A stretch of 38,061 nucleotides of DNA from Candidatus Limnocylindrales bacterium (GCA_035257225.1 DATEXG010000040.1:1-38061), one strand, 5' to 3'. Numbered from the stretch's first letter, positions 1 through 38,061 are shown. Made by a program: numbers and translations. Notes: generated from the sequence alone by a model not told the origin.

Positions 1-116
1 ACCTGGCGGCCTTTGCCGCACGGACGGACCTCTTGCTGGACGACCTGGAGCCGTACCTGGGACTCGAGGCGCTCGCCGACACGGTGGGGGAGCAGCTGCC
101 GCTCTTCGGTTCCTGA
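1..116 (+). CDS. 3' end of an unidentified CDS (partial, runs off the window)
   Basis: Frame 3 is open from the window edge to TGA at 114-116. It reads LAAFAARTDLLLDDLEPYLGLEALADTVGEQLPLFGS*, which is protein-like, unlike the Arg/Pro-rich alternative frames. No family recognised. Confidence 0.3.
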   Translation, partial: LAAFAARTDLLLDDLEPYLGLEALADTVGEQLPLFGS

Positions 117-200
117 CGCGGTTCGGGTACCCTGGACCCAACAGCCCTCGCCGGACGACGCGCTGCGCCCGGCCGCTGGTGAGTCACCTGGAGGGTCCCG

Positions 201-1901
201 GTGGGCGAGCTCAGCAATTCTGCCGACGCGGTCAACGCGCTGGCGGACCGATTCTGGAACGGCATCCTGGATCTCTCTCCGATCACTGCGACAGTGCTCG
301 GCTACGAGCAGGGTCTGGACAGGCTGGACGACCCCGGGCCGGCCGGCCGCGAGAAGGCCCGGTCGCTCTTCCGCGACACGCTCGCCTCTGCGGACGCCAT
401 CGAGGCCGAGGCGGCCGAGACGTCGGGCCTGCCGCTCGAGGAGAGCATCACGCTCGACATAGTGCGGCTGATCTGCGAGGTCGAGCTGGAGCAGCAGGGC
501 CAGAGAATCGATCGACTCAAGGTCGTCGATCAGATGGACGGTCCGCAGACGATCCTGCCGATGCTCGCGGCCTTCCAGAAGACCGACACGCCCGAGAAGT
601 TCGACTTGTTTCTGGCGCGCCTGGCCGACTACCCGCGCTTCATGGGGGCCAACGCCGAGCTGGTTCGAGAAGGCCTGGCCGGTGGACTGACTGCCGCTCG
701 CATCGTGACCGAGCGCGTCATCAGTCAGCTGGAGCGGCTGCTGGCCCTGCCTGACGAGCAGTCGCCGGTGGCCACGACCCTCTCCGTGCCGACGGAAGCC
801 GATCGCGAGCGGCTCGTCGTCGCCATCGGCAAGTACGTCCGGCCGGCCGATCGGGCCTTCCTCGAGGCGCTGCTCGGCGCGTACCGCGGGGCTTCCCGAC
901 AGGAGCCGGGCCTATGGTCCGCACCCAACGGCGAGCAGATATACCGAACTCAGATTCGAGCCTGGACGTCTCTCGACATAGACGCGGACGAACTGCATCG
1001 GCTCGGCCTGGAAGAGCTGGAGGCCATCGAGGGCGAGCGGCGGGTCATCGCCCGGGACCTCGGTTTCGGCGACGACACCAAGGCAGCCCGTGCCGCGCTG
1101 CGGAACGACCCCGCCGCCATCCCGGGGTCGATCGACGAGTTGCTCGACCGCGCCCGCGGCCAGATCGAGCGGGCTCTCGCCGCAGCCCCTGACTACTTCG
1201 GGCGGCTGCCGAGAGCGGCCTGCGAGGTCCGCGCGGTGGAGCCGTACAAAGAGCAGGACGCACCCGCCGCCTACTACTACCCGCCGGCGATCGACGACAG
1301 CCGGCCCGGTGTCTACTACGTGAACACGTACGACCTGCCCAGCCGCAGCTATGTTGGCCTGGCCAGCATGAGCTTCCACGAGGCGGTCCCGGGCCACCAC
1401 TTCCAGATCGCGCTTCAGAGCGAGCATCCGAGCCTGAATGCGTTCCGGCGGATGGGCTCGCGGATGGCAGGGATGGCATACGTAGAGGGATGGGGCCTCT
1501 ACTCGGAGCGCCTGGCCGACGAGATGGGCCTGTTCCTCAATCAGGCCGAGCGGTTCGGGATGCTGGACGGCCAGTCCCACCGGGCGGCGCGTCTGATCGT
1601 GGACACCGGCATCCACGCCTTCCGATGGACTCGCGAGCGGTCGATCGCGCAACTCCTGGAGGCCGGGCTTTCGGAGACCGACGCGGTCATCGAGACGGAC
1701 CGCTACATCTGCCTGCCGGCCCAGGCCCTTACCTACAAGGTAGGCCAACGCGAGATCGAACGGCTCCGGCGCGAGGCTGCGGCGCGTCTCGGGCCGGCCT
1801 TCGACCTGCGAGCTTTCCACGACGCGGTCCTGGGCCACGGCACACTTCCGCTGGCGACGCTCGCCAAAGAGCTGCCGGGCTGGCTGGGCGCCGCAGGGTA
1901 A
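201..1901 (+). CDS. DUF885 family protein (HExxGH-type metallopeptidase-like fold)
   Basis: 566-aa ORF with a GTG start 5 nt after GGAGGG. It has the characteristic DUF885 motif FHEAVPGHHFQ and the downstream YVEGWGLYSERL and IVDTGIH segments. Confidence 0.85.
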   Translation: MGELSNSADAVNALADRFWNGILDLSPITATVLGYEQGLDRLDDPGPAGREKARSLFRDTLASADAIEAEAAETSGLPLEESITLDIVRLICEVELEQQGQRIDRLKVVDQMDGPQTILPMLAAFQKTDTPEKFDLFLARLADYPRFMGANAELVREGLAGGLTAARIVTERVISQLERLLALPDEQSPVATTLSVPTEADRERLVVAIGKYVRPADRAFLEALLGAYRGASRQEPGLWSAPNGEQIYRTQIRAWTSLDIDADELHRLGLEELEAIEGERRVIARDLGFGDDTKAARAALRNDPAAIPGSIDELLDRARGQIERALAAAPDYFGRLPRAACEVRAVEPYKEQDAPAAYYYPPAIDDSRPGVYYVNTYDLPSRSYVGLASMSFHEAVPGHHFQIALQSEHPSLNAFRRMGSRMAGMAYVEGWGLYSERLADEMGLFLNQAERFGMLDGQSHRAARLIVDTGIHAFRWTRERSIAQLLEAGLSETDAVIETDRYICLPAQALTYKVGQREIERLRREAAARLGPAFDLRAFHDAVLGHGTLPLATLAKELPGWLGAAG

Positions 1902-2048
1902 TTGCTCGGCGCCTTGTCGCTGTCCGCCGTCGCTTCGCGCAAAGCCACAAGCGGTCCAGAGCGCTACGCGAGCGGCGGCAGCTCCCGGCGCCGCACGGAC
2001 CTCCGAGCGGCGGACAGCGAGGAGGCGCCCGTCAAGACAGAGCGCAGG

Positions 2049-2738
2049 CTAGCGCTTGGCGTAGTTGCGCAGGATCTTCGCGATGGCGCCGTAGCCGCCC
2101 TCATCGGCCATGTCGATCGCGGTGCGGCCGTCGTCGCTCTTGCGCGTGGGGTCCGCGCCGCGCAGGAGCAGCATGTCGACGACGGCCTCGTCGCCGGCCC
2201 GGGCGGCGGCGTGAAGTGGCGTCCAGCCGCCGTGCTGGACGGCGTTCGGCGACGCACCGTGGGCGAGGAGCAGGCCGGTCATGTCACGATGCCGAGCCGA
2301 GACCGCGCTGTGGAGCGGCGTCGCGCGCATCTCGTTGAGGGTGACGGCGTTGCGATCCGCGCCACGCTCGAGCAGCAACCGGGCCACCTCCAGCCGGCCG
2401 AAGTAGGCCGCCAGGTGCAGCGGCGTGAAGCCATCGCTGCCGCCCTCATCGATGGAGGCGCGATCGCCCCCTAGGAGCTGCCGCACCGCGGCCACGTTCC
2501 CGACGGCCGCCGCGTCGAAGATGCTCAGGCCGTTGGCCACCTTCGCCAGTCTCTCAGCAAGATCCTCCGCCAGACGAGAGTGACCGGCGTAGGCCGCCGC
2601 CAGTACCGGCGAGAGCCCAGCCTCGTCGCGAGCCCGGAGCAGACCTTCATCCGCGGCCAGCGCCTCGTCGACCGCCTGCTTGTCGCCACGGCGCACGATC
2701 TCGAAGAAAGCTGCGGCGGGCCGGCCCCGATCGATCAT
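2049..2738 (-). CDS. ankyrin repeat protein
   Basis: At least three consecutive ANK repeats, e.g. GFTPLHLAAYFGRLEVARLLLERGADRNA, ATPLHSAVSARHRDMTGLLLAHGASPNA and GWTPLHAAARAGDEAVVDMLLLRGADPT. RBS GAGGGAAG precedes the ATG. The start lies 13 nt after the stop of the upstream aminotransferase. Confidence 0.85.
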   Translation of the reverse strand: MIDRGRPAAAFFEIVRRGDKQAVDEALAADEGLLRARDEAGLSPVLAAAYAGHSRLAEDLAERLAKVANGLSIFDAAAVGNVAAVRQLLGGDRASIDEGGSDGFTPLHLAAYFGRLEVARLLLERGADRNAVTLNEMRATPLHSAVSARHRDMTGLLLAHGASPNAVQHGGWTPLHAAARAGDEAVVDMLLLRGADPTRKSDDGRTAIDMADEGGYGAIAKILRNYAKR

Positions 2739-2751
2739 GTTTCTTCCCTCA

Positions 2752-4041
2752 CTAGCGAGTCGGCGCGGGCACCCCGGTCGGCCTGGCTATCTCCCGGAGC
2801 GCCTGGGCCAGGCGCTCGATCTCGGCGGGCTCGTTGTAGTGGACGAATCCGACCCGGACCATTCCGCCGGACTCGTCCAGGCCGAGGGCTCGGATCAACT
2901 CGTAGGCATAGTAATCGCCATCCCAGACGGCGATACCGCGCCGGCCGAGCTCGGTCGCGACCTCGCGCGGCGTGCGACCGGCCAGCGTGAACGCGAACGT
3001 TGGGACTCGGTCGTCGATCCGGGCCGGGTCGACGATGCCGCGCAGGGTCAATCCCGGCACCTCCCCGAGTGCCGCAAGGGCCCGGAGAGCCAGCCCGCGC
3101 TCCGTCCCGCGGATTGCGTGCATCGCCGCGGCCAGGGCCGCCCGCCGGTCAGTGGCGTCGATCTGGGCGCCGCCGAACTCCCGGCCGAGCCACTCCAGGT
3201 AACCGAACGTCCCGAGCAGCCCGGCGATCGACTCACCCGGGAGCGTGCCCGTCTCCCATTTGCCGGGCGGCTCATTGGAGGCCGGCCGGACCTTATAAGC
3301 GGCCAGGCGGTCGAGCAGCTCGCGCCTCCCGTAAAGGAGGCCGAGATGCGGGCCGAAGAACTTGTAGGGCGAGCAGACCAGGAAGTCGGTCCCGAGGGCG
3401 GTCGCGTCGATTGCGAGGTGAGGCGCGGCGTGAACCGCGTCCACGTACGTCCAGGCCCCCACGTCATGGGCCATGGCCACGATCCGAGACACCGGGTTGA
3501 TCGTTCCGACCGCATTCGAGGCCATTCCGACCGCCACGACACGGGTACGCGTGCTAAGGGCCCGTTCCAGGCCGGCCATGTCGAGCGTGCAGTCGTCGGG
3601 CCGGATCTCGACCCAGCGAACGACCGCGCCGCGCTCCTCCTGCAGAGCCAACCACGGCGCCACGTTGGCGTCGTGGTCCAGGCGCGTCAGTACGATCTCG
3701 TCGCCTTCTCGCAGCGTCCGCCCGATGGCCCGGCTGACGGCGAAAGTGAGCGTCGTCATGTTCTGACCGAACACGACCTCGTCCGCGTCGCCGGCGCCGA
3801 GGAAGTCGGCCGCGGCGGCATGGGCCTCGGCCAGCACGGCGTCGCTCTCCTCGCTGGTGGGGAAGGCGCCCTCGTGGTTGGCATTGCTGCGCTCGAGGTA
3901 GGAGGCCATCGCCTCGATCGTCCGCCGCGGTACCTGCGTGCCTCCGGGACCGTCCAGGTAGGAATACGGCCGGCCATCGTGCAGGCGCGACAGGGCAGGG
4001 AACTGGGACCGGACCTGCGAGAGGCGATCGATGGGGAACAT
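2752..4041 (-). CDS. class-V aminotransferase / cysteine desulfurase-like protein (VC1184-type subfamily look)
   Basis: N-terminus reads VRSQFPAL...YLDGPGGTQVP...SNANHEGAFPTS. The PLP-lysine context is SPYKFFGPHLG. Overall length is 429 aa. Confidence 0.85.
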   Translation of the reverse strand: MFPIDRLSQVRSQFPALSRLHDGRPYSYLDGPGGTQVPRRTIEAMASYLERSNANHEGAFPTSEESDAVLAEAHAAAADFLGAGDADEVVFGQNMTTLTFAVSRAIGRTLREGDEIVLTRLDHDANVAPWLALQEERGAVVRWVEIRPDDCTLDMAGLERALSTRTRVVAVGMASNAVGTINPVSRIVAMAHDVGAWTYVDAVHAAPHLAIDATALGTDFLVCSPYKFFGPHLGLLYGRRELLDRLAAYKVRPASNEPPGKWETGTLPGESIAGLLGTFGYLEWLGREFGGAQIDATDRRAALAAAMHAIRGTERGLALRALAALGEVPGLTLRGIVDPARIDDRVPTFAFTLAGRTPREVATELGRRGIAVWDGDYYAYELIRALGLDESGGMVRVGFVHYNEPAEIERLAQALREIARPTGVPAPTR

Positions 4042-4459
4042 GTTCGCTCGGGCTGCGGGCGGCTGACGCAGACGATGTTACGACTCGCCCGAACGACCGG
4101 CCGGGTCCCGCGCACCTGGGATGAGACTGAAGCGTCTGGGACGCCAGCTTGATCCCGTAGCGATTACTCCGGGACGAGACTTGGGTGTCACCAACATGAC
4201 ACCCGCGAGGTATTGACTAATCCTTAGTAACTATGTCAACATTCAACCAGACGTTGCGCCTCCTGGGACGTAATAGGCCGTTCCCACCGGAACTCCGACC
4301 CAGGCAGGTAGGCCGATAAGGCCTATCAGGGTCAGGTGGCCCGAGGACCGCAACAGACTGGAAATGGTCACGCCGGCATTAGTACGGGGTGATGTGCAGC
4401 GCGGAGGCTGCGGAGAAGCCGCCTGGCTTCCAATTCTGAAGCTTTCTAGGAGAGGCACA

Positions 4460-5227
4460 ATGCTCGACGGGAATGCGGTTCGGTCAGTCGACCGTGCTGC
4501 GTCACTCCTGATTGCCCTGGGGGAGACGCAAGGAGAGGCAGGGGTCACCGAGTTGGCGCGCCGCCTCGGACTCCACAAGTCAACCGCGTCGCGATTGCTT
4601 GCCACTCTCCAGAAGCGCGGCCTGGTGGAACAAGACGACGACTCAGGGAAGTACCGGCTGGGACTGGCAGTCGTGCGGCTCGGGGGCCATGCGGAGAAGT
4701 CGCTGGACCTGCGGTCGATCGCGATGTCGGAGCTCGAGGCTCTCGCCAGGTCCATCCATGAAACCACCACCCTCGAGGTCCTCGAGGGCGATAGCGTCCT
4801 CACGATCGCCTATTCGGATGCCTCCGGAATGGGCCGTGACCGGACCGGCCGCAACTCGCCGCTCCACGCGACGGCTCCGGGCAAGGTGCTTCTCGCCAGC
4901 CAGCCCGAGCGTGAGGTCATCCGCCTCTCGAAGATCGGGTTCACGCCGTACACGTCTCACACCATCGTGCGGGTGGATCTCCTTCTCGAAGAGCTCGCTC
5001 GGGTCCGCAAGCGTGGCTTCGCCACAGCTTTCGGTGAGCACGAGCCCTCCGTGAACGCCGTGGCGGTGCCGGTATTCGACCAGCGAGCGGCCGTCGTGGC
5101 CACACTCGAAGTCCGCGCCTCGGGCAACCGGATCACGCCCAGCCGCGTGCCCGAGCTCGTGGATTGCGCCCGCGAGGTTGCGGCAGTGATCACCGACCGC
5201 ATCGGGGGAGTGGTGGCCTCACTCTGA
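4460..5227 (+). CDS. IclR family transcriptional regulator
   Basis: Winged-HTH segment VDRAASLLIALGE...GVTELARRLGLHKSTASRLLATLQKRGLVEQD..GKYRLG followed by an IclR effector domain. I chose the ATG at 4460 (RBS AGGAGAGG 5 nt upstream) rather than the ORF-track start at 4364. Confidence 0.85.
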   Translation: MLDGNAVRSVDRAASLLIALGETQGEAGVTELARRLGLHKSTASRLLATLQKRGLVEQDDDSGKYRLGLAVVRLGGHAEKSLDLRSIAMSELEALARSIHETTTLEVLEGDSVLTIAYSDASGMGRDRTGRNSPLHATAPGKVLLASQPEREVIRLSKIGFTPYTSHTIVRVDLLLEELARVRKRGFATAFGEHEPSVNAVAVPVFDQRAAVVATLEVRASGNRITPSRVPELVDCAREVAAVITDRIGGVVASL

Positions 5228-5232
5228 GCCCG

Positions 5233-5250
5233 GGCCCGCCTGGGCGGGCC
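5233..5250 (+). terminator. GC-rich stem-loop directly after the iclR stop (possible intrinsic terminator, no U-tract)
   Basis: GGCCCGCC-TG-GGCGGGCC, effectively a 7-bp stem with a 4-nt loop, begins 6 nt after the stop at 5227. It is followed by the small palindrome CAACTA-CA-TAGTTG (5253-5266), which overlaps a TTGACC -35-like hexamer for the mscS-like gene. Confidence 0.3.
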
Positions 5251-5360
5251 GGCAACTACATAGTTGACCCTTGCGGCCCCTCGGTCCCCCTCCCGAGGGG
5301 CCGCCTCTTTGTGCGGCGGCGTTGGGTTCGCAAAGCGGCGGGGCGCGCTACGCTATCGGC

Positions 5361-6326
5361 ATGGCGACCCAATTCGATCCGATCCTGACGCTGCCGTGGA
5401 ACGGGGAGAAGCTTGAGCTTGCACCGTACCTGAGCGCCGCGGCCGCGGTTCTGGCCATCGTGGTCGTGGCGGCGATCGTGATCCGGCTGGCTCACGTCTT
5501 CGTTGCCGGCGTCGCGCGTGCCCTCCTGGACAGGGAGAACCTGGAGGGGACGGCACAGGAGCTCTCCAGCGTCGAACTGAAGAAGCGGACGGATACCATC
5601 GAGACGCTCGGCGTCAACGTCATTCGTTTCTTCGTCGTGGTGATCGCCGGCCTGATGATTCTCCATGCCGGGTTCAACCTGGACATCGGGCCGGCAGTCG
5701 CCGGCCTCGGCATCGCCGGCATCGCCATCGGCCTGGGGACGCAGAATCTCGTCCGCGACTACTTGAACGGTGCCCTGATCCTCATCGAGAACCAGTACGC
5801 GAAGGGCGACGTCGTCCGCATCGCCGGCGTGTCGGGCAAGGTCGAGGACTTCACGCTGAGGCGCACCACGCTGCGCGACCAGGACGGGACCGTGCACACC
5901 GTCCCCAACGGGGAGATAACGGTCGCCTCGAACCTGACGCGGGTCTGGGCCAGGGTCAACCAGGACGTCCAGGTTGTCTACGGCACGGACATCGAGAAGG
6001 CCACCGCCGTCGTCGATCGCGTGGGCCAGCTGATGCTCGCGGATCCGGAATGGGGCCCGCGCATCCTGGCGGCACCCGCCGTCGAACGTGTCTCGGCGCT
6101 GGGCGAGCTGGGCGTGACCCTGAAAGTCGTCGGCACCGTTCGCGCCTCGGAGCAGTGGGGCGTGGACGGAGAGCTTCGGAAGCGGCTGCTGGCCGCTTTC
6201 GCCGAGAGCGGAATCGAGATCCCGCAGCCTCAGCGCGTGCTGCTGACTCAGCCCGGACGTGATGGCGCGGCGCCGCGTCTCGATCAGGAGCCGGCGCCGG
6301 ATCGGGCCGACATCAAAGAAGGCTGA
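5361..6326 (+). CDS. mechanosensitive ion channel family protein (MscS-like)
   Basis: TM helices followed by the MscS core GTQNLVRDYLNGALILIENQYAKGDVVRIAGVSGKVEDFTLRRTTLRDQDGTVHTVPNGEI. Start taken at ATG 5361 (MATQFDP...) because the upstream 30 codons are Pro/Gly-rich. Confidence 0.85.
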   Translation: MATQFDPILTLPWNGEKLELAPYLSAAAAVLAIVVVAAIVIRLAHVFVAGVARALLDRENLEGTAQELSSVELKKRTDTIETLGVNVIRFFVVVIAGLMILHAGFNLDIGPAVAGLGIAGIAIGLGTQNLVRDYLNGALILIENQYAKGDVVRIAGVSGKVEDFTLRRTTLRDQDGTVHTVPNGEITVASNLTRVWARVNQDVQVVYGTDIEKATAVVDRVGQLMLADPEWGPRILAAPAVERVSALGELGVTLKVVGTVRASEQWGVDGELRKRLLAAFAESGIEIPQPQRVLLTQPGRDGAAPRLDQEPAPDRADIKEG

Positions 6327-6364
6327 GGGTCTTGAGCCGGTAGGTGGGGTTGGGGTCGTAACGC

Positions 6365-7618
6365 CTAGGAGGCGCGGACGGAGGGGTTCGTGTTCCGGCC
6401 CCCGCCGAAGATGCCCAAGAACCCGCTGCCGGACTTGGCCGCGCCGGACTCGCGCGTCGCCATCATCCGGTCGCACAAGGTCTCGATGTCCTCGATGACC
6501 TTCTCTTTCGGGAAGCGCTCCACGGCCGAGCGACCCTCGTTCGCTGCCCGAACGAAGAGCATCCCGGCCGACCGCACCTCTGCCAGCGCCGGCATCCCGA
6601 CCGTCCGCTCCATGTCCGCGACGGAGACGCCGCTGTTGGCGCGATTCACGACCATGGCCAGGCGCTCGCGGATCTCCAGCTCGACGGCCACTTCGCGGAA
6701 CTGGACCGCGGCACGGATGGCGGGCACGTCCGGGGTGACCGGAACGATGATCTTGTCCGCTCGCTCGAAGATGACCTGGTTGAGCGGTCCGTAGTCCGGG
6801 TGCATGTCGACGATGACCCAGTCGTAGACGCGGCAGGCCGTGGTTATGGCCTCCGCTACGCGCTTGGGGTCGAGGATCTCGGTGTGGAGAGGCGACTCTG
6901 CCATCACCAGTACGGAGACGCCGTTCTGATGAGTGGAGGCGATCTCGCTGAACGACTCCGCTACGCCGCTGTCGAAGTCCTCGGTCCAGGCGTCCGCCAC
7001 GGTCCGAACGTTCTCCATGCCCAGCGACGAGGCCACATGGCCGGTCACGGTGTCGCAGTCCACGAGAAGCACACGCTGGTGCTTGCGGACCTGCAGCAGC
7101 GCGGCCGCGTTGACGGCGATCGTCGTCTTGCCCACGCCGCCCTTGGGATTGAAGACGATGACGATCTGACCGCGGCGGGTCTCCGAAGCGGTCTCGATCT
7201 GCGAGTCCGACTCGATGATGGCGCCCCTGGTGTCGTCGATCGAGATCTCGGCCCGAATGAGCATCGCCTCGACCCGCCACCGGAGTGACTCGGCGGAGTA
7301 GGGTCGGGTGAAGTATTCGTCGTTGACGCGCGCTCGGCCGGCGAGACTCATGCGGTCCAGGGCACGGGCCGCAACGACCATGAGGGCCGGGATGTTGCGG
7401 TCCTCATCGTGGAGTATCGCGTACATCTCGAGCGTGCGATCGAAGTCGTTCTCGCCGTCGAGGATGGCCACCCCGATGTCGTGCCGCCTGTTGAGGAGCT
7501 CCTCGAGCTCGTCGGCGGTCTCGACCGCGATCGGCTCGTAGCCAGCCTCAGCGAGCTGTGCGCTCACTGCGACTAGCTCAGATTGCGGTAGAGCAATGGC
7601 GACAGCTGGCCGAGGCAC
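6365..7618 (-). CDS. ParA/MinD/CpaE-type P-loop ATPase with N-terminal degenerate receiver (REC-like) domain
   Basis: Deviant Walker A with signature lysine, IVIVFNPKGGVGKTTIAVN (residues about 152-170). A'-like motif VLLVDCD and Walker B WVIVDMHPD are present. Residues 1-125 follow a CheY-like alternating pattern that keeps a candidate Asp (AILD54) but has RP instead of the KP lysine and Ala instead of Thr/Ser. GTG start. Confidence 0.8.
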   Translation of the reverse strand: MPRPAVAIALPQSELVAVSAQLAEAGYEPIAVETADELEELLNRRHDIGVAILDGENDFDRTLEMYAILHDEDRNIPALMVVAARALDRMSLAGRARVNDEYFTRPYSAESLRWRVEAMLIRAEISIDDTRGAIIESDSQIETASETRRGQIVIVFNPKGGVGKTTIAVNAAALLQVRKHQRVLLVDCDTVTGHVASSLGMENVRTVADAWTEDFDSGVAESFSEIASTHQNGVSVLVMAESPLHTEILDPKRVAEAITTACRVYDWVIVDMHPDYGPLNQVIFERADKIIVPVTPDVPAIRAAVQFREVAVELEIRERLAMVVNRANSGVSVADMERTVGMPALAEVRSAGMLFVRAANEGRSAVERFPKEKVIEDIETLCDRMMATRESGAAKSGSGFLGIFGGGRNTNPSVRAS

Positions 7619-7660
7619 TTGTGACAGGTCTCCTGCGGCGCGAGAGCCGGTCGGTGAAAT

Positions 7661-8587
7661 CTAGCCTTCCGCTTCCGGGTCGTGCGCGGAGACGTTCAGC
7701 ACGCCTTCGCGCTCGCTCACGACGCGAGCCTGGAATGCGGGCAGGGTTGGGATGAGCTGATTCAGCGAGGTGTCCGCGCTGTGACCGACGGTGAAGATGA
7801 ACTCGCCGTCCGGGCCGGACGAGACGCCGACGTTCTTCACGCCCGGCAGACGGCCGACCTGGCGCTTGAACGTGGCGATGCTGGCGACGCTGACGAGTCC
7901 AACCACCACTACCTGAGTCGACTCGACCGAACCCGGCTTGCCGGGGGCTCCGCGACCGCCTGCCAGGCGGGCGTCCGTGGCCTCTTCGGTGAGATCGGGC
8001 GTTGGCTCTGCCTCGGCCGGCTGCGCTCCGTTTGCACCGGCTCCAGTCTCCGCTACCACGGGCCTGACGATTTGCTCGCGGCGGGCACGCAAGTCCTCAG
8101 CGATGCTGGTGCGATCGGAATCGGCGAACTCCGGCGGATCCGGCATCTGGGCTGCCATGCTCGCGAAGACGGTCGGATCGCTTTCCTGCTGGAGCTGCTC
8201 GAAGAACTGGGCAACCTCCTGCTCGAAGCTCGCGACGCGCTTCTGAACGCGCTCGATCTCGAGCTCGATGGCCGAGTTGTATTCCTGGAGCTCCTGCTCG
8301 AGGAGTTCGCGGCGGCGCGAGATGCGCTGCTCGGTCTCGACGCGAATGCGCTCCATCTCGGCCTTGGACCAATCCCGGATGGCGCTTACGTCGGCCTCAG
8401 CGGCCTTTCTCAGCGATGCGGCCTCGTCGTCCGTCCGCGCATGGAGTCGCTCTGTGTACGCCTTGGCATCTGCCTGGCACTGCTCGATCGTCCCCTGCCG
8501 CGCCGTTTCGGCGGTCGAACGCATCGTCAAGATGAGGTCGGCCATGAAGCGGTTCGGGTGACGCGCGGCCGTCTCGTTCACGCTCAT
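7661..8587 (-). CDS. coiled-coil protein (paralog 2) with an extra C-terminal globular domain
   Basis: 308-aa ORF. Residues about 15-165 are heptad-rich (ELLEQELQEYNSAIELEIERVQKRVASFEQEVAQFFEQL) and align along their length with the 8988-9575 product. An Ala/Gly/Pro/Glu linker follows, then an 80-aa domain VVVVGLVSVASIATFKRQVGRLPGVKNVGVSSGPDGEFIFTVGHS... The true start may be the GTG two codons in (GGAG-N6-GTG). Confidence 0.7.
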   Translation of the reverse strand: MSVNETAARHPNRFMADLILTMRSTAETARQGTIEQCQADAKAYTERLHARTDDEAASLRKAAEADVSAIRDWSKAEMERIRVETEQRISRRRELLEQELQEYNSAIELEIERVQKRVASFEQEVAQFFEQLQQESDPTVFASMAAQMPDPPEFADSDRTSIAEDLRARREQIVRPVVAETGAGANGAQPAEAEPTPDLTEEATDARLAGGRGAPGKPGSVESTQVVVVGLVSVASIATFKRQVGRLPGVKNVGVSSGPDGEFIFTVGHSADTSLNQLIPTLPAFQARVVSEREGVLNVSAHDPEAEG

Positions 8588-8682
8588 CTCCCCGTAGTTG
8601 GATTCTCCGGGCCCCGGCCGGGCGCCGGAGAGGTCCCGATTAGGTCACGACCAGATGTGGACATACTAGGCTACTGCGCGGT

Positions 8683-8718
8683 GCCTGAGACTACGCACCA
8701 TTATCGCCGGTCTCAGGC
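8683..8718 (-). promoter_or_regulatory. perfect 9-bp inverted repeat (hairpin) in the 400-bp spacer between the two coiled-coil paralogs
   Basis: GCCTGAGAC (8683-8691) and GTCTCAGGC (8710-8718) are separated by 18 nt. It could be a terminator or processing hairpin, or an operator upstream of paralog 2. There is no U-tract. Confidence 0.3.
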
Positions 8719-8987
8719 CAGCCTCAAGAGCCCGTTTTGTCGGTCCGATCATGGGCCGCGTGTTGCGGCCGGGCACCCCGCTGGAGGTACCAGGACTAAC
8801 GGCCCTTCCGTACCGCCTGCGATTGGGGCGCGAGGTCGCAGCCGCGTGCGGTCTTGCGTAGAGCCAAGGGTTTGACGGTCGCGATTTGCGCGGGTTTCTG
8901 GGCCGCTGCGCTCTGATCGGCCCATCTGTCCGGGTCCTTGCGGTTGGGTCGCCGGAGGATCCGGTTACCACTGGTCCGCAAGGCCTC

Positions 8988-9575
8988 CTACTCCTCGGGG
9001 CTGGATCCGGCTGCAGCCTCCGAGGGCACGGCCTGCTCGTGATGGAGACGATAGTCCTGGACGAGCGTGGCCGAGTCGGGTTCTACGAACGGCGGAGCTT
9101 CCGGCATATGCTCGGCCAGGTAGGTGAACTCGCTGGGGTCGCTGGTCTCCATGAGCTGCTCGAAGGAATGAGCTAGCTCTGCCTCGAAAGCCTGAACGCG
9201 GTCCTGGACACGCTCGATCTCGCCTTCGACGGCGGCTGCGTACTCCTGCAGCTCCTGTTCGAGGAACTCATAGCGCCGCGAGGTTCGTAGCTCGGTCTCC
9301 TGGCGAGTCTTGTCCATCCTTGCCTTGGACCGGCTGCGAAGGGTGCTGATGTCCGCCACCGCGGCTTGCTGCAGGGAGGCCGATTCGCCGCTGGTCTGAG
9401 ACTGCAGATTCTCGACGTACGCCTTCGCGTTTACCTGACACTGGTCGATCGTAGCCCGCCGTTCCGCCTCGGCGGTGACACGCATCGCCTGCGCGAGGTC
9501 CACCAGGAACTGCTTGGGGCGACCTGTGGCCGTATTGTTCACGCTCGTCTCCGTGCGCCTGACGCCGGACGCCAA
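8988..9575 (-). CDS. coiled-coil protein (paralog 1, short form)
   Basis: 195-aa ORF homologous to residues 1-165 of the 7661-8587 product (e.g. EFLEQELQEYAAAVEGEIERVQDRVQAFEAELAHSFEQL, DQCQVNAKAYVENL versus EQCQADAKAYTERL). The ORF-track start at 9575 is TTG. GTG at 9542 has a GGAG-N6 RBS and matches the paralog start region at nucleotide level. Confidence 0.65.
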   Translation of the reverse strand: MASGVRRTETSVNNTATGRPKQFLVDLAQAMRVTAEAERRATIDQCQVNAKAYVENLQSQTSGESASLQQAAVADISTLRSRSKARMDKTRQETELRTSRRYEFLEQELQEYAAAVEGEIERVQDRVQAFEAELAHSFEQLMETSDPSEFTYLAEHMPEAPPFVEPDSATLVQDYRLHHEQAVPSEAAAGSSPEE

Positions 9576-9798
9576 TGGGCGCCCCAGACCGTCGTTGCCC
9601 CGCGCTTGTCCATTGTGTTCGTGCCTGCGAGGACCCGTACCACCTCGATGTCATGATCGCGGATCCCCGAGCCGAAGCGCGCGGGACTCAGGCCTTTGGA
9701 TCATGGCTCGCGTATCGCCGCCGGCCACTGCGCCGAACGTACTATGGCCCGTCGTCTTCGGTACCCCACCTCACCGCGTCGGCGGTGGTACGAGGGCG

Positions 9799-10593
9799 CT
9801 ACGGCTCGGGCGCGCCAGCTCTCGCCGGTCGGGCCGGTTGCCCCTTGGCCTGCTCGGCCCAGGCCTCCAGCACTCTGTCCTTGTGCGGCCGTATGGGGCA
9901 ATGCTCGTCCCGGTTGCCCGCTTCGTCACAGTAGCCGAGGGGCACGCATTTGGGAGCCAGGAAGCTCCCGAGGAACGGGCTGACGGCGAAGACCTCATGG
10001 CGGATGAGTTGGAAGAGCCGGCGGATCTCCCATTGGGCCATGGTGCAAAGGCGGAGCCCGGACATGTGGATCAACGCCCGCAGGTTGGCGGTCATGACCA
10101 GGTTCGTGCGTGTGGCGTTCGGGAAGACGAAGCGCGCATCTTCGCCCGGGATGCCGGAGTCTACGAGTTCGGAGTACAACTCGAGCGCGCCTTCGACCTG
10201 GTCCTCGTACCGAGCCAGCAGCTCCGGATCCGCGTCGGCTATCGTGCCGGGCAGCATCGTCGAGGCGCCTTTCTTGTACGAGACGTAGCGCTGGCTCTGC
10301 TGGTCGAATGCCACGCCGGCTCGATGGCGCACCAACTGGTGGCTCAGCGTCCGACTGACGCCGGTGATGGCGAAGGTGAAGACGACGTGCTCGATGGTCG
10401 AGCCATGTCCGGATTCGATCACCCGGCCGATCAGTTCGCGCTGCTTGGCCGGTGAGATTCGACCGTCTATCGCGCGCTCGAAGATGTCGTCCGGCGCCAG
10501 CTCCGAGTAGCACGTGCGGCAGGCGGTGTAGATGAGAGGGACGTAGTAGCGCTCGACGATCTCTCGCGTGGGGAACACGAGCGTAGCCCGCAT
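9799..10593 (-). CDS. thyX: FAD-dependent thymidylate synthase ThyX
   Basis: ThyX signature QLVRHRAGVAFDQQSQRY, plus GHGSTIEHVVFTF.ITGVSR, ARFVFPNATRT and AQWEIRRLF. I chose the ATG at 10593. The open frame extends to GTG 10680 or GTG 10806, but that part is Pro/Gly/Arg-rich and carries an operator-like motif. Confidence 0.8.
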   Translation of the reverse strand: MRATLVFPTREIVERYYVPLIYTACRTCYSELAPDDIFERAIDGRISPAKQRELIGRVIESGHGSTIEHVVFTFAITGVSRTLSHQLVRHRAGVAFDQQSQRYVSYKKGASTMLPGTIADADPELLARYEDQVEGALELYSELVDSGIPGEDARFVFPNATRTNLVMTANLRALIHMSGLRLCTMAQWEIRRLFQLIRHEVFAVSPFLGSFLAPKCVPLGYCDEAGNRDEHCPIRPHKDRVLEAWAEQAKGQPARPARAGAPEP

Positions 10594-10853
10594 CCCCAGA
10601 TCGCGGCGCCCGGGGTTGAGCGGGATCGAGGGGTTTGGAGAAGCGCCGGGCTGGCCCGGAGCGGGGGTTTCGGCCGTCACCCGTCCAGGATAGCCGCTCG
10701 CCGGACCGCTGGGCCTGTGAGCTTGGCCTCGCCATGCACCGCGCGACGGTTCGACATTCGATGGCCCGGCCGAGGGCCGGCCCCGGGCCGGAGCGGGTGC
10801 AATCACTCGTCTGCGAGTGACCGCCAGTCTGATAGCCGTATTTGACTATAGGG

Positions 10854-10885
10854 GTCGATGATAGCCGTTGACGGCTATCATCGAC
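10854..10885. promoter_or_regulatory. operator-like perfect palindrome in the thyX / SatD-like divergent promoter region
   Basis: GTCGATGATAGCCG-TTGA-CGGCTATCATCGAC (14-bp arms, 4-nt spacer). The 10-mer TGATAGCCGT recurs as a direct copy at 10830-10839. GATAGCCG recurs at 10689-10696, and CGGCTATC at 10236-10243. Confidence 0.6.
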
Positions 10886-10896
10886 GCTGCTAGCTT
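10868..10896 (+). promoter_or_regulatory. candidate sigma-70/SigA-type promoter for the SatD-like regulator (predicts a leaderless mRNA)
   Basis: -35 TTGACG (10868-10873), 17-nt spacer, -10 TAGCTT (10891-10896). The ATG at 10904 starts 8 nt after the -10, so the transcript would start at or next to the start codon. The -35 sits inside the palindrome. Confidence 0.4.
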
Positions 10897-10903
10897 GATC
10901 GGG

Positions 10904-11599
10904 ATGGACGAGCTTGAAGCGTGGGTGCTGATCGGCGCTCTGGTCGAGGCGAGGAGAGATCGCGCCGAAGCCACGGTCTGGCTGCGTTCATTGGTCACTG
11001 AGCTGGACGAGGCCTACGGCGGGCTGAAGCTGGCGCCATTCGGGGTCACTCAGGGCGATGAGGTACAGGGCCTGCTCGTGGCGACGGCCGATCCTCTCCT
11101 GGCCGTCCTCCGCGCGGCCCTCTGTTGTGAGCCGCGGCCGATCCGCTGGGTCTGTATCCAAGGCGCCGTCGACCCGGGCGAGGGTTCGGCCACGCAGCGC
11201 ACAGGATCGGCTTTCCTGGCCGCGCGGGCGGCGATCGAAGCGGCGCGGGCCGGGCACGAGCGGCTCGTCATCAGGACCGGTCGAGCCGATGCCGACGAGT
11301 TGCTGGACGGCATGACTCCTGCCATGGCGGACCTGCTCTACGCCCTGACGCCCCGTCAGCAGGCGGTGGCCCGCCTGGCGCTCATCGAGGGCCTGCGCCA
11401 GTCGGAGGTTGCCGAGCGATTGAAGGTGCGACGGGCGACGATCTCGGTCTCCTTCGCGCGAGCGAGAGTTATGCCGCTGGCGCGACTGGCTGCGGCCATG
11501 CGCAAGGCCTACGCGGGCGCATCCACCGCCGCGACTCCGGCGGCGGCGTCCCCGCAAAGCGGGACGGACGTGTACGGACAGAGACAGACCTTCCGCTAG
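10904..11599 (+). CDS. SatD-like DNA-binding protein (cyclase-like N-domain plus sigma-70 region-4-type HTH)
   Basis: C-terminal HTH LTPRQQAVARLALIEGLRQSEVAERLKVRRATISVSFARA. The N-terminal layout resembles SatD-family proteins: MDELEAWVLIGALVEARRDR...GDEVQGLL...IRWVCIQGAVD...TGSAFLAARAAIEAAR. The ORF track begins at TTG 10868, inside the palindrome. I prefer ATG 10904. Confidence 0.55.
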   Translation: MDELEAWVLIGALVEARRDRAEATVWLRSLVTELDEAYGGLKLAPFGVTQGDEVQGLLVATADPLLAVLRAALCCEPRPIRWVCIQGAVDPGEGSATQRTGSAFLAARAAIEAARAGHERLVIRTGRADADELLDGMTPAMADLLYALTPRQQAVARLALIEGLRQSEVAERLKVRRATISVSFARARVMPLARLAAAMRKAYAGASTAATPAAASPQSGTDVYGQRQTFR

Positions 11600-11801
11600 G
11601 AAGATCCGGCCGCGCGGCGGCGCCGGCCGAGGGTCGGCGGGCATCCAGTCGCGGTGCCGAAGGGCGGTCGGGGCGGCGCCAAAGGGCCTTGTCCGACCGG
11701 GAAGGGCCCGAAGCGTGTAGGCTGGCCGGACCGCCGGCAAGCCCGCTCGATGCGGCAAAGACGGTTGGTGTCCGGCCCGATGGCCGCAGGAGGAGCAAGA
11801 A

Positions 11802-12170
11802 ATGGCCGACGCCCGCAAGCCTGTGACGGTCCAGTACTTCTACAAGATCCGCTGGGGCTTCCAGGACGAGTTCGTGGAGCTGTTCGAGCGAAACCACTGG
11901 CCGCTGCTGCGGGCCCAGATGGAATCGGGCCGGATGCTCGACGTACGGGCCTACGAGCCGCACTTCCACGGCGACGGCCGCCAGGACTGGACTTTCGAAG
12001 TGACGATCACCTACCGCGACTGGGCCGCGATGGAGGAGCACACCGATCCGGCGATCCTGGCTCGACTGTACCCCGACGCCGAGAAGCTCAAGCACGAGGA
12101 GCGGCGCCGCTTCGAGCTGATCGAGGCCCATTGGGACACGCCGCTGGAAGAGCACCCACTGCCGCGGTGA
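11802..12170 (+). CDS. hypothetical protein (small alpha/beta, NIPSNAP/ABM-like look)
   Basis: 122-aa ORF with a strong RBS (GCAGGAGGAGCAAGAAATG) and a balanced, aromatic-rich composition (VQYFYKIRWGFQDEFVELFERNHWPLL). No firm family assignment. Confidence 0.6.
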   Translation: MADARKPVTVQYFYKIRWGFQDEFVELFERNHWPLLRAQMESGRMLDVRAYEPHFHGDGRQDWTFEVTITYRDWAAMEEHTDPAILARLYPDAEKLKHEERRRFELIEAHWDTPLEEHPLPR

Positions 12171-12201
12171 CGAGGCGGGCTCGCCGGCGTCTCGCTTCTC
12201 C

Positions 12202-13179
12202 TTAGCCGCCGATCTTCCCGAGTGACTCGATCGTCTGGCGCAGGACGTCGGCCGACTTGCGCACGCCGCGAGCTTCGAGCGGGCTGAGCTCCAGGCGGAG
12301 GACACGCTCGATGCCGCGCCGGCTGACCACCGTGGGCAGGCTCAAGCAGACATCGTCGATGCCGTAGTAGTCCTCGACCAGACTCGAGATCGAGAGGACC
12401 GTGTTCTGATCGCGCAGGATCGCCTCGGCGATACGCATCAGGCCCGCGGCGACCGCGTAATAGGTGGCGCCCTTGCGACTGATGATCTCCTGGGCGGCGT
12501 CCCGGGTCTGGCGGAAGATCCGCTCCATCGTGTCCGCAGCGAGCGGGATCCCGTTCTCGGCGCAGAAGGTCGGCAGGCGCATGCCGGCCACGTTCGCGAG
12601 CGACCAGACGGGGACCTCGCTGTCGCCGTGCTCGCCGATGATGTAGGCATGGACGCTGCGCGGATCGACGCCAAGGTGCTCGCTCAGCATGTAGCGGAAG
12701 CGGGCCGTGTCGAGGATCGTGCCCGACCCGAAGACCCGGCGAGCGGGCAGCTCGGCCAGCTCGATGGTCACGTAGGTCAGCACGTCTACCGGATTGGTCG
12801 CGACGACGATGATCCCCTCCGGGTTGGCCTTCGCCACGCGCGGCACGATCTGGCCGAAGATGGCGGCGTTTCGCTTGACCAGATCGAGGCGTGATTCACC
12901 CGGCTTCTGGCCGGTGCCGGCAGCGATGACTGTGATCGCTGCGCCCTCGCAGTCGGAGTAGTCGCCGGCGCAGATCTTGGTGGGATGGGCGAACGGAACG
13001 GCGTGGTTGAGGTCCATCGCCTCGCCCTCGGCCCGCTCGTGGTTGACGTCGATCAGCACGATCTCCGACGCGATGCCGGACAGCAGCAGCGTGTAGGCGA
13101 AGGTCGAACCGACGAGCCCGACGCCCACGATGGCGACCTTTGTGGGGCGGGCGGTCTGGTAGTTCGGCTCGCGAGCCAT
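12202..13179 (-). CDS. ldh: L-lactate dehydrogenase
   Basis: Rossmann segment KVAIVGVGLVGSTFAY. The substrate loop AGTGQKPGESRLDL has Gln (LDH-type) rather than Arg (MDH-type). GSGTILDTARFRY and the catalytic IIGEHGDSEVPVWS are present. Start taken at ATG 13179; the open frame extends to 13269. Confidence 0.85.
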   Translation of the reverse strand: MAREPNYQTARPTKVAIVGVGLVGSTFAYTLLLSGIASEIVLIDVNHERAEGEAMDLNHAVPFAHPTKICAGDYSDCEGAAITVIAAGTGQKPGESRLDLVKRNAAIFGQIVPRVAKANPEGIIVVATNPVDVLTYVTIELAELPARRVFGSGTILDTARFRYMLSEHLGVDPRSVHAYIIGEHGDSEVPVWSLANVAGMRLPTFCAENGIPLAADTMERIFRQTRDAAQEIISRKGATYYAVAAGLMRIAEAILRDQNTVLSISSLVEDYYGIDDVCLSLPTVVSRRGIERVLRLELSPLEARGVRKSADVLRQTIESLGKIGG

Positions 13180-13593
13180 CGAGGGCTCACCGGTGGGGCG
13201 ACGGCGGTGGGCAGCGCTCTTCGTGGCTTCGCGGGCGAGTGCTGAGGTCGGGGAGTCGGTCTCGCTCATGGGCTCATCGTGACACGACGAGGGGCCATGT
13301 GCCAGCCGGGGCGTCGGTGCGGGCGCGCTCCTGCTCGATCGCGCCCCGCCGGCCGCTTGTCCGCCTCACGTCGACCCACCGGTCCAGTCGGCGACCGAAC
13401 TCGGCTTGGACTCTGGGTCGAATCCCGGGACCGGGTCCGGCCCGTCCCGAAGCCACTCTCACAAGGGGCTACAATCCGGCCATGCCGTCGCCAGCGGCAG
13501 GCAACGGGCCAAAACACGAGGTCCGGTACTCCTTCCGCGACGGCCGGCCGGTGGCCGCGCTCTTCACCCGGCCTCGTACGAGGTAGATCGCAC

Positions 13594-14394
13594 ATGCCGG
13601 CTACCAGTCCAACCGACCGGCCGGTTGGCAACCGTCTGGTCTTTCTGGGTCACTCGACCGTCCTCGTCGAGATGGCGGGGACGCGGCTCCTCACGGACCC
13701 GGTCCTGGGACATGTTCTGCGGTCTCTTCGGCGTCGCGTCAAGGCTGTGCCCGCCGCCTACCTCGCGGACGTTGATGCCATCTTCATAAGCCACGGCCAC
13801 TTCGATCACCTGGACCTGCCGTCCCTGCGTGTCATCCCGGGTCGACCGCAGGTGATAGTGCCGGCAGGGCTCGGCCACGTCCTGCAACGGGCGGATCTCG
13901 GACCGGTGCATGAGGTGCGGGTCGGCGACCGACTTCACGTGGGTGGCCTGGACCTCGAGATCGTACCGGCGGCGCACGGCGGCCGGAGATCGCCCTGGGC
14001 GGCAGCGGACGCCATCGGCTGCCTGGTATCCGCAGGCTCTGCCGTGTATTTCGCCGGCGATACCGATCTCTTTCCGGCCATGGAAACGATGGCGGGACGC
14101 GTGGACGTGGCCTTGCTGCCGGTGGGCGGATGGGGGCTTCGCCTGGGTCGCGGCCACCTGGACCCTCGCCGGGCAGCGGAGGCGGCCGCCTTGATCCAGC
14201 CGACGATCGCGGTGCCCATCCATTGGGGAACGCTGTCGCCAGTCTGGCTGCACCGCCTCTTTGGCAGGCGCTTCGATGCCCCGGGACCGGCGTTCGCCGA
14301 GGCCGTAGCCCGGTACGCCCCGGCCGTCCACGTTCGCGTCCTGGCTCCGGGAGCCTCGATCAACTTGCCTGACCGCGGTGTCGCGGCCGCGTAG
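13594..14394 (+). CDS. MBL-fold metallo-hydrolase
   Basis: LVFLGHSTVLVEMAGTRLLTDPV followed by the HxHxDH motif (ISHGHFDHLD). Start at ATG 13594; the upstream 105 codons of the ORF-track frame are Arg/Pro-rich and non-protein-like. Confidence 0.8.
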   Translation: MPATSPTDRPVGNRLVFLGHSTVLVEMAGTRLLTDPVLGHVLRSLRRRVKAVPAAYLADVDAIFISHGHFDHLDLPSLRVIPGRPQVIVPAGLGHVLQRADLGPVHEVRVGDRLHVGGLDLEIVPAAHGGRRSPWAAADAIGCLVSAGSAVYFAGDTDLFPAMETMAGRVDVALLPVGGWGLRLGRGHLDPRRAAEAAALIQPTIAVPIHWGTLSPVWLHRLFGRRFDAPGPAFAEAVARYAPAVHVRVLAPGASINLPDRGVAAA

Positions 14395-14494
14395 GGGGAG
14401 TGGCGCAGGGCGGGCCAGCCCTGTGACCCGCTCGCTGGCCCCAACCGCCGCCCAGCACGGTCCGCGGGTCGATCCCGCCCGGCCACCGGATCCG

Positions 14495-15778
14495 ATGGTC
14501 GAGGGGATGCGGCTGGAGCGCAATCCACTCAAGCAAGGGCTTCTGATTCTGGGCCCGGGACTGATCACGGGCGCGTCCGACGACGACCCATCGGGCGTCG
14601 GGACGTATGTGCAGGCTGGCGCCAGCTACGGCTACGCCACGGTCTGGACCACCATCGTCATGTTCCCGATGATGACCGCGGTGCAGTACATCTCGGCCAA
14701 GATAGGGCTCGTCAGCGGCCATGGTCTGGCCGGGGCGCTTCGCGAGCACTATCCGCGCTGGGTGCTTTATCCGGCCTTGCTCGCACTTGTGATCGCCAAC
14801 ACGCTCAATGCCGGCGCGGACATTGGGGCGATCGCGGCCGCCCTGAATCTACTGATACCTGTGCCGGCGCCCGCCTTCGTTATCCCGGTCGGACTGGGCA
14901 TCGTGGCCCTCCAGGTGCTGGGCTCCTACCAGCTCATCGCCCGCGTGTTCATGTGGCTTGCGCTTGCGTTGCTGGCCTACGTGGCCGCCGCTTTCTTCAC
15001 CCATCCCGATGTTGGCGCGGTGCTGAAGGGCAGCCTGGTGCCGACCGTCCGACTCGACCCGCAGTACATCGGCATCCTCGTGGCGCTGCTGGGCACAACG
15101 ATCTCGCCGTACCTGTTCTTCTGGCAGGCGAGTCAGGAGGTGGACGAGCAGATCCTGATGGGGCGTCGACGGCTCTGGCAGCGGAAGGGAGCGAGCCGCA
15201 CGGAACTTCGCTACGCGCTGTGGGACACCATGGCCGGCATGGTCTTCTCCGAAATCGTGGCCTATTTCATCATCGTCACCGCGGGCGCGACGCTTTTCGC
15301 CGCGGGCAACCACGACGTCATTTCCGCGACCGAGGCGGCATCGGCTCTGCGGCCGCTGGCGGGCGAGTGGTCGACGGCTCTCTTCGCGGTCGGGCTGATT
15401 GGGGCTGGGATCCTGGCCGTGCCGGTTCTGACTGGGTCCGCGGCATATGGTGTGGCGGAGACGTTCGGCTGGCGATCCGGCCTCAACCGGCGTCCGTCAC
15501 GCGCACCGGAGTTCTACGCCGTCATCGCCGCTGCCACTGTTGTCGGAATGGGCATCAACTTCGTGGGCATAAACCCGATCGCCGCCCTGGTCATCGTGGC
15601 CGTCATCAACGGCATGCTGGCGGCGCCGCTCGTCGTCGTGATGATGCTCGTCTCGAACGATCGCAAGGTGATGGGCGAGCGGACCAACGGGCGGCTCCTG
15701 AACGCGGTCGGCTGGGTGACCGCGGCCATCATTTCCGTGGCGGCGCTGGCGCTCATCGCCACCACCGTGCTGGGCTGA
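14495..15778 (+). CDS. Nramp/SLC11-family transporter with non-canonical metal-site residues
   Basis: TM1 reads LGPGLITGASDDDPSGVGTYVQAGASYGY, aligning with the Nramp DPGN motif. TM6 reads LLGTTISPYLFFWQ, aligning with GAxxMPH. About 11 TM segments. Start is ATG 14495 or 14507. Confidence 0.85.
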   Translation: MVEGMRLERNPLKQGLLILGPGLITGASDDDPSGVGTYVQAGASYGYATVWTTIVMFPMMTAVQYISAKIGLVSGHGLAGALREHYPRWVLYPALLALVIANTLNAGADIGAIAAALNLLIPVPAPAFVIPVGLGIVALQVLGSYQLIARVFMWLALALLAYVAAAFFTHPDVGAVLKGSLVPTVRLDPQYIGILVALLGTTISPYLFFWQASQEVDEQILMGRRRLWQRKGASRTELRYALWDTMAGMVFSEIVAYFIIVTAGATLFAAGNHDVISATEAASALRPLAGEWSTALFAVGLIGAGILAVPVLTGSAAYGVAETFGWRSGLNRRPSRAPEFYAVIAAATVVGMGINFVGINPIAALVIVAVINGMLAAPLVVVMMLVSNDRKVMGERTNGRLLNAVGWVTAAIISVAALALIATTVLG

Positions 15779-15781
15779 CCG

Positions 15782-17833
15782 ATGTCCCCCGCGGGCGTCA
15801 TCGCCGAGTACCGCCTGCAGGCGCGCCTGATCTGGGAGTGGCGGCCCACTCGGCTTGCGATCGTCCGGCGCACAATCCTGCAGTTCCTTGTGGCGTGCCT
15901 GACGCTAGCCACCGTGGACCTGGTGCTCCCGGAGTTCCACGTGCAGGGACTTGCCGCCATAGCCCTGGGAGGCGCCATGCTGGCCGCGGTCAATGCCGGC
16001 TCGCGCCTGCTGGGGCACTGGCTCCTGGTGGGGCTTCCCCTTCTCGCGGTCGATGGGGTCGCACTCCTCGCACAGTACGTGGCCATCCTCGCTTTGGGTC
16101 GCGTTGTGCCGGGCATCCAGGTGGACGGGCCCGGCACGGCGATCTGGGCGACCGTGTGGCTGACCGCACTCAACGGAGTCCTCGCCGAACTCGTTGCGGT
16201 GAGCGACGACGATTCCTACTACAGCATCCTCGTCCGCCGTCTCGTCGCCCGTCGCGGACGAGATGCCGTATCGAAGGGGCGTGGGCTCCTCGTCGTCCAG
16301 CTGGACGGAGTTGGACGTCCGGTCCTCGAGAATGCCATGCGGGCCGGCCACGTCCCGGTGATCGGGCGGCTCATTCGCACTGGCCGGTCAGCCCTGCATT
16401 CGTGGCAGCCGCTGCTCCCGCCCACCACCCCCGCGAGCCAGGCGGGCATCCTGCATGGTCGCGCCGATGCCGTGCCCGGCTTCCGCTGGTACGAAAAGGA
16501 GACGGGCCGGCTGTTGGTTGCCAACCATCCGGACGATGCGGCCGAGATCTTGCGGCGCATCAGCGACGGCCGCGGTCTGCTTGCCGACGACGGAGCCAGC
16601 ATCGGCAACCTGGTCAGCGGCGATGCGCCACGGAGCTACCTCACCATGGCCACGGTTGGGCGAAAGGAAGCATCCGATGACGGACGCAAGCTGCGCGGCT
16701 TCTTTGTCGGAACGGTCAACTACCTGCGCCTCTTCATGTTGACCCTCGGTGAGATGGCCAAGGAGTTGTATCAGGCCGAGCGCCAGCGAAGCCGTGGCAT
16801 CAGTCCGCGCATGCATCGCGGTCTGTTCTACGCGCTCGAGCGAGCCGTCACGAACGTGGCCCTGCGGACCGTGTCCACGTCTCTGGTGATCGAGGAGATG
16901 TATCGCGGCGCCCCGGTCATCTACGTCGACTACACGGGATACGACGCCGTGGCGCATCACTGCGGTCCGCAACGCCAGGAGGCCATCGACGCGCTGGAGG
17001 GGATCGACCGGTCCATCGGATCGCTCCTGAAGGCTGCTCGGCACGCCGCGCGCAACTACGACCTTGTCGCTCTCTCCGACCATGGTCAGAGCCTCGGCGC
17101 AACCTTTCGGCAGCTCTATGGACAGTCTCTGGAGGCAGTTGTTGCCGCGCTCATCGCGGGAGGGGCGACCGTGATCGGCGGGGGCGACTTGCACGAGCAC
17201 GCGGGAGGCGGCCGACGCATCGCGGGCGAGCTTGGCAGAGGATCGGGGCTGGCGCCCTTCGTGGCTCGCCGCTTCTCCTCCCGACCCAGTCCGAGTCGGT
17301 CCGGCTCTGCCGGGGCTCCGGCGAGCTCAGTCACGCCGGACGTCGTGGTTTGCTCGTCGGGCAGCCTGGCTCACGTCTATTTCACGCAACTGGCCGGCCG
17401 GATGACGCGCGAGGCGATCGAGCAGCGCTATCCGGGGCTGATAGCCGGCCTGGTGCGCCACCCCGGCATCGGGGCGGTCCTGGCATACAGCGAGGATGGG
17501 CGGACGCTCGTCATCGGAGAGAGCGGGGAGCGGACTATTCACGGGACCTCCGGCGCCGCCCCGGATCCTTTGGCCCAGTTTGGGGACGGCGCGAGTGTCG
17601 CCCTGGCGAGCCTGGACGAATTGGCGCACCTGGGGGATCTCATTCTCCTGGGACGGGTCAACCCGGAATCCGGGGAGGTGGTCGGATTCGAGGAGCTCGT
17701 CGGCTCCCACGGAGGGCTCGGGGGGTGGCAGACACAGCCCTTCCTCATGTGCCCTGCCTCGTGGTCGCTCGCGGCCGATCCGATCGTCGGCGCCTCGGCG
17801 ATGCACCGCCAGTTGCGCGACTGGCTGGTATGA
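15782..17833 (+). CDS. membrane-anchored alkaline phosphatase / nucleotide pyrophosphatase-phosphodiesterase family protein
   Basis: An N-terminal multi-TM region of about 150 aa is followed by LLVVQLDGVG...LLPPTTPASQAGILHG (metal/nucleophile Thr region) and DYTGYDAVAHHCG / LSDHGQS motifs typical of the type-I phosphodiesterase superfamily. The start is 3 nt after the Nramp stop (TGACCGATG). Confidence 0.8.
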   Translation: MSPAGVIAEYRLQARLIWEWRPTRLAIVRRTILQFLVACLTLATVDLVLPEFHVQGLAAIALGGAMLAAVNAGSRLLGHWLLVGLPLLAVDGVALLAQYVAILALGRVVPGIQVDGPGTAIWATVWLTALNGVLAELVAVSDDDSYYSILVRRLVARRGRDAVSKGRGLLVVQLDGVGRPVLENAMRAGHVPVIGRLIRTGRSALHSWQPLLPPTTPASQAGILHGRADAVPGFRWYEKETGRLLVANHPDDAAEILRRISDGRGLLADDGASIGNLVSGDAPRSYLTMATVGRKEASDDGRKLRGFFVGTVNYLRLFMLTLGEMAKELYQAERQRSRGISPRMHRGLFYALERAVTNVALRTVSTSLVIEEMYRGAPVIYVDYTGYDAVAHHCGPQRQEAIDALEGIDRSIGSLLKAARHAARNYDLVALSDHGQSLGATFRQLYGQSLEAVVAALIAGGATVIGGGDLHEHAGGGRRIAGELGRGSGLAPFVARRFSSRPSPSRSGSAGAPASSVTPDVVVCSSGSLAHVYFTQLAGRMTREAIEQRYPGLIAGLVRHPGIGAVLAYSEDGRTLVIGESGERTIHGTSGAAPDPLAQFGDGASVALASLDELAHLGDLILLGRVNPESGEVVGFEELVGSHGGLGGWQTQPFLMCPASWSLAADPIVGASAMHRQLRDWLV

Positions 17834-17852
17834 CCGCGCGGCGCCGGATGGG

Positions 17853-18650
17853 CTATCCCTTGGCCTTGCCGAGTTCCGTGATCACCGAACGGAACGGTTC
17901 GGCGTAGCCGGTGAAGCCGGCGAAGATGCGCCGAACCTCCTCCGGCGGGCGGCCCGACTTCAATAGCCCGGCGCTCCAGCTCTTCGCGTTGGCGTTGGCG
18001 CGCGGTCCGAAGCAGCCGTAGCAGCCGCGGTCGTAGGACGGGCAAAGGGCGTTGCAGCCGGACGTTGTCACGGGGCCCATGCAGGCTTCGCCCGAGGCGA
18101 CGACGAGGCACACGATGCCCTTGCGCTTGCACTCGCGGCACACAGCCTCGTCGCGGATCTGGGGCCGGCGACCGACGAGCACCGCCGTCAGCAGCTCGGT
18201 CAGCTGGCCCGGATCGATGGGGCAGCCGCGCAGCTCACCGTCCACCTTGACGTGCTCCGCAACGGGCGTGGCCTTGGCCAGCGACTCGATCCACTCCGGA
18301 TGCTCGTAGACGGCAGCCCGGTAGGCATCGTGGTCCGCCCAGTTGCGCAGCGCCTGGATCCCACCGGCAGTGGCGCAGGCTCCGATGGTGACCAGGATGC
18401 GGGCCTGCGTCCGCAGCTCTTTGATCTGGTCGATGTGCTCGGGTGCGCTGATCGACCCTTCCACGAAGACGATGTCATAGGGCCCGGGCGACCGGCGCGA
18501 GGTTGCCTCGGGGAACTCGACGATGTCGAAGCGGGAGACGATCTCGAGGAGCTCGTCCTCCAGATCGAGCAGCGTGAGCTGGCAGCCGTCGCAGGAGGCG
18601 AACTTGGCGACGGCGACGCGCGGTCGGGCGGTCCTGCCGGTGGTTGCCAT
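17853..18650 (-). CDS. [NiFe]-hydrogenase small-subunit-like / NuoB-like FeS protein (sulfhydrogenase delta-type)
   Basis: KFASCDGCQ, TIGACATAGGIQ and RGCPI form the proximal-cluster Cys pattern of hydrogenase small subunits. A Cys-rich tail follows (CRECKRKGIVC...CMGPVTTSGCNALCPSYDRGCYGC). The ATG overlaps the upstream stop (TGATG). Confidence 0.8.
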   Translation of the reverse strand: MATTGRTARPRVAVAKFASCDGCQLTLLDLEDELLEIVSRFDIVEFPEATSRRSPGPYDIVFVEGSISAPEHIDQIKELRTQARILVTIGACATAGGIQALRNWADHDAYRAAVYEHPEWIESLAKATPVAEHVKVDGELRGCPIDPGQLTELLTAVLVGRRPQIRDEAVCRECKRKGIVCLVVASGEACMGPVTTSGCNALCPSYDRGCYGCFGPRANANAKSWSAGLLKSGRPPEEVRRIFAGFTGYAEPFRSVITELGKAKG

Positions 18651-20629
18651 CAGATCCCCTCACGGTTGAAGAGGTCCCCGAGCTCATTGAGCCGGAACAC
18701 CGGACCGTCCTTGCAGACGAAGCGGCCGCCCATCTGGCAGTGGCCGCACAGGCCGATGCCGCATTCCATGTGGCGCTCCATCGAGACGCAGATGCGGTCG
18801 GCCGGAACGCCCTTGGAGATCAGGCCCTGGACGGAAGCCTGCATCATCCGCTCCGGTCCCACGACGAAGGCCGTGACCTTGGTGCAGTCCCACGAGATCA
18901 TGTCGAACAAAGTCGTGACGACACCGACGCGGCCCTTCCACTCCGGTCCGGCCCGGTCCACCGTGATCGCGACGTCGATGGCCTTGCCGGCGGACCAAGC
19001 GGCGAGATCGTCGCGGAAGAGCTGGTCCTCGGGCGTTCGAGAGCCGTAGAAGAGCGAGACCGACTCGAATCGATCGTGGTTCGCTACGAGCGCGTCCACC
19101 AAGCCGTGGAGCGGCGACAGACCGACGCCACCGGCCACCACCACGGCGTGCCGGCCGTAGGCCTCCTCGACCGGCCAGAAGGTGCCCAGAGGGCCTCGCA
19201 GACCGACCTTGGCGCCCTGGTGGAGATTGGTGAGCGCCGTCGAAGTGGGCCCGACTGCCCGTATCGTGAGATCGATCCCGTTCGCCCGGAAGCGAGAGAT
19301 CGAGATCGGCACGGCCGGGAAGGCGGGCAGGGCGATCATCACGAACTGGCCCGGCCGGCCGGCCAGGAATGCCGGGTCCACGTCCGTGAGCGTGAGCGTA
19401 GACGTGTCCTCGGTCTCCGGCCTGATCGCAGCGACGCGGGCGATCGAGTATGAGCCGGGGCTGGCGGCGACCGGTTCCACCGCCACCGGCCGGATCACCG
19501 GGGCGATGGGCGGCGCAATGACCCCGAGTTCCTCGCGGACGTCGATCGCGACCGGGCACCAGGTGATGCAGCGGCCGCAGCCGACACAGCCGCTGCTCCC
19601 GAACTGGTCGAACCATGTCGAGAACTTATGGGTTAGCCACTGGCGATAGCGATCGCGCGGGCGGGAGCGGAAGTCACCCCCCGCGACCTTCGCGAAGGCG
19701 ACGTCGAAGCACGAGTCCCACTGCCTCTCCGTAGTACTGCGCCGGCCCTCCATGTCCGACCTCTCGACAACCGAAGTGCAGAAGCAGGTCGGGCAGGACA
19801 TCGTGCAGTTGCCGCATTCGACGCACCGATCCGCGACCACGGCCCAGCGGGGGTGGTCCAGCTGGAGCTTGAGACGCTCGTCTATGCCGGCCATCGGAAG
19901 CGGCTCGCCCATTTGCGTCCGCACCGACTCCACGTTGTCGACGGCGGCGCCCGCCTCCGCATGGCTCGGGCGGCGCGTCGGCAGCTTGGCCACGATGGCC
20001 GCGCCTTCGGGCGAACCGGCATGCACGACGAAGCCTTCGTCGATCTCGGTCATGAGGATGTCGTACCCGCCGTGGACTTCCGGCCCCGTGCCCATCGAAG
20101 TGCAGAAGCACGTGCCCGACGAGGTGGTGCACTGGACCGCGACGATGAAAGCGGCGGCTCGGCGCGCACGGAAGTCCTCGTCCGTGAACTGGCCGCCCAG
20201 GAAGACACGGTCCTGGATCTCCAATGCCGCGATCTCGCAGGCGCGGACACCCAAGAATGCCACCGGTGGAGCCTCCGGCGTTGGCTGCTCGAAGCCGAAC
20301 GACCCGGTTCTGTGGGCACTGGCGATGGGCAAGTTGGGAGGGAACGTGAACCGCTTCCACGAGGTGGGGCCCACGGTGTAGCCGAAGACCCGTTCGTCCG
20401 TCCTGCGCTCGAGGCGGTAGCGTCCGGCCGCCTGTTCGTCGCGCCAGCCTGCCGGAAGGTCGGCGGCCGATTGGATCTCGTCGTAGACGATCGCGTTCTC
20501 TCGGATGGTGGGGCCGATGACGCGCCGGCCGGAGTCGCGCAGACTATCGATCAACACGCCGAGGTCCGCGCGGGCCAGGAACCACTGCCTGGCCGCGGCC
20601 GCGTGGCTGGGGGCAGGTGAAGTGATCAC
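18650..20629 (-). CDS. fused sulfhydrogenase beta-like (4Fe-4S dicluster, AsrA-like) and gamma-like (FAD/NAD(P)-binding, 2Fe-2S, AsrB-like) oxidoreductase
   Basis: The N-half has GVRACEIAAL, CFCTSMG, CVECGNCTMSCPTCFC and CVGCGRCITWCP. The C-half has a ferredoxin-reductase-type fold (GQFVMI, AVVVAGGVGLSPL, FVVGPERMM) and a terminal CGIGLCGHCQ cluster motif. GTG start with AGGAGG upstream. Confidence 0.8.
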   Translation of the reverse strand: MITSPAPSHAAAARQWFLARADLGVLIDSLRDSGRRVIGPTIRENAIVYDEIQSAADLPAGWRDEQAAGRYRLERRTDERVFGYTVGPTSWKRFTFPPNLPIASAHRTGSFGFEQPTPEAPPVAFLGVRACEIAALEIQDRVFLGGQFTDEDFRARRAAAFIVAVQCTTSSGTCFCTSMGTGPEVHGGYDILMTEIDEGFVVHAGSPEGAAIVAKLPTRRPSHAEAGAAVDNVESVRTQMGEPLPMAGIDERLKLQLDHPRWAVVADRCVECGNCTMSCPTCFCTSVVERSDMEGRRSTTERQWDSCFDVAFAKVAGGDFRSRPRDRYRQWLTHKFSTWFDQFGSSGCVGCGRCITWCPVAIDVREELGVIAPPIAPVIRPVAVEPVAASPGSYSIARVAAIRPETEDTSTLTLTDVDPAFLAGRPGQFVMIALPAFPAVPISISRFRANGIDLTIRAVGPTSTALTNLHQGAKVGLRGPLGTFWPVEEAYGRHAVVVAGGVGLSPLHGLVDALVANHDRFESVSLFYGSRTPEDQLFRDDLAAWSAGKAIDVAITVDRAGPEWKGRVGVVTTLFDMISWDCTKVTAFVVGPERMMQASVQGLISKGVPADRICVSMERHMECGIGLCGHCQMGGRFVCKDGPVFRLNELGDLFNREGI

Positions 20630-20683
20630 GGAACGGGCGACCTCCTGGGGGGACTGCTGGCGGGACGAGCTTGCGAACGACCC

Positions 20684-21148
20684 TCAGCGGGCGAATAGAT
20701 CGAGAAGCTGGAGCCGCGTCGCGCGAAGGCGTCGGGCAACAGCCTGGAGAACTCGCGGGTACAGGCTGGCTGCCAGGGCGTGGTCTTCCTTGAGGGCCGC
20801 CCTGAGCTTGGTTCCTTCTATGACAAGTGCCTGGCTCTTCTCGGTAGCCACGACCGTGGATTGGACCTGCATGGCGGCCAGGACGGCGGACCAGCCGAAG
20901 ATGTCACCCGGCTCGACGCTCAAGATCGTGACCGGTCCACGTTCGGGGACGAGGGTTCGCAAGGCAAGTTGCCCCGAGATCAGGATGCCCATCTCGTTGG
21001 CTTCGTCACCCTCGTGGAGGATGACCTCATCCGCTTCGAAGTCCTGTATCACGCCCAGCTTGGCGAGGCGCTCCTGCGTCTCGGGCGCAAGATCGGAGCC
21101 GAACCAGGTGTGGTTGAGCATGGAGATGACCGTGGCGTGATCGTCCAT
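20684..21148 (-). CDS. stand-alone cyclic-nucleotide-binding (CAP effector-type) domain protein, no HTH
   Basis: 154 aa. The beta-roll pattern is VILHEGDEANEMGILISGQLALR...ILSVEPGDIFGWSAVL...ATVVATEKSQALVIEG, followed by the C-helix. The protein ends without a DNA-binding domain. Confidence 0.75.
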   Translation of the reverse strand: MDDHATVISMLNHTWFGSDLAPETQERLAKLGVIQDFEADEVILHEGDEANEMGILISGQLALRTLVPERGPVTILSVEPGDIFGWSAVLAAMQVQSTVVATEKSQALVIEGTKLRAALKEDHALAASLYPRVLQAVARRLRATRLQLLDLFAR

Positions 21149-21299
21149 GGGGGGAGCATGCCCGCGTGGCTCCCGACAGGGCGAGTGCCATCAGGTCGGC
21201 GAGGGTGGGCCATTCGGCCCCGTTGCTCGCCCGGAATGCCGTCCCGATGCCGGCGCCGCTAGACTGCACCGGGACCCAGGAACGCGGAGTTGCGAATCG

Positions 21300-22349
21300 A
21301 TGGAACCCAGGCGACGCTTGGCGGCAGGACTGGCCGGAGCCGCCTTAGTGCTCATCGCGATCGGCGTTGCCGCGCTCGTCTTCGATGCGAGCTTCGCGAA
21401 CAACGGCGGCGCAGGATCGAGTGGCGTGCCGACGGCGTCGGCGCATGCCGGCACTCCCGCTCCCAGCCCGTCACCGTCGCCCACTCCATCCGCGTCCCGA
21501 GGCAGCGGCATCCCGGTGACGCCCTCCCTTGTGCTGTCGCCCTCGCCGGTCGTCTCTGCCAGCCCGAGCGGGAATTCGGCGAGGTTCATCAAGGTGGGCG
21601 ACGGCTTCGTCTACAACGCCGACGATGGAACGCAGGTGCCCGTTCCGCTGGTGCCGGGGCTCGGCGTGGCGATCAATTCCGGCCGGGCCACCTACTTCGG
21701 CCTTGCCTCCAACCGGTACGGGCTCAAGACCGATTCCTACGCCGGCGAGTTCATGCCCCTCGTCACGATGGGTCAGCCGGATGGCTCCAGCGCGCAAACG
21801 GGAGGGGTCGTTCTGGTCGGTCCGGTCATCAGCCGCCTGGTCCAAGACAGGCTGGCCGCCGCCCAGTCCGATGCGGATCGGTGGGTAGTTGCCCTGCCTA
21901 TCGACATCCGGAAGAGTTCGGGATCTCCGGTGTCGGTCTCGTTCGACACGTTCGGCCTGGCCGGCTGGTCGAACACGCCGCGCGTCGTGGTGAAGTTCGC
22001 AGGCTCGCTGCCGATCGTCGAGGCCGTACCAGCCAACGGCGGCTTCCACGTCCTGGTAGAGCAGCTGGGGGTCACGCGCTGGCAGGTCATCGATCCGGTC
22101 CGCCTGGGCCTGCCACCGGACAGCATCGATCCCGGCCATGTCATGAATGAATTGCTCGTCTACGGCAGCGGCGCGCCGAGTGTCACTCGCGACAAGTTCT
22201 TCGATGTCAGGGCCGCCGTCGGGTCGCTCATGCTCACCGCATCCGGCGACGTGAGCGTCTCCCTCGTGGTGAATGGGAGTCGAGCGGATCTTGGCGCGGA
22301 CAAGGTGCTCACCGTGGGCGACGTCCCGGTCTTCGTCGCCTCCCTCTAG
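21300..22349 (+). CDS. hypothetical membrane-anchored extracytoplasmic protein
   Basis: ATG 21300 gives MEPRRRLAAGLAGAALVLIAIGVAALVF (signal anchor). A Ser/Pro-rich linker (PAPSPSPSPTPSAS) and a beta-rich domain of about 270 aa follow. No family recognised. Confidence 0.55.
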   Translation: MEPRRRLAAGLAGAALVLIAIGVAALVFDASFANNGGAGSSGVPTASAHAGTPAPSPSPSPTPSASRGSGIPVTPSLVLSPSPVVSASPSGNSARFIKVGDGFVYNADDGTQVPVPLVPGLGVAINSGRATYFGLASNRYGLKTDSYAGEFMPLVTMGQPDGSSAQTGGVVLVGPVISRLVQDRLAAAQSDADRWVVALPIDIRKSSGSPVSVSFDTFGLAGWSNTPRVVVKFAGSLPIVEAVPANGGFHVLVEQLGVTRWQVIDPVRLGLPPDSIDPGHVMNELLVYGSGAPSVTRDKFFDVRAAVGSLMLTASGDVSVSLVVNGSRADLGADKVLTVGDVPVFVASL

Positions 22350-22446
22350 AGAACGGTTCCATCAGCTCAAGAGTCAGACTTGGGGATGATCTCGACTTCG
22401 ACACCCGTCGCTAGACTGGCCCGGTGACAGCGCGGCAGCGAGGTGG

Positions 22447-23124
22447 ATGATGGACGGCAGATGGCTCGAACGAGATAACGGACCGAGGCGCGAAAGCCGG
22501 CAGGGGACGATCGTCGCGGGAGTGCTCTTGATAGCACTGGGCGCGGCGTTCCTGGTGAACAACCAGCTGAACCTGGACTGGGACCGCTACGGCTGGCCGG
22601 TCTTCGTCATCGCGCCGGGCATCTTCCTGCTCTTGATCGGCCTCGCCATCAGGAATGAGGCCGGGCTGGGCATGGCCATTCCGGGAGGCATCATCCTTTC
22701 GGTCGGCCTGCTTCTGGCCTTCCAGAATGCCACCGGTGCCTGGGCCAGCTGGGCCTACGCGTGGGCCCTCGTAGCGCCCGGGTCGGTGGGCGTGACGCTC
22801 TCCGCTTACGGGCTGCTCCATCGGCGCTTGGATCTGCTGGACGCCGGTCTCCGGACGGCGGCCACGGGCCTCGGGCTCTTCGTCGGGTTCGGGCTCTTCT
22901 TCGAGAACATAGTCGGCATCGACAGCGGCCACGAGAGCACGGTGCTCCAGAACGCTCTTCCGGTTATGGCGATCGTTCTGGGTGCGCTGATCGTGCTGGT
23001 GAACCTCTTGCCGCGGCCCAGGTCGCGGTCCGGAACGGCCGCATCGGACGAATGGAGCGCGGGTGGGGCAGCCTCCTCCGCCACGCCGACGTCGCCCGAG
23101 TCTCCGGCCGGACCGCGGGACTAG
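22447..23124 (+). CDS. hypothetical integral membrane protein
   Basis: Five to six hydrophobic segments (GTIVAGVLLIALGAAFLV, WPVFVIAPGIFLLLIGLAI, and others) and a Ser/Ala/Pro-rich tail. The second ATG (22450) has the better RBS spacing. Confidence 0.55.
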   Translation: MMDGRWLERDNGPRRESRQGTIVAGVLLIALGAAFLVNNQLNLDWDRYGWPVFVIAPGIFLLLIGLAIRNEAGLGMAIPGGIILSVGLLLAFQNATGAWASWAYAWALVAPGSVGVTLSAYGLLHRRLDLLDAGLRTAATGLGLFVGFGLFFENIVGIDSGHESTVLQNALPVMAIVLGALIVLVNLLPRPRSRSGTAASDEWSAGGAASSATPTSPESPAGPRD

Positions 23125-23131
23125 GCCCGAC

Positions 23132-24469
23132 CTACCGAACCGCGGTCACCGTGTAGTCGAGCGTGCCGGCCGGCACCTGGACGCGAACCGTCTCGCCGGC
23201 TCGCCGGCCCATCAGCGCGCGTCCGATCGGCGACGTGTAGCTGATTTTGCCGGCCCTGGCATCGGCCTCGGCCGAACCTACGATCGTGAACGTCTCCTCG
23301 CCGTGGCGGTCCGTCTCGATCACGACGGTCGAACCGAGGACGACCACACTGCCCGTACCCTCGGTCTCGATGATCACCGCGCTCTTGATCATCTGCTCGA
23401 GTTGTTGCACGCGACCCTCGAGGAACGACTGCTCCTTGCGGGCGGCGTCGTAGTCGGCGTTCTCGCTGAGATCCCCCAACTCGCGAGCGGCCTTGATGCG
23501 GGAGATGACCTCCGGTCGCCCCCGATTGGCCAGCTCGTCGAGTTCGGTCTGGAGAGCGGCCAGGCCCACGGCCGTGACGTGGGTCGGGGCGGCGGACGAC
23601 CCGCGCGAAGCGGCCGCGTTCTTCGAGGAACGGCGCACCGCCACGGTCTCGATCGCCGACGGACCGGTGGTGGCCATAGGTTTGGGGACCGTCTTGCGAG
23701 GGGTTGACTTGGGCTTTCGGAGACTCGCCGGCCTGGTGGGCCTAGGGGCCCCACCGCGAGCCGGGAGACTGCTGGCCGCCATCTCTTCTTCGTTCGCATC
23801 CGGCAGGACCGTAACCTTGGTGACCCTGGCCGGCCTGTTCGCTTCCGAGTCGTGGAGAGGCGCGGTGATGCCGTGCTCGTGGCGCTGGCCGCTGGGTGTC
23901 GCCAGAACGGCAAACGGGAGTGCGCCGACGCTCTTTTGGAACTGCTCGATCAGCGTGTCCTCGTACAGCTCCGGATCGGCGGTGGGTGCCCACCATATCC
24001 GGGCCTTGTTCAGATCGTGGAGCGTCTTGAGCCAGTAGCCGGCTGATTGCGGCCGGCGCTCACCGAGCTGGGTCTTGAACATCGCCGCCAGTCGCGCGGT
24101 CACGGACTTCTGGCTCGAGCCGATGTAGAGGATGGGCTGACCCGGCAGCCAGAACGACGCAAGGCGCGACTGCAGCTCGGCAACCGACGGTCGCTTGTCG
24201 TCGAGGCGGAGGTCAGGGGCGCGCTCGAGCCATTGGCGGATGGCGTTCGCTTCTATCGAGACTTTGGGCTGTGGAGCCGGCAATTCGACCACGAAGACGC
24301 CCGGGCTGCCGCCCGTAACGGGCCGACCCCACTGGATCGGACCCTCGACGGCCAGGCCGTTGGATCGCAGCAGGTCCCGGCCGTTGAGCGGGGCGGCGGA
24401 GGGGGATGAGGTCGTCACGTGTGAACCGTGCCTTGCTGAAGCCTGGCTTGTCAAACGAGGGCCATCCAC
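23132..24469 (-). CDS. greA: transcription elongation factor GreA fused to an N-terminal extension of about 290 aa (GIY-YIG-like core plus basic linker)
   Basis: The C-terminal 150 aa form a full GreA: LAALQTELDEL...IKAARELGDLSENADYDAARKEQSFLEGRVQQLE (coiled-coil finger with acidic tip), then the globular domain ...ISYTSPIGRALMGRRAGETVRVQVPAG. No stop codon separates it from the upstream protein-like region (PILYIGSSQKSVTARL...YWLKTLH...IWWAPT...YEDTLIEQF). GTG start at 24469. Confidence 0.75.
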   Translation of the reverse strand: MDGPRLTSQASARHGSHVTTSSPSAAPLNGRDLLRSNGLAVEGPIQWGRPVTGGSPGVFVVELPAPQPKVSIEANAIRQWLERAPDLRLDDKRPSVAELQSRLASFWLPGQPILYIGSSQKSVTARLAAMFKTQLGERRPQSAGYWLKTLHDLNKARIWWAPTADPELYEDTLIEQFQKSVGALPFAVLATPSGQRHEHGITAPLHDSEANRPARVTKVTVLPDANEEEMAASSLPARGGAPRPTRPASLRKPKSTPRKTVPKPMATTGPSAIETVAVRRSSKNAAASRGSSAAPTHVTAVGLAALQTELDELANRGRPEVISRIKAARELGDLSENADYDAARKEQSFLEGRVQQLEQMIKSAVIIETEGTGSVVVLGSTVVIETDRHGEETFTIVGSAEADARAGKISYTSPIGRALMGRRAGETVRVQVPAGTLDYTVTAVR

Positions 24470-24536
24470 TCCACCTTAATTGGGGAAGGAAGGCCCCGGC
24501 GAACGCCGGATCCTTCGATTTCCTGGAGGGAGGCCA

Positions 24537-25745
24537 CTACCTGGCCTTGCCGAGGGTTGGGTCCTCAGGCACCGGGATGCCGAGGAGGAGCGGCAGTCCG
24601 ATGCGGTTGGTGTAGATGGGCCGATAGCGATCGGTGTTGTACATCGAGGCGACGTCGATCGAGCGCGGCTTCTGATCTGGGTCCGGCAGCGGCGAGTGAC
24701 TGTACTTGCCCCCTCGGATCGCCACCATTCGGCCGCTTACGCCCTCCGCCACCAGGTTCATGGCCACGTTCGCGAAGGTGATGCCGACGATGGAGTCGAC
24801 CGCGTCCGGATCGCCGGAACGCAGGTCGTAGGTGAGCTCGCTGGCCAGGGTCTCCTCGCCGGAGACGGACTGGATCTGGGATGCCAGGATCTCGGCGATA
24901 TTGGCCTTGTGCTTGTGGCCGAAGGAGTCGGGCGGGCCCCACTCGTCGATCTTGCCGCCCTCCCACATCGCGCCCTCGGCGGCGATGACGAGGGAGTAGC
25001 GGCTGGGGTTGTTCAGCTTGTCCTCCACGAGGAGCTCGACGAGGTGGTCCAGGTTGAACTTGTACTCGGGGATGAGACAACGGGCGCTGGTGACGTAGGC
25101 GGTGTACAGGGCGGTGAAGCCGGCGTCGCGGCCGAAGATCCGGAAGACGCCGATCCGCTCGTGCGAGCCGAGCGTGGTCCGCTGGCGGTTGATCGCGTCC
25201 TTCGCCCGGCTGATCGCGGTCGAGAAGCCGATGCAGTACTCGGTCCCCTGGACGTCGTTGTCCATCGTCTTGGGGACGGCGATCAGCTTCACACCGTTGT
25301 CGGCTAGTACCTGGCTGAAGCTCAGGGTGTCGTCGCCGCCGATCGGGATGAGGTAGTCGAGGCCGAGGCGCTCGATGTTTTCCAGGACGATTGGCGTGAA
25401 GTTGTACTCGCCATCCTTCGTTTCGAGCTGCTTGAGGCGATCTGGCCCGATGTGCGCCGGGAGCTTGGCCGCCTTCATCTTGCGGGCGTTCGTGCGGGAG
25501 GTGTGGAGCCACGTGCCGCCGGTCCGGTCGATCGCGCGGGTGTTGTTGCGATCGAGCGGGACGATGTAGTTCTCATCAAGGCCGGGACCGGGCTTCATGT
25601 TCGTGAGGCCTTCCCAGCCGCGCCGGATCCCGTAGACCTCGTACCCAATCTCGGTGGCGCGATACACGACACTTTTGATGACGGAATTCAGACCGGGGAC
25701 GTCGCCGCCGCCGGTGAGGATGCCGATGCGCGGGGTTCGAGCCAT
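24537..25745 (-). CDS. pfp: 6-phosphofructokinase, predicted pyrophosphate-dependent type
   Basis: IGILTGGGDVPGLNSVI, IPIGGDDTLS and AVPKTMDNDV. Start at ATG 25745 (RBS GGAAGGCAGGA) rather than the ORF-track start at 25808. Confidence 0.85.
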   Translation of the reverse strand: MARTPRIGILTGGGDVPGLNSVIKSVVYRATEIGYEVYGIRRGWEGLTNMKPGPGLDENYIVPLDRNNTRAIDRTGGTWLHTSRTNARKMKAAKLPAHIGPDRLKQLETKDGEYNFTPIVLENIERLGLDYLIPIGGDDTLSFSQVLADNGVKLIAVPKTMDNDVQGTEYCIGFSTAISRAKDAINRQRTTLGSHERIGVFRIFGRDAGFTALYTAYVTSARCLIPEYKFNLDHLVELLVEDKLNNPSRYSLVIAAEGAMWEGGKIDEWGPPDSFGHKHKANIAEILASQIQSVSGEETLASELTYDLRSGDPDAVDSIVGITFANVAMNLVAEGVSGRMVAIRGGKYSHSPLPDPDQKPRSIDVASMYNTDRYRPIYTNRIGLPLLLGIPVPEDPTLGKAR

Positions 25746-25963
25746 TCCTGCCTTCCGTGGATGTTCTGGCGCAGCCGGCGAAGCGGCCGCATTGATGACG
25801 ACTTCCATATCTTAAGGTGTGCGGGGCGATCGGCGGCGGTCCGAAGCGCACGAAACGCCGTCGTCCATGTCACGCCCGCCTGGGCCGCGTGGCCCGGAGC
25901 CTTGCGGCGCGGGGCACGCGTGGAGCGCGGAGGTGCGCAGCGCCGCCCCCGGCTGCGCCCCTG

Positions 25964-26842
25964 CTACGGCTCGAAGCGGTAACGGAGGAAGAGGTCGTCG
26001 CCGGCACGACGAGCCCAGGCCAGGCTGGCCCAGCGGCCCCGGCCGCCGCCCAAGCTCGTACCCTCGACGAGAGCCAGGCGCCGGGCGGTGGCATCCCGTC
26101 CGACGACTTGCGGCGCCACGGTCAGAAACAGCTCGTCGATCAGGCGGGCTTCCAGCAGCTCGCCAAAGAGGTGCGGCCCGCCCTCGCACAGGGCGAGGCG
26201 CGCGCCGGCGCCGCGGACTACTTCCAGCACTGCGCCCGCCGCGACCCGCTTCTCGTCGCCCGCGACCTTGACCTGCACATGCGGGGCCAGGGGAAGCTTC
26301 GCCAGGTGGTCCGCGCCGGCCGGGGTCGTGGCCACGATGACCGGCACGTCGGGATCGTTGAGGCCCGCGTGTGCGGCATCCAGGTCGCCGCTTGCGGTGA
26401 CGATGATCGTCGTGGGCTGCGGAGCCAGCCGCATCTCGGAGCGCCACGCCGCGAAGACGCCGGCCAGCTCCGGCTCAACGAATCGAGCAGTCCACACGTG
26501 CTTCCGGCCGACGCGCACCGTTCCGGCGCCCACGACGACCACGTCCGCGAGGCCGCGCAGCAGGGACATCATGAATCGGTCGGCTTCGGAGAAACCGCTG
26601 ATCTCGCCTCCGCCGGCGCTGGGCTCGCTCGGGCCCAGCGAGACGACGCCGTCGATGGTCGACACGAAGTTGGCCACGATGGTGGGGCGATCCGGCCGAA
26701 GCTCGACCGTCAGCTCGCCGTCGAATCGACTCGCCAGTCCGGGCGGCAGGGGGCTGCCGCGCAGATCGACCAGGCCGGCACGACCTCCATCGGGCGCCTG
26801 CCACAGCTTCTCGAGCGCGAGCCGCTCGCTTCGACCGGCCAT
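25964..26842 (-). CDS. RibD C-terminal-domain / dihydrofolate-reductase-family reductase
   Basis: The pattern is typical of RibD_C proteins: TIDGVVSL, DVVVVGAGTVR, LCEGGPHLFGELLEARLIDELFLTVAPQVVG. The ATG is 8 nt after the folE stop and is preceded by GAGG. Confidence 0.75.
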   Translation of the reverse strand: MAGRSERLALEKLWQAPDGGRAGLVDLRGSPLPPGLASRFDGELTVELRPDRPTIVANFVSTIDGVVSLGPSEPSAGGGEISGFSEADRFMMSLLRGLADVVVVGAGTVRVGRKHVWTARFVEPELAGVFAAWRSEMRLAPQPTTIIVTASGDLDAAHAGLNDPDVPVIVATTPAGADHLAKLPLAPHVQVKVAGDEKRVAAGAVLEVVRGAGARLALCEGGPHLFGELLEARLIDELFLTVAPQVVGRDATARRLALVEGTSLGGGRGRWASLAWARRAGDDLFLRYRFEP

Positions 26843-26850
26843 CGACTACC

Positions 26851-27606
26851 TCACTCGTGAACGCCGCGCCCCAACCCAGATAGATCGTAGAACTCCGCCC
26901 GCAGCGCCGGGCTCGTCTCGTACGCACCGCGGAAGGCCGTGGTGCGGGTCATGGGATGGACCTCCCGGACGCCGCGCATCTGGGTGCAGAGGTGGTGCGC
27001 CTCCATGTAGACGGCCACGCCGTGCGGCTCGGTCAGCTCCGCGAGCGTCTCGGCGATCTCGTGGGTCATGCGCTCCTGGACGCCGAAACGGCGAGTGGCG
27101 ATGCGAACCAGCCGCGTCAGTTTGCTGATGCCGATGATGTGCTCGTGCGCGATGTAGCCGACGAAGGCCCGGCCGACGAACGGCAGGACATGGTGCTCGC
27201 ACAAGGCGGTGAATGGGATTGGCCCTTCGACCACCTGGGATAGCTCGCAGCTCGCGCCGCCATAGCACTCGGTCGGGAAGACGGTGACGAGCTTGGGGTC
27301 GCCGTCGTAGCCCTCGGTCGCGTCGTAGAGGGCGCGGACGAATCGTCGAGGCGTGTCGCGAGTGCCGGGCTTGTCCAGGTTCAGCCCGAAGGCGGTCAGC
27401 ATCTCGGCCACGCCGGCTTCGAAGCGGGCCCAGTCGCCCGGGGCGAGCGCGGACCGGCGAAGGCGAACCGCCGGATCGTCTAGCTCGATCGGGATCCGGG
27501 CGCTCGATCGGTGCACCACGCCATCGAGGGCATCGTCGTGGCCGTCTCTGGCGCCGCGAAGAAGCGGTCCGTGGGTGTGCGGTTCGGTCGAATGGTGCTG
27601 ATCCAT
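26851..27606 (-). CDS. folE: GTP cyclohydrolase I (FolE) with a His-rich N-terminal extension
   Basis: Core motifs DTPRRFVRAL, FTALCEHHVLPFVGRAFVGYI, IIGISKLTRLV and HLCTQMRGV. ATG 27606 is preceded by GGAGG. Confidence 0.85.
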   Translation of the reverse strand: MDQHHSTEPHTHGPLLRGARDGHDDALDGVVHRSSARIPIELDDPAVRLRRSALAPGDWARFEAGVAEMLTAFGLNLDKPGTRDTPRRFVRALYDATEGYDGDPKLVTVFPTECYGGASCELSQVVEGPIPFTALCEHHVLPFVGRAFVGYIAHEHIIGISKLTRLVRIATRRFGVQERMTHEIAETLAELTEPHGVAVYMEAHHLCTQMRGVREVHPMTRTTAFRGAYETSPALRAEFYDLSGLGRGVHE

Positions 27607-27708
27607 GAAGACCTCCAGTTTCTGGGAGGCAACTATGAGGCCTGGTTTGGCTAGGTGGGCTGCAGGCAAGTATTCGAGTCGGTGCTGGGAACGAGCCCCG
27701 GCCGACGA

Positions 27709-28203
27709 TCAGCGTGCGGCAGGGACCGTCTCTTCCTGAGGGTCCGTCTCTTCCTGCCCCGCCAGCGCGAACGAAGCGAGCCCGGCCAGGACCATGGCTG
27801 CGGCCACCACCAGTGCCGCGTTCGTTCTACCCACCGTGGAAAGCATCACCTGGGTCAGGAAGCTGGCAATGGGCTCCGGGGCAGCCGGCGGGGCTCCGTT
27901 GACGCTCACCGCGAGTCTGGCGACCAGGAATCCATCGAACAGGATGAACCCGCCCACGACGAGGTAGACCAGCCCGACTATCTGGTCTCGGATCCACCAG
28001 GCCACTGCTGCCACCGCCAGCGCTCCGCCTGCCGCGATCAGGTAGGCGACGGAATAGGCGAGGCTCGAGGGCGCGATGTCGTAGTTGCGCCCGGCCTGCG
28101 TCACGGCCTCGGTCACGACATTGCCGTCGAACCAGGCGGTGATCCACAACGCTAGAAAGGGTACGAGCGCTGCAATCGCCAGGCGCTTCGGTCGGCTGAT
28201 CAT
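27709..28203 (-). CDS. hypothetical integral membrane protein (4 TM)
   Basis: ATG 28203 (RBS GGAGGG) gives MISRPKRLAIAALVPFLALWITAW... with four hydrophobic spans. No family recognised. Confidence 0.5.
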   Translation of the reverse strand: MISRPKRLAIAALVPFLALWITAWFDGNVVTEAVTQAGRNYDIAPSSLAYSVAYLIAAGGALAVAAVAWWIRDQIVGLVYLVVGGFILFDGFLVARLAVSVNGAPPAAPEPIASFLTQVMLSTVGRTNAALVVAAAMVLAGLASFALAGQEETDPQEETVPAAR

Positions 28204-28288
28204 CTGTCCCTCCACATCGTGCGGGAACGTAGTCCGAAGCATCGGACCCTGGCTGGGCGCGGTCAAGGCTCCGGCCGGCCGCATCCGC

Positions 28289-28711
28289 CTAGAGCCGGCG
28301 CAGCTCCGTGGTTTCGCTTTCGGCGATGGCGCGGGCGCACGTCGGACAGAACCAGCGCGCCTCGAGCGGTGTCCCGCAGCTCTGATGGCGCAGGACGTCG
28401 GCCGACTCGGCCCGCGACCCCCAGTCGGCCAGGAGCCGCAGCGCCCCGGCCAGCTCGCGCCCTTCTGCCGTCAGCTCGTAGCTGAGGCGGAGCGGGCGTT
28501 GCGAGTAGGGTCGTGCAACGAGGACTCGCTCCCGTTCGAGGCGCTTGAGCCGGTCCGAGAGAATGTTCGGGGCGATCCCGGGAAGCGCTGCCGCAAGGTC
28601 GTTGAAGCGACGCGCGCCGTCGAGAAGCGATTCCACGAGCAGCAGACTCCAGCGGTCGCCGACTCGGTCGAGGGCGGCCTGGAGCGGGGAAGGGGTGGGC
28701 TGGTCGGTCAC
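28289..28711 (-). CDS. HxlR-family winged-helix regulator with a C-terminal Zn-ribbon-like tail
   Basis: GDRWSLLLVESLLDGARRFNDLAAALPGIAPNILSDRLKRLERERVLVARPYSQRPLRLSYELT is the HxlR signature. The tail is HQSCGTPLEARWFCPTC. The start is uncertain: GTG 28711 or TTG 28768. Confidence 0.8.
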   Translation of the reverse strand: MTDQPTPSPLQAALDRVGDRWSLLLVESLLDGARRFNDLAAALPGIAPNILSDRLKRLERERVLVARPYSQRPLRLSYELTAEGRELAGALRLLADWGSRAESADVLRHQSCGTPLEARWFCPTCARAIAESETTELRRL

Positions 28712-28880
28712 GCCGCAATGGTAGCGAGTCCGGGGTTGCGCTGGTTGGGGTTGTGTTGTAACTTGCAACTCACTAGTTACCAGCCCGCTGCGGGCGACGA
28801 ACTACCGGCCGCCGTGGGCGGGCAACACCGTTGCGAACCACGGACGGCGCGGCGGACGAAGAGATCAGGAGAAACGGAAC

Positions 28881-29807
28881 ATGGGCGCACTGGAAGAACT
28901 ACAGCAGGCAATCGCGAAGGTGGCGGAGCGCACGGCGCCGGCCGTCGTCGGCATCGGCGGGCACTGGCGCCGTGGGTCCGGCGTGATCGTCGCGGAGAAT
29001 CGGGTTCTGACCAACGCCCACAACGTCCACGGCGACGGCGCCACGTGCGTCTTCGCGGACGGCCGGAAGGAACGCGGCCGTCTTCTCGGCGAGGACATGG
29101 ACGGCGACCTGGCCGTGATCGAGGTGGACACGGCCGGCGCGAAGCCATTGCCGTGGACGAGCGGGGCGCTCCCGGCCGTCGGGACCGCGGTCTTCGCCGT
29201 CGTCAGCGCAGCGAGCGGGGGCGTCCGGACGACCATCGGGCTTGTCTCCGGCGTGGAGCGGTCCTTTCGCGGACCGGGCGGGCGGCTCATCGGCGGCAGC
29301 ATCGAACACACGGCCCCGCTCGCGTCGGGTTCGTCGGGCAGTCCCATCGTCGATGCGGAAGGAAGGCTCGTGGGGCTGAATACGCAGAGGCTCGGCGAGG
29401 GCTTCTACCTGGCACTCCCGGCCGACGAGAGCCTGAAAGCTCGAATCGACGCCCTTGGTCGAGGCGAATCCACGGTCCGGCCCAGGCTCGGAATCGCTGT
29501 GGCCCCCGGCCACGTGGCCCGGCATCTGCGCCGCGCGGTTGGACTTCCGGACCGCGAGGGCGTCCTCGTTCGCGGCGTCGAGCCGGAGAGCCCCGCCGAT
29601 GCGGCAGGGATACGCGAGGGCGACCTCATCGTCGCCGCTGCCGGCGCGTCGATCACGGATCCCGACGAGCTCCACGTCGCGCTGGACAAGGCCGGCCCCG
29701 GCAAGAAAGCCGCCACGGTCAAGCTCGAGCTGGGCCTGGTGCGTGGCGCCGAGGAGTTGACGGTCACGGTCGATCTCGCGGCTGGATCCTCGAAACCGGC
29801 CGACTGA
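28881..29807 (+). CDS. S1C (HtrA/DegP-like) trypsin-type serine protease with PDZ domain
   Basis: Catalytic triad contexts VLTNAHNV (His), DGDLAVIEV (Asp) and GSSGSPIVD (Ser). C-terminal PDZ segment GVLVRGVEPESPADAAGIREGDLIV. No obvious signal peptide or TM segment. Confidence 0.85.
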   Translation: MGALEELQQAIAKVAERTAPAVVGIGGHWRRGSGVIVAENRVLTNAHNVHGDGATCVFADGRKERGRLLGEDMDGDLAVIEVDTAGAKPLPWTSGALPAVGTAVFAVVSAASGGVRTTIGLVSGVERSFRGPGGRLIGGSIEHTAPLASGSSGSPIVDAEGRLVGLNTQRLGEGFYLALPADESLKARIDALGRGESTVRPRLGIAVAPGHVARHLRRAVGLPDREGVLVRGVEPESPADAAGIREGDLIVAAAGASITDPDELHVALDKAGPGKKAATVKLELGLVRGAEELTVTVDLAAGSSKPAD

Positions 29808-29912
29808 GACCGCCTGCCGGGCAATCCGGAGCCGACGCAGGCGTCCTGGGCGGCGCAGCTTCCGGCCGCATATCGGTCCCACGGTGGCTCCAGCGTGCGC
29901 CATGATTGGGGA

Positions 29913-31463
29913 ATGGCAGCCAGAAGCGGCGCCGCCAAACGGAGCGCCGCCCCAACCTTGATCGGCGTCGACATCGGGACGGCCTTCATCAAGGCTGCGC
30001 TCGTGACCCCGGGGAGTGGCGTGCTCCACGTCGCTCGCCGGCCTACCGACGCTCACGCCGTCCGAGGCGGCGGGGCGTACCACAAACCCGGCGAGCTGCT
30101 CGGCGCGGTGGATGCGGTTATCGCCGAGTGTGTGGCTGCCGCCGCGCACTCGCATCTTGCCCGCCCGAGCGGCATCGGTATCGCCAGCATGGGCGAGGCG
30201 GGCGTTCCCGTGGACCGGCGGAACCTGCCCGTCGGCGACATCCTGGCCTGGCACGATCCCAGGCCGGAGCGCCAGGCGGCATGGTTGGAGCGGCAGATCG
30301 GCGCGCCGGCGCTCTTCGCCCGGACGGGATTGCGGCCGGATCCCAAGTACTCGTTGACGAAGCTGCTGTGGATTCGCGAACATCGGGCCGCGGACTTCAC
30401 GCGGTTGCGCCGGTGGGCCGGCGTGGCGGAGCTGGCGGCCCTGACTCTGACCGGCAAGCTGGCCACCAACGCCTCCCTGGCCTGTCGCACGCTCATGTTC
30501 GACGTCTCCATTCGTGCCTGGGATGCCGAGCTACTGGCACTGGCGAGTCTCGAGCCCGAGAACATGCCGGAAGTGCTGCCGCTCGGCCAGGCGGTTGGCG
30601 GGCTCACCGACTCCGCCGCAAAGCGGCTGGGATTGCCGGCCGGCACGCCCGTAGCAATCGCCGGCCACGACCATTTGGCAGCCGCTCTGGGTGCAGGCGT
30701 CACGAAGCTCGGCGACGCGCTCGACTCCATGGGCAGCGCCGAGGCCACCCTGCTCGTGACCGCGGAACCGGCTCTCACCGAGGAGGTCCGGCGGGGCGGG
30801 TTCTCCACGGGCTGCCATGCCATCGACGGCCTCGCCTATGTGTCCGGCGGATTGCAGTCGTCGGGCGCCCTGGTGGACTGGTTCATCGACACGTTCCTCG
30901 CCGAGACGTCCGACGGGGCGGATCGATATGCTCGCTTCATCGAGCTGCTTGCCAGCGCCGCTCCAGGCCCGGTCGAGCCGATCGTTCGGCCGTACCTGCG
31001 CGGTAGGACGGCGCCCCATCGCGATCCGTCGGCAAGCCTGGAGTTCGAGGGGCTGCGCGAGGCTCACCGCCTGCCGGATCTGGCCGCGGCGGTGGTTGAC
31101 GGCGCCGCGTACCACGTCCGTTGGATGCTCGACGAGCTTGCCCGCATCACCACCACTCGCTTGGATCGGGTGAAGCTGACCGGCGGCGGGGCGCGGAACC
31201 GGCGCTGGGTGGTCGCGAAGGCGGCCCTGGGCCCGGGCCGGTTGGAGATCGTGCGGACCGAGGAGGCAGCCGCTCTGGGAGCGGCTTTGGTGGCGGGTGT
31301 CGCCGCCGGGGCGTACGCGTCGGTGGCGGAGGCTCTTGCCGACGCCTCTCCCTTCGACCGCGCCACAGCCCCGGCCACGATCCGCGAACGCTACGACAAC
31401 GCCTACCTGGACCGCTGGCTGCCGGCGGTCACGGCGCGGCTGCGTCAGAGCGGATCGGCCTAG
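29913..31463 (+). CDS. FGGY-family carbohydrate kinase
   Basis: LIGVDIGTAFIKAALV (phosphate-1 motif), AIAGHDHLAAALGAG, GGLQSSGALVDW, and a C-terminal KLTGGGARNRRW / AAALGAALVAG. Start is ATG 29913 or GTG 29895. Confidence 0.8.
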   Translation: MAARSGAAKRSAAPTLIGVDIGTAFIKAALVTPGSGVLHVARRPTDAHAVRGGGAYHKPGELLGAVDAVIAECVAAAAHSHLARPSGIGIASMGEAGVPVDRRNLPVGDILAWHDPRPERQAAWLERQIGAPALFARTGLRPDPKYSLTKLLWIREHRAADFTRLRRWAGVAELAALTLTGKLATNASLACRTLMFDVSIRAWDAELLALASLEPENMPEVLPLGQAVGGLTDSAAKRLGLPAGTPVAIAGHDHLAAALGAGVTKLGDALDSMGSAEATLLVTAEPALTEEVRRGGFSTGCHAIDGLAYVSGGLQSSGALVDWFIDTFLAETSDGADRYARFIELLASAAPGPVEPIVRPYLRGRTAPHRDPSASLEFEGLREAHRLPDLAAAVVDGAAYHVRWMLDELARITTTRLDRVKLTGGGARNRRWVVAKAALGPGRLEIVRTEEAAALGAALVAGVAAGAYASVAEALADASPFDRATAPATIRERYDNAYLDRWLPAVTARLRQSGSA

Positions 31464-31509
31464 CCGTCGGCGCGCCCTGGCTCCCCGCGCGGCTAGTGCC
31501 CTGGCACTG

Positions 31510-32760
31510 TCACTTGAAGGCCGCCGACTGCGATCCCACCAGGTCCACCAGGTTTCCGAGGGCTATGTTCACGTCGACCACGTGAAGGCCCCAGGCGGGA
31601 CTCTGAGACCTGGCGACCCCGGGTCGATGGTCGTTCGCGCCGCCGGTCCGGTCGATCTGGAGCCACGTGGCCCCGCCCGTGCTCTGGCAGTGCGCTGAGT
31701 ATTCGCCGGGGTACGAGACGAACGGAGTCGCGGCAAGAGGCGTGGCCGCAGCGCCACCCACCAGGAGGGAGAGTCCCGTCGTCGGGAAGTAGGGACGCAG
31801 GATCCCGCTCCCGCCGCCAGGCGCCGCGGGGTTCACGCACAGGATCTGCAAGGGGACAGTCGAGGCGGCGGGGAAAGGATTCAGAACGGAGCCGGTCCGC
31901 CCGAAGACGGCGTCGGCCGGCGGCGTCGTGTCGAAGCTCGAATAGGCGACCACGCAGCCGGTCTGCGTCGCCGAGCTGCAAGCCGGAACGTTCGCGAAGT
32001 CGCCGCCCACCAACTTGCCCACCGGCACCGTCACGTTGCCGCCCATGAGCAGCGCGGACACGAGCAGGCGGCGCGTGTCCGGGCTGGCGTCCATCTGGTA
32101 CTTGATGAGAGCGGTCAGCATGAACGCCCCCTGCGAGTGGCCAATGAGCACGACGCCACGGCCATGGTTGTAGTTGGCCAGGTAGTTGCGCCACGCTGAG
32201 CCGACGCCGCTGTAGGCGATCAGTGCGGAAGCGAAGTTGATATCGGTCGGTTTCGCGATAGCGGCGAGGGTCAGCTGCGGGTATATCGGCGCGTAGACAC
32301 GGCAGACCCGCGAGAAGAGGGCCGCCTGCGCGATCGCCACGGCCCGCTCTTCGGGGTCGACGGTGAGGTTGGCATTGGTCGTCGTCTGGCGGCTGACGGT
32401 GGGATAGACGTAGAAGCAGTCGATCGGTGGGTCGGTGGCCGGGGCAGCCGGTTCCACGGTCTTCGCCCCGGAGGCGTCGATCACGGTTGCGTCGAGGTTG
32501 CCGGCGCAAGGGTTGCCGGCGAGGCCGGGCTTGCAGAGCCAGACGGTGTCGTCAGGGACGGCGGATGGTGCGGCCGAAGCGGGGGCGGCCGAAGCGGGGG
32601 CGATCGAAGCGAACGGAGCCGAAGCTGGTGGCCCGACTGGTAGGGTCGATTGGCCGGCAGCCGTCTGGTTGATCGCCATCGAACCCGGCGTGGAGACCGC
32701 GGAGCTGCAGGCCGCCACCAGAATGGCCGCGATCGCGAGCAGAAAGGTCGTTCGTCGCAT
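31510..32760 (-). CDS. DUF3089-like alpha/beta-hydrolase lipoprotein
   Basis: ATG 32760 gives MRRTTFLLAIAAILVAACSS (lipobox VAAC). An Ala/Pro/Ser repeat linker follows, then a hydrolase core with the nucleophile elbow VVLIGHSQGAFML. The ORF-track N-terminal 103 codons are Arg/Gly-rich and were rejected. Confidence 0.75.
   Translation of the reverse strand: MRRTTFLLAIAAILVAACSSAVSTPGSMAINQTAAGQSTLPVGPPASAPFASIAPASAAPASAAPSAVPDDTVWLCKPGLAGNPCAGNLDATVIDASGAKTVEPAAPATDPPIDCFYVYPTVSRQTTTNANLTVDPEERAVAIAQAALFSRVCRVYAPIYPQLTLAAIAKPTDINFASALIAYSGVGSAWRNYLANYNHGRGVVLIGHSQGAFMLTALIKYQMDASPDTRRLLVSALLMGGNVTVPVGKLVGGDFANVPACSSATQTGCVVAYSSFDTTPPADAVFGRTGSVLNPFPAASTVPLQILCVNPAAPGGGSGILRPYFPTTGLSLLVGGAAATPLAATPFVSYPGEYSAHCQSTGGATWLQIDRTGGANDHRPGVARSQSPAWGLHVVDVNIALGNLVDLVGSQSAAFK
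32566..32625. repeat. four tandem 15-bp units inside the lipoprotein linker
   Basis: The four units are tggtgcggccgaagc, gggggcggccgaagc, gggggcgatcgaagc and gaacggagccgaagc. On the minus strand they encode the reiterated ...APASAAPASAAP... linker. Confidence 0.6.
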
Positions 32761-32942
32761 TCGAGCATGGTCGCCCCAAACGCCGATTCGCGTCGAACGG
32801 TTGCCGGTGATCTCTTCAGCGCCGTTCTGGGCAAGCCGCGACCGCGCTCGAGCCCGATGCGCCAGCCGGATCGTCCCTGGTCCCAGCCGAGAGCCACGCT
32901 CTACTCTTGTCGCCTGCATTCCGTTCGAACAGGAGCAAAGCC

Positions 32943-33311
32943 ATGGCCCGCGTGATCCATTTCGAGATCTCCGCCGACGACCCCAAGCGAGCGGTCCGGT
33001 TCTACGAGCAGGCGTTGGGCTGGAAGTTCCAGGAGTACCCGGGAGGCGGGATGGACTACTGGCTCGCAAGCACCGGACCCACTGACTCGCCCGGCATCGA
33101 CGGCGCGATCCAGGGCCGCTCGGCCCCCGGGGAGAGCACCATCAACACCGTCAGCGTGGAGAAGCTCGAGGCGTCGATCGAAGCCGTTCGCAAGGCCGGC
33201 GGCACGATCGTGGGAGAGATCATGGACATCCCTGACATCGGCCGCGTCGTCTACGCCACCGACACTGAAGGCAATCGATTCGGGCTGCTCGAGGCCCTGC
33301 CGCGGACTTAG
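32943..33311 (+). CDS. VOC (glyoxalase/bleomycin-resistance) family protein
   Basis: MARVIHFEISADDPKRAVRFYEQALGWKF ... GRVVYATDTEGNRFGLLE. RBS AGGAG precedes ATG 32943. Confidence 0.8.
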   Translation: MARVIHFEISADDPKRAVRFYEQALGWKFQEYPGGGMDYWLASTGPTDSPGIDGAIQGRSAPGESTINTVSVEKLEASIEAVRKAGGTIVGEIMDIPDIGRVVYATDTEGNRFGLLEALPRT

Positions 33312-33335
33312 CGAGGTCGCCCGGGTCGGGGGCTG

Positions 33336-34022
33336 TCAGGCTGGCGAGATTCCGCTTCGCAGACGCAGCCGGGGTCTCGCCGGAACCTCGTTGTAGAAGA
33401 CCGCATCCGCCCTGGATAGCGGGTCCTCCAGTTCGAGGTAGAGCTGCTGCCCGGGGAGATAGCGGGCGGCGTAGCGACGCAGTACCTCGTCCTCGGAACC
33501 GCATAGGGCCAGGTCACGCACCGCGGCCCGGCGCTGGGTCTCGGCGAAAGACACGGCCACGAAGACGCTGAAGTCCCACAGCTCGCTCAGGTCGTGCCTC
33601 AGAAGGAAGACGCCGTCGAACAGCAGGATGGAATCGGGGAGCGCCACCTCGACCGGGGAGACGACGGGCTCGTCGGCCCGATAATCGAAGATCCGGCGCC
33701 GAAACCGGCTCCCGCCTCCGCGCCCCAGTGGCTCCAGCAGCGCGGCTCGGAGGGCGGCATAGTCGAAAGAGTCGTGGAAGTAGCCCTCAGGAGACTCGGC
33801 GCCGCGCGCGAGCCGCTGGGCTCGCGGCCGGTGGAAGCCGTCGATCGAGGCTCGGATGACCGGTCGCCCCGCGCCCTCGAGGATGGGCGCCAGCTCGTCG
33901 GCCAGGACGGTCTTGCCGGCTGCGTCTGGGCCGTCGATGGCGACGCGAACCGGGTGCGGCTGATCGATCTCGAGGATCACGTGGGCCAGACGCTCCAGGC
34001 AGCGCATGCGTTCCGGCGTCAT
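33336..34022 (-). CDS. uridine-kinase-like P-loop nucleoside/nucleotide kinase
   Basis: Walker A VAIDGPDAAGKTVLA, the DGFH segment, and the Walker-B-like ILLFDGVFLL. The layout matches uridine kinase / PRK-family NTPases. Confidence 0.7.
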   Translation of the reverse strand: MTPERMRCLERLAHVILEIDQPHPVRVAIDGPDAAGKTVLADELAPILEGAGRPVIRASIDGFHRPRAQRLARGAESPEGYFHDSFDYAALRAALLEPLGRGGGSRFRRRIFDYRADEPVVSPVEVALPDSILLFDGVFLLRHDLSELWDFSVFVAVSFAETQRRAAVRDLALCGSEDEVLRRYAARYLPGQQLYLELEDPLSRADAVFYNEVPARPRLRLRSGISPA

Positions 34023-34184
34023 CGCGGCTGCTCGTACATGACGAGTAGCCTACCCAGGCCTGCTCGCTCGCGTCGCCGAGTCGGGCGGCCTACGTCGACC
34101 CGTCGCTCGAGACCACTCGATCCGCCGCGTGGCCCGACCGGTCGGGGAGCGGACTCGCGAACGCCTCAAGCGTAGGATTGGCCT

Positions 34185-34895
34185 ATGAACTGGTTCGCCG
34201 ATCCGCGCAAGATGCGCATGCCCGCTCCAAACGAAGTCCTTCCCGGTCGCACCGAGGCCATGCCCGTCCCGGAGCGACACGCCGTCCTCGGCTCGTCCCT
34301 TCGGCCGCCGTATCCCGCCGGCAGCGAGATCGCCGAATTTGGAATGGGCTGCTTCTGGGGTGCCGAGAAGCTTTTCTGGCAGACTCCCGGCGTCGTCTCG
34401 ACCGCAGTGGGTTACTCGGGCGGTTCCACACCCAACCCGACCTATGAAGAGGTCTGCACCGGTCGGACCGGACACATCGAGACCGTCCGCGTCGTGTTCG
34501 ACCCAAAGAAGGTCACATACGGCGAGCTGCTCAAGATCTTCTGGGAGGAGCACGACCCGACGCAGGGGATGCGCCAGGGTGGCGATAAAGGCACGCAATA
34601 TCGTTCCGCGATCCTGACCCACGACGAGGCACAGCAGCGAGAGGCCGAGGCGTCGCGCGACGCCTTCCAGGAGCGACTGTCCGCCGCCGGCAAAGGCAAG
34701 ATCACCGCCGAGATTCGCCCGGCCCCAGACTTCTACTTCGCCGAGGACTACCACCAGCAGTATCTGAAAAAGGTCCCGAACGGCTACTGCCCGAACCACG
34801 CCACAGGCGTGAACCTGCCTGCAGACTTCTTCAAGTCGGAAGGGGTGGCGCAACGGGCAGGCGACGCTGCGAAAGCCATCGAACAGGCTCGCTGA
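34185..34895 (+). CDS. msrA: peptide-methionine (S)-S-oxide reductase MsrA
   Basis: Active-site motif [13 protein letters not shown], plus [32 protein letters not shown] and DYHQQYL. Confidence 0.9.
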
Positions 34896-34990
34896 CGAGC
34901 CTGCTTGGGGGGTCTTCTGAAGCTGCAAGGTGGGGGAGCTGGAGAGCGAGGCGACTCACTGACTGGTTGAAGGGACGGCCGCAGAACTCC

Positions 34991-36577
34991 CTATCGGAGG
35001 CCGGTCACGACGCGGTTGCGGCCCGCCCTTTTGGCCGCGTACAGGTAGCGGTCGGCTCGCGTCAAGAGGTTGGACGGCGTGTCGGTAGCGAACGCGGCCA
35101 CGGCGCCGGCGCTGACCGTCAGCTGCAGGTCGCCGATGATCGGGCGCCATGGGTGGGCCTCGACGGTGCCGCGCATCGTCTCCAATACGGTCGTGGCTGC
35201 ACTCAACTCCAGCCCGGGCAGGACTGCCAGGAACTCGTCTCCCCCGAGACGGGCGACGAAACTCGGAGATTCTCGAGGGGCAGCGTAGCCGGACGCCAGG
35301 GTGGTCTCGAGCAGCCTGCCGAGTTCGCGGATGGCGATATCCCCGACCTCGTGGGATAGGGCATCGTTGACGTCCTTGAAATGGTCGGCATCGAACGCGG
35401 CCACGACCATTGGGACGCCCGCGAGCACGTCCTTGAGCCGTCCGGGTAGTTCCTCGTTCACGCTGCGTCGGTTCGGTAGCCCAGTAAGCGCATCTGTTCG
35501 AACCTGGAGCCGGAAACGGCGCGCCTCTTCATGTCCTTCCTCAGTGCCGAACATCGCATCACGAGTGCGCGCGGCGGCCTCGTGCCGGTTCGAATTGAGG
35601 CTCAAGACCTCGGCGTGGAAGACCTTGTACGTCTCGAGCGCCTGGTCGAAGCGCCCGACGGCAGCATGGAGCTCGGCCTGCTCGCGCAGTACCTCGACCT
35701 CGACCCCGGTGAGGAATCTTTCGACGCAGATCGCCCGGCACCGATCGAGGGTTGCCTGTGCCTCCTCGAACCGGCCTTGCCTGCGCTGCGCTTCGGCCAG
35801 GGTGAGCATGAACTCGGCCGGCGTTACCGCCTGAACGTCGCCGCCGCTGGCAAAAGCGGCCAGAGCATCCTCGAGCCCGCTTTCGGCCTTGTCGTATTCG
35901 CCCAACAGGATGTGGATCCGCGCCAGCGTATCGAGGAAGGTCGGGTTGAGACCCAGCCCGGTGCTCTCGGCCAGGTTGCGCATCGCCTCGGCGGCCGGCC
36001 CGGCACGCTGCGCGTCGCCGGCCTCGTACTCGGCATAGGCCAGGTTGTTCAGGAGGTTGAGTTGCCGCTCGAGGTCACCGATGGCCTCAAAGAGCCTTCT
36101 GGCGTCGCCATAGCGTTCGCGTGCCTCGTCGAAGGATCCTGTCACCGCATAGGCGTCGCCCAGCCGCACGAGGAAGTTGCCTCGCGTGCGCAGCGGGGTC
36201 GTGTCGTCGAGGAGTTCGACTGCGCGCAATGCATGGTCGAGACAGGAGGCGGAGTCGCCGACGCTCTCGTAAACCGATGACAGGACCAGGTGGCTGCGAG
36301 CCAGCAGCATCTGAGGACCGTGCTGGCGTGCCCACGTGTTCACTTCGCTGGCGAGGCGGGCACCGGCGGTTACCCGCCCGCTGCGCTGGAGCATGTCCGC
36401 TTGGACGAGCCGGGCCCGCATCTGAAGGTCTAGCTCTCCGGCGACGACGGCTTCCTGCTCGGCTTGTACCGCACGTTCCAGCCGCGAGGCCACACCAAAC
36501 GCCCGGTGATACTCGAGGTCGTCCAGGAGGTCGGAAAGGCGCGCCGGTTCCGGGTTAGGCGTCATGTCGCTGCTCAT
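34991..36577 (-). CDS. TPR-repeat diguanylate cyclase (GGDEF domain)
   Basis: The C-terminal domain has DALTGLPNRR, FDADHFKDVND, an intact RLGGDEF and LLTRADRYLYAAKRAGRN. The N-terminal ~330 aa are TPR-like repeats (GDSASCLDHALRAVELL, GDLERQLNLLNNLAYAEYEAGD, and others). There is no RxxD I-site five residues upstream of GGDEF (the sequence is RESP). Confidence 0.85.
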   Translation of the reverse strand: MSSDMTPNPEPARLSDLLDDLEYHRAFGVASRLERAVQAEQEAVVAGELDLQMRARLVQADMLQRSGRVTAGARLASEVNTWARQHGPQMLLARSHLVLSSVYESVGDSASCLDHALRAVELLDDTTPLRTRGNFLVRLGDAYAVTGSFDEARERYGDARRLFEAIGDLERQLNLLNNLAYAEYEAGDAQRAGPAAEAMRNLAESTGLGLNPTFLDTLARIHILLGEYDKAESGLEDALAAFASGGDVQAVTPAEFMLTLAEAQRRQGRFEEAQATLDRCRAICVERFLTGVEVEVLREQAELHAAVGRFDQALETYKVFHAEVLSLNSNRHEAAARTRDAMFGTEEGHEEARRFRLQVRTDALTGLPNRRSVNEELPGRLKDVLAGVPMVVAAFDADHFKDVNDALSHEVGDIAIRELGRLLETTLASGYAAPRESPSFVARLGGDEFLAVLPGLELSAATTVLETMRGTVEAHPWRPIIGDLQLTVSAGAVAAFATDTPSNLLTRADRYLYAAKRAGRNRVVTGLR

Positions 36578-36737
36578 CGTAGGGGTATCGGCACCCGGCC
36601 CTCTTCCCCCAGCACGACTGCCCGCGGCGCCGGCCCCCCCGCGTCGCCCTATCAGTCTAGACCTGCCATGTTACGGCAGAACCCACGCCGGGAGGATAGA
36701 CGCGGGTAGCCAGCCCTGGCAAACCTTGGCGATGGCA

Positions 36738-36780
36738 GCAGTACATGCGCTGTTGAGAACCCCAACGCTACATGTACTGC
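36738..36780. promoter_or_regulatory. extended perfect inverted repeat in the GGDEF / small-membrane-protein divergent intergenic region
   Basis: GCAGTACATG (36738-36747) and CATGTACTGC (36771-36780). The interior can extend the stem (GC.GTTG / CAACGC). It lies about 160 nt upstream of the GGDEF start and about 150 nt upstream of the 36930 start. Confidence 0.3.
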
Positions 36781-36929
36781 TCACGGAACAGGGGTGTCGT
36801 GCCCGGTGGGGTCTTCAGGAGCGAGTAGGCGGCCCCGGCACTTGGTTCGAGGCGACGGGGCCCATGCTGGGCTGGCTTCGGCTCCTCTGAACCTAGGGGT
36901 GAGATCGTACTGCGTATCATTTCCCTGCA

Positions 36930-37280
36930 ATGAGCTGGGCAAATCTCGGCCGTCGAGCCAGGGCGTTCCGCGTCGTCCACACCGCGTGGTCCGTGGTCAG
37001 CCTCGCGTGCCTGGGCTACATCTGGGCCTGCGCGGTGACGGGTCGCCGCGATCGACGTCTGTGGGCAAGCGTCGCCTTTCTCTCACTCGAGGGAGCTGGA
37101 CTTGCCGTGGGCCGGGGCAACTGCCCGATGGGGCCGCTCCAGGCTCAGTGGGGTGACCCCGTGCCCCTATTCGAGCTAGTCCTGCCGCCTCGCGCGGCGA
37201 AGGCTGCGGTCCCTGTCCTGGCCGGGATCACGGTCGCCGGCATCGCACTAGTCGTCGTGCGCCGGCCGCGTCGGGGGTAG
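36930..37280 (+). CDS. hypothetical small membrane protein (about 3 TM)
   Basis: 116-aa ORF with hydrophobic spans (VVHTAWSVVSLACLGYIWACAV, WASVAFLSLEGAGLAV, AAVPVLAGITVAGIALVVV). No family recognised. Confidence 0.45.
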   Translation: MSWANLGRRARAFRVVHTAWSVVSLACLGYIWACAVTGRRDRRLWASVAFLSLEGAGLAVGRGNCPMGPLQAQWGDPVPLFELVLPPRAAKAAVPVLAGITVAGIALVVVRRPRRG

Positions 37281-37495
37281 GCTGCCGAACTCATCCAGGC
37301 ATTGAACCCCCATGGCGGGTCACCGTTCGCAATCGCCGCAAGCTCGGGCAGCGGCTCCGGCTGCGTTCTCCGAACGCGCGAAGCGCCGTTGAGCAGGGAT
37401 TGGCAGGACGACAGGGGGGAAGTAGCCTGAACACAGGCTCGAATGTACGCGGGAGATTGGGCAAACTGCAACAGAGTCCAGGGAGGGTCCCGACC

Positions 37496-37936
37496 ATGGG
37501 CGCAGGGGGTTTGGCCAAGAAGTTGGGTGGCTGGCCTATATGTCTCATCTTCCTGGCCGGGTGTTCGAGCGGGTCGGGCACCGGCCCGATCACCACGTCG
37601 GCATCCGCCCCGCCCGCGTCGGCTCCGCCCATCTCCGCGACCCTCACGCCTGGCGTTCCGATGTGCATCCTGGAACTACCGGCGCAGGTTGCGGGTGACG
37701 AGACCCCGATAACCTTCGTCTACTTCGGCCGTGATGCTACGAGATGCGCCCAGGACCTGGCGATTCTCAACGACCCGGTGACGGGTTCGCAAGCACAGCA
37801 CCCCGCGAAGATAGTGACTGCCGTGCCATCTGGAAGCCCCGTGTGCTCTGACACGGCGGCAGACGGCACGCGATACGCGATATACGGAACGCTCGCGGCG
37901 CAGCAGGCCTGCGGAACGGCGGCGCAGGGCTCCTAG
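37496..37936 (+). CDS. hypothetical lipoprotein
   Basis: ATG 37496 (RBS GGGAGGG) gives MGAGGLAKKLGGWPICLIFLAGCSSGSG (lipobox LAGC). A Pro/Ala/Ser linker and a small domain with four Cys follow. Confidence 0.55.
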   Translation: MGAGGLAKKLGGWPICLIFLAGCSSGSGTGPITTSASAPPASAPPISATLTPGVPMCILELPAQVAGDETPITFVYFGRDATRCAQDLAILNDPVTGSQAQHPAKIVTAVPSGSPVCSDTAADGTRYAIYGTLAAQQACGTAAQGS

Positions 37937-37966
37937 AGGGAGCGGCGTGTCGGCCCGCCGGGAGGC

Positions 37967-38061
37967 TCAGTCTTTCGACAGCCAGAGGGCGATGTCTCCT
38001 GCGGACGGGATGCGCCCCGCGGAGACAACCTTGCCGTCGATGACGAGACCCGGCGTGCTCA
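37967..38061 (-). CDS. 3' end of a thioredoxin-fold (glutaredoxin-like, MTH895-type) protein, partial
   Basis: The reverse strand reads ...[30 protein letters not shown] with the stop at 37967-37969. This matches the typical C-terminus ([19 protein letters not shown]) of small redox-active disulfide proteins. Confidence 0.55.

What the first reader, a model, noticed from the sequence alone, without database searches (positions are those of the whole stretch)
6365..9575. Orphan ParA/MinD-type ATPase preceded by two paralogous coiled-coil proteins: candidate uncharacterised positioning/cytoskeletal module
Three co-directional minus-strand genes form a compact unit: coiled-coil paralog 1 (9575 to 8988), coiled-coil paralog 2 (8587 to 7661), and, 42 nt later, an ATPase (7618 to 6365). 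The ATPase has the deviant Walker A KGGVGKTT typical of ParA/MinD/CpaE proteins.

The REC-like-plus-ATPase architecture is the one known from CpaE/TadZ and the actinobacterial Ssd protein. Those sit in Tad/Flp pilus loci. This window contains no CpaF/TadA secretion ATPase, no TadB/C, no pilin and no prepilin peptidase. The flanking genes are an MscS channel and thyX.

ParA-like ATPases generally work with dedicated partner or adaptor proteins. Known examples are ParB, McdB, and the coiled-coil pair PomX/PomY with PomZ. An ATPase paired with two coiled-coil proteins therefore fits a self-organising cargo- or division-site positioning system. I could not assign the two coiled-coil proteins to any named family from sequence alone.
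Basis: partly seen in the sequence, partly recalled or inferred. Interest (0 to 1): 0.75.

Follow-up and report, generated by a model that had tools for sequence, protein, structure and literature searches.

The report
Orphan TadZ-like ATPase with novel partner
An uncultured group of soil and freshwater bacteria (Limnocylindria) always keeps a "positioning" ATPase right behind a previously undescribed long-helix protein, which points to an unstudied system for placing something inside the cell, although what it places is unknown.

Summary
The three genes are real and the two helical proteins are true paralogs (53% identity). The conserved unit is a pair, not a trio.

CC2 (306-308 aa) and the ATPase (417 aa) lie 2-47 nt apart in 78 of 79 informative Limnocylindria (Chloroflexota) genomes, down to 35%/46% identity, while genes were inserted on both sides of the pair. 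CC1 is a truncated, fast-evolving copy of CC2's N-terminal half. It occurs in only 22 of 45 close species and was duplicated together with its upstream leader.

The ATPase has the TadZ/CpaE architecture: a pseudo-receiver domain plus a ParA/MinD ATPase (best fold match 3fkq). It fails every curated family cut-off and is never near Tad genes (0 CpaF-type motifs in 1.36 Mb). It ends in a conserved hydrophobic and basic tail (GFLGIFGGGR) that resembles the MinD membrane anchor.

CC2 is not a heptad coiled coil. It is a ~125-residue hendecad (3.67-residue) helix, then a variable acidic linker, then a ferredoxin-like domain. It has no Pfam, NCBIfam or PDB relative, yet forms 1,128 clusters at 50% identity.

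The most likely reading is a Tad-independent, probably membrane-based ParA/MinD positioning or landmark module with a new partner family. The cargo is unknown. I rate it a new variant of a known kind, of moderate interest.

The parts
6365..7618 (-). ParA/MinD-superfamily ATPase, 417 aa, with the TadZ/CpaE-like two-domain architecture
   Evidence: ORF. Pfam AAA_31/CbiA/ParA/MipZ. Best NCBIfam model is Ssd/CpaE_hom_Actino at 74 bits, below its 154-bit cut-off. Foldseek top hit 3fkq spans both domains. dN/dS 0.05-0.17.
7244..7618 (-). N-terminal pseudo-receiver (REC-like) domain, residues 1-125
   Evidence: PhoB/OmpR models E 2.7e-6 to 6e-6. AF2 model shows (beta-alpha)5, pLDDT 75-88. Asp54 is invariant, but the acidic pair after beta1 is replaced by L10-P11, the beta4 Thr/Ser by Ala, and the beta5 Lys by Arg105.
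7121..7144 (-). Deviant Walker A KGGVGKTT (residues 159-166), including the signature lysine K159
   Evidence: It is invariant in 20 homologs, as are D187/D189 (switch I) and D271 (Walker B).
6368..6448 (-). C-terminal tail (residues 391-417) ...AAKSGSGFLGIFGGGRNTNPSVRAS: candidate membrane-targeting sequence
   Evidence: Near-invariant in close homologs. The motif class (hydrophobic pair, basic residues, terminal [VI]RA) is kept in 66-67 of 70 orthologs down to 46% identity, and the last 20 aa are always net positive. It resembles the E. coli MinD tail EEKKGFLKRLFGG.
7661..8581 (-). CC2: conserved partner protein, 306 aa from GTG 8581 (the ORF extends to ATG 8587)
   Evidence: It lies 2-47 nt upstream of the ATPase in 78 of 79 informative loci. 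No Pfam, NCBIfam or PDB family. 1,128 clusters at 50% identity. dN/dS 0.12-0.29.
8183..8557 (-). CC2 long helix (residues 11-135) with hendecad (3.67-residue) hydrophobic periodicity
   Evidence: AF2 predicts a single helix with pLDDT above 95. Periodicity z = 8.2 at 3.67 and z = -0.2 at 3.5. Near-invariant sequence.
7928..8065 (-). CC2 hypervariable acidic Ala/Pro/Glu-rich linker (residues ~175-220), predicted disordered
   Evidence: pLDDT below 50. Length and sequence vary between homologs, and the linker is much longer in long-form relatives.
7664..7924 (-). CC2 C-terminal beta-alpha-beta-beta-alpha-beta (ferredoxin/HMA-like) domain (residues 222-308), no metal-binding cysteines
   Evidence: AF2 secondary structure. 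Foldseek HMA-like hits, best E 5.8e-4, TMt 0.75. Near-invariant. Invariant G230, F240, K241, R242, G261, F263, F265 and H269 across the diverse family.
8582..8987 (-). Leader/spacer upstream of CC2. It contains a conserved 77-nt block (8740-8816), a promoter-like TTGAGG-16-GATAAT (8700-8727) and a conserved GC hairpin (8605-8630) just before the Shine-Dalgarno sequence
   Evidence: Alignment A4. nhmmer finds the block at a fixed distance from CC2 in all close relatives. Promoter scan. No Rfam match. No convincing covariation.
8988..9542 (-). CC1: accessory paralog of the CC2 N-terminal helix (184 aa from GTG 9542; ORF to TTG 9575). It lacks the linker and the C-terminal domain
   Evidence: 53% identical to CC2. 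Hendecad periodicity z = 3.8. Present in 22 of 45 close species and in none of the divergent ones. dN/dS 0.32-0.62.
9696..9766 (-). Degenerate second copy of the leader block, upstream of CC1
   Evidence: nhmmer E 1.6e-4 in the window. Stronger second copies occur upstream of CC1 in L027, L029, L032 and L033. The duplication unit was therefore the leader plus the N-terminal half of CC2.

Best explanation
This is a two-gene operon conserved across the class Limnocylindria. It encodes a Tad-independent ParA/MinD-type positioning or landmark system.

The ATPase has a canonical deviant Walker A, so it should form ATP-sandwich dimers. It also has a non-phosphorylatable receiver-like domain that probably serves protein-protein contacts, and a short hydrophobic and basic C-terminal tail that probably tethers the ATP-bound dimer to the membrane, as in MinD.

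CC2 is its cognate partner or scaffold. A long hendecad helix would dimerise or oligomerise, or lie along a surface. A disordered acidic spacer follows, and then a small ferredoxin-like domain that would contact the cargo or self-associate. By analogy with ParB, MinE, PomX and McdB, the basic N-terminal end of CC2 (RHPNRF here; the GFRLPW peptide in long forms) is the likely ATPase-contacting and ATPase-stimulating element.

CC1 is a lineage-specific helix-only copy that probably co-assembles with the CC2 helix and modulates it.

Shown: the gene pair, its conservation, the domain anatomy and the absence of Tad genes. Inferred: the physical interaction, membrane binding, ATPase stimulation and any cargo.
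For: - Adjacency: the CC2 stop is 2-47 nt from the ATPase start in 78 of 79 informative loci, from 98% down to 35% (CC2) and 46% (ATPase) identity. Unrelated genes (MoaA, PNP, cupin upstream; a DUF6812-like gene and acetyl-CoA synthetase downstream) were inserted on both sides of the pair but never between the two genes.
- Selection: both genes are under strong purifying selection.
- Catalytic motifs: K159, K164, T165, D187, D189 and D271 are invariant.
- Fold: the best full-length match is 3fkq, followed by ParA, Soj, MinD and FlhG.
- Tail: the motif is conserved as a class and always net positive, while the rest of the protein is acidic (pI 4.9; ATPase domain net -7). It resembles the E. coli MinD tail.
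- Partner features typical of this system type: CC2 has a conserved N-terminus, a helix, a disordered linker and a globular end. [quoted passage not shown]
- No Tad genes.
- No defence, phage or plasmid signal.
Against: - No interaction, localisation or activity data exist, and complex modelling was not possible with these tools.
- The hydrophobic-moment calculation did not single out the tail as amphipathic. The tail is Gly-rich and contains Pro in some lineages (GFRLP), so it could be a protein-docking peptide instead of a membrane anchor.
- The ATPase model is of low confidence (pLDDT 59).
- thyX and MscS stay loosely nearby across the whole class, so part of the synteny reflects general collinearity.
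- One genome (L056) has CC2 without an adjacent ATPase.
- The outer taxonomic edge of both families could not be seen, because the hit lists were saturated with Limnocylindria.
Confidence: 0.55

Rival explanations
1. The ATPase is a genuine TadZ/CpaE that localises a Tad/Flp pilus machine encoded elsewhere in the genome. CC2 would then be the polar landmark it docks to, as PodJ is for CpaE and RomR is for TadZA.
For: The two-domain architecture and the best fold hit 3fkq. The best NCBIfam model is Ssd/CpaE. Automatic annotations call the protein CpaE. TadZ-type proteins are known to depend on helical or disordered polar hub proteins.
Against: TadZ is described as unique to Tad systems and conserved next to tadA. 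Here no CpaF/TadA, TadB/C, pilin or peptidase gene lies within +/-10 kb in about 80 genomes (0 T2SSE Walker A motifs in 1.36 Mb; Pfam tables). The Ssd model score is half its cut-off. The Walker A is the canonical KGGxGK[ST].
Confidence: 0.15
2. It is a DNA-based ParA-type partition system in which CC2 plays the ParB-like centromere-binding or adaptor role for the chromosome or another DNA cargo.
For: The ATPase matches the ParA_partition model nearly as well as Ssd (71 bits) and the PHROG ParA-like family. PDB sequence hits are to Soj/ParA.
Against: All three proteins are strongly acidic (net -15 to -19). CC2 has no HTH or RHH domain and no DNA-binding fold hit. The ATPase ends in a hydrophobic and basic tail, not a basic C-terminal surface. 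There are no plasmid homologs. All scores are far below the model cut-offs.
Confidence: 0.08
3. CC2 is a surface-coating amphipathic protein (apolipoprotein-, phasin- or PspA-like) for a lipid or polymer inclusion or for stressed membrane, and the ATPase distributes that structure.
For: The sharp 11/3 periodicity. Recurrent sub-threshold hits to Apolipoprotein, phasin, LemA/MamQ and LiaX models.
Against: All of these hits are far below threshold (23 bits against a 90-bit cut-off). The hydrophobic face is narrow (3 of 11 positions), which is more typical of a coiled-coil seam than of a lipid-binding face. No inclusion-body genes lie nearby.
Confidence: 0.1
4. The adjacency is inherited synteny without functional coupling. 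The ATPase and CC2 act in unrelated processes.
For: The whole thyX...MscS region is loosely collinear across the class. L056 keeps CC2 without the ATPase next to it.
Against: An intergenic distance of 2-47 nt on the same strand is maintained over deep divergence, while insertions occurred on both sides of the pair only. Both genes are highly constrained.
Confidence: 0.07

Closest known systems
[quoted passage not shown]
   Same: The same two-domain architecture. The best structural match is 3fkq. From memory, this E. rectale entry is the structure published as TadZ. The best curated HMM is Ssd/CpaE. The receiver domain is degenerate, so phosphorylation is unlikely.
   Different: The gene is never in or near a Tad locus. 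It scores at half the family cut-off, with 14% identity to 3fkq. It keeps the canonical GK[ST] P-loop lysine and has a conserved hydrophobic and basic C-terminal tail. It is always preceded by a dedicated helical partner gene that Tad loci do not have.
MinD/MinE
   Same: A deviant Walker A ATPase with a short C-terminal tail resembling the MinD membrane-targeting sequence (GFLGIFGG compared with GFLKRLFGG), and a small partner encoded in the same operon.
   Different: The MinD model scores 49 bits against a 213-bit cut-off. There is no MinC or MinE. The ATPase carries an extra receiver-like domain. The partner is encoded upstream and is unrelated to MinE in sequence and fold.
PomX/PomY/PomZ of Myxococcus xanthus
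   Same: A ParA/MinD ATPase working with long helical and disordered scaffold proteins. In PomX an N-terminal peptide activates the ATPase (papers listed). In some lineages here there are two helical proteins.
   Different: No sequence relationship was detected. PomZ uses the nucleoid, whereas this ATPase is acidic and has a membrane-type tail. The second helical protein here is a recent truncated paralog, not a distinct protein.
McdA/McdB carboxysome positioning
   Same: A two-gene ATPase-plus-partner module in which the partner combines a disordered region with a helical oligomerisation region.
   Different: There are no carboxysome genes. McdA binds DNA. There is no homology to McdB, and the gene order and domain layout differ.
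Peripheral-stalk subunits (A/V-ATPase E and G, F-type b)
   Same: A long hendecad helix followed by a small alpha/beta C-terminal domain in CC2, plus a helix-only relative (CC1). This parallels the E and G subunit layout (from general knowledge of these structures).
   Different: Only chance-level scores were obtained (E 0.14-0.86), and the profile search of PDB found nothing. A long disordered linker is present. The genomic partner is a ParA/MinD ATPase, not ATP-synthase genes.

Membership tests
TadZ/CpaE/Ssd | ParA/MinD-type ATPase domain with a deviant Walker A | tested here: met
   KGGVGKTT; Pfam AAA_31/CbiA/ParA
TadZ/CpaE/Ssd | N-terminal atypical (non-canonical) receiver domain | tested here: met
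   REC-like fold. The acidic pair, the Thr and the Lys of canonical receivers are replaced.
TadZ/CpaE/Ssd | Encoded within a tad/cpa locus, next to tadA/cpaF | tested here: not met
   No T2SSE/T2SSF/pilin/peptidase domains in the window or in the annotated relatives. 0 CpaF-type Walker A motifs in 83 sequences totalling 1.36 Mb.
TadZ/CpaE/Ssd | Reaches the curated family HMM cut-off (TIGR03815) | tested here: not met
   74.4 bits against a cut-off of 154.45
TadZ/CpaE/Ssd | Polar localisation and requirement for pilus assembly | not testable with these tools
   Requires cell biology.
MinD | Reaches the curated MinD HMM cut-off (TIGR01968) | tested here: not met
   49 bits against a cut-off of 212.9
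MinD | C-terminal amphipathic membrane-targeting sequence | tested here: inconclusive
   The tail is conserved, hydrophobic and basic, and resembles the E. coli MinD tail, but the hydrophobic-moment test did not discriminate.
MinD | Operon partners MinC and/or MinE | tested here: not met
   No MinC or MinE domain in the window or in the annotated neighbourhoods
ParA/Soj partition ATPase | Curated HMM cut-off (NF041546) and an adjacent ParB-like DNA-binding partner | tested here: not met
   71 bits against a cut-off of 180. The partner CC2 is acidic (net -17) and has no DNA-binding domain.
DivIVA, apolipoprotein, phasin, V-ATPase E, ATP synthase b (candidates for the helical proteins) | A significant match to the family model or to a solved member | tested here: not met
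   Apolipoprotein scores 23 bits against a 90-bit cut-off, all other models have E >= 0.03, and DivIVA gives no hit. PDB searches by sequence and by profile find nothing. Foldseek matches only the generic ferredoxin-like fold of the C-terminal domain.
PomX/PomY-type ATPase-activating scaffold | An N-terminal peptide that stimulates the cognate ParA/MinD ATPase, and self-assembly into a scaffold | not testable with these tools
   Only suggestive evidence: a conserved basic N-terminus in short forms and the MATTDxRxGFRLPW peptide in long forms.

The most novel reading that the evidence does not exclude
The pair is a previously unrecognised, membrane-based self-organising system, in which a TadZ-like ATPase has been repurposed away from pili. 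A hendecad scaffold protein with a disordered spacer acts as both landmark and ATPase activator, and the system sets the division site or cell polarity in Limnocylindria. The GFRLP(W) peptide, found both at the N-terminus of CC2 and in the ATPase tail, would mediate competitive docking to a common site.
Probability: 0.2. Interest if true: 0.75.

Novelty: new variant of a known kind. Interest (0 to 1): 0.5.

Why it matters
ParA/MinD ATPases are the main bacterial answer to the problem of placing things inside a cell. Each newly characterised partner protein has revealed a new cargo or a new patterning principle, as with MinE, ParB, McdB and PomXY.

This case is a receiver-domain ATPase of the TadZ type that has been uncoupled from pili. 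It is locked to a large, unannotated partner family (1,128 clusters at 50% identity) across an abundant, uncultured class of soil, peat and lake Chloroflexota.

If the inferred mechanism holds, it would add a new partner architecture (hendecad helix, disordered spacer, ferredoxin-like domain) to the known set. It would also show that the TadZ/CpaE branch has Tad-independent functions. In addition, it provides a family definition that could correct the widespread automatic annotation of these genes as "pilus assembly protein CpaE".

Tried and rejected
- Remote homology for CC1 and CC2: Pfam, NCBIfam, PADLOC, PHROGs, PDB by sequence, PDB by family profile, and Foldseek. Nothing was found beyond a generic ferredoxin/HMA-like fold for the C-terminal domain. 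Metal binding was rejected because the domain has no Cys.
- Plasmid origin: no CC2 homolog in 72,556 plasmids.
- Structured RNA in the CC2 leader: no Rfam hit even at E <= 1, and RNAalifold gives -12.8 kcal/mol with a covariation term of -0.23. A riboswitch-like element was therefore not supported.
- The leader block as a remnant of the lost N-terminal coding region: rejected. The block lies upstream of the long-form start codon in L066, and the N-peptide DNA profile has no hit in short-form leaders.
- Hydrophobic moment as a test for a membrane-targeting sequence: uninformative, because it did not pick out even the E. coli MinD sequence.
- Walking outward from the most divergent ATPase to find non-Limnocylindria relatives and their context: the hit list was saturated by orthologs of at least 61% identity, so the family edge remains unseen.
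- The ATPase structure model came out at low confidence (pLDDT 59, shallow alignment), so I use only its domain-level fold matches.
- CC1 as a pseudogene: rejected (intact ORFs, dN/dS 0.32-0.62).
- The second ATPase paralog in L026: it has no helical neighbour and a different tail, so it is a lineage-specific duplicate.


Full report
**1. The observation**

The three minus-strand ORFs exist exactly where stated: 9575-8988 (195 aa), 8587-7661 (308 aa) and 7618-6365 (417 aa). All three have the high third-position GC of real genes in this 68% GC window.

CC1 and CC2 are true paralogs, 53% identical over 173 aa with E 1e-58. The ATPase carries KGGVGKTT at residues 159-166. It matches the ParA/MinD-superfamily Pfam models and has a receiver-like N-terminal domain (PhoB/OmpR models, E about 1e-6).

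The flanks are ThyX upstream and a convergent MscS channel downstream. Pfam scans of the remaining window genes, together with the annotated equivalents in a close relative, show no secretion ATPase, TadB/C, pilin or prepilin peptidase.

Three refinements apply:
- The ATG at 8587 is mutated in five relatives while the GTG 6 nt downstream and the GGGGAG Shine-Dalgarno sequence are invariant. CC2 therefore most likely starts at 8581 (M-N-E-T-A...). CC1 has the same context at GTG 9542.
- CC1 and CC2 are separated by 400 nt, so the three genes are not a uniformly compact unit.
- The helices are not heptad coiled coils (section 3).

**2. Organism and distribution**

The nearest genome loci are peat and fen MAGs labelled Chloroflexi, Chloroflexota or Candidatus Limnocylindrales. 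L003, isolate fen_1076, is 98-99% identical in protein. Limnocylindria (formerly Ellin6529) is an uncultured class with genomes of about 69% GC (PMC10608941), which fits the window.

CC2 has 1,518 relatives and the ATPase 3,153 relatives among the candidates scored in the 5.8-billion-protein collection. The visible ones all come from this lineage and are annotated "hypothetical", "AAA family ATPase" or, automatically, "pilus assembly protein CpaE".

An exhaustive profile search found 1,128 CC2-family clusters at 50% identity, 396 of them at E <= 1e-30. The few taxon labels on those say Chloroflexota, plus one "Patescibacteria group" MAG that is probably mis-binned. A scan of one genome per GTDB species found 526 loci, and the 80 returned are essentially all Limnocylindria-type MAGs.

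**3. Anatomy of the proteins**

*ATPase.*
- Catalytic residues K159, K164, T165, D187, D189 and D271 are invariant.
- The receiver-like domain keeps Asp54. It replaces the acidic pair after beta1 with Leu-Pro, the beta4 Thr/Ser with Ala, and the beta5 Lys with Arg. This holds in all lineages, so it is a pseudo-receiver.
- The Foldseek top hit, and the only one covering both domains, is 3fkq, the E. rectale two-domain protein. From memory, this is the structure published as TadZ. ParA, Soj, MinD and FlhG structures follow. The model is of low confidence (pLDDT 59), so I use these matches only at the level of domain folds.
- All curated models fall far below their cut-offs: Ssd/CpaE 74 of 154 bits, ParA_partition 71 of 180, MinD 49 of 213.
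- The protein ends in ...KSGxGF[LM]GIFxGGRNTNPSxRAS. This tail is near-invariant in close homologs. It persists as a motif class (hydrophobic pair, basic residues, terminal [VI]RA) in 66-67 of 70 orthologs down to 46% identity. Its last 20 residues are always net positive, whereas the rest of the protein is acidic (pI 4.9).
- The E. coli MinD tail, read from the genome, is EEKKGFLKRLFGG. The resemblance is real. The hydrophobic-moment calculation did not discriminate, so membrane binding remains an inference.

*CC2.*
- The AF2 model gives one continuous helix over residues 11-135 (pLDDT above 95), short helices to residue 174, a disordered linker (175-220) and a beta-alpha-beta-beta-alpha-beta domain (222-289).
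- The helix has a very sharp hydrophobic periodicity of 3.67 residues (z = 8.2 against shuffles) and none at 3.5 (z = -0.2). CC1 shows the same pattern (z = 3.8). This is hendecad geometry, as in right-handed or straight stalks and in apolipoprotein-type helices. It explains the recurrent sub-threshold Apolipoprotein hits.
- The C-terminal domain matches only generic HMA/ferredoxin-like folds (best E 5.8e-4, TMt 0.75) and has no cysteines.
- Sequence and family-profile searches of PDB find nothing.
- Both structured parts are nearly invariant, while the Ala/Pro/Glu-rich linker is hypervariable.
- In the other Limnocylindria lineages the protein is 390-680 aa long. It has a much longer acidic linker containing DPRLxALGL and ARLAGLVP motifs. 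It also has an N-terminal extension that begins with a conserved peptide, M-A-T-T-[DE]-x-[RK]-x-G-F-R-L-P-W.
- The window's lineage has lost this extension. CC2 begins at the helix with the invariant NETAARHPNRF. No GFRLPW-type peptide is encoded anywhere in the window.
- Some divergent ATPases carry GFRLP in their own C-terminal tail. I cannot explain this.

**4. Synteny**

I mapped the window's proteins onto 82 related loci. The ATPase lies directly downstream of CC2 in 78 of them. Three others are cut off by contig ends, and one (L056) truly lacks the ATPase at that position.

The gap between the CC2 stop and the ATPase start is 2-47 nt throughout, which is operon-like. In the divergent lineages (CC2 35-56% identical, ATPase 46-61%), unrelated genes have been inserted on both sides. 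These are MoaA, a nucleoside phosphorylase and a cupin upstream, and a DUF6812-like gene and acetyl-CoA synthetase downstream. None has been inserted between the two genes.

A caveat is that thyX and MscS remain within a few kb across the whole class, so some of the synteny is inherited collinearity.

No CpaF/TadA-type Walker A motif (G-x-TGSGK[ST]T) occurs in any of the 83 sequences, 1.36 Mb in total. TadZ is described as unique to Tad systems and conserved next to tadA (bioRxiv 10.64898/2026.07.08.737194), so that defining feature is not met.

**5. CC1**

CC1 occurs in 22 of 45 close species that have enough upstream sequence, and in none of the roughly 30 divergent loci. It lacks the linker and the C-terminal domain.

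It evolves about three times faster than CC2: dN/dS 0.32-0.62, against 0.12-0.29 for CC2 and 0.05-0.17 for the ATPase. It is still under purifying selection and its ORFs are intact, so it is a functional accessory gene rather than a pseudogene.

In a neighbour-joining tree the CC1 copies are long-branched and basal to the tight CC2 clade. That fits one or two old duplications followed by frequent loss.

The duplication carried the upstream leader with it. A second, weaker copy of the conserved leader block sits upstream of CC1, at 9766-9696 in the window and more clearly in L027, L029, L032 and L033.

**6. The leader**

The 400-nt spacer contains a 77-nt block (8816-8740, minus strand; GGTAC-N19-GTACC followed by CTCCAGCGGGGTGCC...GCAACAC...CCATGAT). 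This block is nearly invariant at a fixed distance, ending about 150 nt before the CC2 start, in all close relatives whether or not CC1 is present. Its core is also found upstream of long-form CC2 in L064 and L066.

Downstream of the block are a promoter-like TTGAGG-16-GATAAT and a conserved GC hairpin (8630-8605) just before the Shine-Dalgarno sequence.

There is no Rfam match and no convincing covariation. A promoter/operator region plus a 5'-UTR hairpin is the simplest reading, but it is untested.

**7. Interpretation**

The general rules for this ATPase family are as follows (PMC11407121). ATP-sandwich dimers bind a matrix. A partner protein, usually through its N-terminal region, stimulates hydrolysis and release. 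A C-terminal amphipathic tail indicates a membrane matrix, and a basic surface indicates DNA.

On those rules, the most economical explanation is a dedicated, probably membrane-based positioning or landmark module made of the ATPase and CC2, with CC1 as a lineage-specific modulator of the CC2 helix. The acidity of all three proteins and the absence of any DNA-binding domain argue against a ParABS-like system.

The TadZ-for-a-distant-Tad-locus rival cannot be excluded without whole genomes, but it conflicts with the defining genomic context of TadZ. The cargo is unknown.

Nothing in the searched literature describes this module.

**8. Verdict**

It is a new variant of a known kind. The principle (a ParA/MinD ATPase plus a partner) is known. 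The partner family is new and unannotated, and the TadZ-type ATPase operates outside Tad loci.

Interest is moderate (0.5). The module is clearly real, deeply conserved and misannotated across an abundant uncultured class. Its mechanism rests on analogy, and the organisms are not yet tractable.

Noticed in passing
window 8740-8816 (minus strand); weaker second copy at 9696-9766: A 77-nt non-coding block (GGTAC-N19-GTACC followed by CTCCAGCGGGGTGCC...GCAACAC...CCATGAT) is nearly invariant upstream of CC2 in all close Limnocylindria relatives, and its core is present in two long-form lineages (L064, L066). There is no Rfam match and no clear covariation. It may be an operator or promoter element specific to this operon.
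   Followed up: partly
window 8605-8630 (minus strand): A conserved GC-rich hairpin (CTCCGGCGCCCGGCCGGGGCCCGGAG) lies about 15 nt upstream of the CC2 Shine-Dalgarno sequence. A few compensatory changes are seen in relatives. It could control translation or mRNA stability.
   Followed up: partly
L052-L082 (for example L057, L061, L065, L078); ATPase tails of L054, L060-L062, L065, L069, L071: Long-form CC2 proteins start with a conserved peptide, MATTDxRxGFRLPW, which the window's lineage has lost. The same GFRLP peptide appears in the C-terminal tail of the ATPase in some lineages. This suggests a shared docking site, but it remains unexplained.
   Followed up: partly
L056:9608-11133: This is the only full-length locus in which CC2 is not followed by the ATPase. 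CC2 directly abuts the DUF6812-like gene and a frameshifted acetyl-CoA synthetase.
   Followed up: partly
L026:2540-3823 (minus strand): A second ATPase paralog (63% identity) with the same REC-plus-ATPase layout but a different Arg-rich tail and no helical neighbour. It sits next to a 346-aa Ser/Pro-rich protein that looks secreted.
   Followed up: partly
window 23132-24469 (minus strand): A 445-aa ORF in which the GreA/GreB domains occupy only residues 298-444. Either GreA carries an N-terminal extension of about 300 aa or the start codon is over-called. The GreA in relative L026 is 164 aa.
   Followed up: no
window 15782-17833 (plus strand): A 683-aa protein that combines an N-terminal 4-TM holin-like region (Phage_holin_4_2, just below its cut-off) with a type I phosphodiesterase/nucleotide pyrophosphatase domain. 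This is an unusual fusion.
   Followed up: no
L059:12312-12944 (minus strand), L084:11329-11982 (minus strand): In the divergent lineages a DUF6812-containing gene of about 210 aa is consistently convergent with the ATPase, lying between it and acetyl-CoA synthetase. It is absent from the window's lineage.
   Followed up: no

What the first reader, a model, noticed from the sequence alone, without database searches (positions are those of the whole stretch)
17853..21148. Group-3b-hydrogenase-like electron-transfer module (beta-gamma fusion plus delta small subunit) with no catalytic [NiFe] large subunit
The operon (minus strand) encodes, in order, a cNMP-binding protein, a beta+gamma fusion (4Fe-4S dicluster AsrA/HydB-like plus FAD/NAD(P)/2Fe-2S AsrB/HydG-like), and a hydrogenase small-subunit-type FeS protein with the CxxC...GxC...GCP proximal-cluster pattern.

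In sulfhydrogenase and NADP-coupled group 3b enzymes, the alpha (NiFe) subunit gene immediately follows delta. Here delta ends at 17853, and 19 bp later the convergent phosphatase-family gene ends at 17833. No ORF in any frame shows the RxCGxC / DPCxxC large-subunit motifs, and no hyp maturation genes are present.

The cell therefore appears to keep an NAD(P)H-to-FeS-chain wire whose terminal partner is unknown. One possibility is a large-subunit-independent reductase. The beta-gamma pair of the Pyrococcus enzyme has been linked to sulfur/polysulfide reduction. The other possibility is a module that docks to a partner encoded elsewhere.
Basis: partly seen in the sequence, partly recalled or inferred. 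Interest (0 to 1): 0.65.

Follow-up and report, generated by a model that had tools for sequence, protein, structure and literature searches.

The report
Electron-transfer half of split hydrogenase
This locus encodes the intact electron-transfer subunits of an NAD(P)-linked [NiFe] hydrogenase whose catalytic subunit has moved to another place in the genome and has not been lost, so it is an unusually split enzyme and not a hydrogenase-like wire without a catalyst.

Summary
Window 17853-21148 (minus strand) encodes a cNMP-domain protein, a beta-gamma fusion and a hydrogenase small subunit (delta). All cluster ligands are intact, and the 38-kb window holds no large subunit (alpha) and no hyp genes. 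The junction is not a misassembly. The cassette without alpha defines a monophyletic Limnocylindrales clade, is under purifying selection, and is transcribed in soil and wetland samples.

The same genomes carry an unlinked, intact group 3b alpha with its own maturation protease and no small subunit beside it. Evidence:
- In MAG GCA_021789435.1, the cassette is on contig 109 and the orphan alpha plus protease on contig 41.
- The orphan-alpha clade and the cassette-delta clade are both sister to the same linked operon (L003) and have diverged in parallel.
- GC content matches.
- One alpha allele tracks the window cassette's depth across three metagenomes (16/6/378x versus 15/8/~450x).
- Both halves occur at similar depth in one metatranscriptome.

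This is a known enzyme type (group 3b, Hyh/sulfhydrogenase-like) with an uncommon architecture: the small- and large-subunit genes are unlinked. Surveys that require the two genes to be adjacent would miss it.

The parts
20684..21148 (-). First gene of the cassette: a stand-alone cyclic-nucleotide-binding-like domain protein (154 aa) with a non-canonical phosphate-binding cassette
   Evidence: PF00027, E = 2e-16. Found upstream of beta only in the Chloroflexi and Planctomycetota branches of group 3b (20 of 76 loci). It has an invariant GWS where CRP has GE, no PBC Arg, and a conserved C-terminal ATRLQLLDLF helix. dN/dS 0.06-0.40.
18650..20629 (-). hyhBG-type beta-gamma fusion (659 aa). The N-terminal AsrA/HydB-like FeS part has 15 conserved Cys. 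The C-terminal PyrK/AsrB/HydG-like part has the FAD/NAD(P) domain and a 4-Cys [2Fe-2S] site.
   Evidence: Pfam and NCBIfam. PDB 9nez_B E = 1.5e-39 and 9nez_C E = 2.6e-33. 190 of 194 positions conserved in alpha-linked homologues are kept, and all ligand Cys are kept. Lineage-specific changes: T365R, G436A, D494H, P509G, C590V. dN/dS 0.12-0.34. The fusion is a Chloroflexi trait (16 fused versus 56 split loci).
17853..18650 (-). hyhS-type [NiFe]-hydrogenase small subunit (delta, 265 aa) with ligands for three [4Fe-4S] clusters. Translationally coupled to beta-gamma (TGATG).
   Evidence: PF01058, with ShyD/HydD hits. 9NEZ/9E1J delta E = 8e-41 over residues 10-257. 12 of 12 Cys invariant. 108 of 113 conserved positions kept. 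dN/dS 0.07-0.39, with dN as low as LDH/PFK/ThyX. RNA contigs cover it, and one contig crosses the beta-gamma/delta junction. Junction sequence.
17834..17852 (.). 19-nt gap between the convergent stops of delta and the phosphodiesterase-family gene. In related operons alpha and the HycI protease follow delta at this point.
   Evidence: Sequence read directly. Spanned by independent contigs in runs X1-X4. No terminator-like site here. In clade members the slot after delta holds different cargo.

Best explanation
The locus is the electron-transfer half of a split group 3b (Hyh / sulfhydrogenase-type) NAD(P)-coupled [NiFe]-hydrogenase.

**Layout.** Here the cell encodes a CNB-like protein, the fused diaphorase (beta FeS + gamma FAD/NAD(P)/[2Fe-2S]) and the small subunit delta with three [4Fe-4S] clusters. 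The catalytic large subunit alpha (437 aa, RICGIC...DPCISCATH plus a C-terminal extension) and its HycI-type endopeptidase are encoded at a separate locus in the same genome, with no small subunit of their own.

**Inferred mechanism, as in P. furiosus SHI.** Electrons pass from H2 at the NiFe site of alpha through the proximal, medial and distal clusters of delta, then the beta clusters, the gamma [2Fe-2S] and FAD, to NAD(P)+, or in reverse.

**Evolution.** An ancestral L003-like operon (cNMP-betagamma-delta-alpha-hycI) was split in the ancestor of this Limnocylindrales clade. Both halves have since co-diverged under purifying selection.

**Shown.**
- The cassette is intact, conserved and transcribed.
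- Orphan alpha-plus-protease loci exist in the same MAG.
- The phylogenies are congruent.
- Alpha and cassette depths covary.

**Inferred.**
- The window's own genome carries the orphan alpha.
- The two halves assemble into one enzyme.
- The direction of the reaction and the nucleotide specificity.
For: 1. **Same-assembly co-occurrence.** GCA_021789435.1 has cNMP-betagamma-delta on JAJYJO010000109 (L085). It has alpha plus a HycI-like ORF, with no delta, beta-gamma or cNMP gene within +-10 kb, on JAJYJO010000041 (L178). GC is 73.9% versus 73.5%.
2. **The orphan-alpha arrangement is common.** It recurs in L176 and in L179-L184 (12 contigs for P0249). L179 GC is 67.8%; the window is 68.0%.
3. 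**The orphan alpha is intact.** The clade (85 full-length proteins of at least 430 aa) has both Ni motifs in 84 of 85, keeps 168 of 175 conserved positions, and has dN/dS 0.24-0.33. Best matches are ShyA/HydA and 9nez_D, E = 5e-67. The neighbouring ORF is a maturation protease (TIGR00072, 68 bits against a 47-bit cut-off; PF01750).
4. **Congruent phylogeny.** The cassette-delta clade is monophyletic in 100/100 bootstraps and the orphan-alpha clade in 86/100. Both are sister to the same linked operon, L003. Divergence is parallel: delta/alpha identities are 0.86/0.84, 0.77/0.72 and 0.67/0.65.
5. **Depth covariance for the window's own strain.** One alpha allele (G>T at L004:11265 plus an identical 30-nt flank) has depth 16.4x in X1, 5.7x in X2 and 378x in X3. 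The cassette has 14-16x, 7.7-8.3x and 350-540x.
6. **Co-expression.** In metatranscriptome X25 the cassette contigs are at 12-15x and an orphan-clade alpha contig is at 13.4x.
7. **Reciprocal pattern.** The sister operons read cNMP-betagamma-delta-alpha-HycI. The genes missing here are exactly those found at the orphan locus.
Against: - **No closed genome.** For the window's strain the link rests on depth covariance. The X2 value comes from a 98-nt unitig, and the allele was not seen in the low-coverage run X4. The remaining support comes from relatives.
- **MAG binning can be wrong**, although GC, phylogeny and depth all agree.
- **A confounding MAG.** In GCA_036392215.1 the orphan-clade alpha has a linked beta-gamma-delta of a different lineage (L177). 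In that genome the cassette is not alpha's only possible partner.
- **Some relaxation in delta.** The proximal-cluster loops are about twice as variable in the cassette clade as in an equally deep alpha-linked clade. A few positions invariant in 58 linked delta subunits vary: R53, G200, E218.
- **No hyp maturation genes** were seen in any accessible DNA.
- **No biochemical evidence** that the two halves assemble.
Confidence: 0.77

Rival explanations
1. One reading: a large-subunit-independent NAD(P)H-linked FeS oxidoreductase. Beta-gamma-delta works alone as a diaphorase or sulfur/polysulfide reductase, or feeds an unknown partner that is not a hydrogenase.
For: - The cassette is conserved without an adjacent alpha across at least 8 lineages, with varied neighbours.
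- Beta-gamma has been called the sulfur-reducing component of sulfhydrogenase (PMC5596200).
- Delta's proximal loops show modest relaxation, and the gamma flavin/NAD(P) domain has lineage-specific changes such as C590V and D494H.
- In GCA_036392215.1 alpha has its own linked beta-gamma-delta, so the cassette there could serve another role.
Against: - An intact orphan alpha plus protease that lacks any small subunit sits in the same MAG and has co-diverged with the cassette. An alpha without a small subunit has no other evident electron outlet.
- Delta keeps 108 of 113 conserved positions, and its proximal-cluster loops remain its most conserved parts.
- Alpha and cassette show matching depth and expression.
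Confidence: 0.08
2. An exchangeable-module variant. The cassette is one of two or more alternative diaphorase/small-subunit modules that can serve the same alpha, for example under different regulation through the CNB-like protein or with a different nucleotide preference. It would not be alpha's sole partner.
For: - GCA_036392215.1 holds both the cassette (L083) and an alpha-linked beta-gamma-delta of a different lineage (L177).
- The sister operons L004 and L007 carry a second beta-gamma paralogue after the protease.
- The cassette's gamma domain has lineage-specific changes.
Against: - In most members (L178, L179-184, L176) no second beta-gamma-delta lies near alpha.
- Whole genomes could not be searched for further copies.
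- There are no expression data separating the modules.
Confidence: 0.12
3. A decaying remnant of a hydrogenase operon after loss of alpha.
For: - Alpha and the protease are absent from the locus.
- In the independent alpha-less Planctomycetaceae pair, L033 appears to keep only gamma-delta.
Against: - dN/dS is 0.07-0.39, with dN as low as housekeeping neighbours.
- All 12 + 19 ligand Cys are intact.
- All ORFs are intact across about 30 clusters at 90% identity.
- The cassette is transcribed.
Confidence: 0.01
4. An assembly artefact: alpha was dropped by a misjoin at 17833-17853.
For: None beyond the unusually tight 19-nt convergent junction.
Against: - Contigs from four independent runs span the junction.
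- At least eight related lineages from different assemblies lack alpha after delta.
Confidence: 0.01

Closest known systems
Pyrococcus furiosus soluble hydrogenase I / sulfhydrogenase (HydBGDA; PDB 9NEZ, 9NF0, 9E1J) and Thermococcus kodakarensis cytosolic NiFe hydrogenase (5YXY)
   Same: The same four components with full-length homology: delta E = 8e-41, beta 1.5e-39, gamma 2.6e-33, and orphan alpha 5e-67. All cluster ligands and Ni motifs are present. A C-terminal extension and a dedicated protease are present.
   Different: Beta and gamma are fused into one 659-aa protein. A CNB-like gene is added. Alpha and the protease are encoded at a separate locus, not directly after delta. All NCBIfam scores are far below equivalog cut-offs, so this is a distant bacterial relative and not an orthologue.
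Bacterial group 3b Hyh (hyhBGSL) operons, here represented by the linked Chloroflexi loci L003, L004, L088 and L089. Hyd3 of Mycobacterium smegmatis is the studied example (from my own knowledge, not tested here).
   Same: Same gene families and order, cNMP-betagamma-delta-alpha-hycI. The cassette delta and the orphan alpha are each sister to L003.
   Different: Operon continuity is broken. In 75 of 80 genome loci and 57 of 57 metagenome alpha loci, S and L are adjacent. In this clade they are not.
Archaeal hybrid [FeFe]/[NiFe] hydrogenases with a HyhS domain fused to HydA (PMC11216029)
   Same: They show that the group 3 small subunit is modular and can be re-deployed.
   Different: Those complexes still have HyhL adjacent and add an [FeFe] domain. 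Here nothing new is added. The standard partner is simply unlinked.
Anaerobic sulfite reductase AsrAB electron-transfer pair
   Same: Beta-gamma is homologous to AsrA/AsrB (TIGR02910 and TIGR02911 hits).
   Different: There is no AsrC-like siroheme subunit. A hydrogenase small subunit follows instead. Scores are below the Asr cut-offs.

Membership tests
Group 3b [NiFe]-hydrogenase (Hyh / sulfhydrogenase type) | Small subunit of the Oxidored_q6 fold with Cys ligands for proximal, medial and distal [4Fe-4S] clusters | tested here: met
   PF01058. Full-length match to SHI delta. 12 of 12 Cys invariant.
Group 3b [NiFe]-hydrogenase (Hyh / sulfhydrogenase type) | Diaphorase pair: a beta FeS subunit (AsrA/HydB-like) and a gamma FAD/NAD(P)/[2Fe-2S] subunit (HydG-like) | tested here: met
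   Pfam, NCBIfam and PDB hits. All 15 + 4 Cys conserved. Present as a fusion.
Group 3b [NiFe]-hydrogenase (Hyh / sulfhydrogenase type) | Catalytic large subunit with RxCGxC and DPCxxC Ni-binding motifs, encoded in the window or locus | tested here: not met
   No PF00374 hit and no tblastn hit in the 38 kb.
Group 3b [NiFe]-hydrogenase (Hyh / sulfhydrogenase type) | Catalytic large subunit present in the same genome | tested here: inconclusive
   Met for a clade member: the same MAG, GCA_021789435.1, holds L085 and L178. For the window's own strain it is only inferred, from depth covariance, GC and congruent phylogeny. The whole genome was not available.
Group 3b [NiFe]-hydrogenase (Hyh / sulfhydrogenase type) | Small- and large-subunit genes adjacent in one operon (the usual architecture, used as a criterion in surveys) | tested here: not met
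   Alpha is absent after delta here and in at least 8 related lineages. Orphan alpha has no delta within +-10 kb. The survey criterion is quoted.
Group 3b [NiFe]-hydrogenase (Hyh / sulfhydrogenase type) | Dedicated C-terminal endopeptidase and a cleavable C-terminal extension on alpha | tested here: met
   Seen at the orphan alpha loci, not in the window. TIGR00072 at 68 bits against a 47-bit cut-off, PF01750. Alpha ends ...DPCISCATHFLNLEIDRD.
Group 3b [NiFe]-hydrogenase (Hyh / sulfhydrogenase type) | Hyp maturation machinery (hypABCDEF) in the genome | not testable with these tools
   None in the window and none in the +-10 kb around the orphan alpha. The rest of the genome could not be searched.
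Group 3b [NiFe]-hydrogenase (Hyh / sulfhydrogenase type) | Formal subgroup assignment of alpha (HydDB) and H2:NAD(P) activity | not testable with these tools
   HydDB is not available. The nearest curated families are ShyA/HydA, below cut-off. There is no biochemistry.
Anaerobic sulfite reductase AsrABC | AsrC siroheme catalytic subunit following AsrA and AsrB, with equivalog-level scores | tested here: not met
   No AsrC-like gene. AsrA scores 122 bits against a 323-bit cut-off and AsrB 191 against 289.
Canonical cNMP-binding (CAP/PKA-type) sensor | Phosphate-binding cassette with conserved Glu and Arg (GE...R[ST]A) | tested here: not met
   Invariant GWS and no Arg at the PBC position in 17 homologues. 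The CRP landmark sequence was taken from memory.

The most novel reading that the evidence does not exclude
The trans-encoded cassette is an exchangeable module and not merely a displaced operon half. One catalytic alpha would be served by alternative beta-gamma-delta sets: this CNB-associated cassette, and the differently derived set linked to alpha in GCA_036392215.1. The extra beta-gamma paralogues in L004 and L007 would be a related case. This would let the cell switch the cofactor coupling or the regulation of a single [NiFe] site. Alternatively, the cassette might also have an alpha-independent reductase activity.
Probability: 0.15. Interest if true: 0.6.

Novelty: new variant of a known kind. 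Interest (0 to 1): 0.35.

Why it matters
1. **It corrects a tempting over-interpretation.** A [NiFe] small subunit without an adjacent large subunit need not be a new kind of reductase. The partner can be elsewhere in the genome.
2. **The architecture is unusual.** Small- and large-subunit genes of [NiFe]-hydrogenases are adjacent almost without exception: 75 of 80 and 57 of 57 loci examined here. A stable, expressed and co-diverging split into two loci is uncommon. It raises the questions of how stoichiometric expression and assembly are kept up in trans.
3. **It affects surveys.** Hydrogenase surveys that find enzymes by the large subunit and then require a small subunit nearby would exclude these genomes (the criterion is quoted). 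Annotation pipelines label the cassette 'sulfhydrogenase delta' or 'F420 hydrogenase gamma'. The lineage is abundant in peat (about 450x in one metagenome), so H2-cycling potential in peat Limnocylindrales may be under-counted.

Tried and rejected
- **Motif test on the adjacent ORF.** Testing only the ORF after delta for RxCGxC/DPCxxC wrongly flagged about 20 loci as alpha-less. tblastn corrected this to 5 of 80.
- **Metagenome scan with sister-clade alpha.** It found delta adjacent in 57 of 57 cases, which I first read as evidence against an orphan alpha. The test was blind, because the kept top 80 stopped at about 68% identity and the orphan clade is 61-67% identical to that query.
- **Conservation and entropy tests on delta and beta-gamma.** They could not by themselves separate 'partner lost' from 'partner elsewhere'.
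- **Laying reads on L088.** L004 was used instead.
- **Laying reads at 95%.** This cannot find a remote alpha, since nucleotide identity to the sister clade is about 70%. It worked only at 80% on the most conserved alpha segment.
- **Linking delta and alpha by NCBI accession blocks.** This failed because the delta entries carry no accession numbers.
- **Search with a short 67-aa probe.** It returned only short fragment proteins. That was lucky, because one of them, P0121, led to L176.
- **Two-paralogous-operon scenario with reciprocal loss.** A small tree suggested it, but bootstrapped trees with 47 linked pairs did not support it. The cassette delta and the orphan alpha are both sister to L003, and L177's own delta is of another lineage.
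- **Literature searches for alpha-less or orphan small subunits.** Nothing was found.
- **Structure prediction.** Not run. Only monomers can be modelled, and the sequence matches to the SHI subunits are already full-length.


Full report
**1. What is at the coordinates**

The minus strand of 17853-21148 carries three tightly packed ORFs:
- a 154-aa cNMP-binding-domain protein (20684-21148);
- a 659-aa protein (18650-20629) that combines a Fer4_22 FeS domain with NAD_binding_1 and a DHODB-type [2Fe-2S] domain;
- a 265-aa Oxidored_q6 protein (17853-18650).

Pfam and NCBIfam and the PDB identify the last two as a beta-gamma fusion and the delta small subunit of a sulfhydrogenase/group 3b-type [NiFe]-hydrogenase. 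P. furiosus SHI delta scores E = 8e-41, beta 1.5e-39 and gamma 2.6e-33.

The beta-gamma stop and the delta start overlap (TGATG). Delta's stop is 19 nt from the stop of a convergent 683-aa phosphodiesterase-family gene. No NiFe large subunit and no hyp gene is present anywhere in the 38 kb.

**2. The absence of alpha is a lineage trait and not an accident**

The window belongs to peat/soil Chloroflexota labelled Candidatus Limnocylindrales. Of 80 genome loci with a delta homologue, 75 have alpha directly after delta. The exceptions are the window's two closest relatives (L001, L002), two Planctomycetaceae loci (L033, L043) and one contig that is too short.

Walking down the identity gradient shows the boundary. 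Every delta at least 74-78% identical to the window's lacks alpha: L081-L087 and L170-L175, at least eight lineages, with P0012 alone on 17 contigs. Those at 71% or below have delta-alpha-HycI protease (L088, L089).

The alpha-less loci form one clade (100/100 bootstraps). The slot after delta holds different cargo in each lineage: phosphodiesterase + Nramp, a histidine kinase, sigma70 + Kelch, PEMT + CLC, or nothing.

Independent contigs from four DNA runs span the 17833-17853 junction, so misassembly is excluded.

**3. The cassette is maintained and expressed**

- All 12 delta Cys are invariant.
- All 15 beta Cys and all 4 gamma Cys are invariant.
- 108 of 113 (delta) and 190 of 194 (beta-gamma) positions conserved in alpha-linked homologues are retained.
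- Pairwise dN/dS within the clade is 0.07-0.39 for delta, 0.12-0.34 for beta-gamma and 0.06-0.40 for the cNMP protein. dN is as low as for LDH, PFK and ThyX from the same genomes.
- Metatranscriptome contigs 95-99% identical cover delta and beta-gamma in several samples. One contig crosses the beta-gamma/delta junction, and the flanking phosphodiesterase gene is nearly uncovered.

A decaying remnant is excluded.

**4. First, misleading, signs of true loss**

- The sister operons end in alpha-HycI, and both genes are missing here.
- A metagenome scan with sister-clade alpha found delta adjacent in 57 of 57 cases.
- Delta's proximal-cluster loops are about twice as variable in the cassette clade as in an equally deep alpha-linked clade. 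A few positions that are otherwise invariant vary: R53, G200, E218.
- The gamma domain has lineage-specific substitutions such as C590V and D494H.

At that stage an alpha-independent function looked plausible.

**5. The turn**

In metagenome X3 the window organism sits at about 350-540x. I laid X3 contigs at 80% identity on a sister operon (L004).

- The positive control worked: contigs at 445-458x landed on beta-gamma and delta.
- A 1478-nt contig at 378x landed on the conserved L2 region of alpha. Its flanks translate to PQVKALRKL and LRLKRTGNDL, which is group 3b alpha sequence.
- A peptide-probe search led to P0121 and its contig L176. L176 carries a full-length 3b alpha (RICGICP and DPCISCATHF intact, broken only by long-read indels), a HycI-type protease about 1 kb downstream, and no delta, beta-gamma or cNMP gene in 20 kb.

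**6. The orphan-alpha clade and its linkage to the cassette**

Searching with that alpha found a large clade of intact 437-aa alphas, 70-95% identical, many named Limnocylindrales. A gap down to 67% or below mirrors the boundary of the cassette-delta clade.

Contexts:
- **L178.** This is contig 41 of GCA_021789435.1, the same MAG whose contig 109 (L085) carries the alpha-less cassette. It reads SHOCT-Usp | alpha | HycI-like, with no delta or beta-gamma within +-10 kb.
- **L179-L184.** These cover 12 contigs and read LigD ligase | alpha | 415-aa ORF | protease. GC is 67.8%, against 68.0% for the window.
- **L177.** This is contig 125 of GCA_036392215.1, the same MAG as cassette L083. It has beta-gamma-delta-alpha-HycI behind the same SHOCT-Usp neighbours.

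Properties of the orphan alpha:
- Its best matches are ShyA/HydA and 9nez_D (E = 5e-67). The neighbouring ORF passes the curated cut-off for hydrogenase maturation protease.
- It is under purifying selection (dN/dS 0.24-0.33).
- It keeps 168 of 175 conserved positions and has both Ni motifs in 84 of 85 members.
- It has a C-terminal extension for cleavage.

**7. The two halves belong together**

- **Trees.** With 47 linked delta/alpha pairs added, the cassette-delta clade (100/100) and the orphan-alpha clade (86/100) are each sister to the same linked operon, L003.
- **Parallel divergence.** Delta/alpha identities are 0.86/0.84 (L083-L084 versus L177-L178), 0.77/0.72 (L084-window versus L178-L179) and 0.67/0.65 (to L003).
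- **The window's own strain.** One alpha allele (G>T at L004:11265 and an identical 30-nt flank) has depth 16.4x, 5.7x and 378x in runs X1, X2 and X3. The window cassette has 14-16x, 7.7-8.3x and 350-540x. That is a match over a roughly 50-fold range in two unrelated samples.
- **Expression.** In metatranscriptome X25 an orphan-clade alpha contig sits at 13.4x, beside cassette contigs at 12-15x.

**8. Interpretation**

The simplest account is that an ancestral L003-like operon, cNMP-betagamma-delta-alpha-hycI, was split in the ancestor of this Limnocylindrales clade. Both halves were kept and co-diverged, and together they still encode a group 3b NAD(P)-linked [NiFe]-hydrogenase.

Electron flow (NiFe site, three delta clusters, beta clusters, gamma [2Fe-2S], FAD, NAD(P)) is inferred from homology to SHI. 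It was not tested.

L177's own delta never groups with the cassette clade (0/100). It sits with L005 and L137/138, so the linked beta-gamma-delta in that MAG looks like a secondary acquisition. This leaves open an exchangeable-module variant of the explanation.

I give it about 8%.

**9. Limits**

- No closed genome was available.
- The genome-collection scan, the protein searches and the context look-ups were all exhausted.
- hyp genes were not seen in the accessible DNA.
- MAG binning is fallible.
- Depth evidence from Logan unitigs is coarse. The X2 value rests on a 98-nt unitig, and the allele was not detected in the 5x run X4.
- Assembly of delta with the trans-encoded alpha is inferred.

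**10. Novelty and score**

The enzyme type is known. The unlinked small- and large-subunit genes are an uncommon variant with a practical consequence: surveys that demand adjacency of the two genes (quoted) would drop these abundant peat bacteria from hydrogenase counts. No report of such a split was found. The nearest discussion of small-subunit modularity concerns archaeal hybrid hydrogenases that still keep HyhL adjacent. Interest is moderate to low, at 0.35.

Noticed in passing
L033:9084-10786 and L043:7474-10768 (Planctomycetaceae MAG contigs of 430 and 518 kb): A second, independent lineage lacks alpha after delta. L043 keeps cNMP, beta, gamma and delta. L033 appears to keep only gamma and delta, with a Peripla_BP_2 gene where beta should be. 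All delta Cys are intact. Whether an orphan alpha exists elsewhere in these genomes is unknown.
   Followed up: partly
L177:7132-11819 (GCA_036392215.1, DASVYJ010000125): In the same MAG as alpha-less cassette L083, the orphan-clade alpha is preceded by a beta-gamma-delta set. Its delta belongs to a different lineage: it groups with L005 and L137/138, and groups with the cassette clade in 0 of 100 bootstraps. So this genome has two beta-gamma-delta sets for one alpha. This looks like secondary re-acquisition, or module exchange.
   Followed up: partly
L004:12727-14736 and L007:3327-5330: These sister operons carry a second full-length beta-gamma fusion paralogue (55-56% identical to the window's) after alpha and the protease. 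No second delta follows it. In L004 the next gene is an NAD-dependent epimerase.
   Followed up: partly
L087:1822-3158 (GCA_036705545.1, 3.2-kb contig): In this cassette-clade member, delta is followed 110 nt later by a NuoE-like 2Fe-2S thioredoxin-like gene and a NuoF-like gene (2Fe-2S_thioredx + Complex1_51K). This may be the start of a Hox/bifurcating-type operon. The contig ends there.
   Followed up: no
window:20684-21148 (-): The cNMP-domain protein lacks the canonical PBC Glu and Arg (invariant GWS...[ST][ST]) and has a strongly conserved C-terminal ATRLQLLDLF helix. The gene accompanies group 3b operons only in the Chloroflexi and Planctomycetota branches (20 of 76 loci). It may be a non-nucleotide sensor or an extra subunit.
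   Followed up: partly
window:18650-20629 (-), residues 365, 436, 494, 509, 590: Lineage-specific substitutions at positions 87-100% conserved in alpha-linked homologues: T365R, G436A, D494H, P509G, and C590V in the 'CGP' motif. All but T365R lie in the gamma flavin/NAD(P) domain. They may reflect a change in nucleotide handling.
   Followed up: no
window:13279-17833 versus L176:570-3409: Homologues of the window's Lactamase_B gene and of the phosphodiesterase gene that abuts delta lie about 7 kb from the orphan alpha in L176. This hints that rearrangements around the old delta/alpha junction moved these genes together.
   Followed up: no
window:15782-17833 (+): The 683-aa gene convergent with delta fuses an N-terminal 4-TM 'Phage_holin_4_2'-like membrane domain to a type I phosphodiesterase / nucleotide pyrophosphatase domain.
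   Followed up: no
window:23132-24469 (-): A GreA/GreB-family elongation factor with a roughly 295-residue N-terminal extension that has no Pfam match. It is conserved in relatives (432-433 aa in L081 and L170).
   Followed up: no
window:2049-2738 (-): A 229-aa ankyrin-repeat protein in a Chloroflexota genome, next to a class-V aminotransferase.
   Followed up: no
L176 (ENA ERZ25039519 contig_85454): Many genes on this long-read contig (alpha, the phosphodiesterase homologue, SecD, DNA ligase) are shattered across reading frames. The protein database therefore holds many short 'NiFeSe_Hases' fragments on long contigs. These are assembly-error artefacts and could be mistaken for pseudogenes.
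   Followed up: partly
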